DNA of 60,062 nt, the filler included, from Dugesia japonica (taxonomy: Eukaryota), in assembly GCA_001938525.1 (NCBI GenBank). It is 6 parts of 6 records of this genome, joined end to end, with 100 filler letters (N's around TTAATTAATTAA, not from the genome) between each part and the next. Parts side by side here need not be neighbours in the genome. Positions count along the whole stretch, not along the records: positions 1 to 9,339 come from MQRL01624584.1; positions 9,440 to 18,277 come from MQRL01537612.1; 4 more parts are not named here. One strand, 5' to 3'. The position numbers and the translations under genes are program-made. How positions within the stretch are numbered: position 1 is the first letter of the stretch; each line of letters opens with the position of its first letter. The notes beneath the pieces were generated by a model, which saw only the letters and a program-made list of their open reading frames with translations, made no database searches and was not told the origin of the DNA. This document shows, piece after piece, positions 1-60,062 of the stretch.

Positions 1-85
1 AAGTGATTCAGTTTATTTTGATATCTAATAAATATTTGTAGTAAATTGTTGTTGTATCTTAACCTAACAGTTACTATTGCTCAAT

Positions 86-172
86 TCATTCTGGTTATAA
101 GAGTTTAAATAGAAACATAATTTACAATACATGTTTATAACCAGAATGAAGAAGGCATAGCCGAAATATTGA
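86..172 (+). ncRNA. Inverted repeat plus degenerate minimal hammerhead-like core (Penelope pLTR-type)
   Basis: ttcattctggttataa / ttataaccagaatgaa inverted repeat, overlapping (a)TGAAGA-A-GGC-ATA-GCC-GAAA at 146-166. The first C of CUGANGA is replaced. Confidence 0.45.
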
Positions 173-1190
173 ACCATCTATGAAAATAGAATAACATAAT
201 ATATGTGAAATTAATTTTGGTGTTTTGGCAAATCAATTATCTTTAGAAAATGTACCTAACTTAGTGGCAGCAGTAAATACAGATTCAATTACAGATATGT
301 TATTATCAAATGTGTTCTACAAAGATGATATTGAAAAATTCATAAAGAGTTTATCTTTGCATTTGAAAATAAGTTTTAAATAACAAAATTTATTTTTCAA
401 AATATCTTTTTAGAATCTAATCATTAATAAAAAGAATTTATCGTCATTTTTATTGGTTGAAACTATTTCTTTGTATAATGATTTTCTCGACTAATGATAA
501 AACTGCAAATAATTTAAATCATATTAATACAACTTCAAATTGATTATATTATATTAATTCAATATCAGAACGTTTGAAATTATATTAATTCGATAATTTA
601 TGATTAACTCGAGNNNNNNNNNNNNNNNNNNNNNNNNNNNNNNACAGAAGTTAGAATTGAAGAAAGTGCAATGTCTTCTGTCTTTCTTTCTCTAAGAGTG
701 GAGGAACAAGAAAATGATAGGTCAAAGGCCGAAGAATCGCGTGATAAAATAAAGGATCAATGAAGAAGGTGTGTACTGGATTGACTGTGAAGAGGTTCAC
801 ACTGTGAAAGATGAACCGGTCGGAAATGCGGGAGATGGAAATATAAACAGATATGGAGATGCTTCAATTACAAGTGATGTTGGAGGAAAGAGAGATGCAA
901 CCACTCAGAGTGAGTTGACACCGAGCCTATGATTTGTGAGGCTCCTTTCTACTAGAAGTATCGGAGAGACTTCCATTGGATAGTATAGGAGTGTTACGGT
1001 TGAGAAAACTAAAATTTTAAATAAATATTAAAATTGTAAATAATTAGAAATTCAGATTAAATTAATTTAAATGAAATAAATCTATATATGTTAATTTTAG
1101 ATAAAAATGCTTGTATTAATGTAAGTATTTTTATTCCAAGGCTGCCAAATAGTAAGCAAAAAAATATAAAACAAAAAATACAAAATATAT

Positions 1191-1290
1191 TAAAAAGACT
1201 TGTCATTAGTATTAAGGATTTATTTAACAATACTATAATTTGTATTATTCAAACAAAATTGACTGTTTAAATAATCTGTATTTTCTAACT
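1191..1290 (-). repeat. 3' LTR of the Gypsy element
   Basis: Near-identical to 4958-5057 (acttgtcatta..ttgactgtttaaataatc). Preceded on minus by GGAGAGAGAA (PPT). Confidence 0.85.
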
Positions 1291-2462
1291 TCTCTCTCCA
1301 TTCAAATTGAAACTCGTTTTAACCATTCAACTTGTCTTCACTTTGGTTTATCTGGAAAATTCAGTAAGACCTGATGGGAACATAATAATCGTAAATGGAC
1401 ATTCATATCTGTATCCACTTTTATGAATATTATGAGGTTCCTTTTATACAAGAACATTTTCACTAATTGCAAATTGTCTGTGACCTCTTGTATTTGATTC
1501 GTACTTTCTCATTTCCTCTACAACTCATTTCAATTCTACTTTTGTGTCATTAACCACTTGTTCACGACAACCCATGTAACATCACTTTGTGCCTATGTAG
1601 AACTTTAAATGTAGATCTCTTTATAGCGCTTTGATATGTTGCATTAATTGAAAATTCAATCTTGGGAATGTATTTATCCCAANTAAATCTATTCTTATCA
1701 CTATTCATATCTCTGACTGTTCTAATTACTCGCTCTGCTAAACCGTTGGCTTGATGTTGTTAAGGTGATGTAAATTCTTGTGTAATTCCAAATCTTCCAC
1801 ACAAATCCTTCATTTTTCTACCTTCAAAAACTCTACCCCGATCAGATAAGATTGAATTTGATTTTTTCAAAACGGTAAATCCAATGGTTCCTTATTGCAT
1901 CTGATATTGCTGTNTCATCTTGTTTACTAAGAGGTATCAGTCGAACTAGTTTGCTAAATCTATCGATAATAACAAGCAAGTAATTTTGATTAGATTTATA
2001 CTCAGAAAAATAGGCCACATCTATTACAATTTGTTCTAGTGGTTTAAATTCTTCTCTAGGTAGCAATAGGTCTTTTGTTCGACCAGTGTAGATCTTTTTT
2101 GGCACATACTTTACATTTTTGAATTGTATGTTCAATTTTTCTACTCATATCACGCCAAAAGTATGTCTCTTGAATATATTCCACTAACTTCTTGCTTCCC
2201 AAATGGCATAGTTCTTCGTGCAAATATTTGACTAATTTTGGTGATTAATTATATGGTATAACGGTTAGTTTCTTCTCTTGATCATCTTTAATTACAAAAT
2301 TTCCAAATAATTTGAATTTATCTATACTTTTAAAATATTTGCTTTTTTTCACTTCAGTAGTTACATCATTATCAAAGCCTTGTAACCAGCATAATATTGA
2401 TCTTAGTATTCCACATTTCTTTTGTAACTCTTCCATACTTTCATTATAAAATACATTTTCAT

Positions 2463-3700
2463 TTAAACGGTTTTTAAATCGAACTTTAGATTTATTCCAT
2501 CATGGTGTTTAGTTAAACATTGACTACACAGCGTTTCATTTATTTTGGATAGGCCGTCAGCATTACTGTGATCCGTTCTTTTCCGATATTCTAAATCAAA
2601 ATTAAATCCAGAAAGATTAGCAAACGAAGTCTGAAACTGTGGACTAATTGGTTTATTCGTTTTCTTCATATAAGTCAAAGCTTTATGGTCAGTCCTTATT
2701 TTAGACTTTTTCCCAATTAATTAATGCTTAAAATGCATAACAAATTCATGAATAGCTAAAGGTTCTTTTCTGGTTACACAATAACCTTTTTCGTGAGAAT
2801 TTAAAACTCTCGAAGCAAAACCTATGACTTTTTCATCGCCTTTGTAATCGTATTGGCTTAGAATAGCTCCAGTAGCTCCAAGACTTGCATAAGTGTCTAG
2901 AATCATTTCTTTTGATGGATCAGAAAATGCCAATATTGGAACTGTGGATAATTCATACTTTAACTTTTGGAAGCTACTTTCAGCATTTGTGGACCATTCA
3001 ATCATTTTTTGTTGCCTGATATAAAGGCGTAATAATAATTGCATAATCTTTGATAAATCGACAATAATAATTAGTTAGTCCCACAAATGATCTTAACTGT
3101 GTAACACAACCTGGAATTGTTTCTATTTTATCATCATTAGTTTGAATTCCTTTTTGACTAATTGAGTGCACCAAAAAATTCAATTTATCAGTTCCAAATA
3201 CATATTTTCCTGGATTAACCTTTAACTCAAATGCTTTTTCTAATCTTTGATTATGTTCATCAACTTTTTTTCCATAAACTAAAATGTCATCCAAATAAAC
3301 AATTATACCTTTATACAGCATTCCATTAAAAATCAAATTTATTGAACTCTGAAAAGTTGCCGGTGCTGTACATAAACCGAAGGGCAACCGATTAAAACAA
3401 AATTGTCCAATCTTTGTACTAAAAGCTGTTTTCATTTGCGAATCTTCGTCTAACACANNTTGATAATAAGCTTGTCCTACGTCTATAGATGGAAAAATAG
3501 TTGATCCATTTTAGGTATCCAAAAGCGTGTTTATATCAGGTACCGAAAAAGAGAATTTTCAGTTACTTCATTCAATCGTCGAAAATCCGAACCCATTCGG
3601 ATAGTATCAAACAAATCTTCAATTAATATATCAACTTTATTTTTTAAATGCATTGGTTGTCTTCTTAGATTTTCAGAAGTTGGAGGTCTTTTTGTATTAA
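2463..3700 (-). pseudogene. Gypsy reverse transcriptase-RNase H, frameshifted
   Basis: KTAFSTKIGQFCFNRLPFGLCTAPATFQ, VYLDDILV, LRSFVGLTNYY, EKGYCVTRKE. Confidence 0.92.
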
Positions 3701-4957
3701 CATGATGCTTAATCAATATAGTGATTCCTAAATCAAATTTAAATACCATAAAAATCGATCCATATTTTTNNNNNNNNNNNNNNNNNNNNNNNNNNNNNNN
3801 NNNNNNNNNNNNNNNNNATGCCGTCTTAACACGATCACAATCCGTATATGTTGTATTTACTTCAGAAGAATCAATCAATTTTACTTATGCCAAGAATATT
3901 CCAAATAATTTCATCATATCGATTGCACCAATAAAACCAGGAAAAATACTTTTAACAACTAAAATTTCCTTCATCAAAGGTTTCTTTTTCCATAAAATTT
4001 GTATAAATATCTTACCAAGACATGATTCATGTTTTGAAGAAAACACACCCGACAATCTAAGTTCTGACTTTATCATACTAGGTGCACCAATTCGAATCCA
4101 ATTTTTTTCACTCATCACTGTTATTGATGGTCCAGAATCCCACAACATTTCAATATTACAGCCATTACACTTCATAATACTCCACGTGGAGGTGCTTTAC
4201 TCCTGCATTGATTGTAGAATTTCATTGCAATCATCTTCATTGATCGTTGTGGTCTATTGGCTTGATGAGAAAAATTCCCATTATTGCTCGAATGTGAAAA
4301 TTTTTTATCTCGATCCTTATATGCAGTTGATTTTTCAGATTGATTTCTATTTTCTGAAGATATAAATTTACTGAATTCCTTTAGTGCTCAAAATGTGTCT
4401 TCCCTTCTGTACGTTGATTATAATATCGAGGTTTACTAATCACTTGCGAATATGTTGGTTTCATAACATGAACTTCTCGATGCGGAACCAATTTTTCTAA
4501 ATTCGTTGCAAATTCTCTTCTTCTTTCGTCAGACATTGATGGGTCAATGGCAAAGGATTCACGTAGTNTCTCACTCTGTAATCCTTGCAGAATAAATGCT
4601 CTTGCAATTTCTTCTATTGTTAATTTCTTTTGAAATACGTCTGTAACCATTTTTTTACTCGAATCTCAAAATTTCTGTACTTATTTTTCGACCTTCTCAT
4701 TAGTAAAAGGATCGTTTGAACAGGTTTTCGCATCACCTCTTAGGAGCATATCTAACGCGAAAGCAAATGCCATTTGATTGAATGTCGCAAAATCTTTCGT
4801 TGTGTGCATCCAATCTTCGGCATCTTAACTGAGACCATCAAAGAAACTTGGTTTTGGGATAACATTTCTTGCGTTTCTTGAATCAAATTAGAAAAGTAAA
4901 AAATTAGAAAGTCAAAATTTGCTCTTGTTAACACATTAATTTCGACGGGCTTGCCAG

Positions 4958-5057
4958 TAAAAAAACTTGTCATTAATATTAAGGATTTATTTAATAATAC
5001 TATAATTTGTATTATTCAAACAAAATTGACTGTTTAAATAATCACTATTTTCTCACT
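4958..5057 (-). repeat. 5' LTR of the Gypsy element
   Basis: Direct repeat of 1191-1290, followed on minus by a TGG-starting PBS. Confidence 0.85.
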
Positions 5058-6414
5058 AATATAAAATAAGAAGTATAAAACGGAAAGCCTAAAGAGAAGT
5101 GTTATATTTAAAAGAAAAAATTTTGGTATCAGAATAAAGGGGATAAAAGGGAACTTAAATTGATTTTAAATCAACAGCGGAATTCTATCAGTTGAGTTTT
5201 CANCCTTCTGGTGCAAAGAAAAAAGCAATTATTGTTACCTAATTTGGATTTATTTATTATTCTTTGTATCCTGTGTGTTTATTGAATAAAATTTGATATA
5301 ATTTTAGTATTCTATATTATTTTTATATAATGAAACTTGGTTAATTAATCGAACACAAAATTTTGGAGTCAGAAACACCTAGCTTGCAAGAATTGAAATA
5401 CGAATTAATGGGGAAATCTATTTTTTTAAAAATATTTTAATACAATTGATCTGTTAATATTTATTTATGTATGAATTTATGGAACACTTGGAAAGAGAGG
5501 AGGAATCGAGGATCGTGAATAAGGATATCGGAGTGATTAAACTCCATCCAATACCTAAAATTCTAGAATTATGATGTAAATAGAGTTTTTTCACTCTAAT
5601 GTTTATGAAGCTCACTTAGCTATAGCAGTTTTTAAATTTGGTTTTTCTAAATTTATTTTGCTATTCTCATTAGTTTCTTTCTTAGCTTTTTTAGGTTTTG
5701 TGATTGCTGAGGCCATTCCTGGTGTAATACCTGCTGCACCGGATAACTCTGATATAGGGTAAAACACTTAGGTGATAATATAGATAGGTAGGAACAAAAC
5801 TGAAGAAGAGGATAGAATAAAGAAAAATAACGAAACCAGAAAATGGGAGGTCAAAGATTAGCTAAAGAAGAAATAAGTAAAGAAAAAACCAGAATTGGAA
5901 AATTAAAACATACGCTGTAATCAAGGAAATCTTCAAGCAAAAGGTAATAGCTTAAGAAATATAAGAAGGGAAACGACATAAATCATCAACAGACGCAGAA
6001 GACAAATAAGGATGGCAAATAATGATGAAAAAATTCATTAAGAAGAATAAAGAAATTAAATTAAACTAATAATTGAAATGATAAGAAATACATTAAACGA
6101 AGTATTTATAGAAAGAAAATATTTAAATTAAATTAAATTTCGGCGTAGAAACTGAAAATAGCAATCTAATTAATAAGTTAAGAAGAAAAGAAAAATAAAA
6201 TAATTTAATTATTAAATAAAATAAATCACAAAAATTAAAATGATTTATTTTGAAAGGAAATTAAATTTATACGAAAATATGAGAAAATGAAGGGTTCCTG
6301 CTAGGAAAGATTTATTGATTAGGAAAATTATAAACTAGAAAACGTTGAGGAATTCAAAAATTTTGGTTAAAAAATCACAGTTCAACCCCTAAAAAAGTTA
6401 CAGAGGTTTTAAGA

Positions 6415-6640
6415 TTAGCCAATCAGATTCCAGCAGTTTTGGAATTCCAAAACATTGACCAATAAGAAGAAATCAAATGACATAACTTGAGCAATCCAGC
6501 CAATGAGAACGGTAGAAAAATTTAATAACACATATTAACCAATAGAAAGAATGAGGGCGTACCAACAAACTGGTATAAATACCGTTGCAATTTTCAGCAG
6601 AAATCAATCAAAAAAATAATCGACTTAATAAAAGGTAATG
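6415..6640 (+). promoter_or_regulatory. Pol II promoter: 4 phased CCAAT boxes, TATA box and leader-exon splice donor
   Basis: CCAAT at 6419, 6459, 6500, 6539; TATAAATA at 6574-6581; AAAG|GTAATG donor at 6634/6635. Confidence 0.75.
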
Positions 6641-7966
6641 AATGGACGACAAGTTTTCTTTTTGCAACGGTTTCAATCCAGAAATCTATGAAATATAGAG
6701 TCCCCGGAATATAATTAAATCACATATTATACGGGGAATATAGAATATACCGTGTAGGTGTGTAATTCAATTGAAATAAAACACCCTTTACACTAATATG
6801 CAAATAGAACAGATAGATTTTAGTTGGTGCTTAATCAGTGATATATATCAGATATGAATGAATTAAATCCATTCTGGTTGTCATGGTGATTTCAATTGCG
6901 CTGTGCTTGCTCCGGATCGATTCGCAGTTCACGTTAGTATTGTTTAGATTATGTAAATTAAAATTTTAAACTGTAATTGATGAATGATAATATAATTTTC
7001 GGTAATTAATTCTTTTTGCTTATCAATAATGATTAGTAATATTTATAGCTGAATAATCGCAATTAGTTAGTAATATTGAGTAATATTTAAATGATTGATT
7101 AAAAAATTGTTAGTAATGAACCATTGTAGTAATGTTTAATTAATACTTCTTTATTTCAATACATAATGATTTTTAATCATAAAATAATGATTCATTCCAC
7201 TTTCAAGTAAACGATAATAAATATCCCTCAATTAGCAACCTTTGGTTTATTAAAAACGATACTAATTAATGATAATGATTTTATCCAATATTAATAATTA
7301 TAGTTAAATAATGATAATTTATTAATAGTTTTGCTTAAATAGGGTTAATTAAAATGATCTATATTCATGATTTCTAATTGTAATGTTGATGGAATAATCA
7401 AAATACAGCTCCCTTTTGAAGCGATCAGTAGCAGTAACCTTAAATTTTCAAAATACGATAATCATAACAATGTTAGTAGTAATAATAATTAATGGCGATA
7501 CATAACTAATGTGAACACGGTTAGTAATGAAGTTTATAATAAGAGTAACGTATGCGTATGACTTGATGTCGACATTGTTCCGCGATAATAAAAGATAAAA
7601 TCCGCATAAAAATGCACTACGAACTAAAGGGTTGATTTTTCCATCCGACTCAAGAAATTATAATAGATGGACGATTTGGGAAGGACGGTAGTATTAGTGG
7701 TCTGATATAATTGCACGTATTGGGGTCCCACTTGAGTTTGGGGTAGAAAAAGCACAGCTGGGAGAAAAACAGCCCTCGGGGGTCCCCTTCAAAAATTTAG
7801 CTAATGCCCCTTATTAGGTTTTCGGTATAGAGCGGTTGACTTCCATCCTAATTTGAAGTGCACACACATATACCTTTACTTTCGGTTTCATTAGTTTTCC
7901 CTTAAATTTGATTATCAAAGAAATCAACAATATTTTTAAAAACGACATTTATTTGGGTTTTCCAAA

Positions 7967-8370
7967 TTACATAAGGTTGAGAGCACCCGGGTCTAACCAC
8001 TGGGTAGGCTCTTCTGGTAAAAAATTAAATACCACCTTATCATCATTATTATCCCAGTGGATCCATGCCTCATTCCCCATTTGGCGGGACTGGTCAGAGA
8101 TGTAATGCTGCAAAAATTCTATTTTATGTTGTAACAACTGTTTCGTTTCNTCGGCTAATTCGCCCTGTTTCTGCATTATCAGATCAAGCTTTTTTATTAG
8201 ACGATTACGCTGGGACAGGTGTTTCAATAGAGCCCTCTCGGCTTGACGCTTAACATGTCGTTCTACCAGGAGCTTCTGGATCAGTCAATGGCAACGTCTT
8301 AAACTGGTCGGGAGTCGGATGCGTGGCACTAAACGAATGGTAATGATCAGAGTAAAATATAGCTCGACTA
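7967..8370 (-). pseudogene. Orphan accessory cassette 3 (helical/coiled-coil; one frameshift)
   Basis: Acceptor ttttattgtcAG at 8372-8371, ORF ending at 7967 (..WLDPGALNLM), AATAAA at 7953-7948; higher GC than flanks. Confidence 0.5.
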
Positions 8371-8464
8371 CTGACAATAAAAATTCAGATTTTTAATTAA
8401 ACTTATAAAACCAAATGAAACAAATCAATTTCAATAATGACGACTTTTATTTACAAAAGGAAAT

Positions 8465-8814
8465 TAATGGAGTTGACGAATTCATAGCCGCGAGGTTTGC
8501 GTGCTCTTATCAACCACGAGTGGCTCGAGCAGAATGGCCTTCCTCAAAGCCATAATATCAATCACCAGTTTATTTTCACGGTCCTGGAGGGAGTTGATTC
8601 TTCCAGAGTCTCTCCTGAGCATGAGAGGCCTCTGCTATCTTTTTAAAGGCTAAACACTTCTTCTTATAGCGACACACCTTACTTTCAGCGGTGGCCGTGT
8701 CAGCCTCCCATCGGCGCTTCGTGAGGCGATTCAAGCCCCATGTCATCTCTTGGTCGTCGCTTGTCTCACGTATCTTTTTAGTGGGTGCTGTTGCGCGATT
8801 TAATGATGAATGCA
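8465..8814 (-). pseudogene. Orphan accessory cassette 2
   Basis: Acceptor ttttgcAG at 8816-8815, ORF 8576-8815 continuing after a frameshift (RENKLVIDIMALRKAILLEPLVV), AATAAA at 8451-8446. Confidence 0.45.
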
Positions 8815-8983
8815 CTGCAAAAATAGGGAAATCAATTATTAATCATGGACCAAAAATTCAAAGAGAATCCAACAAGAAATTTAAAAATAGTAATATTCCT
8901 TATTATAAATGATGGGAGTCATTAGTAACGAACAGATACAAAATGAATACTTTATTAAATACCAATAAAAGAGAAACAAATAT

Positions 8984-9756
8984 CTATATAGGAGTTTCAC
9001 TAGAGGGATCAGAGTTCTCGGAAGTATTGTTCTCGACGGACTCACGAATATTCCATAAATTATTGTGTACAAAAGCGTTTAGGTTGTGCAATAGAGGAAG
9101 ATGATTGGTAGTGATGCCTAACACCGAAAGGCCTTCATACTTCCCGTTAGTGCTTAACTTGGTGGTTGTGACGACGTGATAAACGGCACGCTTACGATCT
9201 GGTCCATTCCACGTATAATATGAGTGACGCTCGTTTGCGTCCAACTCGCGTTCGTCGTTGGCTTCTTCAGTGGGCAAGTTTGCTGGGTCGACCAGAACAC
9301 GAGCATTCCTATCATGGTGATTTCTGTATCTTTTGAATANNNNNNNNNNNNNNNNNNNNNNNNNNNNNNNNNNNNNNNNNNNNTTAATTAATTAANNNNN
9401 NNNNNNNNNNNNNNNNNNNNNNNNNNNNNNNNNNNNNNNTGATGGTGGAGGAGATCACTTAGTTGTTTGTTCTCCGTGCGCAGCCACTCAACTTCCGCCT
9501 CCAACTCCCAGATCCTCATGCCCTGGACAGTGTCTCGTCGATTGAATTCGACATTCTGTCATCGGAGTTGAGACATTTCGAAGACTAGCATGCCAATCTT
9601 CTCTTGCAAGGCTTGGCATGTTCTTGACCTGTTCGTAGAGGTGGCTAATGAACCATCAAAACTGGCGGCTAGTTGGACTTCTTGCCCAAAGGTTCTGCTC
9701 GGACGGAGTTGCATTAAATTCTGGTTGGCGACGTTCTGTGGGGAATTCTCATCCAT
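8984..9756 (-). pseudogene. Orphan accessory cassette 1 (~250 aa, coiled-coil N-half), spanning a contig spacer
   Basis: Acceptor aatatttAG 2 nt before ATG 9756. ORF 9559-9756 reads through one TGA into QNVEFNRRDTVQGMRIWELEAEVEWLRTENKQL and resumes after the gap as FKRYRNHHDRNARVLVDPANLPTEE..; AATAAA at 8956-8951. Confidence 0.55.
9340..9439. other. Artificial contig spacer (44N-TTAATTAATTAA-44N)
   Basis: Six-frame stop linker; identical 100-bp structure occurs five times. Confidence 0.97.
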
Positions 9757-10259
9757 TTCTAAATATTCCAGATTAATTCATGCTTAATCTGTGGTTCATT
9801 ATGCGTTAATGAACGTTTAGTGACGGTGCCTTGCACGTTGCTGATTTTACTGATAATATTTATGATAGTAACCTGCACGAACTATATCGTTGTTTTTAGT
9901 AGTAAAACGACGTTAATAATTCTGACCACGTGGTAAATGTTAGTAGTTATAATTTGGGGCAAGGTGGACGAATTAGTTAAGGTTGTGGATCGTTTCGTAG
10001 GATATCTAGACGCTACACATTATAATCGCATAAATATTAGTAAGAGAAATAATACGCATAAGTGCCTAATAATACTAATGGAGCAAATCGATGATTTTAA
10101 TACTACTGCCATGGGTATGGTACATAAAAAAAATCTATTAACAAACTCTTAGCCTTCCTATTGCCAACGTCCCTATTGCTAGAATATTAATTACTCGTGA
10201 GTTTGATTAATACCCTAATCTTAAATAAATATGTTGTTACTAATACCGACTAATCGCAA

Positions 10260-11090
10260 GGATATTAATTATGATAATAATCATCAATCATAAGAATGAT
10301 AATATTAAAAGTAATAAAGTAATCCTAACCATGATAACAATCACTGCCCTAACCATATCAATAATAGTAACAAGAATACTACGGATCAAAATAATAATAA
10401 TAATAATGTCAATAATAATAATAATGATAATGATAATAATTAAAATAGTAATCATTAATAATAGTAAGTCGTAATAGTAATAATAATAATAATAACCATC
10501 ATAATAATATCAACCATACTAGNNNNNNNNNNNNNNNNNNNNNNNNNNNNNNNNNNNNNNNNNNNNNNNNNNTAATACTAATGGAGCAAATCGATGATTT
10601 TAATACTACTGCCATGGGTATGGTACATTAATGAGAAAACAAAAAACTATTAACAAACTCTTAGTATTCCTATGGCCGACGTTCCTATTGCTATAATTCA
10701 TAATATTAATACTCGTGAGTTTGATGAATACCCTAATCCTAAATAAATATGATGTTACTAATACCGACTAANNNNNNNNNNNNNNNNNNNNNNNNNNNNN
10801 NNNNNNNNNNNNNNNNNNNNNNNNNNNNNNNNNNTAAAGTAATCCTAACCATGATAATAATCACTGCCCTAACCATATCAACAATAATACTAAATGATAG
10901 TAACGAGATGGCTACGGATCAAAATAATAATAATAATAATAATGATAATGATCCTCACGATTTTAATGATATGGAATATGATGCTAAAAATCATAGTGAC
11001 AATGATAATAATGAAAATGATAATAATAACCATCATAATAATAATAATAATTAATAATGATAATAATAATAATGCTAATAATAATAAGAT
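10260..11090. repeat. (AAT)n-rich low-complexity tract, duplicated around gaps
   Basis: Degenerate AAT/GAT triplet runs; 10071-10430 is repeated at 10573-10940. Confidence 0.85.
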
Positions 11091-11237
11091 TTTCAGTTAA
11101 AAATTAATGAGGCCCATGGAAATAATACTTATTTAAATGAATGTTAGCAAATGCAGAACAACAATAAAATTTTTAAGAATAATAATATTNNNNNNNNNNN
11201 NNNNTTACATTACATAAAAAGAAACTGAGATTTAACT

Positions 11238-11358
11238 AATTACCTTTGTTTGATGACTACGCTGGATCGGGCTACACTGGTCGGCAAAATCCTTCGTTTA
11301 TTGTTCTTTTCCTTTTTATTTTTTAATTTTTTTGGGAAGAGGAAACTGAGTATTTATA
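11238..11358 (-). promoter_or_regulatory. Minus-strand TATA promoter with short leader exon and splice donor
   Basis: TATAAATA at 11358-11351; AAAG|GTAATT donor at 11244/11243. A duplicate TATA lies at 11765-11758. Confidence 0.55.
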
Positions 11359-12592
11359 GTGATGAGAGTTCGACTGAAAGGTGTGCCGATTGATGAGGTA
11401 CCGACGGCAGATAGTAATGAGAGATTTTTCGTAAATACGTCGATTGATTAGTNGAGGAATCGGTTTCTTTGAATTTCACCGAATGTTTTTATTTTCGTCG
11501 AGTAGTAGTGTGCTGAGCGAATTTCTGTAAACAATTAATTCGTGATCGAATTTCTGTGACGATTTATTCTCGATGGAATTTTCGGGAGAAAATTATGTTG
11601 GATNNNNNNNNNNNNNNNNNNNNNNNNNNNNNNNNNNNNNNNNNNNNNNNNNNGACTACGCTGGATCGGGCTACACTGGTCGTCAAAATCCTTCGTTTAT
11701 TGTTCTTTTCCTTTTTATTTTTTAATTTTTTAATTATTTTGGGAAGAGGAAACTGAGTATTTATAGTGATGAGAGATCGACTGATAGGTGTGCCGATTGA
11801 TGAGGTACCGACGGCAGATAGTAACGAGAGATTTTTCGTAAATACGTCGATTGATTAGTCGAGGAATCGGTTTCTTTGAATTTCCCCGAATGTTTTTATT
11901 TTCGTCGACTAGTAGTGTGCTGAGCGAATTTCTGTGAACAATTAATTCGTGATCGAATTTCTGTGACGATTTATTCTCGATGGAACTTTCGGGAGAAAAT
12001 TATGTTGGATCGAATTTCTATAATAAACAATTCTTGGTTGAATTCCTGTGTAATCTAACACTCCTTTGATGCGATACCGGTTTTCTGATATCGTTGGTGA
12101 TAATTGATTTCGATTGGAAATTTAAACTGCTGTTGAATATTTTTCGTAATTTTTTATTTAACAGGTAAACGATTTGTGGTTGTAATTATGAGTTAACAAA
12201 CGATTAAAATACGAATTTATAATACTGGATTGAACTNNNNNNNNNNNNNNNNNNNNNNNNNNNNNNNNNNNNNNNNNNNNNNNNNNNNNNNNNNNNNNNN
12301 NNNNNNNNNNNNNNNNNNNNNNNNNNNNGATGATTAAATAGATGGGAGTAAAATATTTTGGTTGATGGGTCCTTTTATATTAATTTTTTCGGCTTTGATC
12401 ACGTACCGATTGGTGGGTTATTGTGATTTAAACGAATCCTTTTTCGATATTTTGATGATAAATTTTGAATTTATGTCGTTGTTTTTTGATTAATCCTTCT
12501 CTATTTTTCGGAATATACTCGTTAATCTAGATTTTTTCCCAATCATCTTGATAAATTCTAGAGTTTTCATAAGGTATTAGTCGAGATTTCCT

Positions 12593-12883
12593 CTAAGGTA
12601 ATTTGANNNNNNNNNNNNNNNNNNNNNNNNNNNNNNNNNNNNNNNNNNNNNNNNNNNNNNNNNNNNNNNNNNNNNNNNNNNNNNNNNNNNTGGTTTCTGT
12701 CCCAACATTATTGTATACTTTAATAACTCGTATACACAATTTTTCCATTGAAATATTAATATCTCCATGATAAATAACTGGAATATCTTGTAAAGAATTA
12801 ATAAAATCTTGTTTAGTTAAAATTTCTTTTATATCTAAATATTTTTTCATTAAGATTATCAATTTTATGATACAATCTAGCAC
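12593..12883 (-). CDS. Polinton hypothetical protein (partial, runs into gap)
   Basis: ORF in the same-strand viral gene train. Confidence 0.4.
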   Translation of the reverse strand: MLDCIIKLIILMKKYLDIKEILTKQDFINSLQDIPVIYHGDINISMEKLCIRVIKVYNNVGTETXXXXXXXXXXXXXXXXXXXXXXXXXXXXXKLP

Positions 12884-35429: not shown

Positions 35430-36955
35430 ATGAGTCATGAAAAAGGATACTGCATTACACGAAAAGAATTATTGGCTGCTTATTATTTCTGTGTTCATTT
35501 CAAACATTACTTGTACGGTAGAAGATTTATTCTTAGAACAGGTCACAAAGCTCTAACTTTTATTATGACGACAAAGAAACCAATTACGTCGCAATTCCAG
35601 ATATGAATTAATTATCTGAGCAGTTTAGACATGGTTTTGGAATATAGAAAAGGAATTCAACATAGTAATGCAGATATGTTATCTAAACCAAGATGTGAGG
35701 TATGTGTACAGTGTCAAATGTCACATGAAGATGCCAAGAAAGGGATGATTGAAACGAGAATACTGCACATAATTGAACAGGAAAAAGAAGATCAGTTAAA
35801 CATTTCTGAGGAAACAGATTTGATCAAGAAACTGAAAATTCCGAATGACAAACTACATNNNNNNNNNNNNNNNNNNNNNNNNNNNNNNNNNNNNNNNNNN
35901 NNNNNNNNNNNNNNNNNNNNNNNNNNNNNNNNAAATACAGAAGATAGTTCGTAGTTGTGAAATTTGTCAGAAGACCAAAGTAGTGACAACAGCAACTAAA
36001 GAGAAGTCAAAGAGTTTAGAAGCTGCAAATTTATTTGAAGTGATATTCACAGATATATGTGGGCCATTGCAGAAAACAAGGTGCCGAAAAAAATACATTC
36101 TTGGAATAATCGACCAGTACAGTAAATATCTAGTTCTTATACCATTGCCTAAACAAGACGAGGAAACAATACGAAAAGCTATTTTTAAAAAGTAGATACT
36201 GAGATTTCGATGTCCAAGAGAAATAAGACTCGATTGTGGAAAAGCTTTTGAATCCAAAGTCTTGAGAGAGTTTGCACTGAAGCTAGATATTAAACTTTGC
36301 TTTTTGAGTCCCTATCAGCATAACGAAAATGGACAAATTGAGAAACAGTTCAGGACAATTCAAGATTTAATTAATGCAACACTTCAGGAAAGAAAGATAA
36401 CAGATTGGGCAGATCTTTTACCGGAAATAGAATTTACAATGAACGCAACAAAACAGAAGACGACTGGAAAGAGTCCGGCTGAGATCGTTTTTGGAAAGAA
36501 AATTAGCAGAGAAAAGTGGTACGATTCAGACGTTTCAGATAGAACTAAGTAAAACATTTCAGGCGTGACTACTAAAAGAGAATTCAAAGTATGCAATTTA
36601 GTACTCATCAAAGTGGAAACTAGAAATAAAATTCAAGACAGATTTGAAGGACCTTATCGAATNATTGAGAAACTTCATGAAAGAAGGTATGCAGTACAAG
36701 GAGAAAATGGACAGCGGTTAGAAAGAAATGTGGAAAAACGTAGGAAGTTTCTTAAGAAGGGAGATATGAAGAAATAATTATTAATTAATAATTTCACCCA
36801 AAAGAAATTGAGTTATATAAATATTAATATTGAAATGCTTGTATTNNNNNNNNNNNNNNNNNNNNNNNNNNNNNNNNNNNNNNNNNNNNNNNNNATGTCT
36901 CAAAATATTAGTAGTGATTTACAAAATGAATTACCAATTGAAGATATACCTAACA
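35430..36955 (+). mobile_element. Gypsy 3' fragment: RNase H, integrase, PPT and 3' LTR
   Basis: HSNADMLS, DICGPL, IIDQYSK, SPYQHNENGQIE, FEGPY; PPT AAGAAGGGGAGA; LTR ~36769-36955 (TG..CA). Confidence 0.9.
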
Positions 36956-36974
36956 GTCAAGGTAAATTTTTATT

Positions 36975-37900
36975 ACAAATAATTTTTATCATTAATAACA
37001 ATATTTTCCTAAATTGTGGTCAATATATGAATTCTATCATAGAAAAATTGATCTTTTTTCGAGGTATTTCAATCATCTAGCCATTTTTGACATCTTCATA
37101 ATTCGTAAAGCTCGGCTCCGACAGACTTTGTACCACCCATCGGCACAAATGGGATTCAAAATGAGCAATATCTTATGAGTATGGCAGGTGGGTTAAGACC
37201 TCCAATTTCAGCTCTTTTAACTTGTCTTTGAAAGGTTTTGCAACATGAGCTTGATATGGTCATGGAGCAAAATCACTTTCCATTGCCTCAGAGCCGATTC
37301 TGCTCGTTTTGCTGTGAGTTTTTGATTTAATTTCATTATTTAATGTTCATAATAATTGCCAGTAAATGTTTCTCGTGGTTTCAGCAGCTCATAGCATAGA
37401 ATACCCATCTGGTCCCAACGCGTACACAATAACAATATTTGCCAGTAAAAATTGCGTTTTGCAGCGGAATTTATTGATTGGTCTGGATCAATTCATGATA
37501 TTTACGTTTAGNNNNNNNNNNNNNNNNNNNNNNNNNNNNNNNNNNNNNNNNNNNNNNNNNNNNNNNNNNNNNNNNNNNNNNNNNNNNNNNNNNNNNNNNN
37601 NNNNNNNNNNNNNNNNNNNNNNNNNTCTTTCCAGTCGTAAGGCAACAGCTTTTTTCCTTCTGAATCTTTCCCATATCACGTAAGTGGTTTGAAATAATTT
37701 GGTGAGTTACATTCATCAAGCAACCAATTGCTTTTACGTTTGCCCATTGTCTTCATTCAATAACGATTGTAGTTCATCGTCTTCAAATTTATTTTGTAAT
37801 TTTACACGCTTCATGTCATTCACACCAAAATCTCTGATTTTTAATCTTTGAAACTATTTTCAGCTTATTCTTTCAGCCCCAGGCCTCTATATATATCACC
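36975..37900 (-). mobile_element. Degenerate mariner transposase
   Basis: DELQSLLNED..NVTHQIISNHLRDMGKIQK, ILLHDH, LEVLTHLPYS*DIA, FYDRI. Confidence 0.85.
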
Positions 37901-37973
37901 TCCAAACCATAAAAAAGTGGATTTGTTATTTTACAGTAAAGAAGAAAGAAAAGTTATATTTTCAATATATATA

Positions 37974-38073
37974 NNNNNNNNNNNNNNNNNNNNNNNNNNN
38001 NNNNNNNNNNNNNNNNNTTAATTAATTAANNNNNNNNNNNNNNNNNNNNNNNNNNNNNNNNNNNNNNNNNNNN
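37974..38073. other. Artificial contig spacer
   Basis: 44N-TTAATTAATTAA-44N. Confidence 0.97.
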
Positions 38074-40739
38074 AGATATTTAATTAATTTAACACAATGT
38101 TCTTTAAACTTAAGTTCTTTAAAGGCCGCACTAAAAAATGACAAGCCCCGACCGGTCACAATTATTTTAGGTTATAAGAAATTAAAAATTGTTATTGATG
38201 GCCTGATTATGACAGAATAAATTTTATTGTTTTAATATAATTTGAATCATTCAATGTCACAGTACAACTATGTATAAATACTAATAAATTTCCAAGATAA
38301 TTAAAATAGAGCGTAAAAGTTACTTCCAACTTAACAGTAATCGTTTGCTGTCTCTATCGGCCGCATTTTTTATAGCAACACTGATAAAAATAATAAAGTG
38401 ACTATTAAAACAGACAACTTATTTAATATNAAATCTTCTTTTCAGTTCTTTTAATTTCACCAATCTTCCACCAGTTNGATATGATGTGATGTGATTTTTT
38501 CTTCTCGCTGATATTTGACATTAGCCAATACTTTTTTAATCTTGGAATTTATCTCCGGTTAATTGTATTAAACAATAAGAAAAATAAATAAATACAATTA
38601 CTTACCATTATTATTTTGCCTTTTTTTGAAACATCGAAGTAACTAAATTTACTTTTAAATGCAGTTTATTAAAATAATATAGTGGTCAAATAAAGAGTTT
38701 TCCACCGGTCACATAAAGCCTCATTATCGGCCACATATGGCCGAAAAACCCTAGTTTGTGGAACACTGATTTAAGAGATTTAATTTTTCAATATATATTA
38801 CATAAATTTGTTTATAAATCAAACAAACTTTTTGTTGTTTGTATAAGAAAAATATCTGAATGCCACAAATGATTTTTTTAACGAATTTCATTATTCTTAA
38901 ATAATAATTGGAGAGAATTAAAAATTCTTAAATATTTGTAAACGTTATTGCTAAACTATCTTTAATAAATGTTAATCAAAATTTTTAAAAACTCAGAAAA
39001 TATTTCTATAAATTCTAATTTTTACAAGTCAACTGTAAATATAATTTAAATCCACAATAAATCACAATACAATTATCGATTTATTACAATTTCACTTGAA
39101 ATACAGTGTTAAATTTTCAATTAACAGATTAGCTGCCGAGCGACATTTTCAAAAGCAGGTCCACCGCACGAAATAATTTTATTTAATGTATTGTCAGATT
39201 GAACTACAAANNNNNNNNNNNNNNNNNNNNNNNNNNNNNNNNNNNNNNNNNNNNNNNNNNNNNNNNNNNNNGAGTTATATTGTAGTCGGTTATTGAGCCA
39301 GATATCATTAGAGAACATGAATACACTACGAATTTAATTATATGTGATGTGAATTAACATAACTCGTAGCTGGCACATAAAAACCAACTTTGACATATGA
39401 GTTAATTCGTAATCGGCCTCGAACATGTTAAAATTATGCAGGATACCTTCGATAAAATTGACGATAGCTTTGGATTTTCATGTCTATTTGAAAAACCTTA
39501 TGCCTATGAAAGTACTATACTTTTTCAGTTAAAAATATTAAAATTTTGATAACATTTATCATGTTGAAAAATTCGCTATTAGAATAACAGTAATTTCTGA
39601 GATGCTTACAATGAAAAACTCGTTGAAAAATTTAATAAAATGCTGTACATGTCGTATTTAATACAGATCTTAATGTCACCACACAAGCAAAGGAAACATA
39701 AAGTATACTAGGATTGTACAAGTTCAAATATTATGCACAAAATGAAGAAAATCATTAGTGAGGGTTCTGGAAATATAATGCAGTTCATAACAAATACTAA
39801 AGAGGCAATATAAAAAATAGAATTATTTTCTATTAAAAGTGAAAAAATAGAATCAAAAACATTTTAATTGAAAAAGTATTTTAAATATATGAGATTAGTT
39901 TTACAATTGCAATTATTGCGAGAATAATTGTTGGACATAACCATTGATCTTTTTATAGAATTCATTTAAAATAAAAGCTTCTATCAAAAAAAAAGTTTTT
40001 TATTGTTTTTTTTGAGAAGGAATTAGGAATTATTCCTAATAAGGAATTAGGAATATATTAAATGGGAAAATATAAGGTGAAAAATCTTAAATTGAGTCTT
40101 AAATTTCAGAAGCTTGTCTATATCTGTTAAGTCTAAGACACCTTCTGCTTCTTTTACTAATTAAAATGTTTCATCATAGAAATTCAATGGAAAATAATTT
40201 TATTTTTTTCAATATTCCGAATACCAAATCAAAATATTTTTACTCTTTTATGTATTTACATAAATAAATAAAAATTACTTCTGAATATAATACTTTTATA
40301 TGGTATATTGTATATTTTACTAAGTTTTTGCCAGTTTATATTTATTTCTGTAAAAGTGATTTATTTATACATTTAATGAAATCCTATACCTATTATTTCA
40401 GGATCTTGTCATAGAGTTAAGTAATGAAATATCTCAAAGGTATATACGTTTTCATTCTGTATAATGTTAGTTTTATTTCAAAAATTTTCAAGATCTGTTT
40501 CGTTGAAAAATGATTGATTAATTAATTGATTAACCCAGCATAACATTATTTCAATAAATTTGGTGTTATTGTGTTAAAGCACAGTATATAATAATTACAT
40601 AGTAACACAATAGGGCTATAATAAATACACAAATCTAGATCATCGTGCTTAAGCTTAATTTTCAAATTATTTATTTGATTATTAATTTGATGGTTTAATT
40701 ATTAAATTTTTAATAAAAGAAATAGTTAATTATTTGCAT

Positions 40740-41260
40740 ATCTACCACCCTTTCAACAAATGGATAGTGACTTGCGCTGAAAAATGAGTATTATATGATA
40801 ACTGAAAGCCTTTCACACATTGGTTGGACAATGATCAAGCTCCACAACGATTGCCAAAAACTTCAACTTTACCCAAAGAATGTGATGGTAAGCGTTTGTT
40901 GGTATTCTGGAGGCATTATCCATTATAATGTTTGGTTTACCGGTGAAACTATTAAGTCGGATAAATACTATAAAGAAGTGGACGAGGTACATGACAGATT
41001 GCAACTTCTTCATACAGCTTTGGTCAACAGAAAATTTCCAATTGTTTTCCATAACAATGCAACGGTTACTTGACTCGAGTTACGAAATTTTGATTTATCC
41101 ACTATACTCGCCGGACTTTTCCCTACTGACTGTTTTTTTTAAATATCTTACTGCTTTCATGGATGGAAAAATCTTTAAAAATCAAGATTATGTCGACTTC
41201 TCTACGACTGGAATGAGGAAGTTTGTTTACCGTTGGTAAGCATGTTTTGATTGTAATGAC
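40740..41260 (+). mobile_element. Degenerate mariner transposase (catalytic domain)
   Basis: IVTCAEK*VLY, VMVSVCW..GIIHY, FHNNA, YPLYSPDFS. Confidence 0.88.
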
Positions 41261-41261
41261 A

Positions 41262-41540
41262 CCAATGGAAATGGTCACAATAGACATCATGGAACCATTA
41301 CCAGAAACTTTAAATTGGAATAAATATATTCTTGATTTTCGCGATTATTTAACTAAATAGCCAGACGCATTTGTGTTGCCAGATCAAAGTCAGAGACGAT
41401 AGCACAATTCTTCATTGAAAATTTTNTTTTTCGATATGATACTCTTCGGAAACTATTAACTGGCCGTGGAACAAATTTGTCTAATGATTTATTTAAAGTA
41501 ATCATGGAAATATTCATTATTTCAAAACCAATAACGTCAC
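41262..41540 (+). pseudogene. Gypsy integrase fragment
   Basis: EMVTIDIMEPLP..NKYIL..DYLTK*PDAF. Confidence 0.75.
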
Positions 41541-41541
41541 T

Positions 41542-42830
41542 GTTGAAAATTAAATATTGATTTGACTCCTATGTATGTTGTGATTGATGTGACCCCTTTG
41601 TGTGTTGTGAGTGATGCGACCCGTATGAACATTGTGAATGAATGATATAATATATTTCTCGAAACGTAGCATTACTTATATTCCCCATATTTTAGAATGC
41701 AATTAGCACTTTTTATTATAATATAATTTAGTTGAATTGTATTTAGTTCTCGATACTAATATGGTGACCGCGTTAAATACAAGTGACCTTATTCGATTAA
41801 TTCCGCAGCTGAAGATGTTCTCCGCAAATATGGATGTAAAAGATTTCATTGTTTGAAAAAAATTATTTCGATTTAATTCAAGTTAATCCAGAACAAAGAA
41901 ATATCTTAATTCGAGCTTTTATAGACGAAGATTCAAAAGACAATTTGAGAAGCTCAAAGGTTTCGATAATTATGAACAAAATCTACGAAAATTAATCGGT
42001 AAATCCTGTAATCTTACAGAAGACCTAGAAAATGCTTTGAAATATCGAAAAAGAAATAATTCAATCGAAGAATTTATTCAACAAGTTGAAATGAACGTGG
42101 AGAAAGTAATGCGACACAAATTGACGTCGACCAAACTTATCGCATTTTTATTGAAGTATGATTTGAGTGATAAAACAATGAAAGAAGAAGTGGCTAAATT
42201 TGAGTCTACAGAATCTCGTTTCAAATTAAAATCAGGTAAAGAAAAAAATGAAGATCAGCAAGAACTGACTCTGGTGAAATATATTAAAGATATTTTGAAA
42301 TCAGTTGAGGAAAGAAATCGAAATGCAGATATTTTGGTTCTCAATAAATCAAGTTATGCCGTGAATTTTTATTCGTGAAATTATTCAAGATACTGATGCA
42401 AGTTTTGACAGTATTGGTGCTGTATTGTCCCAAAAAGATAAATTCGAAATAGAAAGAGTCATTGCTTACGGTTCAAAAAGTATGTCAAAACATTAAACTG
42501 GATATTGCATTTCGAAAAAAGAAGTACTTTCAGTATTTCACTTTACTCAACACTTTAAGCATTATTTAAATGGAAAGCAATTTGTAATTACGAAAAGACC
42601 ATAAAGCGATAACTTTTATGTTAACAACAAGAAAACCGATTACAGATCAATTTCAAAATTGGATAAATTTTCTCAGTAGTTTAAATACCACGTTGGAGTA
42701 CAGAAAAGGAGAGAAACATTCAAACGCAGATGCTTTATCAAAATTGAATAACCAGTTGTGTAAACAATGTAATATGGTACACGTTTATTCTAAAACTAAA
42801 AAGCCTAAACTAGTTTATTAATTTTAAAGA
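41542..42830 (+). mobile_element. Internally deleted Gypsy: LTR, tRNA-Trp-like PBS, gag, RNase H
   Basis: TG-starting LTR with short tandem repeats, TGGTGACC at 41762, gag-like ORF 42037-42378, DTDASFDSIGAVLSQ, HSNADALS. Confidence 0.8.
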
Positions 42831-44094
42831 TGAGGCAAGATCAAATTCAAATTACCTACCTTTGTCAATTATACATAGAAGAATGCAGACCATAAATGAT
42901 CCTGAAGGTTTGCTATACATGAGCGAAAACCAGACACTTAAATTTTATGTCAAAAATAATTTATCTCAAATAAATTATGTCAAAAATTTTTGATGTCAAA
43001 TGTCTGTGGATCAATCAATTAACAATAAAAATTAAAATTTAAAATTGGCAATTTCAAACCAAATGGAATCCAATAAAATTCAGCTAAAAATTTCACACAA
43101 AATTCTTTTCAAATTTTTCACACAACAAAAATATTTTTACAACAAATAAACAAAATCTTAAAAATTACTTATTTACAATTAATCCTCATATATCTGATTC
43201 TTGAATGTGCTGTATAAATTTACTTTTAAAACTTGATAGAAATTCAAATGAAATTGTTGGTATTTAATTACAACTATTATCATATCATAAAATTCCCTAT
43301 TTCTATTTATTAAATAACATAATACTTTTATTGGTTTATTATTGCTATTATCANNNNNNNNNNNNNNNNNNNNNNNNNNNNNNNNNNNNNNNNNNNNNNN
43401 NNNNNNNNNNTTATTATTATTATTATTATTATTATTAATTTTATCTACTTATCAATATATTTTCGTTAGATAGACTCGAGATATTTCTCTCACTCACCAA
43501 AGATAAAAGGGTATTAAATCAAGTAGAGTGATCAAGTTTGTGGTTCGTGTAAAATATCTGAAAATACAAAAATATAAATTACAATAGTTAAAAATTTAAT
43601 TCGAAATGTTAAGTTTATTTTTTTATCAGTATGATATAAACTGTTTATTTTTATACTGTATTAAATTTTCCACAGATATTGATACTAATTATTTTCAAAG
43701 ATAATATATAATTGTCGATTTGTTCTTCTAATTTACAAATAATAATATTGTCATATTTAAATGAAAATTCTTAAAGAATTCTGTANNNNNNNNNNNNNNN
43801 NNNNNNNNNNNNNNNNAATTAAAATCAAAATTATTTAATATTAATTTTAAAAATATTTCTAAGTAAAAAAAACACAGAAGTTGAACTATTTTCTTCTGAA
43901 TTTCAATTTTTTTATTGAAAATTTAAGAATGCTAAAAGAAAAAATTTTGTTTTTCTTATATTTAGTTTATAATAAGAGTAAAACAAACCAGTGAAATTAT
44001 TATTTTTTCTAGATCAATATGTAAAAAATATGTAATGTATACAATGATTTTTTAAAATAAGTTTAATTAAATTTTAAATATTTTTATTAATATT

Positions 44095-44232
44095 TCAGTG
44101 AAATAATAGCTTCGATCAAATTCATTTATTATTTTATAGATATTGCCTTCTTGCTGAAAAAAGCAATAGTTGAAAACTTGAATATCTATAAAACAACAAT
44201 TTAATTTGATCGAAGATATTATTTCAATGAAA
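44095..44232 (+). ncRNA. Second long hairpin of the 30.3-kb family with degenerate hammerhead-like core
   Basis: agcttcgatcaaatt..ttttatagatatt / aatatctataaaa..aatttgatcgaag; centre CTGAAAA-A-AGC-AATA-GTT-GAAA. Confidence 0.45.
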
Positions 44233-46117
44233 TCTCAAATGCGATCAATTGTTAAGTCCAAAAATTATTCTAGTAATAATTATAATTGTAAAATAAAATA
44301 TGTAAATAAAACTTAAGTGGATATGTGTGTGTGTGTGGGTTTGATGTTATAAAGAAGCATATTTTCCTACTGGATCTGAAAACCCCTTACGACACATCAA
44401 GTAATCTAAAATTAGCGAGGGACATGAACATAAATAAATACACACCACTGAAGGAGGACATTCAGAAAAACCTTCCAAAATGAAATGTTCTCCTTGAGAC
44501 GATCTCAGTACGGTGTCTGGGATCATGGTGTGTTGAAAATGAACCAGTGCTAAAATAGGTTGGGTTACGGGCTTTGTGTTGTAAAACTTAACATTGTTTG
44601 ATTAATCTTTTTATTAAATTAAATTAAAATTGAGCGAGGTTTTCAGAAATCAAGTTAAGTGCTTTTACTGAAATTTGTAGAGTATACAACTTATTTCATC
44701 TTCAATCATTATTTAATAATTTAGATAATTTTTTTTTTGAATTAAAACTTTAAAAAGTCTGTTCTTTTAGTCAAAAAAGCCGGTATCATGTTTGCACATC
44801 TAATATAATAATTACATAACAATATGTACAATAATTAAATTTTAATATTAAAAATAAATTTTCAATATAGAAAATAAATCAGTTCAGCGTGTTCCTTTCT
44901 TATCTCTACTTTATCTAAAAGCTTTAGCGTCTCCGTGATTTCAATAGCNNNNNNNNNNNNNNNNNNNNNNNNNNNNNNNNNNNNNNNNNNNNNNNNNNNN
45001 NNNNNNNNNNNNNNNNNNNNNNNNNNNNNNNNNNNNNNNNNNNNNNNNNNNNNNNNNNNNNNNNNNNNNNNNNNNNNNNNNNNNNNNNNNNNNNNNNNNN
45101 NNNNNNAAAGCTTGATTTTTCTTTCTCCAATATGTTCAAATATCCCTCAATTAACTTTGTATCTATTAACCCTTGTATGAGCGGGTAGCAAATTACACAA
45201 ATTGTTCATTAATTTTGAAAAGCTATTATAAGGGTTTAACAAGTCACCAACTTCTCTTCTTCTTCTTGGTTATTGATGCTTTCGTGGTAAAGAAATGCTT
45301 CTAGATCTCCATTCTTACTTTATGTTTTTTAGTAAAAACCTCTCCTAAAGGGTTTGGCGTTCTCTACTGCCAGTAGTACCTTGGTATAAACTATATTTTC
45401 AATAATAATTAAAACTGATTTATAAAATTTATTAAATAAACAATTATTATCCAAAATGCTTTAACAATTGGCTTTACTACAAATTTTACAATTACAATTG
45501 AAATAACAAATTACGCTACAAACGAAATGCTATACACAAAAATTACTAATTATAAAAATTACAAACACTTGATTTTTAATATATAAATACAAAATAGACT
45601 TAGAAATATTAAGCGTTCGTTCTAATCTTATTGTTGGAAAAATTTAATTTAAATCTGTACAAATAATATGAAAAAATATACACGTCCAAATTTGTACATA
45701 TTAGAAGAATCTGCGAGTGAGCACCGCAGGATTCAATGATTTTTCAAAAAATTTGTAGAACTGCCTACTGCAACTGTCAAAATTGATATTANNNNNNNNN
45801 NNNNNNNNNNNNNNNNNNNNNNNNNNNNNNNNNNNNNNNNNNNNNNNNNNNNNNNNNNNNNNNNNNNNNNNNNNNNNNNNNNNNNNNNNNNNNNNNNNNN
45901 NNNNNNNNNNNNNNNNNNNNNNNNNNAGTTATATTTCTCTTAAAAAGAACTCAGTTCAATCATCAATAGACTACAAAGTAAATTTGAATTATATTTATTA
46001 GATAAAATCGGAAGGCTGAAATGGTGTTCATCGTTGACTGGCAACGCCAGCAACGAAGGACATCAATGCTCAGAGACCCGTGCTTAGTTTCGATTCGAGA
46101 TTATCCACTAATAAAAT

Positions 46118-46317
46118 CTATAATGCTATAATATTGAAAGTTGATAACGCTATGATATTGAAAGTTATTAAAAGTGTATAATGCTATGATATCGAAAGTT
46201 GATAATGTGATGATATTGAAAGACATTGAAAGATTAAAATGCTATGACAATGAAAGTTTATAATGTTACTACATTGCAAGATTATAATGATATAATGTTT
46301 ATATGTCATGAGGTGTT
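46118..46317 (+). repeat. Degenerate ~23-bp tandem repeat (tataatgctatgatattgaaagt)
   Basis: 6-7 visible units; 46240-46317 recurs inverted at 48353-48430. Confidence 0.8.
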
Positions 46318-46975
46318 AATGAAAGATGATACTATGATGTCTAGAAAGGATGAAAGATGTGATGAGATGCTAAAGTATATGTGAGATGATAATGTAAAGT
46401 AGAAAGTTGAAGATGTTCAGTGGATAAGCGATATAAATTGAAATCTAAAATGTGGTGGTTGAATCTTAACTTATTCTAATACTGATTTATTATATGTTGT
46501 GTTTTACTATTTGTACAATTTGTACGAAAATATTATTTGATTGATATCAATTAGTTTTATTGCAGATGATTATTAGTAAAATGACATTTTGATATTTAAT
46601 TGAGCTGGCTGATGAATCAATAGTTATTCGGAGGAGGATGGATTTCTCAGTTAATATATGATTATGAATATGTACATGAAGATGAAGTAACAAAGATCTA
46701 TAGAAACAGAATATGATTGGATGGTCAANATGAATTTAGATAGAGAATTCAACCTCATCCGCAATGATTATTGATTGTGAATTGGTCCAGAGTAAACTTT
46801 GGTTTTATATTACTAATATTACATTATATTAAATTGAAATTATTACGAGATTAGATTTGTATTATAAATTAATAATATTTTGATAAACGATAAAATAGTT
46901 AATGCTCATATCTGATTTGTATTATAAATTACTAATATTTGGTTGATAGACAAAGAATTAATGTTAATATCTAGA

Positions 46976-47509
46976 ATGTTTAAATCGCTGACGACGACAG
47001 TAGCCAAGGAATCGCTAAAGCCAGAAAGGTGTTCCTTCCAATCAAATATTCTGAACGATATGCCGAATTTGTGGGAATCAATTAGCGAGTATGGAACCGA
47101 CTATGGTCCATGGTGGATCACTCAGAATTGCCTACAAAAGAAGGATTAGAAACTGTTAACTCTAAGAGAGAGATTGAATCGGCAGGAGGAGACACTACGA
47201 CAGAAGGCCGCAACGTTGGAGGATTTGGATAAAAGAGTGGAACTACAGGAGCAGCACTACAATAATCAGTTAGCGGAAATCTTGAACAGAAATGAACAAC
47301 GGGAAAAAGAACTGATATCCTTGTTCATACGATCGACGGAAATGCACCAATATCAACAGCGAGCAATCCAAAGTTCGCGTGCTACTCAGCTGGAAATAGA
47401 TGAATTCAACAAGATGTCGGATCGGTTGAACATAGAAGTCGAAGAGATGTTAAGACAGACTCTAATACCGCTCTATGGAACTATTGAGAATCAGGAAACT
47501 TTATTGTGA
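46976..47509 (+). pseudogene. Orphan coiled-coil protein (177 codons, one in-frame TAG)
   Basis: ORFs 46943 and 47174 share a frame; acceptor aatatctAG lies 1 nt before ATG 46976; long heptad pattern. Confidence 0.6.
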
Positions 47510-49688
47510 TTGATAATTCATGTGTTAACAGCAACAGTTTTTAATTCTAGTATTTTCATGTTTTGATTATATTTAATGATAATGAGTTAAAAATGAATCA
47601 ACGGAATAAGAGAAGTTAAAAGAGAAATTCGTTTAAAATTTTGTGAGTTTCGATTTTAAATGTTAATGATATATAATATCCTGAATGATTTTAAACTGAT
47701 GAAATAATTGTATAATTAATATGGATTAATGAAGTCTAATAAATCAAAACGAGAGCCGGATAGAAATTGAAATCTAAGACGGGATAAGGGGATCGTATTA
47801 CTAGAGAAAGTAACACAAATTTCTGTGGTTGCTAGGTATCATCCCCCAGACAGAAAGATATGTGGAAGAGAAAGTAAATACCATGAATCTATTAGAAATA
47901 AAGATCAAAAGAAACCAGATATTAAAAATAACCTCAAAAAGCCTAGCAACCCAACATTTAAATGGATTAATTTAATTTTAAATTAAATAAATTTAATATT
48001 TATTAGAGATATCTTCCACTGATTTAATTTAAATATTTTCAATTTAAATTTAATAAATTTCATCTTCAAATATAAAAAATTTTTAATCCGTTTTTAAAAA
48101 CAATCTCACTTCTTTTTGTGTATTGTGATTTTTANNNNNNNNNNNNNNNNNNNNNNNNNNNNNNNNNNNNNNNNNNNNNNNNNNNNNNNNNNNNNNNNNN
48201 NNNNNNNTTGATAGTAAATAATTTAATAACTAAATATATTATATGAAAAATGAAAAATTAAATAATAAATAAATATTATTAATCTTATTAGAGAAAAATA
48301 AATTAATACCGATTCTAGAAATTAAATTTGCAAAATGTTTTTATAATATCACAACACCTCATGACATATAAACATTATATCATTATAATCTTGCAATATC
48401 GTAACATTATAAACTTTCATTGTCATAGCATATATACCAACACAAAAACCCAATAAACGACACAATAAAAAATTATTATTCTAGGTAAGATATTAAAATT
48501 ATTATTAGACACAATAAAAAGTTATTATTCTAGATATTTCTCAATATTGGTTTTATAAAAAAATTAAATATTTTCAAAATTACGAAAATAAACTAAGGCG
48601 TAGATCAAAATATTTTCAAAAATAAAAATTTTTTTATTTTTTCCAAATTTTCGAGTTTATCTTCTTCAGGATTTGTCTTTTGTTTGAAAATTTACTGTGG
48701 AAAAATTAGAACAAAAATTATTTGAAATAAGTAATTTATGTTCATTTTTTAAAATTTTTTAAGAATAGTAATTATAATTGTTTTGAAGTCTATTAAAGAC
48801 TAGTTTCATTTAAAGTTATAATGGTTTTGAAGTCTGTTAAAGGCTAGTTTGATTATTTATTATAATATAATTTCATTATTACCGTCAATAGTCAGTTACT
48901 GAATAGAAAATACAAAATTAATTAAAATATTATTTGAATTATACTGTTAAGCAGGTATCCTATACTCTCTAAAATTTGGATTTGCCTTATATTTTATTTA
49001 ACCAATTTGTTAAAATTATATTTTTTTTGTAAAAAACTGTTGATATTTAATAAAAATTATATCAAAGCAATTCTGGTAACTTAATTGCTATATCTTTATT
49101 TATTATGTTGTTATTTATAATAAATAAAGAAATTATTTACCTACACGCCTAGTTATTAATTAATTTGGGAGTAAGATAGTTTCTTGTTAAGTACCTATAT
49201 CAACTATGATCTAACAGTAATAATAATTAAAATAAATAAAAAATCTTTGTGAAAAAATGGAAATATATTTGACACCGTAATAAAACAGTTTATAAAATAA
49301 AATAAATTGAATTAAAGTTTATTTGATTTTGTAGTAACTTTAGAAATGCTTGTTAATACTCAGACAATTCATTTATTGATGATTAGTAATTAAATGTTGT
49401 TTTCGACAATCTCATAAACTATTATTTCTAAAATTTAATTTATTTTGTAAAAAATTGACTTAATATATATATNNNNNNNNNTTAATCATTTTTAATTATT
49501 TCAGAGTTTTAAATATTTATCACTTTTCATTTTATTTTATTTTGGAAAGAAGTTTACCTTTTATTTAAAAAAAATTACTTGTTTAAAAATATTAAACTTA
49601 TTTGGTTCGATTTTAAATCACTTTTTTTAAAAAAAATTGTTCTGATAATTCTACTAATAATGAAATATTATCAGACTTTGATTGTTGT

Positions 49689-49788
49689 NNNNNNNNNNNN
49701 NNNNNNNNNNNNNNNNNNNNNNNNNNNNNNNNTTAATTAATTAANNNNNNNNNNNNNNNNNNNNNNNNNNNNNNNNNNNNNNNNNNNN
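49689..49788. other. Artificial contig spacer
   Basis: 44N-TTAATTAATTAA-44N. Confidence 0.97.
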
Positions 49789-50989
49789 ACTAATAAACTG
49801 AGAATAATTCGATATTATTCCATAATAATTAATTTATTCAATCAATATTATACAAAATATTTGCAATATTTTCAATAATCAATTACAAATTATATCCAAA
49901 TTTTTAATACTTAATAAAAAATTTGTAATATAAATTTAATTTACCAAGCACAATTTTAATTATTTATTTAAAACTTTGTTTAAAATTATTGTATTTTCAA
50001 TTAAATTCAAGTTTTATATACTTTTTCAGTTAATTATTTGAAAATTATTTAATTTATCATACTTAATTTATCCAATTAATATATGGGTTATTTTCAGTAA
50101 TTGTTTAGAAATTATTTCAATAAATAAAAAAATTATTATAAATTAAAGATTAAATGAGATTTTGTACGATAAAAATAGAACATGAATACATGAAATCCAA
50201 TTAAATTTCAAAATTACAATTAAAAATATAGAACAGGCTAAATAATTAAATATTAATTAAACAGTACATTACCACTGGTGAAGAGTGAAGACCTGCAAAA
50301 GGTCGATTAAACCCAGTGAGAGAATAGACTAGTATTCAGTAAGAAGATCATTGATGACATAAATATAGCGGGCAAAACGTTAATCAATGAAGACAAGTGA
50401 AGAGTGGGAAAACCAATAAGTTAGAGAAAAGATCAACGAAGAGTAAAAATTCTTCCAAATTCATCTAAAAACCATTCAGAAATATACAGAATTTAGTAAA
50501 TTATTAGATTTTTTTTATATTCCTCGAGTTAGAATCCCAAATTAAATACTTGATTTTTCTATAACATTTTATTTTAAGATTTTAGGTTTACATATATAGA
50601 ACCAGTGTAAAATTTTCTATCGAATAGACTGGATTATAATTAAATTTGAAATAATTTTTATTTTTAATTAATTAGTGAGAATTAAAAACTTAACATTTTT
50701 CAAAGAAATTTTATTTGACAAGTTTTAGCTTACAAGATTTGGTGATTTTTAACAAGGTCAGTCATGATCAGCGTAAATTCACTATCGAATAGACTAGTTT
50801 ATAATTACATATGAGAACAAAGTCTTTTTCGAATAAATTATTTTTAGCTAAAAATAATCCGGAGGTTGTTCTGAATCAATTGATGTCGAAATCTAGATAA
50901 AAAAATTTTCGAAATTTGGGATGTTCGATAATCCGGGTGAACACCCGGATTCCATAAAAATTTTATTTAGAAAATTTCAAATTTTCATA

Positions 50990-52200
50990 TTATTTAAACG
51001 ACATTGGTTGTTTACCCGAGTTTCCAAAAAAAATCCCATAAGAAATTTTTAAAACGTTTTGAAATTTAAACAAATTTTATTTTCCTAATGAACTTCAGTA
51101 AAAATTCAACCCATATAGAATATCTGTATGTTCTTTGTATATTTCAAAGAAGTCACTTACAATATTAATGACATTTTCAGGTCCTTCAATGGGAATTGAT
51201 CAATATAAATTTGTTGCATCTAATGAACCAAATTCATCATCACTATTCCACTTATAATTANTAATTTTTTCGATAAAGTCATAATTATTCTTTAAATGTA
51301 CCAAAATGGAACTTAATAGTGATTTCAATATATCTACTAAAAGTTGGCATAATGCTGTAGAAGGCGTGTCAGAAGCGTTTACAATGTCTTTCTTTCATTG
51401 TTTCTTTGTGATATTTAGGAACACAGTACATCGAGTATGGAACTGGTTCATGACATATAACTGATGAAAGTAGAGATTTTATTGGGTTTTCCTATTTTCT
51501 CGCTATTTGGATTAAATTTTTGTTGAATTTAATTTCTTCTGTAGTTGGTAGTCTTTTATAAGCTATTATTTCATAATTATTTAAATTTTCAGTAAAAAAT
51601 TCATTGTATGTTAGTTCAGATAGAGCTACCAATTAATTTTTTTATCTGTTGGTCAGAGGCGTAGCTAGTGTGTTTGGCGCCCGGATACAAAATTCATATT
51701 TTGCGCCCCCACTGAAAAATTAAGATTCATCCAATGTAACAGAAACATTAAATTCACACAATAAGATTGATAGTGCATAACAAAAAGAAGACTGTGTGAG
51801 AGCAACGAACCTTCAATCTTGATAGATATCATATTAGAACGATACAAAAATACAAGACAAATATTTCAAACCCCATTTTGGCGCCCGGGACACTTCTCCC
51901 CGCCTGTTGGTGTAATGATAATTGATTTTAAAAATTTAATTTCTTTGATAATTTGATTTTCATTACTTTTTTTATTGTTATTCTTGTGTTTAAATGTTTG
52001 TAATAGTTTAAAGTGAAGGTACTCAATTTAATCTATTCTTTAAATTATTCTTTTGATTAATTATCAATGAATTATTATAATTATCTAAATTCTTTGATTA
52101 CTATTATCATGGATAAATTATTCATTTAATTAATAATATTATTATACTTTAATTTAATATTTCAATTAATTTAATACGTTTTAGAAAGCCTCCACAATTT
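50990..52200 (-). mobile_element. Penelope-like retroelement RT remnant
   Basis: IITPTDK, IVNASDTPSTAL..LL, LVSLDATNLY*SIP, YTKNIQIFYMG. Confidence 0.7.
51654..51903. mobile_element. hAT-type MITE with 8-bp target-site duplication
   Basis: Starts CAGAGGCGTAGCTAG, GGCGCCC subterminal motifs; TSD CTGTTGGT at 51646-51653 and 51904-51911. Confidence 0.8.
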
Positions 52201-54360
52201 GTTAGAGTTATTTAATACATTTCTAGTTTGAAATAACTTTATCTTTTTATTTAATTATACACTTTGTTTGTTATTATTTTAATGTTCCTCGAAGGTGACT
52301 CCACTATTAAGTACATGTTTTCGACATAAATTAATATCTATAAGGTTTGACGATTTTAAGTTAACATATTTATATGTTATTTATATATGAATATAAATAT
52401 ATATTTGGAATCACTGTAAAATATATACTTTGTCAACTAATTTTAAGAATAAAAACTTTTTTCAAAAAAATTCATGTTAAATATTATAAAAACCAAAATG
52501 ATCCCCGTAAAATTCTCAGCAATTTGGTAAAAATAATTTTGAAATAAGAGAATAAAAATTATTTTTGAAAATTTTGTAATAAAAAAAGGAGATCAAGAGT
52601 TAAAACATCTCATTTAAATAACACCAAATAAAATTCACTGTAAAAATCAATTAATAATCAATAAATAATTTCGGTATAAGTTTAATGAACATATTGAAAA
52701 ATAGATGAGTTCAAAAATTTAAGGTGCAAAAATAAATAATAATATTACATACTATTCAATAAAAACTGAAATTATTAATATTGCTATAATAAAAACTTGA
52801 TTAACTAACCCAGGAACTTACCAACAAATATTACAACCTGAACAATTGATAATAACTGAATTTCAGTAAATTTGACAAAACACTAAAACAAAACAATTAA
52901 TAAAAGCTAATAATTCATAAGTNTATTAGTNAAATAATAATTTATTCATTAATAAATAATCAATAATTAATTAATAAATGTTAAGCATTTTAGAATTATC
53001 AAATCCAATAAATATTAAATAGCAATATTTGAAGTATATAAAAATTTAAATTAAAAAATTACAAAATCAAATCAGAGCATTTAAAAATACTTTGTATAAC
53101 TATCGATATTTAGGTAAACTGAGAAAGAATTTTTTTTTNNNNNNNNNNNNNNNNNNNNNNNNNNNNNNNNNNNNNNNNNNNNNNNNNNNNNNNNNNNNNN
53201 NNNNNNNNNNNNNNNNNNNNNNNNNNNNNNNNNNNNNNNNNNNNNNNNNNNNTTGCTTAATAAATATATATTAAATTTTGTAGATTTCCAAAAAGAAAAC
53301 TCTGAAAACAATAAATGAAAGATGTTATTATATTTGGATTTTATACTAGTATCAAAATGTCATTTCAGTATTTTAATTTTTTGTTAAAAACTCCAATAGT
53401 TTTGAATTTATAAATAAATATTTTAAGATTTACTTAAATCAATATTTTGGAATAGTTTTTTTTAACGTTTTCGGTAGCAATAATAATTGGTAAAATTTTG
53501 ATAATTAATTAGTTACATTCCAATCTGCGTTTATATGAACTTTTCTTGGACTAAAAATTGATAAAAGTTAAATTGCTAAATTCTTGTTCGAATTTATATG
53601 AAATAATCTTACTATTATTTTGATTGCGAAATATGCTATGTACATGAAAAAATGTATGGAAAAGACAGAAACACAATGAAATATTGTAATTTTTTTTCTT
53701 TTGTAATATATAATTAAATGTTTGACTCTTATGATGGAATAGTTTGTGTTATCTACTTGAGTATATTTTTTGTTAAAAATTCTATTTCCTAAATGTTACG
53801 TGTTTCATCTATTTAGAAATTTGAAATGGTTTCATTTTGAAGTTGACTAATTTGTCTTTTATGATATGTTAAGTATTAAAAAAAAGTCTGTAATTCTTGG
53901 TAGAACTAATTTAACTGCTTAATTGATCAATTTCGTTATGAAAATATTTGTAATAGTAAAAATTAAAATTTTCCATCATTTTAAAGAGTATGATTGATCG
54001 AGACAGTTTACTGGTTAAATAAATTTAACATATAATCAATCAGAAATTGATTAATTGAAGCATAAATGGAGTTTACCGCTGAATCATCGCGAAAAAATGA
54101 AATTTTTCAGATATTATTGATCAAGAAATAAATTACATAATGTAATAACAATTATCGCATAATGTCCGATTGATTTTATATATTACGTAACCATTACATT
54201 ATCTAAAATTAAAAGATCATACCGATTAAATAATAAACTGTATGTTAAATACTGAAACACTTGATGTATTTGCTCCAGTATAAGGTCGGTTCCAGTGTTG
54301 GCATATCTCCTTACTGTTAGATTTAAGTTTAAAAAGGTACGAAATTAAATTGGCGATTGA

Positions 54361-55650
54361 TATTTGATCGATAATAACAGCTATAGAGGAGGGACCCTTA
54401 ACAGGCAAGCTCCATTCAAAGTCAAGATGATTGGAGCAATGAACTGGAGTTTAATTAATAGTATAAAAGATGAAAGTAAAAAGGAAAGAGTAGATAGGAA
54501 AGTATATGCGTTTTTAAAGAAAGATGACAGAGTTATGTATAAAACTAATATCAAGATAATGAAAGAAACGAGAAATGATGATAACAAAATAATGGTATTA
54601 GAAGAGAATGAACAAGTACAAATAAATTGATGGAATATAAGGTAGGCCCAGTGTGGGAGTTAGAATTCAAGGAAGATATATTGACTACCTTTTGGACACA
54701 GGTGCTCAGATAAATGTGATGAGCCTAAATATTTTTAGAGGTCTGACAAATATGTAGCTGATGACGTGTTCAATGTGTGAATAATAGCAGAATGAACATT
54801 GCCGGCAAGATATATGTAAAAGTGGAGATCGGAAACTGTAAGAAAACTGTACAATTCACCGTAGTGAAAGAAATGAATCCGAATCTTGTTGGAGGGATAG
54901 ATATGCAACGCCAGTTTGGATATCGTTTTAAGAAAGAAGCAAAGGATTAAGAGGATGAACAGTGGATCTGCAACACAGTTGCACGGTTTGGCCAGAAAAT
55001 TGAGTATGCTGACACAGAACTGGGAGCTTTAAGAATTTTGATGACAAAATCACATGAAAAACTGGACGAGGTAATATTACAACATTGAAGAGTATTCATG
55101 GCAGATAACTAAGATGTCGGGTGCATGATGTTGGTGGAACACAAGATAGTGACAAATGGTAATCTAATAAATACAAAGCCTTGAGACAACCAATGAATCT
55201 TGAAGAAAAAATAGAAGTGGCCATAAAAAATTTAGCGGACTCTAATATTATAAGAAAATGTGATTCGCAGTAAAAGAAAGAAAGAAAGAATTTCAAACTT
55301 TGCTTGGACTTCAGGAAACTGGACGTAGTTATGGAACGACAGGCCTTCTCGATTACAAACGTAGAAAAAATGTTAAAAAATTTTTATGGGGTCATATATT
55401 TCATTACCATAGACTTAGGAAACNNNNNNNNNNNNNNNNNNNNNNNNNNNNNNNNNNNNNNNNNNNNNNNNNNNNNNNNNNNNNNNNNNNNNNNNNNNNN
55501 NNNNNNNNNNNNNNNNNNNNNNNNNNATAGATTGGATAATGGTATTCTCAGAAGAACTAAAAAAGCAATATATAACTCTGTATCAGGTATTAGAGCGGAT
55601 CCGAAATGCAGGGTTACGAGTGAATCCAGAAAAATGTGCCTTTGTTGAGT
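54361..55650 (+). pseudogene. Gypsy gag-end / protease / RT fragment
   Basis: YLLDTGAQINVM, LCLDFRKL, FITIDLGN. Confidence 0.85.
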
Positions 55651-56548
55651 TAGTACACACGCAGATATACACACAAAAATATACACACACATGCAGATAT
55701 ATAAAATAAAGAGAATCAAGATCAAGAAGCCATCAAAAGAAGCAGATCAAAAGAGGTAGAAGATGTGAAGATGATCCTCAAATGTTATAACAGCAAATTA
55801 TCTGACATTGAATTATCTAATTATGTTTGACTTGTGAATTATTATAATTATCTGACATTGAATCATCTAATTGCGTTTGAATTGTGAATTTTTATTTAGT
55901 GAATTATTGTAAATTGTTTGTGAATTATTTGCTTTTGTTATAAATAGCTATATCATTCAAATTAAATAGCTATGTCATTCAAATGTTTGTATTATAAATA
56001 AGTCAATTCGGTAATAATTTATTATTAATATTCTATAAATATTTTGTGAATAATACTTTATTATTAATATTTTTATAAATAAATAATTTGTTATAGAAAA
56101 ATTCTATAAATATTTTTATGAAGAATAATTTGTTGTATTTTAAGAATGGATGTAGGAATGATTGATAGGTGTGTGTTCTAAAAATCAGTATAAATACTGA
56201 CGATAATTGTAAATTTTTCAGACATTCTTTGAACTAAGATAACCTATTTTTGTAATTGGCTTATCTTAGCTTCTATAACTTATTGCCTATAAGTATAAGA
56301 ATACAAATAAATAATTCAAAAGGTGTTGATTTATTTTTTATTGAATAAGACGAATACATCATATCAGTTATTTATAATTTCGATAACATATTTTTATATA
56401 CGTATTACNNNNNNNNNNNNNNNNNNNNNNNNNNNNNNNNNNNNNNNNNNNNNNNNNNAACTAATAAAATCAGTTACACATACAAGTAAAAGAACGAACC
56501 ATAAATATTTTTGTTGAGTTAAATACCCAACACCTTATTACGCAAATA

Positions 56549-56720
56549 TTAGGTTGTCACATATGAAATGTCCGATTACGTAATAGACAATAAAATCAAT
56601 AAAAGTNCAATTAAATCAAATTTTATTTAAGTAAAATAGTCTCTATCGGATTCTACACCTTTTTGCCATCTAGAAACTAGTTTCAAAATATCATTAGCAA
56701 AAAAACTTTTTCTCTGGAGT
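56549..56720 (-). mobile_element. Mariner 3' end with TIR
   Basis: TIR TTAGGTTGTCACATATGAAATGTCCGATT; minus strand reads FFANDILKLVSRWQK. Confidence 0.8.
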
Positions 56721-58490
56721 CTATGAATTCAGATATGGCCATTTTGACATCCTCCCGATCAGCAATGATTTGTTTAACCAAAAAATTATTAAAATGCTTA
56801 AAAAATGATAATCTGTGAATATGTAATTATTACAAGAGATCCATAAAGAATTATTCGAAGCAATGGCACTAAGGTAATATGGTGAGTGGAATGTAAGAAA
56901 GATATGGCAGAAATGAAACAAACACTGATAGAAACACCTATCCCAGGATTCCTTGATATAAATAAAACATTTAATTTAGATATTGACACTAGGTTCGACG
57001 CATTAGACGCGGTCTTATCACAAAATAATGATGATTGAAGAGAAACAATTATTGCTTACGACTCACATGCAATGACATCACAGGAGAAGGATTACTGTAT
57101 CACATTGAAGGAATTATTTATAATCTACTACTTCTACAACCCTTTTTAATATTATTTATATAGAAAAAAATTCATAACAAGGACAGATCACAATTTGTGA
57201 TTCACACAGCCATTGTATTCATGAAAAAGACGAACAAACCGATAACACCTAAGTTCATGACATGGATGAATTACCTTAGCAGCTTAGACATGGAACTAAC
57301 ATATTGACAAGGCGAGAAACACGCAAACGCAGATATGCTCTCAAGAATGAAATGTGGAACGTGCATTCAATGTCAAGTGCAACATGAAGATCCAAAGATG
57401 CGAAGATGAAAGAAGACAAAAAACCAGATGATAAAGATAAAGAGATGTTCATGGCATGAGAGAATAGAGGAAATTAAACTTATCAAACGAGATATTCAAG
57501 AAGGAAAGAATTCAAAGTATAAAGTCGAAAATAATATAATGAAATGAAATTATTTAAAATTTTGTATTTCAAAAGATATACGAATATCAATGATGAAAGA
57601 TATATATACATTATTAATACATACAAGAACAGAGAAAATGATCACCTACATAATCATGAACGACGACATGGAAAAACTGTAGAAGAGAATCACAGAAAAG
57701 ATAATACAGTGTGAGGCGTGCCAAAAACAAGGTTAATACTGTAGCAACAAATAAGAAAAATAAAATTAAGCGCAAATTGTCCATTTTAAAAGATAAATAT
57801 GGACATATGTGGGCCTTGGTGAGAGACTGTGAACTGCGGAATAATATACCTATACAATCGACATGTAAGCCTAACGGAAATCAGCAAGCCAGATAATGAG
57901 ACGGTTAAAAAAGTGATAGTGGAAAAATGAATTCTGAAATTTAAAGCACCATGAGAAGTCCATGTGGACAAAGGTTAAACATTTGAAATAAAAAACTTCA
58001 AGAATTAATCGACTCGGTGGATTTAGAAGTATAATTTTCAAGTCCATACTATCACAATACGAACGCGATTATAGAGAGACAATTCCGCACAATCATAGAC
58101 TGTATTAACGCAGCCGCAGATGAAGATAGAAGAAAGGATTAGAGTAACAGGGTACCAGAGATAGAATACATGATGAATGCAAGAAGAAAAAAGACATTAG
58201 ATATATCACCAGCAGAATTAATATTTGGTAGCAGAATTCACAGAAAACAATAGTTTGACAGCCAACGAGATGAAAAAGAGTCTATGGATGAAACACTTTC
58301 AAAAATACTATTCCAAGTGGGAGACAAAGTATTGATAAAACTAGAAACTAGAACAAAAGACAATGAAAGATACGCTGGCTCATAGAACACCACGGAGAAG
58401 TTACATGAGAGAAGATATCGTAAACAAAACGTAAATGGAAAATAGGTAGAAATAAACGTATAAAAGCTTAAAATACTTTTTTAATCGAAG
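56721..58490 (+). pseudogene. Gypsy RT connection-RNase H-integrase remnant
   Basis: LDIDT..AVLSQ, HANADMLSR, DICGP, SSPYYHNTNAIIERQFRT. Confidence 0.88.
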
Positions 58491-58999
58491 AGCATTGAAG
58501 GATTAAAATTTGAAAATTGCAATTGAAGGTTTGAAGAAAATGTTATAAAAAAGTTTAAGAATTTTTAAAAATGTTTAAGCTTTGTTGAAATATTCAGTAT
58601 ATAAAAAAAGATTTGAAAATTTGAAATTTCGTTTCATAAAAAAATTTTATTGAATTTAATGGACTTTTTGAAAAGTTTATCTGTAGCTAACAATCATAAA
58701 ATTAATTTTAATTCAATTAATATTTTATTACAAAACCATAGAAATTTATCATCATTATAATATGATTATTCCTATAAGAAAGAATTTATTAATGATCGGT
58801 CGTCGTGTTAATTTAATAAAATTTTATATTGAATTAATTTATTATAAATTGCATTATAAATTATAATTATAAATTAAGTACGAAATGGTAATATGCTATT
58901 AGTTTATCATAAAAATAAAAAAATAATCATACTTATGAATAAATTTATCAGTAATCAAGCAAAAAAAGTAATTGTTAAATGAGATTTGGATATTGAATG

Positions 59000-59560
59000 A
59001 GATGTTCTTTTGTTTGAATAATATGGACAGCGCTCAAGATGACGTCGACTTTTCGAAAAATTAAATTTGTCACTTCATTTTTGAAAACTTACCTCTGCTC
59101 GTGCACGTAAAGTTGAAAATATCATCATTCCTAATATCGTCACAGATCATGATTCTCTGGATCAAACAACTGGTAAAGAAAAATTGGATTTGGTTACCCC
59201 GNACAAAATGGCACATAACAAAATGGATTCCAAATTGAACATTATGAATTTTTCAAATTTCGTGTATTATTTTCGTAAAAACCACAGCAAAGGAAACAAC
59301 CACTGTTGCCAATCGCTTCTCTATTCAATGGTGGAAAACAAGATTTGTAAATATGATTTGAAATATAAATCTCGCGCCACAGAGTGCGACCAACAATGTA
59401 CTTGGCAAGCCGCTGATAACAACACATGGTCATGCTTTTCCCATCGAAAGTTCGGCGCCAAAGCTCGGAAATGCAATAAGAGATGCAATTTCTTGGTTAT
59501 GTCTGAAGAACAAAATGTAGACCTACGTAATCGTATTGATGTTTTTCGTAAAGAATTTCC
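59000..59560 (+). pseudogene. Gypsy gag fragment with CHCC knuckle
   Basis: CFSHRKFGAKARKCNKRCNF. Confidence 0.75.
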
Positions 59561-59669
59561 TTATTGTTTTTTTTGTAATGAAACTTTTAATTTTTTGATG
59601 TTAGTTTTATTAGAACTTTCAATTTATTTTATGTAAATAAATTAACTAACTTTAAAAAAGATCATATAG

Positions 59670-60062
59670 TGAAGTTCACATATGAAATGTCCGATTTTAT
59701 AATTCGTTTTTTAAACTAATATATTTTTATGCAATATTTAACATTTAGAACTTATTTATATATCATTTGGAAGGTGGAATTTTTAATTATCATTATATAA
59801 TATTTCTTTTAAAAATTTATTTATTTAAATTATTTTTAGACAGCATGGAACACAAGCTAAAAAATACGGAAATGCGAACATCATTTTTATATGAATGGAA
59901 ATTAAAGTATAACCCAACAGAAGCTGCTCGAAACATTAATTTTGCATTTAAAGAGGGTTGAGCTAATGAAAGAACTCTTCGGAGATGGTTCGACAAATTT
60001 CAAAAGGGTGATTTAACCCGAGTCAATATGGAAAGGGGGCGCCCCGGGGTTGTCATTAGCAA
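59670..60062 (+). mobile_element. Mariner 5' end: TIR and transposase HTH (runs off the window)
   Basis: TCACATATGAAATGTCCGATT; LYEWKL..TEAARNINFAF..ANERTLRRWFDKF..RGRP. Confidence 0.9.

Follow-up and report, generated by a model that had tools for sequence, protein, structure and literature searches.

A series of small GC-richer coding cassettes in a decayed, multi-copy mobile element of the planarian Dugesia japonica

Does a single promoter at this locus of Dugesia japonica serve several small genes in series, each spliced as an alternative last exon with its own poly(A) signal, or does the arrangement arise from common motifs in AT-rich DNA and from the joining of scaffolds? The initial annotation had proposed such a unit on the minus strand, composed of a noncoding leader and at least three cassettes. 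Here, the proposal was followed up in the window, meaning the whole stretch of 60,062 nucleotides analyzed, in which six scaffolds, all of about 8.8-11.6 kb, are joined by five artificial 100-nt linkers. The region of interest was found to comprise the following features:

7620-9758, minus strand: five GC-richer ORF remnants in series (ORF 1a, ORF 1b, and cassettes 2, 3, and 4).
9440-9758, minus strand: ORF 1a, beginning with ATG at 9756 and interrupted by a stop in frame at 9561-9559; the linker truncates it about 25 codons short of where its family ends.
9340-9439, no strand: artificial scaffold linker of 100 nt, in which two runs of 44 N enclose a 12-nt palindrome that has a stop in every frame.
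8984-9339, minus strand: ORF 1b, 117 open codons encoding a protein different from that of 1a, with its start lost in the linker and AATAAA at 8956-8951 after it.
8482-8816, minus strand: cassette 2, with acceptor AG at 8816-8815, 78 open phase-1 codons, and AATAAA at 8451-8446.
7967-8372, minus strand: cassette 3, with acceptor AG at 8372-8371, a phase-1 frame of 133 codons, and AATAAA at 7953-7948.
7620-7902, minus strand: cassette 4, with acceptor AG at 7902-7901, heavily broken, with a conserved patch at 7765-7854 and no nearby AATAAA (the next at 7323).

The GC-richer character claimed for the cassettes was readily observed, with 42-49% GC against 21-27% in the spacers and candidate intron, and with a rise of 15-25 points across all four acceptors. 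Only 66-169 nt separate one cassette from the next. What had been described as a single first cassette turned out to be two ORFs, since it contains the in-frame stop of 1a and straddles the linker at 9340-9439, which separates ORF 1a, on the scaffold with the leader, from ORF 1b and cassettes 2-4. Because this artificial linker splits the cassette, the leader and cassettes 2-4 are not established as neighbors. Stops or frameshifts occur in every cassette except 1b: cassette 2 has its first in-frame ATG at 8746, a frameshift near 8600-8590, and its last stop at 8484-8482, and cassette 3 has one internal stop (8287-8285) and a first in-frame ATG as late as codon 64. The possible fourth cassette, annotated at 7620-7870, has an acceptor ending at 7901 but is heavily broken. 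The present copy is therefore dead and fragmentary. As a separate observation, coding sequence ends abruptly at linkers 2 and 3 with no continuation beyond, and the Polinton genes flanking the second linker are complementary, which hints that such joins are not random.

Evidence for a coding origin came from ORF 1a, for which two intact relatives were found, P0002 (130 aa, 80% identity) and P0005 (156 aa, 42% over 65 aa), with matching start and tail; these two represent an unnamed coiled-coil protein family. The structure model of 1a has two long helices (pLDDT 71), and the protein is thus predicted to be a two-helix coiled coil. At the stop codon interrupting 1a, nearly all of the X3 contig depth (98,653 of 99,572) differs from the present copy, and about 55 nt upstream of the start codon are conserved in the high-copy 1a family. 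Two protein searches with 1a gave one and three hits, among which P0003 was set aside as compositional, being a 994-aa repetitive bacterial coiled coil. Hits of 1a to bZIP stayed below the Pfam cut-off (18.1 against 27.6 bits), and a basic region is absent. At the Pfam cut-offs no match was obtained for 1a, 1b, 2, 3, P0002, or P0005; ORF 1b had no homologue in Pfam or among 83 longer proteins, and neither of two candidates from the cassette 3 protein search was retained. None of the at least 500 matches from a fold search with the 1a model reached an E-value of 0.001 or better, the best score in the feature atlas search (0.89) was in the chance range, and no relatives of the locus were found in metagenome contigs or in the viral contigs scanned. 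No tRNA was detected, and a comparison of 5000-12700 with Rfam gave nothing with an E-value of 1 or below.

Comparison with other copies extended the evidence to the remaining cassettes. At 7979-7980, 83 X3 contigs and 4 X9 contigs diverge from the present sequence yet close the ORF, by eye, with a stop and AATAAA. Diverged copies thus retain a stop with AATAAA near 7960, and they also retain the acceptor at 8815. Cassette 4 peaks in X3 depth at 7790-7854 (5,332), and an exact-match X3 contig covers 8177-8371 of cassette 3. Of the conservation between copies on which the proposal depended, that of acceptor, stop, and AATAAA was in this way upheld at the sites where diverged copies could be compared. 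X3 contigs from other copies also span the 1b-spacer, spacer-2, and 3-spacer-4 stretches, and the local cassette order is hence a trait of the family. These observations bear on the reading in which chance motifs in AT-rich DNA surround noncoding GC-richer patches, or in which an ordinary host gene has these patches as internal exons. The minus strand of the window contains 202 AATAAA motifs and three of the four acceptors are unremarkable, as such a reading would have it; the intact proteins related to 1a (80% and 42% identity), the multi-copy depth on every cassette, and the ORF ends kept in relatives leave it largely refuted and, in our judgment, scarcely credible. A cassette architecture that is real at the level of the family is present in a decayed mobile element.

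Whether both scaffolds derive from one element is a harder matter, for which X3 depth was compared, with the proviso that summed depth is not copy number. Over 9513-9804 (1a) it reaches 110,000-132,000, against 5-9 for two exact-match contigs, whereas cassettes 1b-4 have 34-7,866 and the leader 100-800, and 1a may consequently belong to a different or wider family. This difference, by a factor of >10 wherever 1a is set against 1b-4, suits the reading in which two unrelated elements, one with the leader and the very high-copy 1a and one with 1b-4, were joined by the assembler, the single unit being an illusion of the linker. The artificial nature of the linker between scaffolds of such similar size, the halting of coding sequence at linkers 2 and 3, and the lack of kinship between a 1a profile and 1b-4 (best E 0.3) agree with it. 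Comparing the cassettes with each other revealed no paralogy. Yet cassettes of one rare kind, alike in strand and in acceptor phase, lie on both sides of the linker, the intron beside 1a has a depth (3,800-6,800 over 9878-10096) on the same tier as the peaks on cassettes 2-4 (5,200-7,900), and Polinton halves face each other across linker 2. We consider this joining of two elements rather unlikely.

The acceptors claimed at 9759, 8815, and 8371 all have an AG on the minus strand, and the AATAAA motifs placed at 8951, 8446, and 7948 are present, starting at 8956, 8451, and 7953. Only the acceptor at 8815 is strong by its sequence (34 of 2,267 AGs score as well), whereas those at 9759, 8371, and 7901 are ordinary (441, 324, and 234 of 2,267). 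AATAAA lies downstream of three of the four ORFs with a visible end and is kept in relatives at cassette 3. In all three spacers it falls 13-30 nt after the stop, for which chance amounts to about 0.8%, as 20% of AT-rich 45-nt windows contain one; shuffling gave probabilities of 0.018, 0.046, and 0.104 for a motif within 45 nt of the stop in the three spacers. The motif is also found within cassettes 2 (8574) and 3 (8198). Such motifs are indeed frequent in AT-rich DNA, as the initial annotation cautioned, but their order exceeds chance.

A further regularity was found in reading frame. The frame with the fewest stops is phase 1 at all four acceptors, clearly so for 1a, 2, and 3 and ambiguously for 4, with a chance of 1 in 9 for three acceptors and 1 in 27 for four. 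A phase common to at least three acceptors points to a shared coding mini-exon. Around the cassettes, the region further comprises the following features:

11351-11358, minus strand: TATA-like box TATAAATA, with a second copy at 11765 in a duplicated block.
11244-11330, minus strand: candidate leader exon without ATG, with AATAAA inside at 11320 and 11302, ending at the donor AAAG|GTAATT.
9759-11243, minus strand: candidate intron of ~1.5 kb, 27% GC, with three N gaps.
11654-12010, minus strand: second copy of the promoter-leader block, 95% identical to 11255-11603, across a 50-N gap.
6417-6640, plus strand: promoter-like block facing the array, in which CCAAT boxes occur four times at intervals of about 40 nt, together with TATAAATA at 6574 and a donor-like AG|GTAAT at 6633.

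Both the TATA-like box reported at 11358 and the leader end at 11244, with its GT at 11243, were located as described. The pairing of TATA box and donor is itself not significant (two in the window against about 0.6 expected), and the doubled block is either an assembly echo or a true tandem duplication. The leader region has a summed X3 depth of about 100-800 and is matched over 11339-11566 by one 235-nt contig with 5 differences. Lacking an ATG, the leader is unable to supply the shared coding mini-exon, and 11340-9440 yielded no ATG together with a strong phase-1 donor. A noncoding leader suits 1a and 2, in which the first ATG is in frame, but not 3 in the present copy, and it leaves the common acceptor phase unexplained. 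Its reading as a primer-binding site, considered from tRNA ends, was dropped. In the candidate intron, two copies of an AAT-rich unit, each of about 510 nt, are 75-86% identical, and its 1,357 called bases contain no minus-strand AATAAA, against 4.6 expected (P about 0.01). The facing block at 6417-6640 may be another promoter of the element; as to an antisense orientation of the array, it offers only a hint.

Splice usage was sought in four RNA runs (X18, X19, X20, and X22), the leader and cassettes 2-4 being covered in separate mappings. No splice joint was detected in these runs, among few reads that were nearly all <95% alike; given the divergence of the expressed copies, this result is a weak test. 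No reads fell on the leader/TATA block in any of three runs (X18, X19, and X22), and no pile of RNA 3' ends was listed in the runs mapped. Reads from relatives lose their match at the acceptor 8816 and continue in unrelated pyrimidine-rich sequence (4 in X19 and 7 in X20). A 243-nt skip over 8525-8769 was rejected as splicing: it has non-splice ends and is present in both X9 and X3, and thus reflects a copy with a deletion. Low-complexity matches accounted for the reads at 7458-7493 and 10262-10310, which were set aside.

At 9757-9813 and at 8816, RNA reads pass through the acceptors unspliced, as they would if the cassettes were separate small genes of a mobile element, with their own promoters in the AT-rich spacers or with unspliced RNA, the AGs not being used with a shared exon. 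The start codon that 1a and its relatives possess, together with the upstream conservation in the high-copy family, is in keeping with such genes, and antisense extra ORFs of plants can have an internal promoter (maize Grande gene23; PMC7264820). Against this, the short spacers are already occupied by the preceding cassette's poly(A) signal, the phase-1 frames of cassettes 3 and 4 have no ATG near their beginning, relatives cease to match at the AG of cassette 2, and the acceptors share a phase. We regard separate genes as unlikely.

Splicing to a shared exon is plausible. In intact copies, each small cassette would be expressed as an alternative last exon with a poly(A) signal of its own, spliced to a shared upstream exon from which a phase-1 start codon would likely come. 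This scheme supposes that such an exon exists, that both scaffolds belong to one element, presumably an LTR retroelement, and that small coiled-coil regulators resembling retroviral accessory proteins are produced. Of the alternative-splicing unit originally put forward, what stands is that a multi-copy family left these cassettes as remnants of its coding exons; one promoter at 11358 for all of them is not shown, the leader and cassettes 1b-4 being on different scaffolds.

With respect to the identity of the element, no gag-pol, LTR pair, or primer site linked to the array was seen on these scaffolds of about 9-12 kb, where the longest ORF in the window has 407 aa and both scaffolds end or enter other elements first. 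The only LTR-like pair nearby belongs to a separate Gypsy at 1191-5057, with its own 100-nt LTR-like repeats. The array might then be spliced as proposed but be part of an element without LTRs, DNA virus-like or otherwise, such as cargo of the neighboring Polinton, whose integrase and double-jelly-roll capsid lie on the same scaffold from about 12,600; the missing gag-pol linkage would agree with this. However, the Polinton core genes (12,600-23,800) have 12-27% GC against 42-49% in the cassettes, which match no Polinton or adintovirus family, and neither the viral contigs scanned nor, at E 0.001 or better, the fold search returned a relative. We hold a non-LTR origin to be very improbable. 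We give about even weight to the preferred reading, namely a decayed copy of a repeat with many copies, which likely formed the accessory region of a large LTR element of Gypsy type, with the cassettes as alternative last exons of a shared upstream exon. The stronger version, in which an invertebrate retroelement has an adenovirus-like unit where one promoter and one start-codon exon lead to at least five phase-1 last exons with their own poly(A) sites, encoding small orphan coiled-coil proteins, is possible but doubtful. If it is true, serial and separately polyadenylated last exons would constitute an expression scheme of viral grade in a transposon.

Extra ORFs are common in LTR retroelements and almost all lack a known function or mode of expression, for which a review calls for a search for spliced and antisense transcripts (PMC7264820). 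The array provides exact junctions and 3' ends to look for in long-read and PIWI-knockdown data, and further cargo proteins would be of interest, since stem-cell survival is reported to benefit from one of the giant planarian elements (cited in PMC13465017).

Giant planarian Gypsy elements such as Burro/GYPSM1 have accessory ORFs without known function, tandem repeats, and thousands of copies in an AT-rich genome full of Gypsy fragments (PMC6431247). The present locus resembles them in its five ORF remnants and doubled ~510-nt unit, features not diagnostic alone, and, for 1a only, in a copy number that would be very high judging from summed depth. Burro has a giant gag-env-pol ORF of about 4,900 aa, paired LTRs, and a length of >30 kb, with no such ORF or LTR pair linked here; none of its BIR, BCL2, MATH, and ankyrin domains is matched by the array, and it is described, in the portion of the report consulted, without a spliced, serially polyadenylated accessory unit (PMC6431247). 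No description of such a unit was found in the literature, where the figures and supplements of the primary Burro papers (10.1038/nature25473, PMC13047482) may already include the ORFs described here. All six published primers for GLT, GLT2, and BURRO1, which cover small parts of the elements, failed to match the window with <5 mismatches, the GLT/GLT2 qPCR primers among them, and the portion of the GLT report consulted does not mention splicing (PMC8532177). By eye, however, the GLT2 probe follows the order observed here, with a GC-richer ORF end, a short AT-rich spacer, a pyrimidine-AG, and an open GC-richer phase-1 frame (PMC8532177); that related giant elements would share the design, as the adenovirus-like reading has it, can be put forward only tentatively. 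Antisense ORFs of plant Gypsy elements (Grande gene23, RIRE2, and Retand TRP28) are likewise orphans located next to tandem repeats within a long internal region; such extra ORFs are proposed to be regulators, and some have Smc-like coiled-coil domains (PMC7264820, PMC11963269). Most of them consist of one long ORF that has an internal promoter and lies between pol and the 3' LTR (PMC7264820, PMC11963269), in contrast to the short cassettes observed here, five in number and with poly(A) motifs of their own.

The likeness to viral systems lies in the predicted logic only, with no sequence kinship seen. In the adenovirus major late unit, one upstream exon is joined to several acceptors and several poly(A) sites are used (L1-L5), and complex retroviruses express accessory transcripts (HTLV-1 tax/rex and HBZ; foamy virus tas/bet), the start codon of tax coming from a short upstream exon. 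Retroviruses have one poly(A) site, located in the LTR, whereas each cassette here would have a motif of its own.

The window is AT-rich eukaryotic DNA (4.8% N), the bulk of it degenerate mobile elements: Gypsy fragments, remnants resembling mariner, and a Polinton. Any feature spanning a junction between its parts calls for caution, as the window consists of six scaffolds, each 8.8-11.6 kb long, joined by five identical artificial linkers:

9340-9439, artificial linker 1, 100 nt
18278-18377, artificial linker 2, 100 nt
27847-27946, artificial linker 3, 100 nt
37974-38073, artificial linker 4, 100 nt
49689-49788, artificial linker 5, 100 nt

The motifs of the minus-strand array named by the initial annotation were all recovered at their positions, whereas its cassette 1, described as a single ORF, crosses linker 1 and proved to be two, 1a and 1b. 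Two intact protein relatives of 1a, P0002 (130 aa; 80% identity across the full 105 residues) and P0005 (156 aa; 42% identity over 65 residues), run 23-25 residues past the point where the window meets the linker, with C-terminal ends inferred from their mutual agreement. Their tails are alike and differ from the ORF below the linker, and thus 1a and 1b represent separate ORFs, bringing the array to five cassettes. The leader and 1a therefore sit on a different scaffold from 1b-4, and the main rival explanation holds that linker 1 joins two unrelated families. We regard this as unlikely, since the same rare cassette type occurs on both sides in the same strand and phase, and since complementary Polinton genes flank linker 2, favoring true neighborhood of the scaffolds. 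These Polinton/adintovirus genes (12600-23800) form complementary sets on the two sides of that linker and include a double-jelly-roll capsid match, an integrase with a phospholipase A2-like N-terminal match just under the cut-off (E 6e-5) and, by eye, minor capsid, protease and zinc-finger polymerase B genes. That the host element of the array is itself DNA-virus-like appears very improbable.

The cassettes stand out in composition, with 42-49% GC against 21-24% in the spacers, and the last stop precedes the start of an AATAAA by 27 nt in 1b, 30 nt in cassette 2 and 13 nt in cassette 3. This hexamer occurs in ~20% of AT-rich 45-nt windows, so that its presence in three of three spacers has a probability of ~0.8% by chance; in the candidate intron (9759-11243), whose 1,357 called bases should contain 4.6, it is absent. 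Additional AATAAA copies lie within the leader (two) and inside both cassette 2 and cassette 3, and none closely follows cassette 4. The acceptors are weaker evidence than the AATAAA placement: of 2,267 AGs, 34 score as well as the one at 8815, 234 as well as 7901, 324 as well as 8371 and 441 as well as 9759. A chance origin of the motifs is barely credible.

The cassettes belong to a family with kept boundaries. The contig set X3, whose kind is not on record and which behaves like DNA, had 1,698 contigs aligning to one half of the array and 2,117 to the other. Its summed depth, which is not a copy number and was obtained at likeness thresholds of 85% for one half and 80% for the other, reached 110,000-132,000 over 1a, 3,800-6,800 over the adjoining intron, 100-800 over the leader and 34-7,866 over 1b-4, where it peaks over coding patches. 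Reads from diverged copies (four in RNA run X19, seven in X20) lose their match at 8816, at the cassette 2 acceptor, and run beyond it into unrelated pyrimidine-rich sequence. At the cassette 3 end, 83 X3 contigs and four from a second set, X9, diverge, yet by eye retain a stop and AATAAA. These observations rest on a listing of 23 of the 492 loose ends in 7400-9339. Among the contigs listed, other copies span 1b with its spacer, that spacer with cassette 2, as well as cassettes 3 through 4; no listed contig bridges 2 and 3.

The window's own copy is dead, carrying an internal stop in 1a, a frameshift in cassette 2, a stop in cassette 3 and several breaks in cassette 4. Two X3 contigs match it with zero differences (7548-7830 and 8177-8371), indicating that the breaks there are real rather than assembly noise. 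The 1a model has two long helices (residues 23-64 and 77-104; pLDDT 71, pTM 0.54, from a three-row alignment); a fold search with it gave no significant match, Pfam returned only sub-threshold coiled-coil matches, and Atlas scores were at chance level. Homology searches with 1b and 3 found no homologue, and sequence comparison revealed no kinship of the other cassettes to 1a.

At each of the four acceptors phase 1 has the lowest stop count, clearly for 1a, 2 and 3 and ambiguously for 4, where phase 0 stays open longer with an early ATG. A shared phase has a chance of 1 in 9 for three acceptors and 1 in 27 for four, and would be expected if one coding exon lay upstream of all of them. The 11244 leader lacks an ATG, and the stretch from there to linker 1 shows none paired with a strong phase-1 donor. 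Were the leader non-coding, the first ATG would serve 1a and 2, but not 3 in this copy; a start-bearing exon might have been lost here, be concealed in a gap or be located elsewhere.

The initial annotation had proposed one leader spliced to serial cassettes. Its observation was confirmed in part and its interpretation supported in part: the cassettes form a multi-copy family with kept boundaries, and no splice joint was seen in any RNA run. Across 9440-11603, three raw runs gave 8, 52 and 1 reads, none at least 95% alike, with no joint and no reads on the leader; across 7400-9339, two runs gave 52 reads each, two at 95-99%, with no joint and no pile-up of ends. Reads over the 9759 and 8815 acceptors were unspliced. 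Sampling covered 6-26% of each run, and the result counts only weakly against the model because the divergence of expressed copies is great enough to have turned even the 1a coding start into a loose end; their spliced reads would be mostly invisible, with the leader and cassettes 2-4 mapped separately. Splicing of the cassettes to a shared upstream exon is a tentative proposal, somewhat doubtful at present, and their being separate small genes is rather improbable. The favored reading, to which we give an even chance, is that the array forms the accessory region of a large element of Gypsy type, in which the cassettes would act as alternative last exons. An antisense arrangement would be fitted by one further feature, which faces the array:

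6417-6640, plus strand, promoter-like block: four RRCCAATVR boxes ~40 nt apart, then TATAAATA at 6574

The block holds four of the nine such boxes on the window's plus strand and, with a donor-like site 51 nt past TATAAATA, forms the sole other TATA-plus-donor pair in the window. Upstream of it lies a broken ORF (5580-6050, plus) with a hydrophobic stretch, a Lys/Arg-rich tail and no Pfam match.

Elsewhere, a decayed Gypsy (1191-5057, minus), separate from the array, has 100-nt terminal repeats (94%) and a reverse transcriptase match. A second decayed Gypsy-type element (24494-27846, plus), cut by linker 3, carries an integrase remnant, further orphan ORFs and a mononegavirus-like fusion glycoprotein match (PF24664, E 1.5e-11). 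Another GC-richer orphan cassette (46976-47509, plus) shows an AG, an ATG one base on and 177 codons with one internal stop; it is coiled-coil-like, follows a low-complexity repeat tract, is unrelated to the five array cassettes and has neither a Pfam match nor an AATAAA just downstream. A single exon at ~31520-31670 (plus), tubulin-tyrosine-ligase-like by eye, is presumably of host type.

Adenovirus and HTLV offer parallels to the proposed unit. The literature searched gave no account of such a unit, though the primary Burro papers and Repbase may already depict one. The parts seen of PMC11410931, PMC10954484, PMC13465017 and PMC13238120 add nothing further on element structure, and none of the six GLT, GLT2 and BURRO1 primers in PMC8532177 has a match in the window at under five mismatches. 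Burro elements are described, in the portions consulted, with accessory ORFs and tandem repeats but without splicing (PMC6431247), and the corresponding excerpts on plant Gypsy elements describe antisense extra ORFs (PMC7264820, PMC11963269). The GLT2 probe, as far as it is presented in PMC8532177, resembles the cassettes in its anatomy by eye.
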